DNA from: Basidiobolus meristosporus CBS 931.73
Taxonomy: Eukaryota > Fungi > Basidiobolomycota
Assembly: GCA_002104905.1 (NCBI GenBank)
Contig: MCFE01000030.1
Location: forward strand, 62,001-126,000
Direction of reading: 5' to 3'
Length of the DNA stretch: 64,000 nucleotides
How positions within the stretch are numbered: the first letter of the stretch is position 1; every line of letters begins with the position of its first letter. The translations under genes and the position numbers were made by a program. Under the pieces are notes generated by a model. It was not told the DNA's origin and did no database searches. It saw nothing but the letters and a program-made list of their open reading frames with translations. Positions 1-64,000 of this stretch are shown here, piece by piece.

Positions 1-875
1 TCTTTTCCAAGCAAACTGCCTGCGGGAATATGATTTCAATTCCAACTCGGCGCCATCTATGTTACCATCATAAAATATGGTAGCAAAAGCACGCCCGTCA
101 TAACTTGGCATATGGAGCGAGCTGTGTAGATATAGGCCAAAGAAACTAAAGCGCGTTTTCGCATCTCCGGAATACTGTCTGTTGGGTTGAAAAATACGAT
201 TGACTACTCGAGATACTTTAGCGTTGTCAGGCACACCAAGCTGCTGTATATCGTTGCCAGTAATCTTTTCAAATTCTTCGAGTACCTTATTCATTACGAT
301 GTGGTTTAGAGAAACAAATTTCTCGAGCTCTACGAATTTTGCGTAGCGATCTAGAAGACAAGTACGAATTCTTCGAGCTTTATCAGATGGTAGATCAGAC
401 CAATTATAGCCTTGTCTAGCAACTTCCTTCCCCTTGTTTGAGATTGTTGGCCTCATTCCTGGAATGGAATTCGTTGAAAATATACTCATTGGGCCAAAGA
501 GCGGTATAGCCTCGAATGGACCGATCTCAGACAGTAATTGTATTAGTTTTTCACTCAAAGAGGCTTTTGCTTTTTCATAGTAAATCATTGTTTTGATAAG
601 TTCTGATCCTAATACAGAGGTAAAGATGTTGGTGGCCCTTGTAGTATCACTGATCAGACTTGCGGTTTCCAAGTCTCGAATAGTAGCATCTTGCGAAGCA
701 ACTTCCTGCAACTGATCGAGAAGTGCTGTCAAATCAGAGTATCTAGCATTAGAAGCATAAAGGATAGTGTTAGAATTAGAAGGTGATATATGAATTATTT
801 GGAGCACAAATACGCCAAGTAGTGGTCTTGCCAGTCTGCTATAGAACAGAATTGCAACGAACTAGAAAATTCCAT
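1..875 (-). pseudogene. Decayed Pho87/Pho90/Pho91-type SPX-domain phosphate transporter gene (5' part; runs off the window)
   Basis: Manual minus-strand translation from ATG 875 gives MEFSSSLQFCSIADWQDHYLAYLCSK*FIYHL (in-frame TAA 797-795). Shifted frames then give FTSVLGSELIKTMIYYEK, RYAKFVELEKFVSLNHIVMNKVLEEFEKITG and FATIFYDGNIDGAELELKSYSRRQFAWKR. These match the SPX N-terminus, SPX helices and post-SPX linker of fungal Pho87/91 in order, with at least 3 frameshifts. Confidence 0.7.
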
Positions 876-2154
876 CACGATTCAGAGTTGGATAGGCCAG
901 CATGCGAGTACTCACCACATATTGCTCCGCTTTATATGCAGATCCATTCTGGTGTAGACTGTCGCACGATATCAGTTTTTGGAGATCCCATCTAAATACT
1001 TTATTATATATATAATGATAGCGGTCTAGTGCTATACGAAGATTAGGAACATTTAAAATACAGAATTCTTTGGTACAACTTTCCGTTTCCCATGCCGGTG
1101 GGAATATGTTAAGATCAGGAAATTCGCAATGATCAGGCAAACAATAGCTCATCATAGCTTTCCATTTGTATCGTAAGAGGATCATTTTGTCCATAAAATA
1201 CCTTTAGAAGTTGATATGTTTTCAACACCAATTCAGTTAGCTCTTCACCTCTACTCCAGACAATGCTGCTAGCTTTCTCATTGATAGTGTCAATATCCTG
1301 TATGGGTGTAGTTGTCGTGGATCCATCCCGTAGCCCACGAAGCAGGCCAGTCAAGCAAGTAGAGCGGGAGCAGTCCAGTGTAGCGTACACAGTAGTATTG
1401 GAGAGGTTCCGAGAAAGATTTGATTTACCAAAAATATGCTTTGTAGCCCAAGACGCTCCAACTGACATAGCAATTCCACTTTACTCTTTGCTTCAAAAAA
1501 CGGATCGAAGGTTTACTTTGAAAGGGAGGGTTTAGAATTAGTTGTAGATCGAAGACCTTGGAGCTTGACTTGTGTAGACTTAAATGTACTAGCTTTTGGC
1601 AACGTGAATATGAAACTACTGCTATGATTCAATACATCCATGGAGAAATACGGAGACAATGGATTTATAGGCAATTGCTCTGTGAAGATTAATCAACCCT
1701 GTTCAGTGAGTGGAGAATTTAACCTAATGTATTGATCACCTGGAACCTTACAGTGATAAGTCATTTGTTTTTGGTTTAATTTAGTTGGCGTCGGGTTTAT
1801 TCAAAAGAAGACCTAGGAGACTCCATTTTCCTATTTGACTCTCAGGGCCTGATCATATGGCAATTTGTTCACGTGCCATTTGTTTGATTCAAACGTAGCC
1901 GAATATGTGCAATATTCATCACTACGGATTGATGTAATGGAATAATACAAAGATGAAACAGATAAATAAACTACGCAAGATTTGAATCCACTCAACAATG
2001 ACATCGCGTGTTCAATTCGTTGATCCTGGTGTTTATATGGGCAAAGATTGAAGGTTCAGGTTGTAATATCAAAATTTCTGTCAATTTTATTTATAATTTC
2101 CAGAATACATGTTACTATCAGTGTTTGTGTCTTGACAAAACAATTCTACTGCAG

Positions 2155-3735
2155 TTAATTGGCCAGCATGATGGACTTGTAGTCAGTGAAGAAGTTAATG
2201 GCGTGCTCGCCTCCCTCACGGCCTAAACCAGAGGCCTTGATTCCACCAAAAGGCATGGCCATATCGCGAACCATCCAAGTATTGATCCAGACATTGCCGG
2301 TTCGTAGTTTCTCGGCCACCCTGCGAGCACGCTGGCCATTGAGTGACCACACTGATGCACTCAGACCATATCTAGTACCATTAGCAAGCTTAATAACTTC
2401 CTCCTCTTCATCGAATGGACAGATGGCTACAACTGGACCAAAGATTTCTTCCTGCATTACACGAGATTGAGGGCTTAATCCAGTGATCACTGTAGGCTTG
2501 ATGAAGTAGCCTCCTTCCAACTCCGTACCCTGAATAGTCTCTGGCTTTTCAATCCCACCGCACTCGATCTTCCCTCCTTCTTCTTCGGCCAACTTGATAT
2601 AGTAGATGATTTTATCGTATTGAGCCTTGTTTACTACGGGTCCCATGAATGTATCCTTTTTACTGGGGTCTCCAACCACAAGTCTCTGGGTTTCCTCGAT
2701 AAAGAGTTTGAGAAATTCGTCGTAGATAGACCGGTGGACAAACATGCGAGAGTTGCAGAGACAAATTTCGCCTTGATTAAGGAAGGCAGATTTAACGGAA
2801 ACAGGAACACAGCTTTGAAGGTTCACATCAGCAAAGACGATATTAGCATTCTTGCCTCCCAACTCCAAAGATGCCTTCTTAAATCCTCTTCCAGCAGCAT
2901 CATTGATTTTACGCCCAGTCTCGCATCCTCCAGTGAAGGAGATGGCCGCAACATCAGGGTGCTCAATCAACACTGAACCAGTACGTGAACCAGTACCAAA
3001 TACCATATTACAGACACCATCCGGAAGACCAGCTTCTTGCATTACCTCGCAAAGCACTGTATGTATATATTTTAGTTGCCATGAAATTGTTGAAGAATGC
3101 AAGAAGATACTAACTGTGGGCGGTGACGCTGGTGAACTCACTCGGCTTGCAAACTGCTGTGCAGCCTGCTGCAAGACAGGGGGCAATTTTCCAAACCAGC
3201 AAGTAAAGCGGGAAGTTCCACGGGCTAACCAAGGCACAAACCCCAGCTGGCATTCTTTGGGTATAACTCAAACTAACACCATCCATCAAGCTAACAGTCT
3301 CTTTGGTGTGGGTTATCAATGAAGCGAAGTACCGGAACATGGCTGCAGATTTAGGTACATCATTGTGAACTGCCATTGCCACAGGCTTCCCCTGATCCTT
3401 GGATTCTGCAGCGCCAAATAACTCGGCCTTGGCTTCAAGTAGATCCGCAATTCTCAATAGAATCTGTGACCGCTCCTGGCGAGGCCTGCTGGACCAAATG
3501 GGGAATGCATCAGAGGCAGCTGCTACGGCAGCATTTACGTCTTCTTCGCTTGAGTTAGCAACGTATGAGTATACCTAATGAATGGATCAGTCACCTGAAA
3601 AGCCAAAAATCATCCGAAGCATGTGATTACCTCCCCAGTACTGGGGTTGAAGTTGTCAATATACTCTCCTAATCGGGGAGCAACATACTGGCCATTGATA
3701 AAGTTGTTGATGCGAAAGGAGTTGTCGAGAACCAT
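2155..3735 (-). CDS. ALDH8A1: Aldehyde dehydrogenase, ALDH8A1-like (2-aminomuconate semialdehyde dehydrogenase family); 3 exons: 3735-3631, 3574-3115, 3056-2155
   Basis: Motifs PWNFP, CKPSE, FTGG, LELGGKN (catalytic Glu), NQGEICLC (catalytic Cys, as in ALDH8A1), EEIFGPV and PFGGIKASGLGREGG. GT-AG introns 3630-3575 and 3114-3057 join the ORF-track pieces in frame. Confidence 0.88.
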
Positions 3736-5429
3736 TGCAAATACGTGTAAGGTGAGAGCACGTAGTAGGATACAACTTAAATACATCTCCAAGCCATGCT
3801 GCTTGTGCACCTATGGTTTGAAATTGGATAATTTCAAATCACCAATTCCCTACTTCCTGAATGCTGTGTACCATATGTTCTAATCAAGATTGAACCTCGT
3901 ACTTCATCATCTTCAGTTCATCCATACAAGGTAGAGCACAGTGGTTGTATAATGACATTTCTTGATGTGAACATTTCAAAATTATCGTTTTGTGGCAATA
4001 TGGCCATTCATAGAACAATCATTGCCACACTGAGAGACCTGTGTCAATAGGTAACCTTGAAAAAAACCAACTGGTTTGTCTCGAACAATATGAGGTATTT
4101 CGTGACTCCACGTGTTTAGAGGTTACTTCAAAAGCCAGGCTCAATATATTGTGTGTCTCTATAGACATACAGTAGCAAATTCTGTAGAATAGAATGTAAA
4201 CGCCTTGTAAAATGTGGAAAACACCCTTCAAGATGAGCATGGTCAATTGAAATATTCGTTTGACCCTCTTATCATCAAGTTCAGGTATATCCAGGCTTTA
4301 GGTCTACCCACTGTTACTCAATCAGAACACAGCATGCCATTTTCATGGAATTCAAGTTCAGTGTTACATTAAGCAGGCTCTCAGTGGTAGGCCGAACATC
4401 GCATCCTCTTGCTCCGAACAATTCCTAATTGCGATACAACGCCTACAAGTTCATTAAGAAATTATCTCAAGATTGCGATCATCTCTTAGGGAAGTGTGAT
4501 TGCCAAAAATATCTGACCCGATGCTTCTGTTTGTTTGGAGGTCAAAGTGATGGATTCCGACCAATTTATTTTATTGTATTGCAAGAATGGCCTAGTACTA
4601 AAATTTATACATGTATGGCTGAGATCTCAAGCTATCACAAACACTCTCCATGGAGTTTGTCCGAGGACCGATTAGTAAAGATATGAAAAGCAATAATCGG
4701 CGAAGCATTTTATGGGAAACACAATTCTGCGTATAGCATGTGTCTTGCTTTTAATTATATGCCTTGTAGATAACTGGTGATTCTTAATACTTGAATTTTA
4801 TACTTCTATTCGTTTCACGTCATCCGGAATATGGCCAATGATGTATTCTCTACTTTCAACAGGCATCTGGCTGAGTTAGAGGGAACTGCTTTATTAACGG
4901 ATATTCAGGGTGTATTCTTGATGGAGTACTACAAAGGAATATAAGCCATCGACCATATGGCACTCCAATCTCAACATCATTGTACAACCAGCGGTTTCGA
5001 TCAAGGAAATTTGTTAGTATCGTTACTAATTTTAGAGCAAACTCGGCTATAGCCCCACAATCGACCACAATTATAGCATTTTGCGAGACGGCAAGAAAAA
5101 CCTTGGTATAGTGTTGCAATTTAGTCTCTAACTGGTCAGTTCATCTAATGAGGCTGGGGATCTTCCTCGGATACGTAGAAGTCGGAATCATCGCATGTTG
5201 ATCCGCATTAGTGTGACGTTTAAATGTCTGGCGGTAGTTGATAGGGAGGTAACAGTTGTTGGTGGTACTCAACCTGAAAAATGGACGATTCTATTTGCCT
5301 ACGGCATGCACCACTTACATAAATACTTGGAGTCTATCTGACACGAGTTTCACGCTGTATCCCATCTTCCGAAAGATTGGCCATAGTTCCTTGTTGCCAT
5401 TCGAAGCTTTACCTACAGTATCCACAATC

Positions 5430-6647
5430 ATGCCACTGTATCTTGATCGATTCTATGTAGCAATCTTGGCTTCAGTAGCAACGTCATGCATGATCAACGT
5501 CAGAATCCTGGTTGCTCGTCGCGCATTGCTCCGCACAAAAGCGGGTATAGCCCATCTGTTTTCCAACTTATTCGCCATTACAGCAGGGCTCATTCTATCC
5601 ATCAATGAAACCACCGGATTGAACATTGCTACACCGAACACCTGCATGCTTCAATTATCCTTCGGATGCGCATTTGTTCACCTCGCCAAACTGCTGAACC
5701 ATATTATACTCTTCTGGAGGTGTGAGGTGATTACACATCAACACATTGGAGTCCGGCTCGGATTCTCTTTGCTACTTTTATGCAAGTGTATGGCGGTGGG
5801 CTCCCATTGCGGCCTAATGCGCCCTTTTTACAATGAAATCGCCCGTCTCTGCCTTGATACTTTCGAGCCAGTATCGACTACTGCCACCTTTGTTCTAGAC
5901 ATGACAACAGATGCCACTCTTACAGGCCTATTTATGATCAAAATCTTCCAACATACCTCACAACTCCGAAAATTAGAGCGGCCGCAGTCCAATCAGCAGG
6001 TGGATACCTCTTCGCAGGCGTATCCTCCTGAACAAAGCATATCGATGAATCAGCTGTTTAAAGAATACCTGTACCAGGCTGTGCCTACCCTCCTTTTTTC
6101 GTTTTCTCTAAACGCCATTATTGTTTCCAACGTCCTGTTGGATTATACCTTGATCGTGGTTTACACCGATCTCATTGTTCAGCTTCGGTTGGCCAACGAT
6201 TTGTTGGTGTTAAACCGCTTGTCGGCTGGCGCGAGCAACTTTACCACTTACGGCTCTCACTCACATGGCCTCAAGATGACTTACGATCCCACGACACCGT
6301 CTTCCGAACCGAATCTGCTACTGCATAAAGAGGCGTTCGAAGCAAACTCGGGGATAAACGAGAATATCTTCGATGGCCTTGGAAAATCGAAGAGAGCAGA
6401 AGAAAGTTACGAGCTAGTCAATCGAAGAATTCTAGACGAGGAGCGCTCACGAAGCTTCTCAATACCGAGACGTGCTGATCAAACGTTTCCGTCCGCCTTA
6501 TCTCCGCCACCATTCAAACGGACAAACAAGGTGGATGAAGAAAAGGTTGGACTAACCCAAGCGCAACGTACTGCCTATAGAGACTCCCATGACGACAAAT
6601 CCGTCTCAGTGAGATATGAAGGTGAATCCAGTAATTCCACAACCTAA
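5430..6647 (+). CDS. Intronless 7-transmembrane, GPCR-like orphan membrane protein (~405 aa)
   Basis: Long ORF, first ATG at 5430. Seven hydrophobic stretches, Cys before TM3 and in the TM4-TM5 loop, a polar third loop and a long Ser/charged C-tail. Confidence 0.7.
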   Translation: MPLYLDRFYVAILASVATSCMINVRILVARRALLRTKAGIAHLFSNLFAITAGLILSINETTGLNIATPNTCMLQLSFGCAFVHLAKLLNHIILFWRCEVITHQHIGVRLGFSLLLLCKCMAVGSHCGLMRPFYNEIARLCLDTFEPVSTTATFVLDMTTDATLTGLFMIKIFQHTSQLRKLERPQSNQQVDTSSQAYPPEQSISMNQLFKEYLYQAVPTLLFSFSLNAIIVSNVLLDYTLIVVYTDLIVQLRLANDLLVLNRLSAGASNFTTYGSHSHGLKMTYDPTTPSSEPNLLLHKEAFEANSGINENIFDGLGKSKRAEESYELVNRRILDEERSRSFSIPRRADQTFPSALSPPPFKRTNKVDEEKVGLTQAQRTAYRDSHDDKSVSVRYEGESSNSTT

Positions 6648-7066
6648 CGATGCTCCTCTGAAGTAGAAGCATGCCTTTCATAAACTCTGATTGTGGACTC
6701 GCGAAGCGCTCCTGAGCCCTTCGCGTTGAACTGTATTGTAAATTTCCAATAAAATTGTATTCTTGCACCACTGTGGTTTGTTATTGGAATTCTGATGCCA
6801 TAAAGGAAATCCGCCACAATGCTTGTATTTGGCTCATTGGCGTGATAGATACATCGAGATTCACCATGCTGCGCCATGTGCTCGCTATCGACAAAAATTT
6901 GAGATTGAGCAAATACCAGTAGGGGCGTGATTTCGAGGATGGCTTCGTCTCCAAATTTCAATTTAATTTGTGATTTTGAGCCTCTCTTGAATCCCACCTT
7001 CCCGGTTTCTTGTACTTGTGCGACTTGGTTAAACCTTACGTTTGATTCATCCTTGAAGAATTTCGA

Positions 7067-10000
7067 ATGGGAGTTAAAGGCTTATGGGCTTTAATCGAAC
7101 CTGTAGCACGCCCCGTAAGGGTTGAAAGTTTAAGAAACAAGCGACTGGCGATCGATATCCTTTTATTTTCTTTTTGGAGCGTGCATTGTATCAAGGTGGT
7201 GTTGAATATACTTAACTCGAGATTTACATGCAAGTATATGGCTGCATCAATTTCTAAAGGCTATGCGCGATGCGGAGGGGAAAACTTTATCAAACGCGCA
7301 TATTCTTGGCTTCTTTAGGAGAATATGTAAACTGCTGTTTTTTAATATCAAACCTGTGTTTGTGTTTGATGGTGGGGCACCAACTTTAAAGCGCTCAACC
7401 ATCGTAAGTGATCAGACATAGAAGAGGGAATGAACCTCACGTATATTTTACTTATGACCGTTATGTGCGTGTATCTAGAGGGAGCGTAAGGAAAGAAAGG
7501 AGAGGACGACTAAAAATCTGCAGAAAACCGCCGAAAAATTGTTGTCCGCCCAATTAAGACTTCACGCTTTAAATCAGGTCAAAGATAAAGAGATATCACC
7601 TTCCCAGCAGGGGCTTACCAACATAGCCACAGCGGATGCGGGAAGAAGAAAAAGGGACGCGTACGAGCTTCCCGTTGTCGATACCGAATTCAGGTAATTC
7701 GCAATCCCTGTCGCTTTATATAGCTGACTTTAATTCTGTTTGTAAATGTGTCTCCTTTGAGAACAGAATTTCTGTCGAACAGGATAGGATGTTGGCATTA
7801 GAGGAGGGCGAAGATTATGTTATTCATGGAATCGATGTAGGTTTTCCAAGCTTATGCTAAATGGCACATTACATTCTCATACGTATTTCGTCTATTCTAG
7901 ACCGAAAATATTGATTTGGATTCGGAGGTCTTTACCTCTTTGCCCGTTGAAATCCAACAGGAAATCTTGCTTGACTTGAAAAATAAGAGTAGACAAACAT
8001 CCTGGAATCGATTGGAACATATGATTCGCTCTGCTACTATATCCTTTTGTTTTTTCGCGAGACGCGAATGGTCCACCATCACTACCAAATCTGACTTAAC
8101 TCTGTATTTACACCGCCTTTGATTTTTCGCAATTGCAAATCAAGAATCTTGTAAGGCGTAATGATTTGATGCAGCGGTTCTTAGAGTCTACTGGGGCTAC
8201 CAACAGGACATCTACTATAGTGAAAGGGAGAATTGCATCAGAAACCGATCGGGAATACGTATTGATTAGAAACGACGATGTTGCTGGTGGTTGGACAATG
8301 GGAATCAAGTCCAAAAAGCAAGACCCAAATGCTGGAACAAAAGAAACTCCAGTCAAACTGGATAGTTCTGATGAAGATGAAGATTTCGAAGAAGTCGAGA
8401 TCCCAGGGTAAGATATTCTTACGAAAACTGTCTCGCATCCAATTGCTTACCCAGTGCTGTTTGAAACAGTATTACCAAACCTAATTCAGTCAAGCCAACT
8501 GCAGAAGTTCCCTTCTTCAATAGCTCTTTGGAACCTTTACGTAGAACACAGGCCAGTAGCCTGGTGAATGATATGGGCTCTTATGTTGATGACGATGAAA
8601 GTATTGACGCTGTTATGGAAAGATTTAAAAAGCTAGAGGAGGCAACGTTAGTCGAGGGTAAGGAAGTACCCGGGCTCATCCCGTTACCATCAGAAGTGAA
8701 CAACGACTCTTCCAACGAGTGCTCTGAGAAATTGCCAGATCCATCGCTTTTCGTCAGCAAAGAACAAGTTTATGACTATTGGGTGAATCAGGCACCCCCA
8801 GAGTTTAAAGTAAACTTTCCACTGTACGAAATTCTTCTCAAAGAGGCTGTGTATGACTTCAGTGAAGAGGCTAGAAATAGTATTATTCTTTCGTTCACGA
8901 GAAAACTAGAAAAAACCTCAGATGATGGCGTTTCTCGAGACAAGGTTGTTGCGTATTCGTTCTACATAGCGTTTTGTCGATTTGTGAACGAATGGAAGAA
9001 TATATGGGAGCAGATGGTAGAAGAAGTGGATTTATCAGAAGAACCGCAAAGCACCCCGATGGATGACATCAAAACAGTAGCCGCAGTGCAAACCGAGCCA
9101 CAGACCAAAGAAAAGCTGTCAACACCGATTAAAAAGCAAAATTCCGCTGTCGATATTGAGCAGAGTAGTACTAGATTTGCATCTCAATTTGAATCATCCT
9201 ACGAAATCTATTCTTCTGATACGGAGAACAGTCTACAGCTTGAAGAAGAATCATTCAGCCTGCTATCACAGGAAAGCTACTCACTCAAACTAGACGACAT
9301 ATCTACCAAGACACCGAAGGTAGACGAAAACGATCTGGACCAGTTGTGCAATATCGACTTCAGCTCATCGTTCTTACAGCGCGATGCTGAGTTGAGACAA
9401 GAAACCGCTAAAGGCTCATCAAATACTGTAGCTCCGCTTAGAGACGCAAAGGCTGATACGAATGGTCAAAACCCATTTGTGAAAACCTCAAGAATTGCAT
9501 CCAAGTTCTTCAAGTCACCAGTTAATGAAGCCTCGAAATCTACTAGCAGCGATACAGAAATCAAGATCGAATCTGATCCCTACACAGAGAAGCTGCCAAC
9601 CAAGAATGAGTCGAGTATATTAGAGAGTTTGCCAAAGGAAGAGCTTACTGCCGCACGCTCAACTTTTGATGGTTCTACCGAGAGCCTTCAGTCTAGTAAG
9701 CCCAGTAGCCCCAGAATTGACGAAGGTCAAAATACAGCATTACATTCAATCGAGACTATGGATTCACTCAATACAGTATTATCCGCCGTAAAAGGCCGGC
9801 TGGATTCTCAAGAGCCTTTAGAACCTCTACTAAATTCTCCAGTTGGGATCACCGGTGATCTTTCGCCAGTAGTCTCAGCTTCGAACTCTCCGTCCATAAA
9901 GTCATTCTCGAGCCTTGCCAATGCCGACAATGAACTCTCACATTCACCAAAACAGAATGACCATCGAATGGGTAAGAGTGCTATTTCTTGACAGAATAAC

Positions 10001-11838
10001 GAATGAATTACTGACTGCAAGAATCTCCAACAGTGTCCAACGAAGAAACTGCATCCCCGATAGATGTGCAGAATTTGGTGACACCTATTAAGAGGAAGTC
10101 AGACCTGGCTCTTGATCTCACCACTCCAACATTCAGCAGAAGTCAAACTGAGCTTTCGTCCGGTCGATCTGAACAACCACTATATATCTCACCAGAAACG
10201 ATTAAGATTATATCAAGTGGAGGGTTATCAATGAGCAAACACTCACTATTTGATCATAGAAGCCAAGTAGATACATCACCTACGAAGTCTCGTAAGATTG
10301 TGAATGAGCCAGCAGATACGTCACCTACCAAGTCACACAACATCGAGAATGAGCCAGCAGATATGTCACCTACTAAGCCATGCAAGAACGGAAATGAGCC
10401 GGCAGAAACCAGCACTACGGAATTGTTCGATTCGGAAGATGAAGATGTAAGCACGCATCTGGACCAAGAGAATTCGGAATTTGCTCAATTCGTCTCGGCA
10501 TTGAAAAACAAAGACATCGACAGTGTCCATCGAGAATTAGAGAACGAAGTGCAAGAGTTGAATTCCCAAATCAAAAGGGGACAGAGAGATGTTAGCAATC
10601 CCAACAACAATATGATCGCCGATATCCAGGTGAGCGAATTTACGCGACAACTCATTTCAACTCAGTATTGACCAACAGGCAAACCTGTAGGACCTCTTGC
10701 GTCTCTTCGGTATTCCGTATGTAGTGGCACCTATGGAGGCGGAAGCCCAATGTGCAGAATTGCTGAAACTATCATTGGTTGACGGTGTTGTTACTGATGA
10801 TAGTGATGTATTTTTATTCGGAGCCACCAAGATTTATAGGAACATGTTCAATCAGGCCAAATTTGTTGAGTGTTATCAAAGCTCTGATTTGGAAAGAGAA
10901 ATGAAGTTGGATCAAGAGAAGCTTATATCGTTAGCTTACCTTCTGGGTAGCGATTACACTGAGGGTGTCTCAGGAATAGGCGTGGTTAATGCCATGGAGA
11001 TCCTAAACGAATGGTCTGGAGAAGAGGGTCTAGAAAGGTTCAGAGATTGGTGGAAAGATCTGACAAGCATTTCCACGGATTCGCCTGTCAGAAAGAAATT
11101 GGTTCGTAACGAGATCTCGGATTTTACCCTTACTACACGACAACGTTTCTGACCTTTTCTTCCAGCGAAACATTCTGAAGAAATGTTATATTCCGTCCTC
11201 ATTTCCTGATCGTAGAGTCCGAGAAGCCTACATAAATCCCATGGTAGATGACTCGGATCAAAAGTTCCAATGGGGCATACCGGATTTGGACGGACTCCGA
11301 GGGTGAGTCTTAGTTTAATGGAACGATCGCCAATTCACCAAAACCTGACTTCGTTGCTATATCTATATCTGCCCTTCAGATACATGCAGGACAAACTTAG
11401 GTGGCCAGAGTCAAAAACGGATGAAACGCTTATCCCAATAATCAAGAATATCAACCAGAGAAAAGTAGGTGGTTGAACTTGACTGCCGCAGTGGAATGCT
11501 AACAATTGACCTATGTTTAGGTGGAGGGCAACCAAACTACATTGGACGGATTTCTTGGACCGACCCCTGGGCGTACACCAACCCATAAGAGCGCACGTAT
11601 CAGAGATATTGTAAGCCAATGGGTCCAGGGCTCCCAAAATTCGGACACCAACACATCGCCAACGAAACGTGTGTTGGACTCGGATAGTACACCTGATGAA
11701 TCTGAGGAGGAAATGGAGGTTGTCCCTGTAGCAGAGCCACCAAAGACCCGTGGGCGCGGTAGAGGTAAGGGCCGGGGAAGAGGCACTCGTGGAGCAACCA
11801 AAACCAAGAAGGCCTTGACGCGACGAACCAGACAATAG
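7067..11838 (+). CDS. RAD2: XPG/Rad2 structure-specific endonuclease (multi-exon, includes two U12 introns)
   Basis: XPG-N: MGVKGLW...[13 protein letters not shown]...[14 protein letters not shown]-like [20 protein letters not shown]. Long acidic/Ser spacer. XPG-I: [20 protein letters not shown]...[10 protein letters not shown]...[10 protein letters not shown]-terminal QTTLDGF (PIP-like) and a basic RGRG tail. Confidence 0.95.
7155..7227 (+). other. U12-type AT-AC intron (RAD2 intron 1, 73 nt)
   Basis: 5' site ATATCCTTTT, branch TACTTAAC at 7209-7216, 3' end TTTAC. Removal gives G|AT GCA AGT ATA TGG, restoring LAIDASIW. Confidence 0.92.
8039..8111 (+). other. U12-type AT-AC intron (second in RAD2, 73 nt)
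   Basis: 5' site ATATCCTTTT, branch GACTTAAC at 8093-8100, 3' end TTTAC. Removal joins MIRSAT|[13 protein letters not shown] and links ORFs 7916 and 8133 in frame. Confidence 0.92.
10270..10413 (+). repeat. Coding tandem repeat, 45-bp unit x ~3.2, in the RAD2 spacer
   Basis: [15 protein letters not shown] / [15 protein letters not shown] / [15 protein letters not shown] / ETS; units start at 10270, 10315, 10360. Confidence 0.9.
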
Positions 11839-12096
11839 ATCAATTATATACGTTTGGTTTTGTATAGAGCTTTTTGATGATAGCATTCAGTTTTTACAAG
11901 TGGCATTAAGGGTACAACGAACATTCCTGATACTAGAAAATTTCTTCCGAGTTGAACCCTTTTCCGGACACCTTAAGTGTAAGCACTGATCGCGTCAAAC
12001 TTTTTCAATGTGACCTCACTACCCGTTACTACAGGAAAGCAAGCCTCTGCTTCTATCAGCAAAGCTGATAAAGCTGTATCATACCAAAACCATGAT

Positions 12097-12774
12097 TTAT
12101 TTACTATGATTAAAATTGCTTTTTATACAGTGCCACCACCATTCAATTCTTCTTCCATGATACTCTGGGATTTGTAATTTCCAGCCAGCACGTCGATACC
12201 AGACCGGTTTGGCTTGAGATAAACTAATTAAGCTCCGGATAGCCTCTCTCGGCCGATCTTGAAACTGAGACAGCTTGGTAGCCGACTCAACCCACCTAGC
12301 ACGAACCTCCCCAACCAACCAGATGATCCCGAAAAGATCGTTTGAGGTGCACCTAGACAGCCATTTGAAATCATTTTTGTAAGGAACTGAGTCTATAGGG
12401 GTAGAGTTACCATCGGCAGAGACATAATCCTGGAAGACCTCTTGAAACTGGGAAGGAGTCAGTGCTTCATTGGTTCTTCCTAGAAAGGCCAAGGCCCTCT
12501 GTTGACGTCGGCTTAAAAGATAGTCGCCATCGAAAGTAGTTTCGGAGAAAGCCTCTTCCTCTCGTACAACATCGTACTGGAGCTCATCAACAGCCAGCAG
12601 TAAACTTACTATATTTGGCTCTTCCAGCTTGTAGAACCAGCAAGCGTATTTTCCAAGGACAAAGTCTTCTTTTGGACACTCTTCGAGTAGGCGTTCGTAT
12701 TTTTCCAACCTTTGGAATAGCTGAAGGGGTATCAAGGAGTCATATTTCATTTTGGAGGAAACCGGCATGTTCAA
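12097..12774 (-). CDS. Hypothetical protein (~220 aa), no family recognised
   Basis: Uninterrupted 225-codon ORF filling the gap between ALG7 and RAD2, with globular-like composition. No motif recognised. Confidence 0.5.
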   Translation of the reverse strand: MNMPVSSKMKYDSLIPLQLFQRLEKYERLLEECPKEDFVLGKYACWFYKLEEPNIVSLLLAVDELQYDVVREEEAFSETTFDGDYLLSRRQQRALAFLGRTNEALTPSQFQEVFQDYVSADGNSTPIDSVPYKNDFKWLSRCTSNDLFGIIWLVGEVRARWVESATKLSQFQDRPREAIRSLISLSQAKPVWYRRAGWKLQIPEYHGRRIEWWWHCIKSNFNHSK

Positions 12775-12944
12775 TATGCCATATTATACAGTCATCACCA
12801 TCGAACAATCATGCTGATGATTTTGACAGGAGTGAAATTGATAGTTGGCATTGCTGGATAAAATATATTTTGAATGGAACCTCTACATATAAAAGCGCAT
12901 CCCTTCCACAAGATATTGATTTAATATGATGTCCAACAAAGCAA

Positions 12945-14549
12945 TCAGCTCACAACTTCATAGAACAGTGATGCCATCTTATATCGGATGAAGAAAGAGA
13001 CAAGCGAGGCAAGTATCTGAATATATATTACGTATACTACCAACTGACGTTCATTCAATGGCCCTAACTTAACCAGAAGAAGGTTTAAGAGGGTGAAATT
13101 ATTGACTCGGACAGGAATCGCATCATCATTTCGCTCGACTCTGATCAGCCCCAGACCCTCATACATGCAAAGAAATGTCCTTCCCAAGGGCGAAATTTTG
13201 TTGAGCTCAGTATAGGTAGCCTCTAATTTTCCTAGCTGTCGATTCAGCCTTTGACGCAAGAGAAACAGGAGTTGTTGGGCTCAAGTTAATATACTCCGTT
13301 TAATTCCAATATTGGAGAAACTACCTGGGCATACGGTGTCTTGGGCAATCAACAAAATGGAATAGTTGAGGGACAGAGTAGATAAAGTTGAATATCTGCG
13401 GCAGGAAGAAGAGCAGGATAGTTTTTGTGAAATGGCCCATAATTGATACGACCGCCAATGTCATCCCAGCGAAGTAACAATATGTATCACCAACAAAAAC
13501 TCGGGCAGGCCACCTAACAATGTATTAGCATTACTGGCAGAGGTTAGACTGTTATCGGCCATACCAATTATGAAAAAGCAATGCACATGATACTCCAATG
13601 AATGGAAGCAAAAAGTAAAGCGAAATAAGATGCGTCTCTAAGGCTGGGAGGTTTGTTCCATCTAGATATAAGGAGTCGTTGATAACGACGGAGATGGCAA
13701 TAACCAGACTTTGGCCAACTTCAACGCCATTTACACCAGCGAGGATATTGATCGAGTTTGTACAGAATACAGCCAGAAGTGCCATATACAAATAGTAGAA
13801 TATTCCTGGGTTGTTAGATTGTCAATCATGCCATTTTTTCTAATGATACCACAACGATGTTACCAAGATCCAATAGCGGTCCAAACACTCCACGAAGAGG
13901 CAATGGCACCAGCACCGTGGTGACGCCTTCAGAAACATAGTAAACCACCAGCAACGGAATAGACGCCACAGTGGGTAATATGAGCTTGTAACGCCAGCGA
14001 ATATCCAACACATCATCCCCAAAGCCCAACATGACCATACTTTGTATGGTTAGAATGCCGGATAGGAAAGATCCTAGCTGTGAACAGTATACGCATATAC
14101 AGCGATGAATACTGCGTACTAGAAATGCGTAGCATATGCCCACTGACCTTATGATACGGAAACGTATGGAGCGAGAGTTTTTCTCTCTCAGACAAAACAC
14201 CTGGGAACCAGTCAACAAATGGGAAAGGTATAAATATTATCATGGTGATCAGATATATTAAGGCACAGACAACGCCCATGCTTTCAGGTCTATCAGGTAG
14301 GGGATTAGTAAATGACTAAGGCTATACTTGGAATCTTCGATTCTCTTACAGTAACGGTTTGCCTCTTTTGCACATATCCTTTCCTGACAGACCAGCTTTT
14401 AAAAAGGTGGCACTCAAACGAGGAATTAGCTCCCATGTGATTATTCCTGCCAGTACCGACAGACCCAAGGAGGCGTGCAAAGGGTCCTTCGAGGTCCAAG
14501 ATACAAAGCCAATTCCTGCCAGAACAGACAAAGTTCGGGTGGTCAGCAT
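12945..14549 (-). CDS. ALG7: UDP-GlcNAc:dolichyl-phosphate GlcNAc-1-phosphotransferase (GPT/DPAGT1), 6 exons
   Basis: Motifs [73 protein letters not shown] and NNFTLLNL, joined by five GT-AG introns. Confidence 0.95.
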
Positions 14550-14716
14550 TTATTGCAAGCTTTATGGTGTTTGAAAGTTAGTCACAAAACACAATATGCT
14601 CATAGCAGTCCTATATCCATTTCGTAGTGGCTAGATCACGTGAATTGATGATTCTTCTAGTTCACAGGCATTGTGAGCTTCGGCGATTTCGCCCATTTCA
14701 CAGTTATCACGACTTC

Positions 14717-15702
14717 ATGAGCGTCCCTTTAGCTCTGCCATTCAAGCCTACTGCTGTTAAACTAGCTTTTCAAGGAAGCGGAATCTTTCTTTACAGAAAT
14801 TCACACCTCTATCCTCGGTCAGTATGTAGTTCAAAATTGAACAGCCCTTCACCTTTCTAAAACGTTCTGTAGATATGCTTGGACCAAAGAAGAGCTTCAA
14901 ATCATGATAGAACTGTACGAAGAGCGCGAAAATAATGCAACTGATAGACGTACCGATATTGAGTTATGGAAAGATGGCTCTAAAACGTTGCGAGAAAAAG
15001 GCTTTGACAGAAAGGCATCGCAATGTATTAGTAAATGGAGGAGATTTCGACCTACATATGAGGCTAGTAACTAAATTTGCTGCTTTAACGATTCGCTTGT
15101 TTGCTAATCCTTTTTCACCATAACCTCAGAGAGCAAAAGGGACAGGAACCGAGATTAAGTATCCTTCTGAAAACAAATTAGATTTGCTTGTGGCCCCTCG
15201 AAAGCCCAACGGAAGATCAGGTTCGCGCGAATCAAGCGTAAGAGATCCATCACAACAACGACTTGATCTTCAAAGGAAACAACCGCTGAGGACGAAGGAT
15301 TGTCAGGGCTCACTTGTCTCACCAGCAACAAGTGATCTCTCCCACAAATTAGTTGAGTTGTTGCGTAGTCAACTAGAATTCCAGAATCAAATATATACGA
15401 ATATCGTTGAGGAACTTCGGAAAATTCGTGGGGAAGAGCATCAACTACGAAGTGAGTTTCTTTCCGTACTTAAGGAACTTGACTCCCAAAGTTTAGCATC
15501 AGGCTCACAAAATGCTACACACATGGCCACCAATGGATATCATGATGGGCCTACAGCTAGAACCTCTGTAGATACACCATCCAATGACCCTGATCACTCT
15601 TCAGATCACGGGATTGATGTTTTCGAAGTGGACGAAAATCTCCGCAACTTGCGAGACCATCTCTCTGCCCCGATCACACAAAAGCCTCCGCAGTCTCGCT
15701 GA
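14717..15702 (+). CDS. Trihelix / Myb-SANT-like DNA-binding protein with coiled coil; exons 14717-14817, 14873-15062, 15130-15702
   Basis: YAWTKEELQIMIELY...LWKDGSKTLREKGFDRKASQCISKWRRFRPTYE has the W...W...QC..KW trihelix pattern. Exon phases are consistent; the second intron is modelled as GC-AG. Confidence 0.75.
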
Positions 15703-16753
15703 TATCCCTATTCACACGATGTAAATAGTTGAATAAAGCTATTTTTCACCAAAATTAAGTTCTCTCTGAACAGCTCCGAGATTCATTGGCATGAGGCTCG
15801 AAGAAGCAATGCACACTGATATGAAAGAAAAACGAGTTTGAGCACCTGTGATGCATCTGAAACAGTCACTGGGCCAATCGAGTGCGCTGATGTAGGGGCC
15901 TTGAATACGCTTTGAAGAGGCCCGTGATCAAGAGACGAAGTATCGTTGGTCGCTTGGCCCACAACGAAAATGCACAAGAGACTGAGCTCCTGGATGATGC
16001 CTGTAACGATAGTGGACTACATATCAGAGCTCTGCCACCAGCCGCTGCCTCGAAAAATAGCTAATCACCGTAATCAAGTAGGTGAGATCACTTGCTGAAG
16101 CGCTGGATAGTACCTGGTTTATATGGCAACCCTATGGTGAGACAGGAAATCAGACACCTATCACAATCTATCAACTGATATATCGTATCACGCATCTTAA
16201 TAGCCTTCGAACCTTGGCAAATGTGGTTAAACCATCTGGTTCTACTTGGTTATTCTGTTACAATTCCTTTCCATTTCGTAGTTGCTGCTTGTAACCAGGA
16301 GCCACAATGTGCTAGTCTCCAACGCCTGGTTCCCATGGACTCCAGCTGAATTCCACATAATGGCTGTGATCCTCAATTCGAAGATTATATTACGTTCGAT
16401 TCAAAACACATCCGCTTGGGATTTATTAATTTAAGGTGCTGTTTGATGTTCAGATTCCAGGTATAGGAGACACCATCATCGTGTTCACACTTTTGCTTGA
16501 GGGTATGTTGACTCTACCTTTGCCTGCGTTGGACTAAATCCTGGCTCCCCTTTCGATATTATGTGATATCATCTGTATCGTTGCACACTTCGGCGTCTCT
16601 CTGAATCCAATTGGCTTAATTAATTCTTTCATTTCTATAGTATTTTATTCAATATCCAAGTAAACAGATCGAACGGCTGATCCTTTGCTTCATTCAAACT
16701 TGTCCAGCATAAAGCAGCTTTCCAGCACGTTGACCTTTACTTCACTGGTGCAT

Positions 16754-18240
16754 ATGTTCGAATTAACCGGGTCACCACAGCCTAAAAAGCCCACCTTATT
16801 TTCCAGTCTTTTTTCTTCTCCTTCAGGAGCTTCTCCTAATCCCAAGTCCAACCCGCATACAACTACAGCCCTGAATTTCACACCAGTTCTTAGCGCTGTC
16901 AACAGCCCCTCTTTGCATTTCAATTCCATAGATTTGGTTTGTGACAAGGTAGGTGCCCTACCTTACACTCTTCACAGACCTGGTTCTTATGCTCTGTCAA
17001 CGCAGATTTCTTCCATGACCACCATTATTCAGCATTTACAACTACAGCTACTACAACAACAGCAGGCCATTGACCAAATGCACGAAAGACTGCGAAGGTA
17101 TTTGTTTGTAATATTAACCTCTGGAGCCCTGATGCAAATCCTGAACTACTCTTGTATATTCCAGTTTGGACGGTTCTCCCATTCCCTCGCTCTCGATGTA
17201 AGGGGGAAACGTACACATTCTACAAACCGGACCATTAATAACCTCACTCTTCCAACCTATCTAGAACCCAAGAGCCTAACTTGCTTACCCCTCAGGTTGC
17301 GTGTACTTTCTAAAGCCTTTTCAAAGCAGCCCGTATCAATCTATGAATCTTTGCTTCCGCATAATAGTTACCGGAGCTCTCTAGGGATGCATTGTCAGAA
17401 ACAGAAGAGGAGGTGAACCAGCGCTATGAACGGATCAGCGAGGTACTCATGGGTCTTATCGACCAGGCCCAAACTGCCTTGGAGCCAGGCTTTGAACGAT
17501 CACGCATAAGTTCGATGTTTTCTCCTTCCAACTCTCCCTCACCTGGGCCATCGCGGCCATTGAGTCGTAAATGTTCTTGTTTACTGAACGGCAACTCCGG
17601 CGTTCGACAATTGGAAATACCGTATATCGTGCCGTCTCCCATACTATCCAGTAGATATCGAGATCAGAGCACGCAAACAGATTTCCCTTATACTCCGAAT
17701 AGGAGGTATTCGGACTGCCAATCGTATAGCGTAAGCAGCTGCGAGTCGGTCTTCAGCGACGAGGAAGAAGATGATGAGAGATTATTCAGAAATAGACGTG
17801 AAAGATGGGTCAATAGAAGAAAATCACATCATGAGCCTTATTCTTCGGAGGCAGAGCCCTCCGAGGAAGAATTGCACGAGTTACCGTCCCCGCGCAAGCG
17901 GTCAGCACGAAACAGCAAATTTGATCGAGATTTGGTTCGGTTGTTCACCAACTTGCTGTCTTGGGAGTCTGCTCTCTGTGAGTTACCTGAGGTGCTTGGT
18001 AGATTGTTTTTTGATATGGCCGCCCTATGTGGAGTCCTCCTGAAATTTCTTTTTGGCTTGCTCCGAGTAAGCAGGTACTCCTCAACGCCTTCAGGGACCT
18101 ATTCGTCGGAACTCAGCAAATATCTCGCGTTCCGGAAACGGAAACACAACAGCCATATGAAAAGATCGCAGCGTTCCTCCGATGAAACCAATGCATCATT
18201 AAATGTATTTACCAACATAAAAGAATTCATGTTCATCTAG
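16754..18240 (+). CDS. Hypothetical multi-exon protein: Gln-rich coiled coil, Ser/Pro-rich regions, possible C-terminal hydrophobic helix
   Basis: Four GT-AG introns link ORF 16685 (…DLVCDK|ISSMTTIIQHLQLQLLQQQQ…) to ORF 17392 (…ERISEVLMGLIDQAQTALE…). Confidence 0.6.
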
Positions 18241-18757
18241 AAGCGAGGTGATTGCAGCGGCCTCTGCAGAGCAAGATAGCAAATACATATCCGATTTCTA
18301 TCCCTATATATCATCCTAACTGGTAGCCCGCTTCTCGCATCGACCCCTGAAGATTTCATAGATTGGAAATGGGCGCACTAGAGACGAAACTCGGAACACA
18401 CATCAAGAGAACTCGTTCTTCTCTGCCCGTCAATTTATCCTCCATCCATCACTGCCTCCACTCCTCCCCACGTCGTTATTCATGATATATAGTTTATACT
18501 GAATCTCTTTACCTGCTGCACGTCACAAGCCTTTCTCGCAACGATACTTTTATGAAAGTGGACCTTTTATTCGTTTATTCCGTATCCTGTAATATAAACA
18601 GAAATCAGCCTTTTATCTCGCCGGTATCCCAAGGGTTTTAATTGCAACCAAGTATGGTCGTAACGGGTTGTACTCAACCTGAGATGTAATAAAAATTTCA
18701 AGTGTTGATATTATAGCGATCGGCACCGTCTGGAGCACTCCGGTTGTTCTCGCTTCT

Positions 18758-20217
18758 CTACAGGCGCCTTCGGAAGGACAGCATAATGCCGCCTTTGTCC
18801 GTGTGCATGGAAATATTGGAGCTGGAGTTTTCTTCACGGAATATCCCGCTTTTGGCTGTGGTGGTGTTGGTAGAGAAGGCGATGTGTCGACCTCCGGATA
18901 TAGAAGTTCTCCCGAACTTTGTGAATAAACTGAATGTGCCACGAAATGTGTCGATCTAATTCGAAAAGTCGAAAAGTTAATGTGTTGAAGTGCACCTTTA
19001 CATTCTACTCTACTAACCACGCGGGCAGTGATGTTCCCTACGGAGGTGCCAACAGTGATATTGGGGATCGATCGCGGCAGCACCCTGAGACGACAGTCAA
19101 TGCTCCCATTCCTAGACAGTGCTTCATACGCTTGAGAGAAGCTATATGTCCCGGCGATCTCCCCAACGGAGGCGGACAACGATATATTACTGCTGCGAAT
19201 ATCCTTAAATAAGCATTTATTGCCTGCAACTGTAATACTTCGTGGTGATGACTGGATACCTCGAAGGCGATTCTTCCGTGGTCCACCCTGATGTTCAGGT
19301 TGTCGAATCGGACTTGTTTGAACGAGGCACCGTTTACTGTTCCGGCTGGCAGGCTGACATTTAGATTCTTGAGATACGAATGGACGGGCGGGAACTGGAC
19401 ACGAATGGTCGCGTTGGCCGGCTGATCTGCACTCTTGGCCTTGAAATCTAATCAGTACTCTGGTGCCTCTACGATGGGATAGCAAACAATCACATTTAAG
19501 ATCAGAAAATACCGATCACTCTCTCTGGTTTCTTGAAAGAAGAAGTGGCCACCGCCAAGATCGTGGGGAGATATATTGGACGCAATATGGGCAAATCTGG
19601 TCGGACGGCCGCGTTTTGAAGAGATCTCTACATTCGTTATCTAAAGTTGCGGGAACCTTCAGTTCGCCATACTTCTCAATCAGGCCGGCGATAAGAACTC
19701 ACCGCAGCGGTCGTATTCACAATAATAAACAGTGATCTGTATTGGGCAAGATCAATCACAAAATCCTCGAAGACCCCTCCAGGTACAGCCTCACCTTCGT
19801 TAGGGAAATGATGGGGTGAAGGAAACCACTCCTAGCAAAGTGAAGAGCATGTCTGAGTACCGGGTTACCAAGTAGATGAAGTAAGGCGAAGTTACACGGT
19901 ATATTTTCCGAACTATAAGGAGTCCAAACAACAAAGCTAAATAGGATTTCCAAGGAAAGGGAGTCCGTCGAAGAGCAGCAGCACGGTTTCCTGTGCGGAG
20001 TAGTGAATATCAGGAATGAGTAATGGCAGATGAACGATATCAATTCACCTATTCTTTCTGGGCCTCTTACTTCTCCCTCGAATGCACCCCCTACTGACCC
20101 ATAGTTGTTGTGGCCCCTCCCTGTATTTACAAGAGTTGAGTCCTCAGCCAGGAACTGCTACACTTGTTTTCACTTACCCGTAACTTTGGTGGCAATTGTA
20201 TATGGATGTTCGGACAT
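18758..20217 (-). CDS. Type II membrane protein with DUF4097/adhesin-like beta-strand repeats (multi-exon)
   Basis: Spliced model from ATG 20217: short N-tail, TM (SYLALLFGLLIV), then repeats LNVSLPAGTV, LNIRVDHGRI, ISLSASVGEI, EALSRNGSI, VGTSVGNIT, SLFTKFGRT, ISMHTDKGGI. Stop TAG at 18760-18758. Some internal splice sites are uncertain. Confidence 0.65.
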
Positions 20218-21864
20218 GTGTTTATGGCAAAATTTACAAATGAAAGGGAACAATGCCCCAAAAGGCTTATAAGCAGAGGAGTTTATGGCAGCTTGCTGCT
20301 GACTCCACAATTGGTAACAATAGTAAGCTGCATCACTCAGTAATCAAGGGGCTGCTTTGCTATAAAGCACATAGTATTGTTAGAGCAGCTTGTAAGACTC
20401 GTGTACATAACGTTCTCTGCTGGATTGGCTCTAATGACGGTTAACCTTTTTGTCAGTATAAGCAGCATGCCAAACCTCCGCTTTCATCATCTCAAGTATA
20501 GATCATATGATTTATCCCATTCAACATGAACGACCTTACAAGAGTGGGCATCAACTTGCTGAAACAACTAGAATGATGCCCGTAAATCCCCACTTAGCTA
20601 TATGCGGTGCTCTCTAAATGAGAAACCGAGACATCTGCAAATCCCCATAGACTTCGATATGTATTATGGCCAGCCAATAAGCGTGGGAAATGCCCTTTCC
20701 ATTGTTTTTTGTCGATTACAATCATCCCCTGCATCCGCCCTTCAGTAAATACGTTTGGTAAGTGCCTATATGTCAGTACCACCCAGATGTCCAACTCTCT
20801 ATATAAAGTGGTGAATGAAACTAGTTGTCGGAGAAGAATCCTCTTCGAGGTTGATCTCTGGTCCATTCATCATGAGGCTTCGATGCTGTGGAATATTCGC
20901 TCATAATTAGCGTTACCTGAAATGGAAGCGCCCTCGCCAAAATGGGAGAAACAAAATCCTTTTAGATCAGCAATTTATCCTCCCCTTTCTATATGCACTT
21001 AAAGTTGACTTGAAGCCTAAAGGCCAGCGGTTGTCTCGAATGAGCAATGTAACTCAGCTCTGCTTCAGCTACATATTCGTACCCGGCGAATTGGATTGTA
21101 AAGTCTGTTTCCCAGTGTCCCTAGCCAAAACCAGAGACGGTTACCTGTGTACTTTCCAAATCAACTTGTTGTGTATGGCGGTAGATAGATCGTACAGAAT
21201 TTCGCATCATGCTATTGTACAACTTGAGGCCATTATCTTTGGCAGTTACTCCGTCTATAACCTATCATCAATTATGCTTTGTCATTCGATGCTATTGTGC
21301 GAAAGGAATGAGACATGTGAAAATTACTATTGGGTCGCGTCTATTTGCTTGATTGACTATGCCTCAAGTAGATCATCTTAGCGAATTTTGCATTCCGAAA
21401 CGCAGCTTCACATGATCTCAATGACCTGGAATATTCTGCAAGTCTTATATATCTATTTTGGTAAGCTTGTTTCCATACTACCTTGCGTGGCACGATGACA
21501 ATTAAATGTACACAAATTTCACATGAACCCTGAGTACGAACAAAAATATTTCAATTGGTTTATAAATAAAGAAGGTCGTTTCATTCCGAATTTGGCAAGT
21601 GAATTCTTTTGATTTCCCATTACAAATAACAGTTGTTCCTACTACTTGGTTCATTAGTTTCATTTCAACTTAAAGCCTTCACTGAATTCCATTTATTTGA
21701 GCTCCTCAACTTCCTGGTTGATTTTGACATTTGAGTGTGTAAACATAAGCATAGCACTTTTTGAAACTGAAGCCTTTCGGTCGTACATATTGGACTCTGT
21801 TATACTCATAGCTGCTCACTACCTTCCGTTTCTCTGAATTGCGTTATCGACATAATCACGTTAC

Positions 21865-23050
21865 ATGGACCGCTTAGAAACTCGTAGAAGTATGGTTTCT
21901 CTTTGCTGTTCTATTAACCAAACATACGCTTACTGTTTGAGATAGATCTGGACCAAATTTCAGCACCATACCCTGAATACTCCCTGCAACCTGCACCCTT
22001 ACTTGATAGAGAAGATCAAAAAGCCTTTGACGATTTCCTACGGCAGTTCGATCTTGATACTCACGAAACCATCACGCAACCCACTTCTACTCCTTCGAAT
22101 GCCACCAGCTCGACCACACCTATTTTACCCTCCGTAGATGGTAACCCTCTATTTTGTTATGACTCCATCTGCTCCTGCCACAATCTCTAATGCAACGCCT
22201 CTACCTGAAGTTCAAGCAAAAAGCCACACTGAAACCACTGACCCCAAGCAAGCACTCACTTCCACTTGTAGGATATTATTCCTTACGTCTATTGTGATGT
22301 GCCAATAATTCATTGTAACTCAATTCCATGCTAGCTTCCGCTATAACGCCTACTCTTCCCCACACCATGTCACAGCGGGAGCAAAGTGAAGCTGGTGCTT
22401 CCACTTCCACCAATTCCTCCCCCAAGATAACCACAGTAGATGGTCAATCGGAACAACCAACGATACTATCCGATTCGCCCCAAAAATATACTGCAAAACG
22501 TAAGCATTCGGACGCGACCAATCTAGATTCGCCGCAGAAGAGCAATAATACCAGACCTCCTGGAAGAGGGAAAAAGGCACCCCATGAGCTGCTTTCGGAA
22601 AAAGAAAAGAAAGCGAACCATATCGCTTCGGAACAAAAACGGCGACAAAATATTCGGCTGGGTTTTGAGCAGCTGGTGGAGATCGTCCCGACCCTTTCTC
22701 AATGCCATCGTAGTGAATCCGCTATTTTACAAAAATGTTGGTACCTATTGATAGGTCTTTCCATCAACCGGTTTGATAACCGTTTTCATTTGCAGCCGTG
22801 GAGTATATTCACCAGTTAATAGCGCAACGGCAACAATTGAAGCAACGCATTAGAGAGCTGAGAATCTCGGCTGGAGATCCGTATGCACATTCCTCATTTA
22901 TTGTATGGTCTATTTTGGTGTTAACATTTGATTATTCTAGGTCAGATATGATTGACGACTTTTCGGTAAAGCTTTTATTGTATGTTGTTGATAATAGTAG
23001 TAACGCTAATAGCGATTGGAATACAGTCCTCCGACGAAGATATATATTAG
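21865..23050 (+). CDS. INO4: bHLH transcription factor, INO4-like (multi-exon)
   Basis: LLSEKEKKANHIASEQKRRQNIRLGFEQLVEIVPTLSQCHRSESAILQK|SVEYIHQL is the fungal Ino4-type bHLH. N-terminal PLLDREDQKAFDDFL. Modelled stop TAG at 23048-23050. Confidence 0.75.
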
Positions 23051-23779
23051 ACTTTGCAATTGACCATACGACCTTTTCTATTGTGGCTCTATGGCAGCCA
23101 TGGAGCAAATTCTCAAGTGGACCCAATGCACAAGAGAGCAGCGCAAAATCCATCTCTACCTCGGTTGTCATTTCCACTGTCCTACTTTTCAGCAGTCAAT
23201 GATTAGACAGCGTTCCGACTTCCGAGAGTACATGGACCAGTTCAAATAGATTACATTTTTTTCTTTTAATGTAACGCATTTCATTAGTCGCTTATGTAAA
23301 TCCATTTAGATTTCCGTGTTTTCCGAGAACACGACTGGCTTTAGACACCTCGTTTTGTTAATACATATATATTTTCCTGTGGCACCGTATGGTTCGGAAT
23401 TGGAATTATTTTCGAGGTACGAGCGAAGTGCTAGGATGGCTCAAAATTTTTTGGTGGTTGGATGCTTTCGAATGTCTCCTGGAGATCCCCATGCAATCTG
23501 TTTATAGTTCGATCATTGAAACCATGCTGAATCTAAACGGATCTCCCCGCATGATATGACTGAGACAAATTACTAAACAGGAACACAATCCAATTCTTGG
23601 ATCAATAGAAATATTCAATGCAACGTGAAAGGGGTGTTTACATTCTGGGTGAGGGGAGCCGAGTCTAGTCCATGTTGGGATGTGCTTGCCTTGGTATAGG
23701 GATATGATAGGTCATGGTTTGCACTGCACGTGATCTATGATTCAATCGATCCAGTTGTGATCGCCAAGACGAGTGGCGA

Positions 23780-24724
23780 TTAGTCTACTTTACGAGTTGC
23801 CGAGGAGGTAGGGCTTTCCACTGTATGTGGTGTTGCTGGTGGTTCTGGCTGTGGCCGGGTCCAGGTAACTGAGTAGGTCCATATGAACCCAATGGCCGAG
23901 ATGGCCACTAGAAACATGTTCCAAAAGAAACTGATAACATCAGCAGCGCAGCCAATACCCGGAATCCCCGGTTGTGTATTTCTCAGGGCTGGCAAGGAGA
24001 AGAGCATAGAGACACCCAAAGCCATTATGGGAGGCTGAATCTCTCGCTTCAAGAAGACAATTTGAAAGGCCAGGGTGCTGATTCCAAGAGACAGGGCCCA
24101 CATCAGAATTATCACGCAAATACTGAAGCCTTTGGTGTTGGTGGACCTTTTCACCCGGAATGTTATTACGTTTAGTTCGTCTTGAACATGGAACGTGGGC
24201 GCTGTCTCGAAATTTTGTATGTTGGCATCAAAAGCCATTGATACCGGAATGATTTCATCTTCAACTACCCCTGGACTGGTGGCGTACAACAGGAAGCTCG
24301 CCTCATAGACATCAAACGGATAATTGCGACGATTTCCAACCAAGAACGGCACAGTTAGGTCACCGCTTGGCAATAGAGCGGAGCTGTTCTGTGGGAAGGT
24401 GAATACTTTGTATAGAAAGTTGACCGATATGGCTTGGCGAAGCTTCGGCCGTGTGCCCGTTACCAAATTCCCTCTGGGGTCAAAATCAACACTGAGCTGT
24501 GACCTCAGGTTCACGGTGTCGATGGAAACGACAGTTATGGCGATGTCCAGGCGGGTATCATTGTTGGACCCATACTCGGTATTGATATATTTTGGCTCCT
24601 TTTGAATGTAAACGACAAAGATCGGTATGACAAGTGCACAAAGAAGAATGGTCGCAACTCCAGCGTAGACCAAGCGACGCAATAAAAAGCTAGGGAACCT
24701 ATCTCGGAGGCCACGTCCAAGCAT
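23780..24724 (-). CDS. DUF4436-family membrane protein, paralog A (intronless, 314 aa)
   Basis: N-terminal TM, beta-rich ectodomain with NYPFDVYEA, three C-terminal TMs and LFSLPALRNTQPGIPGIG..DVISFFW, typical of DUF4436. Confidence 0.8.
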   Translation of the reverse strand: MLGRGLRDRFPSFLLRRLVYAGVATILLCALVIPIFVVYIQKEPKYINTEYGSNNDTRLDIAITVVSIDTVNLRSQLSVDFDPRGNLVTGTRPKLRQAISVNFLYKVFTFPQNSSALLPSGDLTVPFLVGNRRNYPFDVYEASFLLYATSPGVVEDEIIPVSMAFDANIQNFETAPTFHVQDELNVITFRVKRSTNTKGFSICVIILMWALSLGISTLAFQIVFLKREIQPPIMALGVSMLFSLPALRNTQPGIPGIGCAADVISFFWNMFLVAISAIGFIWTYSVTWTRPQPEPPATPHTVESPTSSATRKVD

Positions 24725-26112
24725 TTTGGCGAAAGATGAGATGCTGTGTGATGAATGATGTGACTGATGCGTGGAGGAGGACGGCCCACTTTTAAAAAGA
24801 AGGCACTTGAGCGGACAATCCGAAAATACCCAATATATTTTTAGTACAATTTCTTGTGCTTGATGATCATTTGCATTGGGATATAATAGTATTCTGACCT
24901 ATCCATCAATGTCTTACAAATAACCGAATAGTGTGCTGAGTTAGATCGACAGATAGCCAATCCGTAGATGCTCTAGATAATAGCTCACCAATCAGCTCTA
25001 TTGTTTGAGGGCTAGGGACTTGAAGCTGAGCCATTGCGAGGGATTAGTTTGGTTACTCAGGAAGCTGATTGGGAGGTAGCCAGCTGCGAAGTGGCTGCAG
25101 CTAGAAGATGGACCAGGAGAAATGGTTGGGGACCATAGTCGTCACTGGGTAGAGGTAAATTATTTGAAGGATAACCAGTCTTAGGTACGATATGGAATGG
25201 TCACTGAGTAGCCTATTGATAATGACCAATCTGGTAGTTCATGCACATTCTGTCATGGGTCCTTCATTGTCATTGCCCCAAGCATGCAAATATGCTTGAG
25301 TATCTCGGCGTTGATAGAGACATGGAGAGCAATGCTTTGGATTTTCTTGTTGTCTACCTCTGCGAAGCCGCTGGGCGTTCCATCTATTGCGGCAAACACT
25401 GCCCACTTCCAATGAATGTACGCTTGGTTGTAGCGTTTAAGACGTCTAGATCGATGCCATACATTTCCAGATAGTACACTTGGACTTTCTTAATGCGAGT
25501 TGGTATGCGATCTAACATCGGACAGTATGATCCATGTTACTATCCGTACTACTCCTATGCCACCAAGACGATGAATCGCTAGCCAGCAGCACTAAAATGG
25601 TGGAAGGGAGGAGGGCGGTGCTAAAGGTACATAGGGATTCCCTGTGTAGAAAATTGTTTGATCTTGCATAGCCTAAGATGGTGGCAAGGATTCTCAGCTG
25701 ATGTTTCAGGTTGTTGTACAGTAGGGGCGGAGATATTGTGTGCGTTTGGTGATTATTCCGGTTTGGCCACTGGTCTACTTGGGCTGATTCGATTGCCTAG
25801 ACACCGTCTTCTGAGATGACCGTCAACAATAAAATAAACCAGTTCTGTCATCAGAGCAGGCTATAATTGGAATCCCGGATCACTGCAGAACTGGTCAGAT
25901 GGACGTATTCTCAATTATACAGTGGATGATCCGCTGCTCAGAGTACTTCATAGTGTACCAGATCTAGCACAGTCACCTAGCGACCACCCTGTAGCATAAT
26001 TAGATAATGGGCCGGCGGTCATGGTAATCATCCATATCGATTGCTTTCGGGTGGCTGAGGATGTAGACAGGCGCTTAAAATAGTTCACCAGGCGTATGGT
26101 ATACATCGTGCT

Positions 26113-26600
26113 TTGACCTCGATTCTTGGAGATGATTTCAATTGCTTCAAGGGGCTGGATGGAAAGGGGATATTGATGATCATTTTTGTGAATGCCTTTT
26201 TTCCAACTCCCAGCTCAAGTGGTTGCTGTAAACAGAGAAAGGGTGACATGGAAATCAAATCGGTTTCCCTTGCATTGCTTGCACCCATAGGCTTTTCTAA
26301 AACAGGTTTTCTTGATCATAACGGACAATGAATGAAGCAGTCATAATGATCCATCTGCAGGCGATGGTATTCAGGTGGTGGGCTTATTCCCGATACATGA
26401 GGTGGTCATGCCTCGAGATTAGCCATTAGAGAGCATGATCGACATCCGATACCCCAACATCAACCTGATATTGGGGACCTCCTGAAAGATTGCTGTTCTT
26501 GTCCCAAACCACCACGAACGCTTCCACACTTGGCAATGGACCTCAGCCCGGTTTTGATTACATGCAACTATTTATAAGTGCTGGCCCATGCCAACTTCTA
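26113..26600 (+). pseudogene. Possible relic of a non-LTR (LINE) apurinic endonuclease domain
   Basis: ILGDDFNC (26122-26145) resembles the GGDFN motif. HTWQWTSARF/DYM (26525-26564, one frameshift) resembles TW....SRIDY. Spacing is plausible; no RT found. Confidence 0.3.
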
Positions 26601-27218
26601 TATTTTCTGGGAAGCATGTGTGGTATGAGATAAGGTTCAAACATGGGCCCTATTCTGTTGCACAGCATCGGCCGAGATGAAAGTGGACTTCAAAAATACC
26701 AGATCAACCAGTTGGATGGGTTGCCAAGCTCTCAGCCGAGATTTGTACGAGTGCGAAGTGGGGACCTGGCTGACCTTCGGGACTGCTCATATTCACCACT
26801 GATGTGATTGGCCAGGGTATTTTATTATTAGTAGCTACGGAAAGCAGGCCCATGGTCTCTACAGGTTATCCCGGGATTTTGTTTCACAGCTTTTTGACTA
26901 TATTTGGCAACGATGTGCCTGATGTTGCTCCGATGATAGTCGTATCCTTGATCGTGTCTTGACCGATCGTACTTGCATTTGGAACCAGATCTACTATGGC
27001 TGGTAGGAGCTTGAAGTAATCAGAGTACGAATGTTCATGGATAGATTGGTGTAGTGCAAGAACCTGTGATAGACAGTATCCTCTATGTCGACTGCTGTCC
27101 TAATGACTGAGAAGCCATGTCTGCGTTGCGTAAGACCCCCAGCTTCGCTCACGGCGCTTTGTACGATCTTGACAGTCACTAGCTTCTAGCAGCGACTTTC
27201 AGTTCCAATCCCCGCAAC

Positions 27219-28148
27219 TTAGTCAAATTTATGAGTGGTGGTCGTTTCCATTGCAAGCGGTGTTGATGGCCGTTGTGGTAGTGGTCTAGTCCAAGTAATG
27301 GAATACGTCCAAATAATGCCGATACTGGAGATGGCCACCAGTAGCATGTTCCAGAAAAACCCGATTATATCGGTGGCGCAACCGATCCCTGGAACTCCGG
27401 GTTGTGTATTTCGTAGAGCTGGCAGGGAGAAGAGCATAGAGACACCAAGAGCTATCACGGGGGGTTGAATCTCTCGCCTTAGGAACACAATCTGAAATGC
27501 CACAGTGCCGAGTCCGAGAGACAGGGCCCACATCAGAATCACCACACAAATGCTAAAGCCTTTGGTAGTGGCGGATCTTGTCATAAGGAAACTTAACTCG
27601 TTCATATCGCTGTCGAAGTTGGAATAGATCTCGAAATTCTGCGCACTGGTATAAACGAAGCATGACACCGGGACAAGGTCATCGTCAAGAGTTCCTGGCG
27701 TTGTGATATACAACAGGATCTTCGCTTCGTAAACATCGAACGGGTAGTTCTGGCGATCACCACTCACAAATGGTATGGATAGTTCACCACTTGGTAGTAG
27801 GAAGGAGCTATTCTGCGGGAAATTAAAGACTTTGTACAGGAAATTAACCGAGATGGATTGATTCAACTTGGATCCACCTTGAGTTATCAGGTTTCCGTAG
27901 GGGAAAAAATCCACGTTGAGCTGTGACTTCAAATTGATCGTGTCCACGGACGTGATGGTGATGGAAAGATCCAGGCGCGTAGCGTTGGTAGACCCATACT
28001 CTGTGGAGTCGTACTTTGGCTCTTTCCGCATGTAAACGACGAAAATCGGTATGACCAGCACGCATAGAAAAAGGGTCGCTATCCCAGCATAGACCAGGCG
28101 GCGGAAGAATAGGTTAGGAATCGTTTCCCGGAGATCACGCCGAAGCAT
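27219..28148 (-). CDS. DUF4436-family membrane protein, paralog B (intronless, 309 aa)
   Basis: Collinear and visibly highly similar to paralog A (RRLVYAGxAT, EYGSxN, NFLYKVF, NYPFDVYEA, TKGFSICV, LPALRNTQPG). Confidence 0.8.
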   Translation of the reverse strand: MLRRDLRETIPNLFFRRLVYAGIATLFLCVLVIPIFVVYMRKEPKYDSTEYGSTNATRLDLSITITSVDTINLKSQLNVDFFPYGNLITQGGSKLNQSISVNFLYKVFNFPQNSSFLLPSGELSIPFVSGDRQNYPFDVYEAKILLYITTPGTLDDDLVPVSCFVYTSAQNFEIYSNFDSDMNELSFLMTRSATTKGFSICVVILMWALSLGLGTVAFQIVFLRREIQPPVIALGVSMLFSLPALRNTQPGVPGIGCATDIIGFFWNMLLVAISSIGIIWTYSITWTRPLPQRPSTPLAMETTTTHKFD

Positions 28149-28750
28149 TCTAGTGAAAAAGTGGAGTTGGGGAAGTGAAAATCGTCGAGTCTCCTTTTAA
28201 AGGAAATCCTAGAGGCCGAGTCAAGATGTGTTTTATTTATAGGGGATGCAGCGATCCTTCCAAAAATTCTATCAACCACTTATATTGCTACCATATTAGC
28301 AAATGATGGGTATCCCACGCCCAGCTCCAAGTATGAATGAAAACACACGCATAGTCCCGATGGCAATGCCAATTTGCTAATGGCTCCAATGTCCAGTTGG
28401 CTTCTTCCAAAGCCGATTGGGGATGGGCTCACTGTGAAGATGATTGGAGCGTATGCTGGGAGTATGGCAGAGAACCGCCCATGGTCTGCCCGATAGCTTT
28501 CAGGCGGCCTACAAAGATGCTAGGTAGGGAGGGGCTTCTATGAAAAGCCGATTAATAACTAGACTCACGTATTGGCTATTAATGGGCTTGACCGTGATCC
28601 ATAATGATGTTCTGGGATAATTCAAAGATAAAAGGGTCCCTCCTGAATCATTGTCATTGAAGCTATAAATATGTATTTGCATTTAAGAATTTGAGACTTG
28701 GAAAGAAAAAGCAATGGGTATGGAAGCCATTCCTGATTACATTTTGTTGT

Positions 28751-29590
28751 CTATGTAGGCGAGCCTAGCTTAGCTACAAGTTTCTCCACCTCCTGTTTTA
28801 GCCGAATATTTTCGTTTTCGAGCCTTTGAGCTTTGTCCTCAAGCTCGGTGACATACGCCTTTTTCTTTTTCCGACATTCTTTGGCGGCTAGCCGGTTTCG
28901 CATCAGTCGGCGTTGCTTTCGCTCATCGCTTGAAAGGCCTCTCGACGAGCTACCGAGACCTGAGGCCGGGTTTATCTCTTCGGTGGATGATTCAAGTAAG
29001 GTTGAACCGCCTGGCTCACCGTTGGATTCCTGCCCCAGCATAGGTATTGGCCTTGGCAGGGACACAGTGGGGGTGGTGTTTGTAAGCATGGGGTTGGGAA
29101 GAGACACGGTGGTAGAAGCTGCGGAAGGTAGGGAGGAGGTCATGTTAGCCATGCTTGGGAATAGAGAGATTTGAGAGAGAGCTGGAGGTGGGTGAGGCTG
29201 TGTGAGCGTATCTGGGGATGGAAGGTGCCGATATCTAGATTGCCCGTGAAAGGATTGGGAATTGATATCGTAGGAGCGTTGTTCCGATTTAATAGGCGAC
29301 ACGCCAGGGACATTGGCTAAAGGATGCGATGATGGTGTTTGTGCCATTATTGATACTAGGGGAGGGGATGAGTGTAAAGGAGGAGAGTCCTGGAGGGATT
29401 GGGAGTAAATACTGGGGGATGCAGGGTTCCCAATCTTTGAGGCAGGGTGCTTTCTTCTTCGTGAAGCCACCCTGCGGTGATAAGTATCGGTGCTGGATGG
29501 TTGGTTCATGTGCGGCTTGTCCTCTTGAGGGTCGGGAGAAGACTGAGAGGGGGGATACGTAGCTTGAATGGATGGTAGCTGCTCGGTCAT
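28751..29590 (-). CDS. bZIP transcription factor, CREB/ATF1-like
   Basis: C-terminal RKQRRLMRNRLAAKECRKKKKAYVTELEDKAQRLENENIRLKQEVEKL closely follows the CREB basic region and zipper. Ser/Pro-rich N-terminus. Confidence 0.85.
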   Translation of the reverse strand: MTEQLPSIQATYPPSQSSPDPQEDKPHMNQPSSTDTYHRRVASRRRKHPASKIGNPASPSIYSQSLQDSPPLHSSPPLVSIMAQTPSSHPLANVPGVSPIKSEQRSYDINSQSFHGQSRYRHLPSPDTLTQPHPPPALSQISLFPSMANMTSSLPSAASTTVSLPNPMLTNTTPTVSLPRPIPMLGQESNGEPGGSTLLESSTEEINPASGLGSSSRGLSSDERKQRRLMRNRLAAKECRKKKKAYVTELEDKAQRLENENIRLKQEVEKLVAKLGSPT

Positions 29591-29973
29591 TCTAGGGATA
29601 AATACAACGATGCGACCTGGGGCGTCTTACTAGAGGAAGAGATGTTGAGTACTATAATGATTACCATGAATATCAGGCAATACACCTAGAAATAGACCGT
29701 TTATTCGCAACCAAAACAGACCTCAGATAAAATTACAAATATAGTGATTAAGGGTGTATCCGGCGGTGTCTCAACGAAATGGAAAATGAAGCAAAAGCAA
29801 GCAAAGGGATTAATGGAGGGTTAAAAGAACAGTGCGATGCGCACTCGTAGTTGGAGGCGATAGATTAACCATCAAGATTGATGGAAGCCGAGGTTTATGG
29901 GTTTGCTGGTCGATGTGTACACATGTGTAGACAAGGTTGAGAGAGGCCAAACATTCCATTTGAGGCATGCTAA

Positions 29974-30265
29974 TGACGTCAACCGAGTGCTCGCAAAAGG
30001 AGATAATTAAAGAGGGAGAGCAAATTAAATCCAGGCAGTGATAGCCAGAAAGTCATCATTTGGTAAAGCATATAACGTCATCTAGACTGACGACACCGGC
30101 TTGTGTGCTTGAGCGCTGCAATTGAGACCTTCCGTATGTTCACACCAGTTCTTTGCCTTTCTACACTGCATAGAGCATCTACATGTTTCTATTCGTAAAC
30201 CATCGAATGTGGATGAGTCATCTTAGCGTACAAAAGTCAGCGCCCTTCGAGTGAACGTGACGTCA
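29974..30265. promoter_or_regulatory. Two perfect CRE palindromes (TGACGTCA) upstream of the CREB-like gene
   Basis: TGACGTCA at 29974-29981 and 30258-30265, about 0.4 and 0.7 kb upstream of ATG 29590. Confidence 0.5.
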
Positions 30266-31374
30266 TAATCTACGTTGCCGTGAGAAGCTACGCTGCTCAT
30301 CAATGCATTGTTGCTGCTGTTGGTGATCCATATAGTTGAAGGATTCGAATGGTTCTTATCGAATAATAAGAGGCACAATCATCACTCAAACAGCGTATCC
30401 AATGAATTCGGCTCAAAGTCATACACTTGCCCCTACTCACACAATTGGTGAGATCTGAAAACAACCTGCGGATACATATGATGAGGCCTAGCTTTATCGA
30501 TGGTTGCATTACAGCATAATAGCATATAGCGACTCCCAAGCATTAGCATGGTGAAGTTAGGGTGGCAAGCATGAAGCAACATCACAGAGCAAGTCAAGGC
30601 TACTGAGCACCCTTTTGAAGCCTGCTTCAAGCCTACTACATCTGAGCAGAACCCGTGGCCATTTCGTCAGTATGTGTAGCCCCAAGCGGTGTCATGATCC
30701 GATAGAAATAGCAGTCATTGCCTAATGATTACGATAAAAAAGCAGGATGTACTCCATACCCGAAATAATTCTTCTGAGACGTCATATTACAGGATGGCCG
30801 TTTGAGCACACTTGGTGATATTTTATTTGAACACCAAGCCCATGCATAAGGCCACTTCTCCATCATTTCATCAACTGCATGAAGTCTTTGATCATATGTA
30901 TACAGGTCGGTCGCCATACACCCTAGTGGCTTATTCATCTTTCATCTCATCACATTGTCGTTCAGCAGCGATGCGTTCTACACAATCGAATACTATGTGT
31001 GATTGATGCTTGTCTCAGGTCTTGGAGTATGAGATGGTGGCGATATCACTAGCCCAGCCTATATTGAATCACTAGCATATCCAGACTATTCCTCGTGATC
31101 AGTAAATTGAATTTCTAAAAGAAATCATTAAACCATTGTTGCCCATGTAGCAAACCAGTCTTCGAAGCTAATCGTGGGTTTACGATCGAGGATGGAACAT
31201 TACCGTCATCATTGAAATCGCGTTTAATTATAGAGGGGATTCAGGTATGGTGTGGTCAAATATTGATCTGGTTACGAATGCGTGCTGCCAAAAAGACATG
31301 GTTTAGAAATATGTAGGAGATTGTCATTTAGAATAGAGGCTATGTAGATGAATTGGGGGTGGAGGTCACATGAT

Positions 31375-32976
31375 CTAGAATAGAAAATTGAGGATGCTCT
31401 TGAAGAAGCCACGAACTCCCCGAGTCACTTTGGCCGAGTCCATGAGATCCTCTGCAGTGTCGTAATATCTATCGGTCTCAATATCCATCTCTTCATACTT
31501 AACAACCTTGGTGCCTTGGGAGAATTTCCATCCCAGCCACATGATTGCCATCAGTGGGATCTGGATATAGTACGAGAGGAACGATACAAAATCGAATCCT
31601 CCAGTGGGCGAGGACTTGAATGAGCTCCACCCTTGGACGAGAACCAATACGGAGTTGGCAACGATAACAAATATGGGTCCATATGGATATAATGGGTTCT
31701 TGAAGGGCAAATCATTGGGATCCTTGCCCTGGATTTCATAGGCTTTACGGAATCTATAGGAAGTCAGGCCGATAGCAATCCAACTGATTTGGTTAGATAC
31801 ACCCACTAGGTTTTGTAACCAAGACCAAAGCGCGCCACTGCCTACGTACGAAGAGGCAAAACAAACACAGGAGATGGCAGAGGTCGCGAGCAACGAGTAA
31901 ATGGGCACTCGATTTTTGGTAAGCCTGGTGAATATCTTCGGCGCATGGCCATGCTCACCCAATGTGTGGAGTAGGCGAGTGCCTGCGAATAGGGCGTGAT
32001 TTCCTGCAGAGATCACAGAGGTGAGAACCACTGCATTGATGAAAGATGGCGCCACTTCGAATCCGGTCATCTTGAAGACAAGAGTGAACGGAGAGTATCT
32101 TGCGTTTTTCTGGGACAGATTGGGCTCGTTGTATGGCACATCGATACCAATGACAAAAATGCTCATAATGTAGAAGATGAGAATTCTCCAGAACACATTG
32201 CGAATAACGCGAGGGACATTTTTTCTGGGATTCTTGGTTTCGCCAGCCGTGATACCAATGGACTCTGTGCCACCATAGGCAAATGCTGCCGTAACGAAGA
32301 CCGACACGAATCCGCCAAACCCACCAACAAATGGTGCGTCCAGAAGTTTCCAGTACTGAAAACCGATGTACCCATGGCCACGATTCGCTCCCAGGTTTAC
32401 ACATATACCGACGACGATGAAGATAATGATGGTGATAACCTTGAGCAACGATAACCAATACTCTATCTCACCATAGGCCTTGACATCGATGGCGTTTATG
32501 ATGACCAGGAAAACCAGGAATATGAGCGAAAGTGCCCATCCAGGAAAATCCGTATCCCAATAACTGAATATCATCTGCGCAGCTGTGAGGTCAGAAGCCA
32601 CACTCACAGCATCGTTGAACCAATAATTCCATGTCAGAGCAAATCCTAAGCCTTCATCCACAAAGCGGTTCGCATATGTATTGAAGGATCCGGCAATAGG
32701 GATATAGGTAGACATCTCGCCCAATGATAGCATCGTAAAATAAACGATCACACCAACAATAGCATAGGCGATCAACATGCTTGCAGGACCACCCGTGGTT
32801 AAGGATTTACCAGTGCCTAGGAAGAGACCAGTCCCGATGGTGCCACCTATGGCAATCATTTGGATTTGTCTTGCGGTGAGCGCACGCTTCAAAGTGTCTT
32901 TACGCTTGTGCTCAACATCCTCAATGCTTTTTCCGAGAGAGTGATACTTTTCGGCATCATCGCCTTGCGAAGGCAC
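31375..32976 (-). CDS. Amino-acid permease (APC superfamily, yeast amino acid transporter family), intronless, 533 aa
   Basis: LKRALTARQIQMIAIGGTIGTGLFLG, GEIEYWLSLLKV, AFAYGGTESIGITAGE, FWRILIFY, SPF; about 12 TM segments. Confidence 0.93.
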   Translation of the reverse strand: MPSQGDDAEKYHSLGKSIEDVEHKRKDTLKRALTARQIQMIAIGGTIGTGLFLGTGKSLTTGGPASMLIAYAIVGVIVYFTMLSLGEMSTYIPIAGSFNTYANRFVDEGLGFALTWNYWFNDAVSVASDLTAAQMIFSYWDTDFPGWALSLIFLVFLVIINAIDVKAYGEIEYWLSLLKVITIIIFIVVGICVNLGANRGHGYIGFQYWKLLDAPFVGGFGGFVSVFVTAAFAYGGTESIGITAGETKNPRKNVPRVIRNVFWRILIFYIMSIFVIGIDVPYNEPNLSQKNARYSPFTLVFKMTGFEVAPSFINAVVLTSVISAGNHALFAGTRLLHTLGEHGHAPKIFTRLTKNRVPIYSLLATSAISCVCFASSYVGSGALWSWLQNLVGVSNQISWIAIGLTSYRFRKAYEIQGKDPNDLPFKNPLYPYGPIFVIVANSVLVLVQGWSSFKSSPTGGFDFVSFLSYYIQIPLMAIMWLGWKFSQGTKVVKYEEMDIETDRYYDTAEDLMDSAKVTRGVRGFFKSILNFLF

Positions 32977-34522
32977 CTTATCCTCCCGACAATGTTAGCT
33001 TCTGAGGAAAAATCGAAAAGAAATCGGTGTTATACGAACTGTATTGACCATTGGTTATTCCGACAAGAAAGAGAAACGCGCTACAGGGTAGTGGAGTGGA
33101 AATTTCCTCCAAGTGAGAGCGAAACCGGGAGTTATGGTTTGTGGTGATTGCTCATTGTTCAGCTTAACTTTATATACAGAGTTCAAGACCAACTCCGAAT
33201 TTTCACTACAAAAATACGCAATCGTATTGTACCACTAAGATGGTACATGGGTCTCATTGGCGACCAACTCCTTACAAAACATCAATAAATCTCCAAGTGA
33301 TACCCTTTCCGTAAGAACTATTACTGGTATCTGGAGAGGGATTATCATTTCTACTTGTGGGTATTAGAACATCAATCCACATGTCCAGTGATGTCGCCAT
33401 CCTCATTAGAAGTTAGGCTATTAGATCGATATAGGATTATTAGATGGAAATGAAATTGCTTGTTGAAGTCAACTTTGAACAGAAACCCAATTTCCTGGCG
33501 AAAGGCCGTATACAATTGTGTGACACGATTCCCATGCTTGTGGACGGTGTGAATTGATGAGTTTGGTGGTATAGCTATTGTATTAGGAATGTAGTCACAC
33601 CCACCGTCACACCGTTGGCAGCTTAAACTTTAAGTTCCAAGAATTGGATATGATCGAGTGTTCCAATTATGAGAAAACGCTTGGTGACTCTGGAATTATG
33701 ATTCGTTACTACGTATTAGACGAACGCAGCTCATATCCATGCTCAATGGTGGAAGCTACACCAACTTTCCTTTAATTTGGATTAGCTGCGTTCCCGTTTC
33801 CCCCAAAATCGACATGGTCACTATATTAGGAAAGTTTCGCTGGTTGTTGAAGATTGTCCGGATCAGCCGAGAGGCCGATCCAGTATGTATTTCGGTCAGT
33901 ATTTCGGCACCGCCTCACCAGAGTCTACAAGGTGTTGGTTTGTCTTGGATGGATAATTCGAGAACATCGAATCTGGAATGCAAGGCTATTTATTGACAAT
34001 CAGGTTCACTATGCATTCCAAGACTTGCAAGCAGTCGCTGATGGTATTCCGGATGCAAAACCAGCCATTTCATGGGCTAGATTCAATCCATATTGCGAAA
34101 CAATGTCTTTAGGAGTATCTTGTATGAGCTTCTGGGCAAACAGATAGCTTGCATACATCCGAGCTCTGAAAAAAGCATATATTCTAGCCCCGTGTGCGGC
34201 GACGTAAGCTCTGATATATAATGCATACAGAGAATGTCCAGAAGTTTAACCCCTAGTTCCAGTTCAGCAGAGTCTTTGCAGGCAGCTATAACAAACCAAG
34301 AAGTTTCCTCTATCAAAACGCAATTCCTCTCATTTGTGATGCCAATTGCGGTGACAGCTGGAGTGCTATATTTCCTATCCCCCTCAGGTACCCACCAGCC
34401 AGTACTTGAGATATTGAGAGTTGTCATTTTTGAGAAACTTGAAAATCAGCAGACATTATGATGGTATTCTGCTAGCCTTTTCTCATTTTTTTTAGGGTGA
34501 ATTTAAATCCTGTGATCAATGT

Positions 34523-34855
34523 TGTATGAGTCTTGGGGATATTGGAAGTGATTGGGAGAACAAGTAAAATATGCGGTTTTCACTTAATGATCTATCAAAT
34601 GTAAATGTAGTAGTTATACTTTTACATGGTCTTGGCATAAAGGACACATAGAATAGGTTTAGGAAGGTCTCAAGAACATGTGTGCAAAGCTTGGGGCTGT
34701 TTGGACAACCTTGAGAATTCTCATGTACTATGTACCTGATATTTTGGTGAAAGTATTCTAAGTAAATCCCAACAAGGAATTTGGTCAGTATTCTCTAGGA
34801 TCTGAAGGTAACAATCTAAGTGACTAATTTAGGTGAATATTTAGGTGGAATTACA
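34523..34855 (-). repeat. Copia-family LTR copy (~333 bp)
   Basis: Reverse complement of 38133-38465; shares the TGTAATTCCACC start and the …CTC(A/T)TACA end. Confidence 0.65.
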
Positions 34856-35340
34856 AACTTTTACCACACCTTCTCCAACTGCATCAAGTGTTCTATCATC
34901 ACCCATAAAAGCCTTCTTTTTGCATTAGCATTTCTTGATATGGGCTAAAAGTTCTTTTTGGTGTGTACAGTGTTGAGAGGCTCCAGAGTTAATATACCAT
35001 GTCTGAGAAACCTTGTTTGTGGTCATATGCAGTGCAGATACAAATAGTCTATCTTCAGTTGTTGCAGTATTTCCATATTTATGCTTTTTCTGCTGACTAT
35101 CTCTCTTTTGAGGTATCAGTCAGATGTGTGTCCTTTTCTTTGAAGTAGTTGCAAAACAGTTTACTGATTCCTTTAAAGGGTCTTGAGTACCTCTTTTGTT
35201 GGTCATCATTGCTTATTAAAGCATATTCTTCTTCCTTATTATTTGCACTTGATTTGCTTAGTTCTTTATCCAGGAGCCTTCCATATACATCACTAAAGGT
35301 TAAATTTTCAGTACTGGACTCTAAGGCTGATACAGGTGCC
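34856..35340 (-). mobile_element. Ty1/copia gag zinc-knuckle/protease fragment (degenerate)
   Basis: Minus strand reads QTWYINSGASQHCTH and FMGDDRTLDAVGEGVVKV. Confidence 0.7.
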
Positions 35341-38100
35341 TCAAAAAGAGCAATAGTTGGCAGAATAAGCCTGAATATGGAAATGCAGCAACAACTAAAG
35401 GTAGACTCTTCATATGTGCACTAAACATGACAACACACAAGGATTTTCAGACATGGTATATTGACTCTGGAACATCTAAAACTTTACACACCAACAAGAA
35501 CTTTTTACCCAATATCAATAAACTCCAATTGAGAAGGTTTTCATGGGTGATTATACAACACTTGATGCAGTGGGAGAAGGCACTATCCAAGTAAACCTTA
35601 GAAGCAGTGAAGGAAACCACCAACTTACCTTCAGAGAAGTACACTATGTACCAGAAATAGCCAAGAACCTACCATCTGTAAGCAAGGCCACAGCAAAAGG
35701 ACTTTGTTTCAGTTTCATAATTCTGGATGCAGGATCACTGATCAAAATGGTGCCCATATTGCTTTGGGTATCAGAGATTAGAAACTATACATATTGACTT
35801 ATATTCTATCATATCTGGAAGCCAATATAAGTACCTTAAATGAAGAAGCACCAATGTTTTGGAAATTACCTGATCTTTGATCATTTTGTGCAAATAATCA
35901 AAATGGATGTGTCCAATCTCCTGTGCCAGAGTAAAAATTGATACCACAGCTAATCTGGAGCACTGTAAAGTATGCATATTGTGGAAGTTATTAAGTTGTC
36001 ACTTAAATATTCATGCTAACTTAGTCACATAGATATTATTCTTTGATTAGCATTCTGTCCAGACCAAATTTCTTGTTGGGATTTACTTAGAATATCTCAC
36101 CAAATTATCAGGTACTCAGATTGTGATCTTTCTCACAGCTTTTCAAGAGCCCCCAAACTTTGAACACATATTTTTGGGACCTTTCTTAACAAACTCTACA
36201 TGTTTGTTTGCTCTACTGCATCAAAAGTATAAATACTACACTTTTGATCAATAAATCTACAAGTGAAAAATGTCTAAATCCTCTAATACTCCAAATCACT
36301 TGTAATACCCCTCAAAATATTGCAACACACATATGGAAAACAAGCCAGACAGCCATTCAAGAGTTCTGGGTTAATCAAAATCAAGAAAAGATTAGATCTA
36401 ACTCACTCAGATCTGTGTGGACCTATGCCAAATTTATCCTTGGGCAGAATTAAGTATTTAATTACTTTTATTGATGTTAATACAAGATACACCTGGCTCT
36501 ACTTCATGGAATGAAGGAAAGAAGCTCTATCTAGGCTCAGGGAGCTTAAAGCCATGGTGGAGAATACACCTCAAAGCTCTTCATTCACTTTGACAACATT
36601 TATGAGATAAAGAAAGAGACTACTTTAACATACTCCCCACAGCAAATTAGAGTAGCAGAAAATGCAGACAGATCAACAACTGATATGACAAGATCTATGA
36701 CCTACAATCCATGATCAAAATTTATCTTAGGATTCTTGGGCAGAATCAGCTGCTACAGATGGACACTATAAGAATAGGAGTTGTAGCAGAATACCTTATG
36801 ATTCTACCCCATTCAATGCATGGTATGGATACAGAACAAATGCAGAGTATTCAACAATATTTGGTTGTACAGCATATGCCAAGAAACAGCCAGGAAATCA
36901 GTTCAAATTTGAGTCAAAATGCAAAAAATTCATATTTTTGGGCTACTGCAGTGAGAGTAAGGTGCAAAGACTCTGCAATACCAAAGTAAAGAAGCTGATC
37001 AAGTACAAGGATGTGCTGTTTGATGAAAATTCAAAATTTTCACACAAAATGACAGAAGGAAATGAGAGAAATCTGATCTTAAGTCCACTATTAGTCAGGA
37101 TTGAATCACAGGAGAACAATCAGTTTTCTCATTCCAGAGGACTCTACAACCATGGTTCAGCCTGAATCAGTGACTGGGAATATCCCAGAAATGATCATTC
37201 CTGCACAAGAAGACAGGAGATCCTAGAGGACCAGAAATAGCCCAAACCATTAAATTAATGAGGGTCCAAGCTTGGCCTGTACCTATTCAGTACATATTGA
37301 TAAGCCTCAGACTGTAAAAGAGGCCCCAAAAATCCCTCAGACAAAGTTTTGGAGATCTGCAACAACTGAGAAGTATCAGGCCCAGATGGAACATCAAACT
37401 TGGGACTTAATCATGTTACTAATCAACCAAAAATCAATTGGATGCATATGAGTCTTCAAGGCAAAATATGAGGCTGATGGTACAGCTGAAAATACAAAGA
37501 GAGACCTGTGGCAAATGAATACTCTCAGACAAAAGGACTTGACTAAACTGAGACCTTTGCACTGGTAGCCAAGTTTAATTCCATCAGATCAGTATGGGCT
37601 ATGGCAGCCAAATATAGGATTTTTATATCAAATGGATGTAAAAACTACCTTTTAGAGTGAGGAACTTGATGATGATGTGTACATTGAGCAGCTTGATAAG
37701 TTTGCTGATCAGCATAATCCCCACTTGGTCTGCAAGGTTAACAAGTCTTTATATGGTCTCAAACAATCACCAAGAACCTGGAATTGCAAGATAGGTTATT
37801 ATTTGGAATCTTTGAGTTTCAAAAGGAGTACTGCTGACTATAGTATCTACTATTAGCCAGATAGAGCAAATCTAATTGTACCTAGAAACATTAGAAGTGA
37901 CTGAACCCAGCCTATCTAAGAAGTTAAGATGCCCAGTCCAGGAGAACTCAGTACTACTTAAGCAAAAAGTTCTCCATAGACAGAAGTACCCAGACTATGA
38001 CCCTAAGTCAATCCAAGTATATTTAAGATATACTAAAGAAGTACCAAATGGAAGACTGTAAATTGGAAGCTACCCCAATGAGATAAACTAGTCAGTATGA
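35340..38100 (+). mobile_element. Degenerate Ty1/copia pol (protease-integrase-RT) with many stops and frameshifts
   Basis: TWYIDSGTS; VHYVPEIAKNL; HSDLCGPM…YLITFIDVNTRYTWLYF; CKKFIFLGYC; YQMDVKT; VCKVNKSLYGLKQSPRTWN; LSQSKYI*DILKKYQMEDCK…TPM. Integrase precedes RT, as in copia. Confidence 0.88.
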
Positions 38101-38132
38101 GCATTTAGTAGAGTGGGACTGGTGTATAAACT

Positions 38133-38465
38133 TGTAATTCCACCTGAATATTCACCTAAGTTAGTCACTTAAATCATTACCTACAAGTCTTAGGGAATAT
38201 TGACCAAATTGTTTGTCAGGATTTACATAGAATAGTTTCACCAAAATATCAGGCACACAGAACATGAGAATTCTCCAAGTTGTCCAAACAGCCCCAAACT
38301 TTGCACACATGCTCTTGAGCCCTTTCTAGACCTATTTCATGGGTTTATTATGCCCAGACCTTGTAAAAGTATTGATACCACTTTTACATTCAATAAATCA
38401 TTAAATGAAAACAACATAATCAATTTGTTCTCCAAATCACTTCCAATATCTCCAAGACTCTTACA
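38133..38465 (+). repeat. Copia-family LTR (~333 bp, TGTAA…TTACA); truncated copies at ~35990-36200 and ~39233-39450
   Basis: Inverted 5-bp termini and four similar copies in 34.5-39.5 kb. The 39450 copy is followed by a gag start. Confidence 0.7.
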
Positions 38466-38950
38466 ATAACTATCAAATCCTTGTCAATAGCTGGTATGCC
38501 CCCAGATTCCATCTCATCTACTAGCTGAGTAATTCTGTTAATTAGATTTTTTGTTTCTTCTCCAGTCAGCATCTTTGTAACAAGGAATTTTTGTCTAAAG
38601 TCCATTTTCTTGGCATCTGAATATGACCAGTATGTGTCTTTTAATGCCTTCCAGGCATTATTTGCTGTTTTTACTCTTGAGCATTGAATTAGCAATGGGT
38701 CTTGGACATTAAGACAAATGCAGTAAAAGGCATTTTGTTCTTTCTTCTGGTACTTTAAGGCTTCCTATGCCACATTTATAGGAGGTCATTCTTCTCCCAT
38801 GACAATATCCCAAAGACCTCTCTCCTGTTGCAGCATCTTTATTTTCACCTTTGACACTGGGTAACTAGTTTCATCCAACTTTTTGGTAGAGGAAAAAATT
38901 TCAGTTATAGCAGTAGTGGGCATTGCAGCAATTGATAGCTTGGGGATCAT
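38466..38950 (-). mobile_element. Ty1/copia gag (UBN2-type) fragment
   Basis: KVKIKMLQQERGLWDIVMGEE and KTANNAWKALKDTY…FRQKFLVTKM…LINRITQLVDEM. Confidence 0.75.
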
Positions 38951-39232
38951 AAAATGCTGTAAAAGTCTACCAGTGTAGCTCAGTTATAGATTGTGCCAAC
39001 CTATTCAAGTGCTTCCACTCAACAGTAACATTGAGCCAACCTCACACTCAATGGGCAACTCCATACATACCATTTCAATAAGTGTCTCTTTCTTGTCATC
39101 CTTTACCCATGTCATTAACAAGAACCCTATGGTGCTATGCTACTTTTGTTCACTGGTTCCTGTATATGATGGTCTTTGGCCAGTACTGAAAGGTCCAGTG
39201 CCTCATTTACCAGTCTTTGCAAAAAATCCAAA

Positions 39233-39620
39233 ATATCAGATATCCAGAATATGAAATATCTCAATGCTGTCCAAATTGCCTGAAGCTTTGCACACATGTT
39301 TGTGGCACCTTCCTTTTTTACTCAGTGTGTTGGTCTTGCCAAGACCATGTAAAGTATGAATACTTCACTTTCACTCAATGAGTCATTATGTGAAGCCCAC
39401 ATAGTCTACTTGCCCTCCTAATCACTTCCAACATCTCCTAATCTCTTACAAATGGTTGGGAGTCCCAAACTGTATCCCTCTACAAACTCTGCTTCTGCTA
39501 TTACCAGAACTCTCACCTCTACTGCAATGCTTAATGGATCTAACCACCAAGTATGGAAGGTGAAGGTAAAGTTGCTGTTGCAGGAAAGAGGCCTTTGAGA
39601 AATTGTAATGAGAGAAGCGC
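39233..39620 (+). mobile_element. Copia 5' LTR remnant plus gag start, cut at 39621 by another LTR-like repeat
   Basis: LTR end TTACA at 39450, then LNGSNHQVWKVKVKLLLQERGL*EIV. Confidence 0.65.
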
Positions 39621-40627
39621 TGTAGTGGGGTGACAGTGACACCCACTGACAGATGTGCTCATTCCCTTATTTTCTACTTCCCTACATCTCTACTACACTT
39701 ATTTTAGTTTTATCCCATATGTCTTACCCAATCAGTACTATCCCATAAGCCGGTTGACTATCACACCTGCTTACCTTATTGCATAAGTTACCCCTCACGT
39801 TATGTAAGATTACTAGCTATAAGGGCTTCTATATTAGGCAAGTACCCGTGCCAGTACCTGTGACACATGATCAACCCGTGTTACCATCCCTACCATTTCC
39901 ATACCATATATGGTATCCCCATATTACACAGGTTTCAGAATACTGATTCCTGATTGGTTGGATGTGCTGTGCCTCTTAGAACCTTCCGGCACCTACTTAG
40001 AACATTCTTAGGTCATTTTGATGTCATTAAGATTTCTATTGATATCCGGAACCTTCTGGAACACCATGATTAGTAATCACTTAGCCAGTAAGAAAAGTAT
40101 ATAAGGGAGGCTATCCCTCAACAATAAATCATCATCCCTTTTATCAATATACCGACTTGTTGATTAGTGTGATCACTGCTACCTGCTGCTACCTGAACTT
40201 CCAACCCCAGACCACAGGACACTCCTAGGAAATGGTGCTGACAGCCAACTGACCTTGGAGGCACTACTTGTGAGGAATACTCAGAGTAGGTATCTTTTAT
40301 TATATTTTGATTCTTTCCCAAGTTTGTTCTTGTACAGGCAAAGATACTTTTCTGTCTTTGTAACTATTGACCACAGCTGCATTCTTATCAAGTCCCTGCT
40401 GGTGGAGTTTACAGTTGTTTTGACTTTGGAAGCTTTAGTACATTAGACTTGTTCTGTTGGATAGTGCCACATAGTGCCAGCCTGTTTACGGTGCCGGATC
40501 AATCTGGCACTCTACAGCACCATCTGGCACTATAATTTCTACCATGATGCCTGTGGTATGATACAGTTACTGGTAATTTTACTCGATCTTACTTATGTTG
40601 CTCAGAATAGTGCTTTCCTTGCTTTAT

Positions 40628-41512
40628 TTACTCTTCATAATGCTCCAGACACATTTCTCTCAGTGGATGTCTTCTTGTATGAACATACTGTGCATTAATA
40701 AGTATCTTAACTATTTTACCTATTCTGCTGTTTTCTCCTATATATGACTTTCCTCTGTATTTACCTGCCAATATGCTGAATCTCTTCAGATATCCAAATG
40801 TGTGCTCTACCCTTACTCTGAAATGATTAAATATCTCATTGTAGAGCTTCTGCTTCCTACTAAGTACACCATTCCTTGGCTTCCTATAAGCTGTAATACT
40901 TCCTAATCTCTGACAATCCTCTCCTATATAAGCTAAGTCTGCCATACATTTCTCCCCTCTACTGAATTCAGGATGATTCTCTACCCAGAGTGCTTTGTCA
41001 TGCCTACTTCCAGCAAATGGCCCACTAAACCAGATGATGTTACCCTCAATGTCAGACAGTGCTTGAAACTTCACACAGTGCGCCTTATACCTGCCAGAAT
41101 GAAAGTACCTCTGCCCTCTAAAAGGTCTGTTAATCCTCACTGGGAAGGTATCCAAAATACTCCTGATATGGAACCTGTTGCTGAACACTCTGGGATATGG
41201 AAGTCTATTGGAGCTTCTGAACCTAGTGTTCCAAGCTTGCTCTAAGTCATTCATACCCTCTGCAAGGTGGTTCTCCATTGCTGTCAGCTGGGAATGAAAG
41301 CTTCTAGGACTTTTGTTGCCATGGATGGTGGGACAAAACCTTGTAGGGCAATAGTTCTTGTAATAACAGAGAAGCTTGACAAGTGATCTCCTTGAGTAGA
41401 TTGGGGTTGATGGTCCACAGTACTTGAAATAGATCTCCTCTAGTGTGTCAAAAGGAAATCCAGTGGTAGTGATGGGATTGATGAGAAAAGACCATTCAGA
41501 TGAGTAAGTCAT
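40628..41512 (-). CDS. DDE transposase (DDE_Tnp_4 / Harbinger-type), 294 aa
   Basis: ILDTFPV (D1), HSGRYKAHCVKFQAL, GPFAGSRHD, MADLAYIG (D2), YNEIFNHFRVRVEHTFGYLKRF (E). Open frame. Confidence 0.9.
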   Translation of the reverse strand: MTYSSEWSFLINPITTTGFPFDTLEEIYFKYCGPSTPIYSRRSLVKLLCYYKNYCPTRFCPTIHGNKSPRSFHSQLTAMENHLAEGMNDLEQAWNTRFRSSNRLPYPRVFSNRFHIRSILDTFPVRINRPFRGQRYFHSGRYKAHCVKFQALSDIEGNIIWFSGPFAGSRHDKALWVENHPEFSRGEKCMADLAYIGEDCQRLGSITAYRKPRNGVLSRKQKLYNEIFNHFRVRVEHTFGYLKRFSILAGKYRGKSYIGENSRIGKIVKILINAQYVHTRRHPLREMCLEHYEE

Positions 41513-41871
41513 ATTAAAATTGGTGGATGATCGTATTAAGGCGGTTTGAATTGATTTGGCGCAATCCGTCTTATTTATCTGATTTTTAATACATTATGAT
41601 TAAATCTCCATCAATTGCCATGTATCCCATCATTATGTTGCAAAAATCATCCGCAAACAATGCCTTGGTACTTTTATTGATGCTTTAATCATAGGTCTAT
41701 AATCAAATAGGAAATCTGCAATTGATGTGATCTGATCCGTGTCAACGCAATCCAAGATGCATCATGCATTATATATGGAAAATTCAACAATCACATTAGT
41801 TTTCATATATATTTCATATAAGAACAGGTTGATGCCAATATACTGCTGTATAAGTATCCAAATCTGTTGCT

Positions 41872-43119
41872 ATGGTCCCCATACCAAGCCTCAACTCATC
41901 TTTAGTACAACCCAGACAAAACCCGTCCCCCAGCTCACAAGCGCGGTGCGGACCAAAAAAGTCAATGTTGGATCCGTTTGAGTTCTTGCCAAATGATTTT
42001 AGTATGGCCCAAGTGTCTATGATGAGCCTTCATACAGATATTTGGGCACTGCTGATTAATCTAGCAGAACTAGATACCTCAGAGAGTCAACAAAGATGGA
42101 AGAATTTGAGTAGAAAGCTGTGGCAGGAGTTCTACATCAAGATGCCAGCCGATGTATGTAAAAAGATATATAACAAGACAAGTATTGAAATCAAGAATGA
42201 GCTGAGAGTGAGGGGATTTGACAAAGAAGCCACGCGGGAGCACTTTTGCGCGCAATTTGCACAGTACGGGCCGGATGCGTCCGTTTGTGCCTCAACTTTG
42301 GGAACCAAAGAGATTTTGAATGAGTTTTTGCCTCAAATGACTAATGTACTACGTGATATATTAGTAGAGCTAAGTGGCTTCCGCAAGCAATATACACAGG
42401 ACTCATCCAGGCAACAGCTCCAAAGTATCAGACAGTGGGTAAGTGAATACCTTGAGGAATCAGATGGTGAGCTTCAGGAGGAAGAATACAGACCGCAAGC
42501 AACATCATCCAGATTGCGCCAGCATGCCTTGCTGGAGTCCCTACCATCTCTTGCAACCACAGCACGCCGGCGCACATCAGTCCAGAGTACGCCAAAACCC
42601 TTTACCAGAACGCCCCGCATCAAGTCAACGCGCGTCGGGTCAACACGCACACTTCAGAGCAAAACTACAAGAACTTGCCAAACTGCTCATTTAGACACAA
42701 GTCCATTGGAGCGGACCAAGTTGCGTCAACTTGCAGCATCACATCAAACTCAGCCAAGGGCCATCTCAACGCGTCAAGGCGCACCTGCGCGTGCCGTTTT
42801 GCCTGACCATCAGCAAGTTACTTCTGGTGAACTGACTGATGATGACCAACATGAAGTGCCTCAACCACCGGAGCCCTTGGCAAGTAAAAGAATGCATCAG
42901 CACGTGGCACTACAGGCCGGTTCAGTTGGTTTAGTCGGAGCAACTCAGCACGGCCAAGCTGTAGCATTGCACTCATCAACTAGGAGGCAAAATACTGACT
43001 ACAAATACACAAGTAGCCAAGATGATAGTCAGCCAGGAAGTAGTATAGGTGTGCAAAGTGAGTCACTACCAAATGCTTCAGTGGTAATCCCTGTGAGAAA
43101 AAAACCCAGGAGAAGATGA
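41872..43119 (+). CDS. Transposon accessory protein (second ORF of the PIF-like element), basic C-terminal NLS-like tail
   Basis: 415-codon ORF inside the TIRs, divergent from the transposase. Helical N-half with Trp residues (IWALL…QRWKNLSRKLWQEF), low-complexity C-half ending RKKPRRR. Confidence 0.7.
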   Translation: MVPIPSLNSSLVQPRQNPSPSSQARCGPKKSMLDPFEFLPNDFSMAQVSMMSLHTDIWALLINLAELDTSESQQRWKNLSRKLWQEFYIKMPADVCKKIYNKTSIEIKNELRVRGFDKEATREHFCAQFAQYGPDASVCASTLGTKEILNEFLPQMTNVLRDILVELSGFRKQYTQDSSRQQLQSIRQWVSEYLEESDGELQEEEYRPQATSSRLRQHALLESLPSLATTARRRTSVQSTPKPFTRTPRIKSTRVGSTRTLQSKTTRTCQTAHLDTSPLERTKLRQLAASHQTQPRAISTRQGAPARAVLPDHQQVTSGELTDDDQHEVPQPPEPLASKRMHQHVALQAGSVGLVGATQHGQAVALHSSTRRQNTDYKYTSSQDDSQPGSSIGVQSESLPNASVVIPVRKKPRRR

Positions 43120-44270
43120 TGCAATTGCTTTGAATTGCTCACATTTGTAATGATCCCAACAACCCTTTTTTTTTGCAATCCAAATTGAGCCATTGCAAAT
43201 CAGTGATCATCAAATTTTTGATATAAGTAATACCAAGGTTGTCTCACATTTGAGACAGAACCCCTATAAATAAACACCCTGCATATATATACGTCATCTA
43301 TAATACCAGTGCAGCTATTGGATCTGTTTTGCACCTACACAATCGCTCACGTGCTGGCTATGACACCTTGTCCAATCACTAGGATCAGGGATTTACTTGC
43401 TCAATGAGCAAAATGGGATATTTGATGGCAAATCAGGTAGCTTTTTTAGTAGTCGATGAGCCAATTGGGGGCTGCTAGCTTCAGGATACTTTTGGACCAA
43501 TTAACCACTGAGATGCTGTCCAATTGGAGTGAGGGTAACCAAAATGGTAAGTATTAGTGTAGTTTATAGTGTGATACACATTTATTTCCATTTACATTAA
43601 AGAAACATATCCAAATACCGGATTTTACCTGCCATAATGGCGGTATCCGATTGCACATGTGATGCAAACATTACAAGTTGGCGCAATCATCCATTCCAAC
43701 CTCATTGTGTCAGATTGTGCCATAGTGTGCAAGATCGTCTTGCATAGTGCAAAATCGTCCAAGAACAATCCTTCCTTCTGGTAGCTATAATATTGCGCCC
43801 AATCGTTCTTTACAATCACGGATTGCGCCGCACACCCTGGCACGGTACAGTGGAACAAGTCTATTGTCATCTCAAAGGATGCTGAACCCAGCACATACTT
43901 TTGTTAAGATGCCAACTAAGTTGGGGATTGTAGCTCAATAGTTTTCCCTTGACCAGCTTGTGGCTTTATTCCCCTTCACATTAGATTAGAGACAGAACCC
44001 AAGTATTCCTAGCAAGCTTTTGCCAGAGGTTATCACACCCAGTGAGCACCCCACACACAAGACACTTGAGAAGTGTTGGACATATCTCTCCCTTGGACTT
44101 ATACACCACCACAGCGCACCTTCCTAAATGCATAGGAAAAGAAGCGCTAAATAACCCATAAATAGAACACAGCTCCATTAGCGGTAAATGCATTGATGTT
44201 AAAGGCAAATTGCTGACTCTATGCTCAAGAGCAAAAATGGCAAAGAAATACCTGGAAGATATTGGAAGAC

Positions 44271-47200
44271 CTCTATAAAAATAATTTGGTCCCACAGGTG
44301 GATCCAATATAGATCAGCCATCAGGATCCCATTAAGAGACCATCATCATACCAGCAGCTTGGAATTAGTGACCCTCTTGACAATCTAGTGACAGGATCAT
44401 GCCAGTGTTTTGCTAATTTTACTACCATATAAAGTGTTAAAACTTGACAAGATTGAATTGGTGCTGTGACAATAATTGCATGGTATTGTTGTGGTCTTAT
44501 TGCACTCTATAACTATTGTAAATGGATCCAACTGGCCAGGACATCTAATTGCCTTATTTGGCAAAAAACTTGACTGTATTTTAACAAGCTCTGAGCAAGA
44601 CTCTGATGGCATTATATTGGCAGTATGGTGGCCTACAGCTGGTTCTGTATAATGCTACTGTACCAATTTACCAAATGGTATTTCCTTTGTCCACCTCCCC
44701 TTGTGCAATTCATATATTCCACTGTAGAATCACCCCTCTTTATTTGCTTACCCATTACTACCTTGGGTATTCCACACATAGCTCAAATCAAAAAAAAACT
44801 ATGGCCTCCAGCTTACTAACATCTACAAATGTGCACACCTGCCGCAATTGACATACTTCTATCACTTCAACTTTATGACTTTTTAGTGTGATACATGCAA
44901 AATTGCCATATACCTTGTATTGTGTGTAACATATACATCTTGCAAACATATGCTTGGCTATTGCCACTTCTGCCATGAGTACCTCCTGAATATCTGCAAA
45001 GAACTTCTTGGTACTCAGCCAATATATTCCTTCTCCCTGCTGGATTCTAATCCCCCTTATAGGTGCACTCTGGCTTTATTTGTGTGATTTCCATATTGAA
45101 TGGTGTAGAAGTTGGCTTGTGACCATTAGAAATCTAGCATATCTTGGTAGAGTTTTCCTAATAAAATTAGTTGCTTGTTGCACCCAATACAGCTTTGCAT
45201 TATTTAACAGATTACCCATGCATTTGGGCTGCTTAGCTTCTTAATGCCATAGGTATAGGTGTCTCCATGTGCACATTTGTCCTCAGTATTTTCCAACTCT
45301 TTCTGGCTGTCCTCCATGTGCTAACTCATCACATCCATGATGGACTTGAAGCTAATATTCTTGATGGGATTGGGATATGGTAGTACCTGCAGCTTGACTT
45401 GTCTTCCTATCTCCCCACACATCTGCTCCATAGGAAACTCCCAAAAGGTGAAGCAAGCCCCAATATTCCCCACACACTGTGCAAGATGGAGTAAAGAATA
45501 GTAACAGTAGCAGCAGAGATCTACACATTCAGCTTTATGTTTGTAGTATAGCCGCTCAAATCCCATTACAACTCCTTGCATAACAGCTGTATATGTATCA
45601 AGTTGGCATTGGTGATCCACTTCTAGATAAATATTCCTACAATGTCCACATAAGACTCCCAATGCTTCCAATGTACTCTTGGTAGGAATGGCTTCTAAAC
45701 ACCACTTGAATAAATACATATCCAGTTCATCCAGTCTTTGCATTTGTATTGTTACATATGCATAGGAATACTGATTGGAGCCCATGGGAGGTAATCAGGG
45801 AAGCAGATACTCTGTAATATCTTGTCAATTCATTCAAATTTCTCTGGTATCTCAAAGGGCTCATTTAGCTTTAAATGCCCCTATGTACAACTTGGTCATC
45901 AGTATAGGAATATTGTTGAAAAGAAAATGCATTGTTCCCAGTGGAAAGTTTTTGTTCCAACAGATACCTTCTATCTTAAGTATCTCTAGTTTCCAATTGA
46001 TTCTGTATTCTGGCCAATGGCTTATAGCTTGCCAACTTTGCTGCAATTGCATGCTGACTTCTGTATGTTCTCTCTGTGGAAAGATGATGTTCTTAGTGCT
46101 AGTTTATAGGTAATAATAACATTTGTGAGGTAAGGAGTAAATCCCCTGGATCTCACACATGCACAGCAATACTGTCCATTGTGCCCAGAAACACCTGCAA
46201 TCTTGCTGATGGCAGGGGTATCTCCAATGCAGAAAATAATTTGGGCTTTTACATGACAGCCATTTACTGATATCCCACTCAAAAGCATACAAAATTCATC
46301 CAGCAATGGATACAGGTAGCTTTTGAGGTTGGAAGGTGGTTTAGGCCCAGATACCAGTTAGACTACCATCAAATTATTGCTCTGATACTGTAACATGGGC
46401 AGCAGATTTAGATTGAAGAGAATCAGTGGCTAGCAGGATTTGCTGGTAGAGTACTTGTTTAATGAGAATCCATCAAGTGCTAAGGCAAAGTCATGGACAT
46501 ACCTACCTTCAAAGTGGCCCATGCTTCTTAGCTGTTTGTAATGTTTGCAATTGAATATATCGGATAGGTTTGCACTTGATTGATACTGAGTGTGATACTG
46601 TATAGCTTTGTAATATTTGTTGAATTGCATCAGCTTCCTCAGGGTATTACTGGAATATATTCAGCATGTGAACAATGTTTTCCCTCAATGGTGCTGGATT
46701 CCTGACAATTTGGACACATTGCAATGGTAGCATTTTTGGATGTGAATGCCATACATTTGTTAACACATACTGGAATCAGGACAGTCTCTGGATCATTTGT
46801 TGCCAGCTGCATGATGGTTGTCCACTTGTACCATGTACATAGTAAGTTGCAACCCAGAATGATTTTGGCAAGAAGTGGTAATAAATCCTCAAAGCCACCA
46901 TTACTTATTTCAATGGGTATTGTCTCATTGCATATTGGGATTTGACCAGACTAATACATGGTACTGTTGTTAGAGGAGATAGGCTCACAATCCATCAGTG
47001 AACCTTCTTTGTCAGAGCTATCACTCTGCATGCCATATTCGGAAGGCTGAGGTGAGCCCAAAGGTGTCACAAACTCACCTGAATCAGTTTGTGCAAGGTG
47101 ACAAAGACAGCCAGGTGCCAATATAGAAGTATCAGCTGGCTAGCAAGATAATGTTGGTACAGTAGTGACCAATGAATGGCCAAATATGACTCGTATAACA

Positions 47201-50200
47201 AACACTGGCCATGAACCTTTTAAACTACCTATGCTGTCTGAGTGCTTCATGGCTGAGTGATTTGCTACAATAGCCAAATGGTCTTTTTTCTCTTCTCTTA
47301 TGGTGTTGAGTCAAAGTAGTCTTGTTCAAGGGGCAAACAGCTTGACCTTCAACAATGTAACACTATTATATCACTTTTTGGTCTATACTCAGGTGAGCTT
47401 AAGTCAGTATTGTATTTGAGACATTGCACCTACATGAATGTAAGACTCAATGATGAGCCGCCATAGAATGCATTATAAATAAAGTTGTGGCACCACATAC
47501 ACATGTATATGTAACACTATTTCCCCTTTGGTTTGACTCACTTCTATATATATGCCGCCAAAAAATAAAGCAAAGTTGTCTGGTTCCCAACCAAACCCCA
47601 CCACTGATGGCATCAGAAGAACAGTTGGACAACAGTATGCTTTGATATTAAGTTCAACAAGTGGGGCTACATCCAAAAAGGCCAAGTTGACAGTGTGCCC
47701 ACTGAAGGTAATAATGCAGACTCCTCAGGCTCTCAGTCAAGTAGGCAATTGAGAACCTCTACAGAGCCACAAGCTGACCATTATGCTCAGGCAGATGAGA
47801 ATGTAGCAAATGCAGCACCCTCAGTTGAAGACCAGCAAGTGGCCATAATAACATCACCACCACCCATATTAGCAAGTATGTTGTCTGCTCATACCAAAGC
47901 ACTAATGAAGCAATTAGGTGTAGTGACTGATAGGATAGATGCAATGCCCCAGGGAAATCAGGAAATAGTCCAGAAACACAATGAGCTGATAAAACATGTA
48001 GAGCAATCAATATCCCAGATTGCAAAAGCAGTATCTTTGCCGCAAAGAAGGAACTCAAGTAGCTCAGTGCACAACCAAGAATTGAGCCATTCCCCCATGT
48101 AACAGCAGATGAACACCATACAGTCTTTGAAGCACAACAGTGCCCAAAGATAAAGCCCACAGAAAAAACTATCACAGCATGGGAGGGAGATAATGTGCTG
48201 TTTATACCAAAGCCTAAGAGTCAAAAGACATTGAAGATTGGTGAAGCTGCTGGGTGCAATAATAAAGAGTGGGCAAATATTCAAGAGGCCATCAGAGATC
48301 TAGCGTGCCATCACCTTAAGGCCAGCATACCATGGGACCATTAGGAACTCAGGGCCAAGCAGAATGCACTTGACTTGTTCCATAAGCATTATACTGGATT
48401 CAAATGGGCAAGGAGATTTTGGGCCAACATTAGTATGCTAAGAAAGTATCTTAAGAATAGCAGAAGCCATCAAAGGCAGAAGAACAAGGCTGCCATGGCT
48501 AAAAACCAGTGGCTTCCTCAAGAGCCCATTACAAGCAGCACCAAAAGCTCCAGACAAGCATAAAAGAGATGTCAGGGAGCTGGAAGAGTGCCATTTAGGG
48601 ACAAGCAGGCATACATGGATGCACCAGCACAACAATTATCAAGGAAAAGGTGTAGTAAAATTCAAGAAGCACTCAGTCAATGTAGCAGTGAAGGACCGGG
48701 CAGTAATGAAAGCCAGTGGCTTTTACAGGAGCCCATCAAAACTACAGTTGAGAGCCTGAAGCAAGCATAAATGAAATGTCAGGTTGCCAGAAAAGTGCCA
48801 GCAAGGGACAAGTAGGCCAAAACAAAAGAGTCAGAGCAGAATTATCAAGGAGGAAATGTAGTTCATTACAAGAAGTACTCAGACAAAGTAGCAGTGAAAG
48901 ACCTGGCAGTGATAAAGGAACAGGTCAAGGGAAAACTAACTACTCAAGCCTGAGACAAGGAGACATGCAAAAAAACCTGTAGTTCTTGCCAATTGATGCT
49001 GCAAGCTTAGAACAGACTGAAGCCCTTCATAGCCAAGAAGAATTACCAACAAGAAAACAGCTGTTTTCACAAGATTCTATAAAAATTATTGAGATGATCC
49101 CATCAAAAGTCCATCACAAAGTTAAAGTCCCATGACTACAAAGTACTGATCTCATCAAGACACCATCCAGAGACCCTTGAAAAATAATTGCACCCCAGAT
49201 CTCACAAAAAACTTAGTCAAAACTTTCATCACTACAATGTATAAGTGGCTTTTGATTGGTTTGCTGCCAATTTGCTTATTTTCTGATCCCAGACACTCTG
49301 TTGCATCCTAGGTTTGTGTGCATTGATTGGCTATTGCCTCTTTTTCACACTGCTTACTTCCTGACTCAACCATTTCTCTTACTTTTCATGCATACAAATT
49401 GATTTATTTCTGTTGAAAATTCCATTGTACCTCAATTGCCAATTATGTTGACCCATACAAGTCCCTATACCCTACACTAACATTAATCCCAACCCCACAC
49501 TCAACAGGTAACTCCATTAAATTCCACCACTCAATAAATATTTCTGCTGTAATGTGCTGGTTCCATGACTTTGGCAGGAACCCAATGGCTTTATGCCACT
49601 GTTCATTCACTGGTTCCCACACATCCTGGTCTTCAGCTGGCACTGCAGGGTCTAGCACCTCATCTGCCAGTCTTTGAAATAAATCCCTGCAATATTTAAG
49701 TGCATTTTCTTGAGCACTGCTCTTGAAGAAGTGCTGCAACCTCTTGGTGTGCCTATTAATGTTCTAAAATGCTACTAAAGGTATTGTGATAGTCTTCTGA
49801 GCTCTTGAAATTGTAGCCTTGTCTGTCTGTGGGCTCTCTACTCTGTCAACAAGAGAGGATGTGGAGGCTGCGGTAGACAAATTGCCTTTTTCAGCAAACT
49901 CATCTACTCTGCTGGAATGTAGCTCCACTGGCTGCACTTCCCACTCTTGTGAAAACAGCTGTTTTCTTGTTGGTAATTCTTCTTGGCTATGATGGGACTC
50001 AGTCTGTTCCTGGCTTGTGGCAGTAATTGACAAGAACTTCAGTTTTTCTTGCATACCTCCCTGTCCTGGGCTTGAGTAGATATTTTTCCCTTTACCTTTC
50101 CCTTTATCATTACCAGGTCTTTCACTGCTACTTTGTCTGAGTGCTTCTTGAAAGAACGACATCTTCTCCTGGATAAATTTAGCTCTGGCGCATTTTTTTT

Positions 50201-53200
50201 GGCCTGCTTGTCCCTTGCTGGCACTCTTCTGGCAACCTGAAAATTCTTTTCCGCTTGTTTTGAGCTCTCAATCATAGTTGTGATGGGCTGCTGTAAAAGC
50301 GGCTGGTTTTTATCACTGCTAGGTCCTTCACTGCTACCTTGACTGGGTGCTTCTTAAGTGGTACTTTGCTTTTTCCTTGATAAATGTTGTGCTGGTGCAT
50401 CCATGTCTGCCTGCTTGTCCCTAAATGGCACTCATCCAGCTCCCTGACATCTCTTTTATGCTTGTCTGGAGCTTTTGGTGCTACTTGTAATGGGCTCTTG
50501 AGGTAGCTGCTGGTTTTTGGACATGGCACCCTTGTTCTTCTGCCTTTGATAGTTTCTGCTTTTCTTGAGATCCTTTTTAGCATACCAATGCTGGCCCAAG
50601 ATCTGTTTGCCTGTTTGAATCAAGGATAAGGCTCATGGAACAAGTCAAGTGCATTCTGCTTGGCCTTGGGTTCCTGATGGTCCCATGGTATGCCGGCCTT
50701 AAGGTGATGGTGTGCAAGACTTCTGATGGCCTCTTGTATATTAGCCCACTCTTTATTATTGCACCCAATGGCTTCACAGATTTTCAATGTCCTTTGATTT
50801 TTAAGGCTTTGGTATGAACACTAGGTTCTCTCCCTCCCATGCTGCAATGGTTTTCTGTGGGCTTTATCTTTTGGCACTGTTGTTGTGCTTCAAAGACTGT
50901 ACAGTGTTCCTCTGTTGTTACATTGGGGAATAGCTCAGTTCTTGGCTGAGACATTGAACTACTTGAGTTCCTTCTTTGCAGCAAAGATACTGCATTCTCT
51001 ACCTAGGGTATTGATTGCTCTACACATATTATTCACTCATCCTGTTTCAGGACTATTTCTTGATTTCTCTGGGCCATTGCATCTATCCTATCAGTCACTG
51101 CACATAGTTGCTTCATTAATGCTTTGGTATGAGCTGACAACATACTTGCTAATATGGGTGATGGTGATGTTATCTTGGCCACTTGCTGATCTTCAACTAA
51201 GGGAGCTGCGTTTGTTACATCTGCATCTGCCTGAGCATAACAGTCAGCATGTGGCCCCACAGAGGTTCTCAATTGCCTACTTGACTGAGAGCCTGAGGAA
51301 TCCACATTATTACCTTCAATGGGCACACTGTCTACAGGGCCACTTTTGGACATAGCCCTACTTGTGCACTGACTGTCAAAGCAAGCTGTTGTCCAACCGT
51401 TCTTCTGTTGCCATCAGTGGTGGGGTTTAGTTGAGAACCAGACAACTTTGCTTTAATATTGGCGGTATATATATGGAAGTGAGTCAAGCTAAAGGGGAAA
51501 TAGTGTTACATACACATGTGTATGTGGTGCTACAACTTTGTTTAAAATGTCTACTATGGTGGGTCATCATTGAATCTGACATTCATGTAGGTATGATGTC
51601 TCAAATACAAGACTGTCTTGAGTTCACATGAGCATTGACCAAAAAGTGATATAATTGCATTACATTGTTGAAGGTCAAGCTGTTTGCCCCATGGACAAGA
51701 CTACTTTGACTCAACACCATAAGTGAAGAGAAAAAAGACCATGTGGCTAGTGTGGCAAGTCTCTCAGCCATGAAGCACTCCAACAGCATAGGAAGTATTA
51801 CAAGGACCACGGCCAGTGTTTTGCCACCCAAGTCACATTTGACCATTCATTGGTCACTACTGTACCAACATTATCTTGCCAGCCAGTTGATATTTCTATA
51901 TTGGTACCTGGCCATCTTTGTCACCTTGCGCAAGCTGAGTCAGGTGAGTTTGTGACACCTTTAAGCTCACCTCAGCTTTCTGAATATTGCATCCAGAGTG
52001 ATAGCTCTGACAAAGATGGTCCACTAATGGATTTTGAGCCTATCTCCACTAATAGCAGTACTACATATGCGCCTGGTCAAATCCCTTTATGCAATCAGAC
52101 AACGCCTGTTGAAACAAATGCCAAGGATACTTTATGGAGCCAAGTGAGCCCAGTAATCCATCTACTGGTGAATGATGTATGTTGTGGCCAGAGAAGTGGC
52201 GTGTTTCCACTAATGTCAGTAATGGGGGCTTGGAGAATTTATTATTACTTCTTGCCAAAATCATACCAGGATGCAACTTACCATGTACATGGTACAAGTG
52301 GACAAGCATCATGCAGCTGGCAAAAAATGATCCAGAGACTGTCCTGATTCCAGCATATGTTAACAGTTGCATGACATTCACATCCAAAAATACTGCTACT
52401 GTAATGGGTCCAAATTGTCAGGAATCCACTACCATTGAGGGAAAACATTGTTTACACTCCAGATATATTCCGGTCATACCCCGTCTGAGGAAGCTAATGC
52501 AGTCCAACAAATATTGCAAAGCTATACAGTACTGCACTCAGTATCAGAGCAATAATCTGACAGTAGTCTCACAGGTATCTGGGCCCAAATTACTGTCCAG
52601 CCTGGATAGCTACCTGTATCCATTGCTGGATGAATTTTGTATGCTTACCAGCAGGATAACAGTTAATGGCCAGCATGTAAAAGCAGATATTATTGTCTGC
52701 ATTGGAGATACCTCAACAATCAGCAAGATAGCAGGTTTTTCTGGGCACAATGGATGGTATTGCTGTTGAATGTGTGAGATCCAGAGAATTTACTCCATAA
52801 CTCACACACATTATTATTACCCAAACAACAGCACTAAGAACTGTTGAAATATTAGAGAGATATATTGGAAGTGAATTGGAGAATTAGAAGATTTACATGA
52901 TATTCACTTGATGTTTTATTGAGTTGCAACACAGTATTTATACTTATTGCAGAACTACGTAAATGCAACTATTTGGTCATTATTAGGGGAGTCTCAGGAG
53001 TACATGTGCCAAGTTTTGGCTCATTTGGACAAGTTTCAGATTTTCCTAAAATTCTGTACTTCTCTAATTCCTAATAATTAGTAAATATCTTACGAACTAA
53101 TTTTCATGTTGATAATCTGAAATATATCATTTCACTAAGTGCTAGTTCATAATATATTAACAATTAGGTGGACTCCTAATTATTTCAACAAGAACATCAT

Positions 53201-55793
53201 CTTTCCACAGAGAGAACATAGAGAAGTCAGCATGCAATTGCGGCAAAGTTGGTAAGCTATTAGCTATTGGCTGGAATATGGAATCAACTGGAAACCAGAG
53301 ATACTTGATATAGAGGGTATCTGTGGAGCAAAGGCTTTCCACTGGGAGCAATGCATTTGATCTTCAACAATATTCCTATGCTCATGACCAAGTTGTAAAT
53401 GGGGCATTTCAAGCTATATGAGCCCTTTGAGATACCAGAGAAATTTGAAGCAATTGGCAAAATATTACAGAGCATCCACTTCCCTAAGTACTTCTCACAG
53501 GCTCCAATTAATATTCATATACATAAGCAGCAATACAAATGCAAAGACTGGATGAACTGGATATGTGTTTATTCAAGTGGCATTCTGAAGCCATTCCTAC
53601 CAAGAGTACATCGGAAGCATTAGGAGTCATATGTGGATATTATAGGAATATTTAATCAGAAGCGGATCACTGATGCCAACTTGAAGCATCTACAGCTGTT
53701 GTGTGAGGAGTTGTAACAGGATTTGAGCGGCTATACTACAAACATAAAGCTGAATGCATAGATCTCTGCTGCTGCTGTATCCATTCACTACATGATCTTG
53801 CACAGCATGTGGAGAATATTGGGCCTTGCTTCACCTTTTGGGAGTTTTCTATAGAGCAGATGTGTGGGGAGATAGGAAGACTAGTCAAGTTGCAGGTACT
53901 ACCATATCCCAATCTCATCAAGAATATTACCTTCAAGTCCATTATGAATGTGATGAGTTGAAAAATACAGAGGACAAATGTGCACATGGAGACACCTATG
54001 CCTATGGCATTAAGAAGCTAGCAGCCTATATGCATGGGTAATTTGTTAAATAATGCAAAGTTGGGTTGGGTGCAACAAGCAACTAATTTTTATTAGGAAA
54101 ACACTACCAAGATATGCTGGATTTCTCATGATCACAAGCCAACTTCTACACCATTCAATACGGAACTCACACAAACAAAAGCCAGAGAGCACCTATAAGG
54201 GGGACCAGAATCCAGCAGGGAGAAGGAATATATTGGCTGAATACCAAGAAGTTCTGTGCAGATATTCAGGAGGTATTCATGGCAGAAGTGGCAACATCCA
54301 AGCCTATGTTTGCAAGATGTATATGTTACCCACAGTACAAGGTACATGGCAACTTTGCAGGTATAACACTAAAAAGCCTTAAATTTGAGGTGATAGAAGT
54401 ATGTCAATTGTGGCAAGTGTGCACATTTGTAGAGGTTAGTAAGCAGGAGGCCATAGTTTTTTCTGATTTGAACTATATGTGTAATACCCAAGGCTATAGT
54501 GTGTAGCAAACAAAGAGGGATGGTTCTACAGTGAAATATATGAATTGCACAAGGGGAGGCAGAAAAGGAAATACCATTTGGTAAATTGGTACGGTAGCAT
54601 TAGACAGAACCAGCAGTAGGCCATCATACTGCCAATATAATGCCATCGGTCTTGCTGTGAGGCCATCAAATACCGTCAAGTTTCTTACCATATACAACAA
54701 TTGGATGTCCTGGTCAATTGGATCCACTTAAAACAGTTATAGCACACTAAAAGACTGCAATAATACCATGCAAATATTGTCACAGCATCAATTGAATCTT
54801 GTCAGGTTTTATCCCTCTATCTGGTTGTAAAATTAGCAAAACATCATCATGATCCCATCACAAGATTATTAGGAGGGTCACTAATTCCAAGCTGCTGGTA
54901 TTATGATGGTCTCTAAACAGGATCCTGATGGCTGACTGGGATTGGATTCACCTATGGGACCAAATTATTTTTTGCAGGGAAGAGTTGGAAGCACATGTAG
55001 TTGAGCTACACTCCAGCAAGGTAGGTGAGTTGGCAGAAAAAGGCAATTTGTGTACCACAGCTTCCACATCATCCATTGTTGACAGTTTGGAGATCCCTAT
55101 GACAGACAAGGCAACAATGTCAAGAACTCAAAAGACTATCACAATTTCTTTGGTGGAGTTTTGGAACATAAATAGGCACACCACAAGGTTGCAGCACCTC
55201 ATCATGAGCAGTGCTCAAGAAAACAAACTTGAATATAGCAAGGATTCATTGCAACAATTGGCAGATGAGGTGCTAGACCTTGCAGTGCCAGCTGAAGACC
55301 AGGACATTTGGGAACCTGTGGATGAACAGTGGCATAAAGCTGTTGGGTTCCCACCAAAGTTGTGGAACCAGAGTGTTACTGCAGAAACACTTATTGAGCG
55401 GTGGATTTTAATGCAGTTACTAGCTGAGTGTGGGGTTGGGCTTAATGTTAGTGTAGGGTATAGGGACTTGTATAGGTCAACACAAATGGCAATTGAGGTA
55501 CAACTGAAGTTTCAATGGAAATAAATCAATTTGTAGGCATGTAAAGTAAGAGAAATAGTTGAGTCAGGAAGTAAGCAGTGTGAAAAAGAGGCAATAACCA
55601 ATCAATGCACACAAATATAGGAGGTGTTAGAGTGTCTGGAATCAGAAAGTGACTAAGTCTTGTGGGAAATCTGGGTGCATGTACTTTTTGGTTGTCATTT
55701 CATGGTTTCCTGAGGGGATCAATACCTCTTTGTCATGGGACTTAGATCTTGTGATGGCCTTTTGTTGGGATCATCACAATTTTCCTCATAGAG
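44271..55793. mobile_element. Degenerate CMC/EnSpm (CACTA-like) element, copy 1: transposase on minus (~47200-44300), ORF2 on plus (47552-49074, resuming 54980-55524); contains nested copy 2
   Basis: Transposase fragments FALALDGFS, GPKPPSNLKSYLYPLLDEF, GDTPAISKIAGVSGHNG..CC.C, LLHLAQC…FWEFPMEQMCG are Transposase_21/EnSpm-type motifs. ORF2 starts MPPKNKAKLSGSQP. Confidence 0.75.
49075..54979. mobile_element. EnSpm-like copy 2 (5905 bp), inverted and nested in ORF2 of copy 1
   Basis: ORF2 on minus (~51480-49440), transposase on plus (~51850-54900). Ends TTCTATAAAAATT / (rc) CCCTGCAAAAAAT. AAGA on both flanks. Confidence 0.72.
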
Positions 55794-56150
55794 ATTATGA
55801 TAATTGGTTTATTTATTTGCAATCCTGGGTGCATCTTTATAGTCAAGCATTTCTGTGTAGAGTACATTTTCATAGCAGCTGAGCATTGATAGTATGTGTC
55901 TCCCTAGGAAGAATTATTTGATGATCCTGTCAAAAGGCCATCACCAAGTTTTAGTCCCATGACTAAGAGGTACTGAACCCATCAGGACACTGTCCAGAGA
56001 CCGTTGAAAAATAATTGCACCCCAGATTTCACAAAAACTTAGTCAAAACGTTTCATCACAACAATACATAAGTGGCTTTTGATTGGCTCTCTGACAATTT
56101 TCCCTCTTTCTGATTCTGGACAGTTTGTCACCACCTATGTTTGTGTGCAT

Positions 56151-57199
56151 TGATACCCACCCTGAGTATTCCTCACAAGTAGTGCCTCCAAGGTTGGTTG
56201 GCTATCAGTGTGGTTTCCTGAGATTGTTCTGTGGTCTGGGACTCAGAGCTCAGGTAACAGCAGGTAGAAGTGATCACACTAATTTACCAGTTGGTATATT
56301 GATAAAAGGAATGATGATTTGTTGTTGAGGGATTACCTGCCTTATGTACTTTTCTTGCTGGCCAAGTGATTACTAATCACAGTGTTCCAGTGATACAAGT
56401 CTTGGTATAAGAGTTGTAGAGGAATAGGGAGTTTGGTTAGTATTGTATTCACTAAAACTTAAACTGATTTTTATTGAGTTTCCAGCGGCTTCTTATATAC
56501 AACTTGCCAGATCAATTGCTGACTAATTGTAGTTCCTAATGTAGGTTGAGGCTGATGACACATTTGATTGCATTATCATCACCCATTAACATCCTACTTA
56601 ATATATCTATTTCTGTCTGATAAAGATCTGCTGATTCATTTGCTGACTAACGCTACTGATATGATATATAACATTGATATACAGATAGGCTAAACGTATA
56701 ACTAATTGATTTGACTATAAACTCATCTAACTTAAACATTGAAGCAGTGTATCATAACACCAGAAGGTTCTGGAGATCAATGGAAATCTTAATGACATCA
56801 TAATGACCTAAGAATATTGTAAGAATGTGCTGGAAGATTCTTAGAGGAAACAACAGATCCAACCAATCAGGAATAAATACTCTGAAGCCTGTGCAGCATA
56901 GGTATACCATACAAGATACAAAAATTGCTGGTATAATGACAGAGATTGGTGATGAATTATGGGTACTGGCGCAGTTACTTGCCCAATATAAAAGCATTTA
57001 CTGCTAGTAATCTTACATAAAGTGACGGATAAGTTATGCAATACAGTAAACAGGCGTGATAGTCAGCTGGCTTATGTGATACTACTGATCAAATAAGACA
57101 AATGGGATAAAACTAAAATTAGGGTAGTAGAGAAATAGGGAAGTAGAAAATATGGGAATGAACACATCTGTCAGTGAGTGTCACTATGACCCCACTACA
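56151..57199 (-). repeat. Reverse-complement copy of the 39621-40294 LTR-like repeat, carrying a 369-bp insertion
   Basis: Direct comparison of 56151-56390 and 56760-57199 with 39621-40294. Confidence 0.75.
56391..56759. repeat. Probable solo LTR (369 bp, TG…CA) with CCAG flanking duplication
   Basis: Absent from the 39.6-40.3 kb copy. Flanks are …ttCCAG|TGATAC…ATAACA|CCAGaagg. Confidence 0.55.
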
Positions 57200-58479
57200 C
57201 TGGCCTCAAAGGGATGTTGAGCTAAACTTCTCACAGCCTACTGAATATTAGCCCACTCTTCATCATTGCACTCAGCAGCTTTACAGATCTTCAGTGTCAT
57301 TTGATTTTTAAGCTTTAGTATAAACGCTAGGTTCTCTCCCTCCCATGCGGCAATGGTTCTCTGTGCACTTTATCTTTGGGCACCATTGTTTAGCTTCAAG
57401 GACTGTGCAGTGTTCCTTGGCTGTAACACTGGGAAATGGCTCATTTCATGGCTGTGACATTGAACTACTTGAGTTCCTTCTTTGCAGCAAGGATGCTGCT
57501 TTCTCTACCTGGGATATTGATTGCTCTGCACATACTATCCACTCATCCTGCTTTTAGACTATTCCCTGATTTCTCTGGGCTATTGTATCTATCCTATTGG
57601 CAACTGCACCTATTTACCTCATTAATGCTTTGGTATGAGCTGACAACATACTTGCTAATATGGGTGGTGATGATGTTATGACAGCCACTTGCTTGTCTTC
57701 AACTAAAGATACTGCTTATGCGGCATTCTTATATGCCTGAGAAATATGGTCAGCTTGTGGCTCCTCAGAGATTCTCATTTGCCTACTTTACTAAGAGCCT
57801 GAGGAGTCTACATTAATACCTACAGTGTGCACACTGTCAGCAGTGGGGCTTGATTGAGAACCAGATAGCATTGTGTTATTTCTTGGTGGCATATATATGG
57901 AAGTGGGTCAAACTAAAGGGGAAATAGTGTTACATATAAGGAGTTTGCATCATTACCTTCAGTGGGCACACTATCAACTCAACCTTTTTGGATGTAGCAC
58001 CACTTGTTGCACTGAATGTCAAAGCAAGCTGTTGTCCAAATGTTATTCTGTTGCCATCAGTGGTAGGGCTTGGTTGGGAACCAGACAACTTTGCTTTATT
58101 TTTTGGCGGCATATATAGAAGTGAGTCAAACCAAAGGGGAAATAGTGTTACTTATAAAGGTGTATGTGGTGCCACAACTTTATTCATAATGCTTACTACG
58201 GCTGCTCATCATTGAATCTTACTCCCATATGGGTCAATGTCTCAAATATAAGACTTTAATACTCATTTGGGAATTGACAATAAAAGTGATATAATAGTGT
58301 TGTGTAGTTGAGGGTCAATCTGTTGGGCCCTATGGATAAGACTACTTTGATTTAACACTGTAAGAGAAAAGGAAAAAGACCATGTGCCTATAGTAGCAGG
58401 CCTCTTAGCCACGGAGCATGCAGACAGCATAGGAAGAATTGCAAGAATCACAGTCAATATTTAGCCACACAAGTTATAC

Positions 58480-61400
58480 TCAACGCAAAATAATTTGGTC
58501 CTGCAGGTGGATCCAATCTATATCAGCCATCTGGATCTTGTTAGGAGACCATTATAATGCCAGCAGCATGGAATGAATTACCCTCTACCTAATCTTACAA
58601 CAGATCACAAAGGCATCTGATTATATTTACTGCCATATAAAGTTAAAAAATATGATAATGTTTGAATGGTGTTTTACCAGGGATTGCATAGCATTATAGC
58701 AGTTGTAATGAGCTCTACAGCCATATGAGTGGCTTTAACTGGCCAGTACATCCAATTGCCTTGTATGTCAAAAGCATGATGGTGCCTTGATGGCCTCAAT
58801 GCAAGCCTCCAATGGCATTATCATGGTAGTATGGTGGCCTATGGCTAATTCTGTATAATGCTACCAAATCAATTTACCAAATGGTATTTTCTTTTTCTAA
58901 CCCTCCTTGTACAACTTGTTTATTCCACATTAGAATTGCCTATCTTTGTTTGCTTACCTACTACTACCTTGGGTATTCTGTATATAGCTCAAATAAAAAA
59001 ACTATGGCCTCCTGCTAACTAACCTCAACAAATGCACACACCTGCCGCAATTAACACATTTCTATCACCCCAACTATATGGCTTTTCAGTGTGATACTAT
59101 CAAAGTTGCCATACACCTTATATTGCTGTTAACATATACATCTTGCAAACAAACACTTGGTTAGCACTAGTTCTGCCTTGAATACCTCCAAAATATTTGC
59201 AAACAACTTTTTTGTGTTTAGCAATATATTCTTTCTCCCTGCTGGATTCCAGTCTCCCTTATAGGTGCAATGTGACTTATGTTTGTGTAAATGCCATACT
59301 AAATGGTGCAGAAATTGGCTTGTGACCAAGAGAAACACAGCATACTTTGGTTGAATCTTCTTAATAACAAATATTTGCATGCTGTACTCAGCACAACTTT
59401 TCATCAATTAACCAATTACCCACACATTGGGGCTGCTTAGCTTCTTAATGCAATGGGCATAGGTGTCTCCAGGTGCTCATCTGTCTGCAGTATTCTCAAC
59501 TCCTCCTGCCTGTCCATCATATGCCAATGCATCACATCCATGAAGGACTTGAGTTTTATATTTTTGATGGGGCAGGGATATGGTAGTTCCTAAAATTTGA
59601 CTTGTCTTCTTATCTCACACACATCTGATCCATAGGATACTTTCAAAAGGTAAAGCAAGGCACAATACTCTCCACAAACTAATAAATTCAAGAGAGAGGT
59701 GTAAAAAAACACCTGAATGGTTGAACTGAACCCCAGTGACAACTAAGTGAAGAATCTTAGAGTTGTCAGAGAGTGGTGGAAATAATAGCAAAGAGGTTGA
59801 TTTGATCAAGTTGATTCAGTATGTTTCAATAGACTAAACTAATTGAAACCTGTTATGGTGTTGATAGATGCATAAGATAAAGAATAATTGCATTATTAAT
59901 GAGCTGATGTAATGGCAACTGCTAAGTTCCTGGATAGATCTCAGATGATTAATCATCTGAGCAGGCTTAGCAAATATATTGTTAATGTAATAACACATAA
60001 GAATTGATTGTATAGGACAGCTAATGATAAATTCTGAGAAGTGATAAAATAAACCAAAAATGGTATTGGTTATGTTCAGGTTAAGGAAAATCAGTCAGGG
60101 TACTAGATTTTCTAATGGAGTAAAACTGGCTAAGTTTTGAATGTTGGTACATAACACATACCAAGCAACATGGAGTAGAGAATGGATACAGGTAGTGTCA
60201 GAAATCCACAAATTCAGCTTTATGTTTGTAGTATAGCAGCCCAGGTGATGTTGTAAACTCCTTACACAAAAGGTGTAGATGCATCAAGTTGGCATTAGTG
60301 ATCTGCTTCTGGATAATTACTCTTACAATGTCCACCTTTAAATCCCAATGTTTTCAGTGTACTCTGGGTAGGAGTGGCTTCAGAAGGCTACTTGAATAAA
60401 CACATATCCAGCTCATCAAGTCCTTGCACTTGTATTATAGCATATGTGAATGGATGTTGATTGGAGTTCATGAGAAGTACTTAAGGTAGCTTAATTCTGT
60501 AATATCTTGCCAATTCTTTCAAATTTCTCTGATATCCCAAAGCGCTCATTTAGCTTGAAATGCCCCATGTACAACTTGATCATCAGTGTAGGGATAGTGT
60601 TGCAAAATAAATGCATTGCTGCCTGTTGAAAGCTCTTGCTTCAATAGATACCCTTTGTCTTAAGTATCTCTGGGTTCCAATCAATTCTATATTTTGGTCA
60701 ATGGCTTATAGCTTGCCAACTTTGATGCAATTGCAAGCCGACTACTGCATGTTCTCTCTGCAGAAAGATGGTGTTCTTAGTGTTGGTGCTTGGCTAATAA
60801 TAATGCTAGTGAGTTAAGGAGTAAGTCCCCTGGATCTCACAAATTAAGCAGCAATACCATCTATTGTGCCCAGATAGGCTGGCAATCTTGCTGATGGATG
60901 GGTTATCTCCAATGCAGGATATAATATGGGCTCTGACACATTGTCTCCCCATTAGTTTCACTCACTTCCTCATATATGGAGCCAAAAATTAAGTATAATT
61001 GTCTAGTTTCCAACTAAGCCCTACCACTGGCAGCAGCAGAAGAAAGGTTGGACAACAACTTGCTTTGATTTTCAGTGCAACAAGTAATACTACAACCAAA
61101 AAAGGCCCTGTGGATAGTGTGCCCACTAAAGGTAACAATGCGGACTCCTCATGCTCTCAGTAAAGTAGACAATTAGGAATCTCTGCAGTGCTGCAAGCTG
61201 ACCATTATGCTCAGGCAGATGAGAATGCAGCATAAGCAGTTTCTTTAGTTTAAGACAAGCAAGTGGCTGTCACAACATCATAACCACCTGTACTGGCAAG
61301 AATGTTGTCAGCTCTTGACAAAGCATTTGTGATGCATTTACATATAGTAGAAGATAGAATGGATACAATGGCCCAGATAAATCAGAAAGCAGTTCAGAGA

Positions 61401-63362
61401 CAGGATGAGCAGACAATACATGTATAGCAATCAATTTCCTAAGTAGAGACAGCAGTATCTTTGCTGTAGAGGAGGAACTCATGCAGCTCCATGTAACAGC
61501 CAAGAATTGAGCCATTTCCCATTGTATTTGCAGAGGAACAACATAGAGTCTTTGAAGCACAATAACAGTACCCAAAGATAAAGCACTCAGAAAAACATAT
61601 CACAGCATGGGAGGGAGGAAATGTAGTGCTTCTACCAACACATAAAATCAAACACTTTGAAGATATGTGAAGCTGTTAAATGCAATGATGAAGAGTCTGC
61701 AATATTTGGGAGGCCACTAGAAGTCTAGCATCTCTACACCTTGGGTTGTGCATGCCATAGGGGAATCAGGAACTCAAGGCCAAGCAGTATGTGCATGACT
61801 TGTTCAATGAGCATTATCCTGGATTCAAACAGGCAAATAAATTTGGGCAAGAACTAGTATGCCAAAAAGTATCTCAAGAATTGCAGAAACTATCTAAGGC
61901 AGAAGAACATGGGTGCAATGACTAAAATCTGGCAGCTTCCTCAGGTGCCCATTACAAGTAGGGCCAAAGGCTCAAAACAAGCGTCAAAGAGATCTCAGGA
62001 GAGAGATGTCAGGTAGCTGAAAGTGGGCCTGTAAGGAAATAGCAGGCAGGCACAGATGAACCAGCACAACATTTATCAAGAAAAAAGCATAGTTCCACTC
62101 AAGAAGCTCTCAGTCAAAGTAGCAGTGAAGTAACTGGCAGTGACAAAAGCCAGTGGCTACATCAGGAGCCCATCACAGCATGGGCTGAGAGCTCAAGACA
62201 TGCGGGAAAGATGTATCAGGTTGCCCTCAGAGTGCCAGCAAGGGACAAGCAAGCCAAAACAGATGCATCAGAGCTGCATTCATCAAGCAGAAAAATAGCA
62301 CCAGACAAGAGGCACTCAGACAAAGTAGTAGTGAAAGACCTGGCAGTGATGAAGGAAAAGGTAAAGGGAAAAAAGTCTTCCCAAGCCAGAGACTGGAAAG
62401 TATTAGAAAAAAGCTGCAGTTCTTGCAGTTAAAGCAGTAAGCCTGGAACTGACTGAATCCTGTCATATCTAAGAAGAATTATTAACAAGAAAACAGCTGC
62501 TTTTAAAAGAGTTGGAAGTGCTGCTAGTTAAGCACCACTCCAGTGAGGTGGATGAGTTTTCAGAGAAAGGTAATTTATTTATCACAGCCACCATATCCTC
62601 AATTGTATACAGAGTGGAGATCTCACTGACAGACAAAGCAACAATGTCATGAGCTCAGAATACTATCACAATGCCTACAGTGGAATTCTGGGACATTAAT
62701 AGGCACACCTAGTGGTTGCAATGCTTCTTCAAGAGCAGTGCTTAAGAAAACACACATGAGTATTGCAAGGATTTATTGCAACAACTGGCAAATGAGGTTT
62801 TAGATCTTGCAGTCCTGGCAAAAGACCAGGATGAATGGGAACCAGTGATTGAACAGTTGCATAAAGCTGTTGGGTTCCCACCAAAGTCAGGCAACAGATC
62901 ATTACAGCAGAAATACATATTGGGTGGTGGATTTTAATGCAGTTACTTGTTGAGTGTGGGGTTGAGCTTAATGTTAGTGTTGGAGATGTGGACTTGTAGA
63001 GGTTAATAAAATTGACAATTGAGATAAAAGTAAAGTCTTAATGGAAATAAATCAATCTGCATGCATGAAAAGTAAGAGAAACTGTTAAGTCAGGAAGAGG
63101 CAATAGCCAATAAATGCACGCAAATGTAGGAGGTGACTGAATGTCTACAATATGATAGAGAGAAAATTGGCAGAGAGCCAATCAGAGCCACCTATGTATT
63201 GTTGTGATGCCAAATTTTGCCCAAGTATTGTGTGAAATATGGGGTGCAAGTATTTTTTTATGGTCTTTGCACAGTGTCCTGATGGGATCAATACCTGCAG
63301 TCACAGGACTTTAAGTCTGTGATGCTCTTTTGACAAGAACATCACAATAACTTAGCATTGGG
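58480..63362. mobile_element. EnSpm-like copy 4: transposase remnants on minus (58480-59620, 60180-60930), ORF2 remnant on plus (~61000-63060)
   Basis: Collinear similarity to copy 1, e.g. aaaataatttggtcc at 58487 and gatgaacagt…gttgggttccca at ~62850. An unrelated segment lies at ~59620-60180. Confidence 0.7.
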
Positions 63363-64000
63363 TAGATGCTTTGTAGAGGTACACACTCTCAGGAGGCAAG
63401 AAGAAAGGACTTTGCTTTAATTGTTGCTGGCAAGGGAATATCTCCAAGTACTGCCCTCAGAGAAGAAATGGGCACTGTGGTGGTGTATAAGTCCAAGGAA
63501 GAGATACTTCCAACACTTCTCAAGTGTTTTGTGTGTGGGGTGTTCACTGGGTGCAATAACCTCTGGCAAAAGCTTGCTAGGAATACTTGGGTTCTGTCTC
63601 TAATCTAATGTGAAGGGGAATAAAGCCACAAGCTTGTCAAGGGAAAACTATTGAGCTACAATCCCCAACTTAGTTGGCATCTTAACAAAAGTATGTGCTG
63701 GGTTCAGCGTCCTTTGAGATGACAATGTACTAAAGCTTCCAAAGTCAAAACAACTGTAAACTCCACCAGCAGGGACTTGATAAGAATGCAGCTGAGGTCA
63801 ATAGTTACAAAGACAGAAAAGTATCTTTGCCTGTACAAGAACAAACTTGGGAAAGAATCAAATATAATAAAAGATACCTACTCTGAGTATTCCTCACAAG
63901 TAGTGCCTCCAAGGTCAGTTGGCTGTCAGCATGGTTTCCTGGGAGTGTCCAGTGGTCTAGGGTTGGAAGTTCAGGTAGCAGCAGGTAGCAGTGATCATAC
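63363..64000 (-). repeat. Second copy of the LTR-like element region, containing the empty site of the PIF-like insertion
   Basis: Near-identical reverse complement of 43866-44125 joined directly to 40160-40444 at …gagatgacAATgtactaaagc…. Confidence 0.85.

Follow-up and report, generated by a model that had tools for sequence, protein, structure and literature searches.

Minor introns have been catalogued genome-wide in the fungus Basidiobolus meristosporus, where two surveys counted 249 (0.554%, the highest value in fungi; Larue & Roy 2023, PMC10639083) and 237 of them (Olthof et al. 2024, PMC11347168). According to PMC11347168, several species among the mucoromycotes and zoopagomycotes have genes for U11, U12 and U6atac, and B. 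meristosporus itself has a putative, divergent U4atac. Convincing minor introns were reported neither in Ascomycota nor in Basidiomycota (PMC10639083, PMC11347168), which is in line with the original prediction for the locus studied here, where the minor-spliceosome signals were said to be lost in Dikarya and kept in some early-diverging fungi. In mammals, ERCC5, the XPG gene, is listed in Table 3 of a 2006 study by Sheth et al. (PMC1557818) with a U12 intron of the AT-AT type in human and of the AT-AC type in mouse. This backs the further statement of the original prediction that human ERCC5 has U12 splice sites, the table giving no intron number. ERCC5 is not mentioned in the supplements of PMC7367187, PMC10639083 and PMC2846911, and the XPG gene is not named in the available portions of the text and supplement of PMC10639083 or of the text of PMC11347168.

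We analysed a 64-kb window, that is, the whole stretch of B. meristosporus DNA under study, which carries a RAD2/XPG nucleotide-excision-repair nuclease gene. A 73-nt interruption near the start of this gene, at 7155-7227, is very probably a genuine minor-spliceosome (U12-dependent) AT-AC intron. That it is spliced, and that the minor spliceosome is needed for this, we infer from signals, a homology-defined junction and orthologous introns that were all read directly (Table 1). If it is correctly spliced in the public gene model, this intron may already be among the 237-249 counted in the surveys.

In our own reading of the sequence, the gene consists of 12 coding exons and 11 introns, nine of them GT-AG and two AT-AC. 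The nine GT-AG introns are ordinary (56-77 nt), and the gene is thus otherwise normal, intact and intron-bearing. Pfam places XPG_N over 7067-7403 (exons 1 and 2) and XPG_I over 10697-11152, two nuclease halves set apart by a long spacer as in XPG/Rad2 proteins, which form class I of the FEN1 nuclease superfamily. The spacer amounts to about 3 kb of coding sequence and includes a 487-aa ORF (8528-9991), which had no Pfam match and none in a word search of the protein collection, be it to paralogues, other Basidiobolus or transcripts. The exons were searched one by one. The best matches among solved structures were yeast Rad2 and human XPG, above FEN1: the bit scores of exon 2 were 89 for yeast Rad2, 68-70 for human XPG and 29 for FEN1. 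By these exon 2 scores, the protein belongs with Rad2/XPG rather than with FEN1, EXO1 or GEN1. A word search of the protein collection with exon 2 returned only fragments from other organisms, at 83% identity or less. Two of the GT-AG introns each have two in-frame acceptors (8408-8469 or 8408-8523; 9972-10021 or 9972-10033), the alternatives differing by 18 and 4 codons, respectively; the length of the public model fits acceptors 8469 and 10033.

Read without splicing, the ORF opening at ATG 7067 passes into a wrong frame, encodes unrelated residues and stops at 7318. A second frame, from 7230, gives 58 residues up to a GTAAGT donor at 7404. Exon 1 ends in ...CTGGCGATCG at 7154 and exon 2 starts with ATGCAAGTATATGG at 7228. 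Removing 7155-7227 joins XPG_N profile positions 1-31, carried by exon 1, to positions 33-90, carried by exon 2. The one position lacking between them comes from the split codon G|AT, an Asp aligned with human XPG residue 30. If the two XPG_N pieces are to be joined with a single residue between them, only removal of 7155-7227 will do. This Asp belongs to the seven active-site carboxylates that are conserved in the FEN1 superfamily. The seven carboxylates are mentioned in PMC7321962. Against yeast Rad2, exon 2 aligned end to end from its first residue; against full-length human XPG it aligned with residues 32-88, its own residue 2 corresponding to human residue 32. After excision of 7155-7227, the exon-exon join is predicted to read ...GCGATCG running into ATGCAAGT, and the stretch of residues 25-40 is predicted to include RLAIDASIWLHQ.

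The intron itself reads ATATCCTTTT...TATACTTAACTCGAGATTTAC. Its 5' site, right at the exon border, agrees with the U12 consensus [A/G]TATCCTT at 8/8 positions, and its branch box agrees at 7/8 positions with the consensus TCCTTAAC, the mismatch being an A for C at position 2. From the branch A at 7215 to the last intron base, C 7227, there are 12 nt, where the published optimum for U12 introns is 11-13 nt (PMC3584512). The 3' tail, CTCGAGATTTAC, has no polypyrimidine tract, and the termini, AT (7155-7156) and AC (7226-7227), are compatible with the U12 class. The 5' site, the branch box, the spacing and lack of a tract, and the termini are therefore all as expected of a U12 intron. One ambiguity is built into the sequence: AT follows both borders, so the mRNA cannot separate 7155-7227 (AT-AC) from 7157-7229 (AT-AT); of these two readings, only 7155-7227 fits the U12 consensus. 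All together, the donor, the branch A 12 nt from the end and the AC acceptor of the original prediction were recovered base for base, the restored conserved join that it had pointed out was found again as XPG_N 1-31, Asp and 33-90, and its U12-type AT-AC reading is supported by each of these sequence features and by the orthologous introns described below.

Table 1. Features of the XPG gene in the window, and the state of the first-intron position in homologous loci (for homologous introns: 5' site...branch box, distance of the branch site, terminus)
Feature	Location	Strand	Signals or evidence
RAD2/XPG gene, start codon to stop	7067..11838	+	Pfam domains, solved-structure matches, public model with the same span
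Coding exon 1, 88 nt, 29 residues and the G that opens the Asp codon	7067..7154	+	Pfam XPG_N 1-31, E 6.5e-07
Predicted phase-1 U12-type AT-AC intron, 73 nt	7155..7227	+	Sequence signals, homology-defined junction, orthologous introns
5' splice site ATATCCTTT	7155..7163	+	Exact consensus match; ATATCC invariant in four-fungus alignment
Branch-point box TACTTAAC, branch A at 7215	7209..7216	+	TTAA core invariant in four-fungus alignment
3' terminal AC	7226..7227	+	AC kept in L001, L002, L003, L009
Coding exon 2, AT completing the Asp codon, ends ...APTLKRSTI	7228..7403	+	Pfam XPG_N 33-90, E 3.8e-20
Second predicted U12-type AT-AC intron, same gene, 73 nt, phase 0	8039..8111	+	ATATCCTTTT...GACTTAAC, branch A 12 nt from end
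Zopfochytrium polystomum (chytrid) intron	L001 5927-6007		ATATCCCT...TCCTTAAC, 11 nt, AC
Rhizophagus irregularis intron	L002 3502-3582		ATATCCTTTG...TCTTTAAC...AC
Glomeromycete-like soil metagenome contig intron	L003 2265-2337		ATATCCTTTA...TCCTTAAT, 15 nt, AC
Short AT-rich contig	L009		Only intron 3' end visible, ...AATAC
Oncorhynchus masou ERCC5 homolog intron	L012 10089-10957		GTATCCTTCC...TCCTTGAC, 16 nt, AG; U12-type GT-AG subtype
Eukaryote L006	Same position		U2-type, GTCCGC...GACAG
Animal-like eukaryote L007	Same position		U2-type, GTACGT...TTTTAG
GC-rich eukaryote L008	Same position		U2-type, GTACGG...CGCAG
Pilobolus umbonatus L010	Same position		Intron absent, contiguous ORF
L011, relative	Same position		Intron absent, contiguous ORF

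A composite motif ([AG]TATCCTT, CTTAAC within 400 nt, and a matching terminal pair 10-14 nt past the branch A) has two occurrences in the window, both of which fall within the XPG gene. By chance, 0.12 occurrences are expected per window, and two or more arose in 1/300 Markov simulations. Stronger than the rarity of the motif is its position: it coincides to the base with a junction that was set independently by protein homology. Two further exact [AG]TATCCTTT matches lie on the + strand, GTATCCTTT at 2651-2659 and ATATCCTTT at 14374-14382; as U12 introns they were rejected because a branch box and terminal pair at the right spacing are lacking, and they are probably due to chance or to coding sequence. 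Looser U12 candidates at 15159 (+) and 52130 (-) were not intron-like. A scan of the 64-kb window with Rfam at gathering thresholds returned no minor snRNA gene, a result that is expected at this size and uninformative.

For the comparison with other organisms, a word search with exon 2 gave short gene calls from many eukaryotes, among which loci were chosen with the guidance of their N-terminal contexts. Exons 1 and 2 were then run by tblastn against the chosen loci and the intron sequences were extracted, the vertebrate comparison being made with the salmon orthologue in place of human DNA. Position and phase of the intron are identical in the window, in Zopfochytrium, in Rhizophagus, in the soil metagenome contig and in the salmon (L012 10001-10957 for coding exon 1 and intron), where the coding part of exon 1 is also 88 nt long. 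When the introns of four fungi were aligned, conservation was confined to the exon ends, the ATATCC, the TTAA core and the AC, a pattern that would be expected where the splice signals are functional and the intron is otherwise free to vary. At the same position, U2-type introns were found in three loci, one of which, L006, is probably plant-like (UVH3), and Dikarya-like fragments read as uninterrupted coding sequence. Judged by these signals, the putative U12 state is common to three fungal phyla (including Chytridiomycota and Glomeromycotina) and a teleost, with conversion to the U2 type, subtype switch or loss elsewhere. Because position and phase are shared across fungi and salmon, the intron position must be old. 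The suggestion that it may be ancestral, made in the original prediction, thus gains support at least for the opisthokonts, the salmon intron being of the U12-type GT-AG subtype at the same position and phase.

The intron content of XPG genes varies widely among near relatives. In L011 (Logan SRR26194948; 6001-10376), exon 1 is the closest to that of the window among the loci fetched; its XPG gene has one intron only, at a conserved position after ...KRKTI, and a second exon of 1320 aa.

The other predicted AT-AC intron of the gene, 8039-8111, sits directly 5' of a conserved TAFDFSQLQ motif. The branch boxes of the two AT-AC introns have an ACTTAAC core in common. Rhizophagus also has an AT-AC intron at this second position (L002 4651-4729, ATATCCTTT...TATAC, 79 nt), and there is no intron there in Zopfochytrium, Pilobolus and L011. 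In L008, the intron at the second position (4079-4197) starts with ATATCCGC and ends in AC, with its only CCTTAAC box some 47 nt before the end. This may represent a minor intron that is decaying or atypical.

Could a conventional intron be removed instead, the AT-AC signals being coincidental? We listed every GT-AG, GC-AG and AT-AC pair with which the frame stays open. The original prediction had held that no GT-AG alternative explains the join. For the conserved join this stands, as all alternatives break it, but there are GT-AG or GC-AG pairs that preserve the frame, among them 7115-7259 (with a GTAAGG donor), 7196-7259, 7199-7259 and 7128-7221, and some GT-AG-only combinations over both AT-AC introns also total 1343 aa, the length of the public model. 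Each such pair, however, loses a conserved 10-residue segment and/or the Asp, or adds intron-derived residues, and thereby breaks the contiguous Pfam match (1-31, 33-90). Moreover, four orthologues have U12 signals exactly at the AT-AC borders, and we consider removal of a GT-AG or GC-AG intron at this place very improbable. It is just as hard to credit the major (U2-dependent) spliceosome with excision of the AT-AC intron. U2-dependent AT-AC introns have U2-like sites with a changed first base and are devoid of U12 boxes. They are documented as a rare class (PMC1557818), but the 5' site of 7155-7227 is a perfect ATATCCTT, a TTAAC box lies 12 nt from its end with no pyrimidine tract, and the orthologous salmon intron is a GT-AG form with U12 signals.

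A reading with no intron at all, in which the gene would have become a pseudogene through an insertion of 73 nt or a frameshift, or the interruption would be an assembly error, is less probable still. The remainder of the gene is intact over 12 exons and includes XPG_N, XPG_I and a spacer exon with a long open frame; the 73-nt stretch has full splice signals at borders that are exact by homology; and three further fungal genomes or contigs, as well as a fish, have the same interruption.

We next turn to the public gene models, as the original prediction had held that standard predictors would mis-annotate the nuclease N-terminus at this intron. The public XPG model of B. meristosporus (GCA_002104905.1, MCFE01000030.1) spans exactly 7067-11838, which is about 69067-73838 in the record, and is 1343 aa long. 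With the proposed splicing of both AT-AC introns, I6 at 8408-8469 and I7 at 9972-10033, the exons sum to 1343 aa, a suggestive agreement with correct splicing of both. GT-AG-only pairs such as 7199-7259 with 8071-8155 reach the same total, and the length is therefore not decisive; indeed, a GT-AG-only predictor would still find a path through this region. In two other fungi the models are broken. The XPG gene of Rhizophagus irregularis DAOM 197198w (L002 3618-7668) is annotated as three models of 85, 133 and 812 aa, the breaks being the two AT-AC introns, and the model at the first of these (P0089) begins at MRDKEG. In Zopfochytrium polystomum, the first XPG model (L001 6001-9186; P0033) is a 99-aa 'partial' that starts inside the AT-AC intron. 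Mis-annotation is thus borne out for Rhizophagus and Zopfochytrium, whereas the length of the B. meristosporus model fits both correct splicing and GT-AG-only alternatives.

From what is established of U12 splicing, at 7155-7227 the U11 snRNA would pair with the 5' site and the U12 snRNA with the TACTTAAC box, bulging A 7215; U4atac/U6atac-U5 would then displace U11, with U6atac pairing at the 5' site, and two transesterifications would link the G at 7154 with the AT at 7228-7229, restoring the Asp codon. Any failure of exact excision would shift the frame and end the ORF at 7318. On a broader scale, we lean, if only slightly, towards a scenario in which the U12 intron in the codon of Asp 30 was inherited at least from the opisthokont ancestor, and was kept as AT-AC in three fungal phyla, switched to the GT-AG subtype in fish, became U2-type in plant-like and invertebrate-like lineages, and disappeared from Mucorales and Dikarya. 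As the second AT-AC intron is shared too, fungal XPG would then be a two-minor-intron gene, and minor-spliceosome activity could gate its expression and, through it, nucleotide-excision repair.

Knowledge of minor splicing as such is unchanged by this locus, B. meristosporus having already been reported as the richest fungus in minor introns. What is added is the exact orthology of one of its introns with a vertebrate U12 intron and with introns in two other fungal phyla, together with the broken public XPG models in at least Rhizophagus and Zopfochytrium. The analysis also provides a base-accurate start for the catalytic XPG N-terminus in an early-diverging fungus, and a well-anchored minor intron at a position common to fungi and a vertebrate should be useful for studies of U12 retention, of AT-AC/GT-AG switching and of U12-to-U2 conversion.

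Compared with canonical U12 AT-AC introns of animals and plants (Turunen et al. 2013, PMC3584512), the intron at 7155-7227 is alike in its ATATCCTT 5' site, its TCCTTAAC-like box, the short spacing of 12 nt, the lack of a pyrimidine tract, the AT-AC ends and its location in an 'information-processing' (DNA repair) gene. Unlike them, it has a length of just 73 nt, as is usual for introns in this fungus, and its box reads TACTTAAC. Intron 1 of the salmon ERCC5 gene shares with it the position after 88 coding nt, phase 1 in the Asp codon and the U12 signals, but is of the GT-AG subtype, 869 nt long and with a branch distance of 16 nt. The XPG introns of Rhizophagus and Zopfochytrium are closer, with the same AT-AC ends, position and phase and an overall range of 73-81 nt; Rhizophagus also has the second AT-AC intron, whereas Zopfochytrium is without it and has the 5' site ATATCCCT. 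Last, the minor introns catalogued in B. meristosporus come from the same organism and belong to the same class, of which the intron at 7155-7227 is a further member.

Follow-up and report, generated by a model that had tools for sequence, protein, structure and literature searches.

Results

Two intact DUF4436 genes lie in tandem in Basidiobolus meristosporus

Two single-exon open reading frames (ORFs) on the reverse strand of the window, by which we mean the whole 64,000-nucleotide stretch of Basidiobolus meristosporus DNA that was analysed, encode members of the Pfam family DUF4436 (PF14494); their features, including those that resemble features of pLGICs (pentameric ligand-gated ion channels), are collected in Table 1. 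Paralog A matched the family profile with an E value of 4.1e-30 (105.4 bits) and paralog B with an E value of 1.1e-28 (100.7 bits), against a gathering score of 23.2 bits, and the matches spanned profile positions 16 to 249 of 255. No match to either protein was found in NCBIfam. Since both are collinear with full-length homologues of 314 to 319 amino acids, A and B are single-exon genes, and intact ORFs stand exactly where the initial annotation had placed two intronless paralogs. The two proteins share 65% identity from end to end, with a dN/dS of about 0.17, and the similarity is limited to the coding sequences. Both copies are under purifying selection, and the pair is a genus-level tandem duplication.

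Table 1. Positions of the two genes and of their landmarks in the window
Feature	Residues	Positions	Strand	Basis or remark
Paralog A, DUF4436 gene	314 aa	23780..24724 (incl. stop codon)	-	single-exon ORF
A TM0, N-terminal transmembrane (TM) helix	13-41	24602..24688	-	AF2 helix, hydropathy peak
A ectodomain, predicted pLGIC-type beta-sandwich	56-193	24146..24559	-	
A D69, end of beta1 / beta1-beta2 turn	69	24518..24520	-	candidate pLGIC interface acidic residue
A Pro-loop motif Y135-P136-F137-D138	135-138	24311..24322	-	between strands 121-126 and 139-150
A R193, pre-M1 arginine, end of last strand	193	24146..24148	-	conservation and CRT1/CRB1 alignment
A M1-equivalent helix	195-224	24053..24142	-	AF2 model; aligns with pLGIC M1
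A M2-equivalent helix, short	232-248	23981..24031	-	AF2 model (helix 231-248)
A M2-M3 loop, Pro/Gly-rich	249-259	23948..23980	-	conservation
A M3-equivalent helix	260-287	23864..23947	-	AF2 model; followed by basic cytoplasmic tail
Paralog B, DUF4436 gene	309 aa	27219..28148 (incl. stop codon)	-	single-exon ORF
B Pro-loop motif YPFD	135-138	27735..27746	-	
B end of M2 with M2-M3 loop, LRNTQPGVPGIG	245-256	27381..27416	-	

The order of motifs described in the annotation was recovered as well, each motif being found again in the two ORFs: an N-terminal TM helix (residues 13 to 41), DIAITVVSIDTVNL (60 to 73), NYPFDVYEA (134 to 142), ITFRVKRS or LSFLMTRS immediately ahead of a TM helix, LRNTQPGIPGIG, and xDVIxFF. 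In the predicted layout, an Arg-rich cytoplasmic N terminus is followed by a TM helix (TM0), a ten-strand beta-sandwich, equivalents of M1, M2, and M3, and a short cytoplasmic tail. The four-helix M1-M4 arrangement with both termini outside was not seen; one helix precedes the ectodomain, three follow it, and both termini are predicted to be cytoplasmic. In paralog A, an Arg-rich cytoplasmic tail lies ahead of TM0, N-glycosylation sequons occur at N55 and N113, and R227 and a Pro-Pro cap precede the M2 helix. TM0 was the least conserved TM segment of the family (mean entropy, 2.89 bits).

Conserved residues recall the pLGIC signature

Residue frequencies were determined over 107 DUF4436 members and, for D69, over 85 sequences including bacteria; because the motifs are conserved across the 107 members, they are not due to chance. 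In pLGICs, the tip of the beta6-beta7 loop carries [F/Y]-P-x-D, in which the Pro is invariant (PMC4795631, Table 1). This superfamily signature is present in DUF4436, with P136 in 100% of the members, Y135 in 93% (F in 7%), and D138 in 92% (E in 7%). The conserved arginine ahead of M1, which in pLGICs pairs with the Pro-loop Asp, is likewise found (R193, 99%). Position 69 was D in 85%, N in 8%, and E in 4% of the sequences and is a candidate equivalent of GLIC D32 in a comparison of aligned ranges rather than of superposed residues. F172, with which the strand in the beta9 position begins, was F, W, or Y in 86% of the members, including all bacterial members, and may, judging by strand order, correspond to the buried beta9 aromatic of GLIC, W160.

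Conservation across the family peaked in the M2-M3 loop (mean entropy, 1.34 bits), and the M2 equivalent came second (1.65 bits). R248, G258, and D262, the last near the start of M3, were found in 100% of the members, F242 in 99%, and Q251 in 93%. A proline in the M2-M3 loop, a feature of 88% of pLGICs, was present; P252 (99%), P255 (98%), and P245 at the end of M2 (96%) were all kept in bacteria. Ahead of M2 stand R227 (80%), which is basic, and E230 (62%), which is acidic. W209 was invariant in the M1 equivalent; the proline kink of M1 (M1 14', 77% of pLGICs) was absent, residues 195 to 224 holding no conserved proline.

The predicted fold resembles that of pLGICs, and sequence similarity is marginal

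The two AlphaFold2 (AF2) models had pLDDT values of 91.9 (paralog A) and 93.2 and were built from deep, diverse alignments with no templates. Fold searches with the model of paralog A returned matches to pLGICs only, at whole-chain TM-scores of <0.5 (about 0.4) and with high rmsd. When the ectodomain was modelled alone and searched against 48,161 representative chains, the best 29 chains were all pLGIC ectodomains or AChBPs, which ranked above all other beta-sandwiches. The ectodomain is thus predicted to be a beta-sandwich of the pLGIC/AChBP type, a fold that the initial annotation had anticipated and that was recovered with the whole chain and with the ectodomain alone. The order of strands from the Pro-loop to M1 was the same in the DUF4436 model and in pLGICs, and YPFD, assigned in the annotation to the beta6-beta7 loop, was placed in the AF2 model between the strands that take the beta6 and beta7 positions, M1 being four strands further on. 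The range of the full-chain model stopped opposite GLIC residue 284, the end of M3, and that of the ectodomain model opposite GLIC residue 196. An ESMFold model of a bacterial member (ESM Atlas) agreed with the AF2 model at a TM-score of 0.80 to 0.85. Oligomer prediction with three copies of residues 10 to 292 and without the family alignment gave values of 0.20 and 0.05, the mark being 0.32, and speaks neither for nor against assembly.

Single-sequence and shallow-profile searches of the PDB yielded no experimentally determined DUF4436 structure; the matches that they returned to XTRP3, CfaE, and clumping factor were noise. A feature search of the ESM Atlas without PF14494 gave no usable match.

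At the sequence level, hmmsearch placed YPFD on the Pro-loop (YPFD or FPFD) of CRT1 from octopus and CRB1 from squid and R193 on their pre-M1 Arg, both in register and about 55 residues apart, at marginal E values, 0.035 to 0.13 for the in-register alignments and 0.035 to 0.22 for the cephalopod receptors. Neither A nor B matched Pfam Neur_chan_LBD or Neur_chan_memb at an E value of ≤1, and over the 107 members no Neur_chan family was among those listed at an E value of ≤10.

DUF4436 is widespread and differs from known pLGICs in architecture

The family comprises 2,133 clusters at 50% identity; the named representatives within the closest 150 of these were all fungal, and further members occur in green algae and in diverse bacteria. 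A word-based search with a 107-sequence profile gave at least 9 matches, including a member from Gonium pectorale. Although DUF4436 had been annotated as a family of mycobacteria and their relatives, it is, with its fungal, green-algal, and diverse bacterial members, not mainly mycobacterial. Genomes with several paralogs are common in the family, and the same holds for pLGIC subunits. Long members were mostly double DUF4436 chains, which are possibly merged tandem genes; isolated long members carried F-box/FBO_C or p25-alpha, from which no clue to function was gained. DUF4436 is named in a single paper, in which an Aspergillus flavus member appears in a list of genes with differential expression, and no paper linking the family to pLGICs was found.

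The bacterial proteins (Actinomycetota, Ignavibacteria, and Acetobacterales) belong to the same family as the Basidiobolus pair and have the same predicted fold and landmark residues, but they are 20 to 30% identical to the fungal proteins and form a separate clade. In the gene neighbourhoods of bacterial loci, located with a 10-sequence family alignment, no conserved partner gene was found. An alpha/beta hydrolase gene adjoins the DUF4436 gene in Tsukamurella and is merely nearby, on the other strand, in Streptomyces.

Compared with the prokaryotic channels GLIC, ELIC, sTeLIC, and DeCLIC (PF02931 and PF02932), DUF4436 proteins lack M4 and have an N-terminal TM helix instead; their ectodomain is shorter by about 40 residues, little of loop C is left beyond a tight turn, the M1 proline is missing, M2 is shorter, and the M2-M3 region is far more conserved. 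Unlike ZAC and the eukaryotic Cys-loop receptors (GABA-A, GlyR, GluCl, nAChR, and 5-HT3), which occur in animals, DUF4436 proteins, which occur in fungi, bacteria, and a green alga, have neither the Cys-loop disulfide nor the N-terminal helix of those receptors, nor the M3-M4 cytoplasmic domain and M4. They also differ from cephalopod CRT1 and CRB1, which are canonical four-helix pLGIC subunits serving as sensory receptors.

Discussion

Taken as a whole, the data are likely best explained if A and B, which are DUF4436 proteins, represent pLGIC-like subunits. That the family and pLGICs share a fold and a common ancestor is, in our judgment, quite probable. Of the proposal in the initial annotation that the genes are cryptic pLGIC relatives, this part is supported by the fold searches and by residue conservation, whereas the bacterial acquisition that it added is not. 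More tentatively, DUF4436 proteins may be ring-forming gated channels, and it is conceivable, at somewhat less than even odds, that they constitute an ancient branch of Pro-loop receptors whose pentameric gated channels are laid out as TM0-ectodomain-M1-M2-M3. In such a channel, the subunits would assemble into a ring, and a change in the ectodomain would pass via the Pro-loop, the pre-M1 segment, and the M2-M3 junction to M2, which would then open an ion path, or the signal might cross the membrane otherwise. TM0 would occupy the peripheral, lipid-facing place of M4; such a substitution fits its topology, which runs from in to out like that of M4, and its low conservation. TM0 might have originated by circular permutation or, at least as simply, as an uncleaved signal peptide that was retained after loss of M4.

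We think it unlikely, though worth serious weight, that the proteins are related to pLGICs by descent and fold and yet are not ion channels, being instead a re-used sensor, a scaffold, or a binding or catalytic module at the membrane interface, centred on the invariant polar cluster R248, N249, Q251, D262, and W268, located where M2 and M3 reach the outer leaflet. Conservation is highest at the top of M2, in the M2-M3 loop, and at the start of M3, beyond that of any part of a canonical pLGIC, which would suit such a module, as would the short, mostly hydrophobic M2, the nearly absent loop C, and a literature that amounts to one differential-expression listing. However, because the M2-M3 junction is the gating interface in pLGICs, a gated channel would be expected to conserve it just as well, and R227 and E230 stand just ahead of M2, where pLGICs have their charge-selectivity residues.

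Common ancestry itself would be lost if the resemblance were convergent, that is, if an unrelated membrane protein had brought a beta-sandwich ectodomain together with a helical bundle, the presence of YPFD and the Arg being a coincidence. The low TM-scores and high rmsd, sequence E values at noise level, the missing Pfam cross-match, and a number and order of helices unlike those of pLGICs speak for convergence. We nevertheless consider it improbable, since the ectodomain alone picks pLGIC ectodomains and AChBPs before other beta-sandwiches, the strands between the Pro-loop and M1 follow one another in the same order, five separate interface markers occur at matching positions and frequencies, and the marginal alignments are in register at both landmarks. 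It is more improbable still that the fold is an AF2 artefact, the sequence having been drawn to a well-learned pLGIC template. Both models are predictions for a family in which we found no experimental structure, but their pLDDT values and template-free, deep alignments argue against this, as do a model far from copying any pLGIC, the agreement with the independent ESMFold model, and a conserved-residue argument that does not depend on the model.

A recent acquisition of both genes by Basidiobolus from bacteria, which the annotation had suggested and for which the existence of bacterial members, some on actinobacterial plasmids, and the lack of introns in A and B might speak, is hardly credible, since the closest relatives are from chytrids, Kickxellomycotina, and Rhizopus, the tree splits bacteria from eukaryotes at 97/97, unites the chytrids (96/88), and groups Basidiobolus with Kickxellomycotina and Rhizopus (94/97), and the GC content near A and B does not stand out in the window. 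In its fungal portion, the tree tracks fungal phylogeny, and descent within fungi is vertical; DUF4436 may have undergone an ancient inter-domain transfer.

Channels of the pLGIC type have generally been considered absent from fungi, and a predicted pLGIC-like fold in Basidiobolus matters for that reason. DUF4436 appears to be an overlooked pLGIC branch in which the order of helices is rearranged, of the kind foreseen by the authors of the cited pLGIC work, who cautioned that highly divergent members could evade sequence searches. If this branch does form pentameric gated channels, a receptor of the pLGIC type would have gone unnoticed through two decades of sequence searches in fungi ranging from chytrids to Aspergillus, as well as in some green algae and many bacteria. 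Confirmation would alter what is known of where pLGIC receptors occur and of how they began, would mean that M4 is dispensable or replaceable, and would make of DUF4436, which occurs in pathogens (Batrachochytrium, Rhizopus, Aspergillus, and mycobacteria and their relatives) and in model fungi, a channel or receptor open to testing. The extreme conservation of the junction between ectodomain and membrane would offer a minimal natural system for studies of pLGIC gating.

Tandem DUF4436 genes

The two DUF4436 (Pfam PF14494) paralogs, A and B, are single-exon genes of the Basidiobolus genome, with intact ORFs that lie exactly where the initial annotation had placed them and that contain every motif it quoted. 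They were 65% identical across their full length, with nucleotide similarity (~71%) limited to the coding sequences, and were colinear with homologues of 314 to 319 amino acids of Basidiobolus ranarum and B. meristosporus (66 to 70% identity). No third DUF4436 copy was found within the window. The dN/dS ratio between A and B was ~0.17, at a dS close to saturation, and both paralogs have therefore been kept by selection. The 2.5-kb spacer between them contains no ORF of ≥80 amino acids in either orientation, nor any sequence resembling the paralogs, and may consist of regulatory DNA or harbor a spliced or noncoding gene. Directly downstream of paralog A, an ORF and the one after it appear to be continuous across a brief gap or change of frame; this arrangement suggests a spliced basic helix-loop-helix transcription factor gene. 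A bZIP gene with the same orientation as paralog B is located 600 bp upstream of it.

Features of the window and predicted elements of the DUF4436 chain (residues numbered as in paralog A)
Feature	Position	Strand	Remark
ORF with basic helix-loop-helix domain	22328-23202	+	Pfam HLH, E 2.5e-07; INO4-like
Continuation ORF	22798-23202	+	
Paralog A	23780-24724	-	314 aa; DUF4436, E 4e-30
Spacer	24725-27218		
Paralog B	27219-28148	-	309 aa; DUF4436, E 1e-28
bZIP gene	28751-29590	-	279-aa Ser/Pro-rich protein; C-terminal bZIP_1, E 1.3e-13
N-terminal helix (TM0)	residues 13-41		AlphaFold2
Beta-sandwich	residues ~49-193		AlphaFold2
Helix M1	residues 195-224		AlphaFold2
Helix M2	residues 231-248		AlphaFold2
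Helix M3	residues 260-287		AlphaFold2

Predicted fold

The whole-chain AlphaFold2 model (107-sequence alignment) had a pLDDT of 91.9 and a pTM of 0.81. Hydropathy, an Arg-rich N terminus, two N-glycosylation sequons in the ectodomain, and basic residues past the last helix together give a consistent topology of N-in, TM0, ectodomain, three membrane helices, and C-in. When the model was compared with the PDB by Foldseek, at least 500 matches were obtained at an E value of ≤0.001, of which the best 50 were all ligand-gated ion channels of the pentameric type (pLGICs) (best E value, 1.6e-9; ~290 columns; 12 to 17% identity). The ectodomain, folded alone (pLDDT 93.2) to guard against a trivial likeness of the kind "sandwich plus helices," also had only pLGICs among its best 50 matches, ectodomain-only entries included. 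In the ESM Atlas, the top match of the whole chain was a bacterial DUF4436 cluster (TM 0.80/0.85), which means that a second, independent predictor arrived at this fold as well; clusters of Neur_chan_LBD/memb came next (TM 0.47 to 0.52). The superpositions on pLGICs were loose (TM-scores of 0.33 to 0.47), and the case for the predicted fold rests on the specificity of the ranking, the coverage of both domains, and the signature residues.

Signature residues and conservation

Jaiteh et al. (PMC4795631, Table 1) define the pLGIC superfamily by a small set of residues located where the ectodomain meets the membrane. In the DUF4436 alignment, the Pro-loop aromatic was Tyr (Y135) in 93% and Phe in 7% of sequences (F 71% and Y 25% in pLGICs), its Pro (P136) was present in 100% (100%), and its acidic residue was Asp (D138) in 92% and Glu in 7% (93% and 3%). 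The pre-M1 Arg (R193) was found in 99% (94%), the candidate beta9 aromatic (position of F172) was F/W/Y in 86% (W 71%, F 16%, and Y 11%), and the M2-M3 prolines P252 and P255 were found in 99% and 98% (88%). The conserved M1 Pro (77% of pLGICs) was absent across the DUF4436 alignment, in which W209 is invariant (pLGIC frequencies from PMC4795631). In the AlphaFold2 model, strand 121-126 precedes YPFD and strand 139-150 comes after it, and exactly four strands separate the motif from M1; this order (Pro-loop, beta7, beta8, beta9, beta10, M1) is that of pLGICs and places YPFD in the beta6-beta7 position. The GLIC triad D32-D122-R192 includes an acidic residue of the beta1-beta2 loop, of which D69, in the beta1-beta2 turn (Asp in 85% of sequences), is the inferred counterpart. 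The signature residues were all retained in bacterial and algal members. Mean column entropy was lowest in the M2-M3 loop (1.34 bits), followed by M2 (1.65 bits), and peaked in TM0 (2.89 bits); in pLGICs, conserved residues likewise cluster at the ectodomain-membrane junction, and M4 is poorly conserved, as TM0 is here.

When profiles built from 107 or 85 sequences were used, two entries of octopus CRT1 and one protein of squid, CRB1, ranked within the top four PDB matches (E values of 0.035 to 0.22), YPFD aligning with their YPFD/FPFD and the Arg with their pre-M1 Arg, running into M1. An antibody CDR3, a chance match, scored level with these, and no match to the Pfam Neur_chan models was obtained from DUF4436 sequences; sequence comparison by itself supports kinship with pLGICs only marginally.

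Differences from canonical pLGICs

Unlike canonical pLGICs, DUF4436 proteins lack M4 and the M3-M4 loop, are predicted to have a TM helix ahead of the ectodomain and both termini in the cytoplasm, and have no N-terminal ectodomain helix; the ectodomain of GLIC is ~40 residues longer. At the position of loop C there is a two-residue turn in these proteins and insertions in other members. M2 has only 17 to 18 residues, is mainly hydrophobic, and is preceded by a Pro-Pro cap. R227 (80%) and E230 (62% family-wide; Gln in A and B) stand just before M2, where the charge-selectivity residues of pLGICs are located.

TM0 runs from in to out, as does M4 of pLGICs. A circular permutation, in which the extracellular end of M4 was joined to the start of beta1 and the chain was cut in the M3-M4 loop, would yield exactly the DUF4436 helix order, and the 16-residue linker (42-57) has the length needed to span to the top of beta1. 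Alternatively, and more simply, M4 may have been lost and a signal peptide kept uncleaved; such a peptide would have the N-in/C-out orientation of TM0. Judged by the features that define pLGICs, DUF4436 is not a canonical member, and the most fitting description is that of a sister family sharing their core.

Family membership and descent

When 1.84 billion cluster representatives were searched with a profile, 2,133 members were identified at an E value of ≤0.001 (437 at ≤1e-30); the named proteins looked up among the best 150 were all fungal. Fungal members were found in chytrids (Batrachochytrium, Polyrhizophydium, Gorgonomyces, Globomyces, Boothiomyces, Kappamyces, and Lobulomycetales), Kickxellomycotina (Dimargaris and Dispira), and Rhizopus, and one from Aspergillus flavus has been mentioned (PMC6616650). 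The family also reaches beyond fungi and bacteria, since a member of the green alga Gonium pectorale (P0175) kept all landmark residues, on a very long tree branch. Bacterial members were present in genomes of Ignavibacteria, Acetobacterales, and Actinomycetes and on plasmids of Tsukamurella, Mycobacterium riyadhense, Kitasatospora, and Streptomyces, and no conserved gene neighborhood was found around the bacterial copies. On the Tsukamurella plasmid (L006, 5866-6732 and neighbors), the DUF4436 gene starts 4 bp past the end of an alpha/beta hydrolase gene that is read in the same direction; the vicinity of the Streptomyces copy (L008) likewise contains alpha/beta hydrolases, together with a TetR regulator, and the A. 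flavus annotation couples DUF4436 with "metal-dependent hydrolase" (PMC6616650). These data are too thin for a call on a hydrolase association. Some of the long members (P0013, P0016, P0034, P0095, and P0103) have two DUF4436 stretches per chain and may be merged models of tandem genes such as A and B or real tandem-subunit proteins; other fusions, with F-box and FBO_C or with p25-alpha, occurred in single members.

In an unrooted maximum-likelihood tree of 27 named or locus-derived members (unnamed metagenomic rows excluded), bacteria and eukaryotes were split (support 97/97), chytrids formed one group (96/88), and Basidiobolus grouped with Kickxellomycotina and Rhizopus (94/97). All five sequences from Basidiobolus clustered together (100/100), and the two window copies branched at the unresolved base of this cluster. 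This species-tree pattern indicates old fungal genes and a genus-level duplication for the tandem pair. The initial annotation of cryptic pLGIC relatives is supported by fold and signature residues, and its suggestion of bacterial acquisition is unsupported as far as recent transfer is concerned.

Possible function

Fungi are without pLGICs in the pLGIC reference inventory. No paper linking DUF4436 to pLGICs was found in a full-text literature search with most subscription journals outside it; earlier notice elsewhere or in structure-classification databases is possible. We regard common ancestry and a shared fold with pLGICs as probable. A ring-forming gated channel is proposed tentatively, by analogy: subunits would assemble as a ring, a change in the ectodomain would be passed through the junction of D69, YPFD, R193, and the M2-M3 loop to M2, and ions might pass along M2. 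A nonconducting sensor or some other role, with the invariant R248/Q251/D262 cluster as its basis, seems somewhat less likely than a channel. Given the vestigial loop C, a ligand, if any, would probably not bind in the manner of classical agonists; speculatively, protons, ions, or intersubunit sites lower in the ectodomain (compare GLIC, sTeLIC, and ZAC) would be more plausible.
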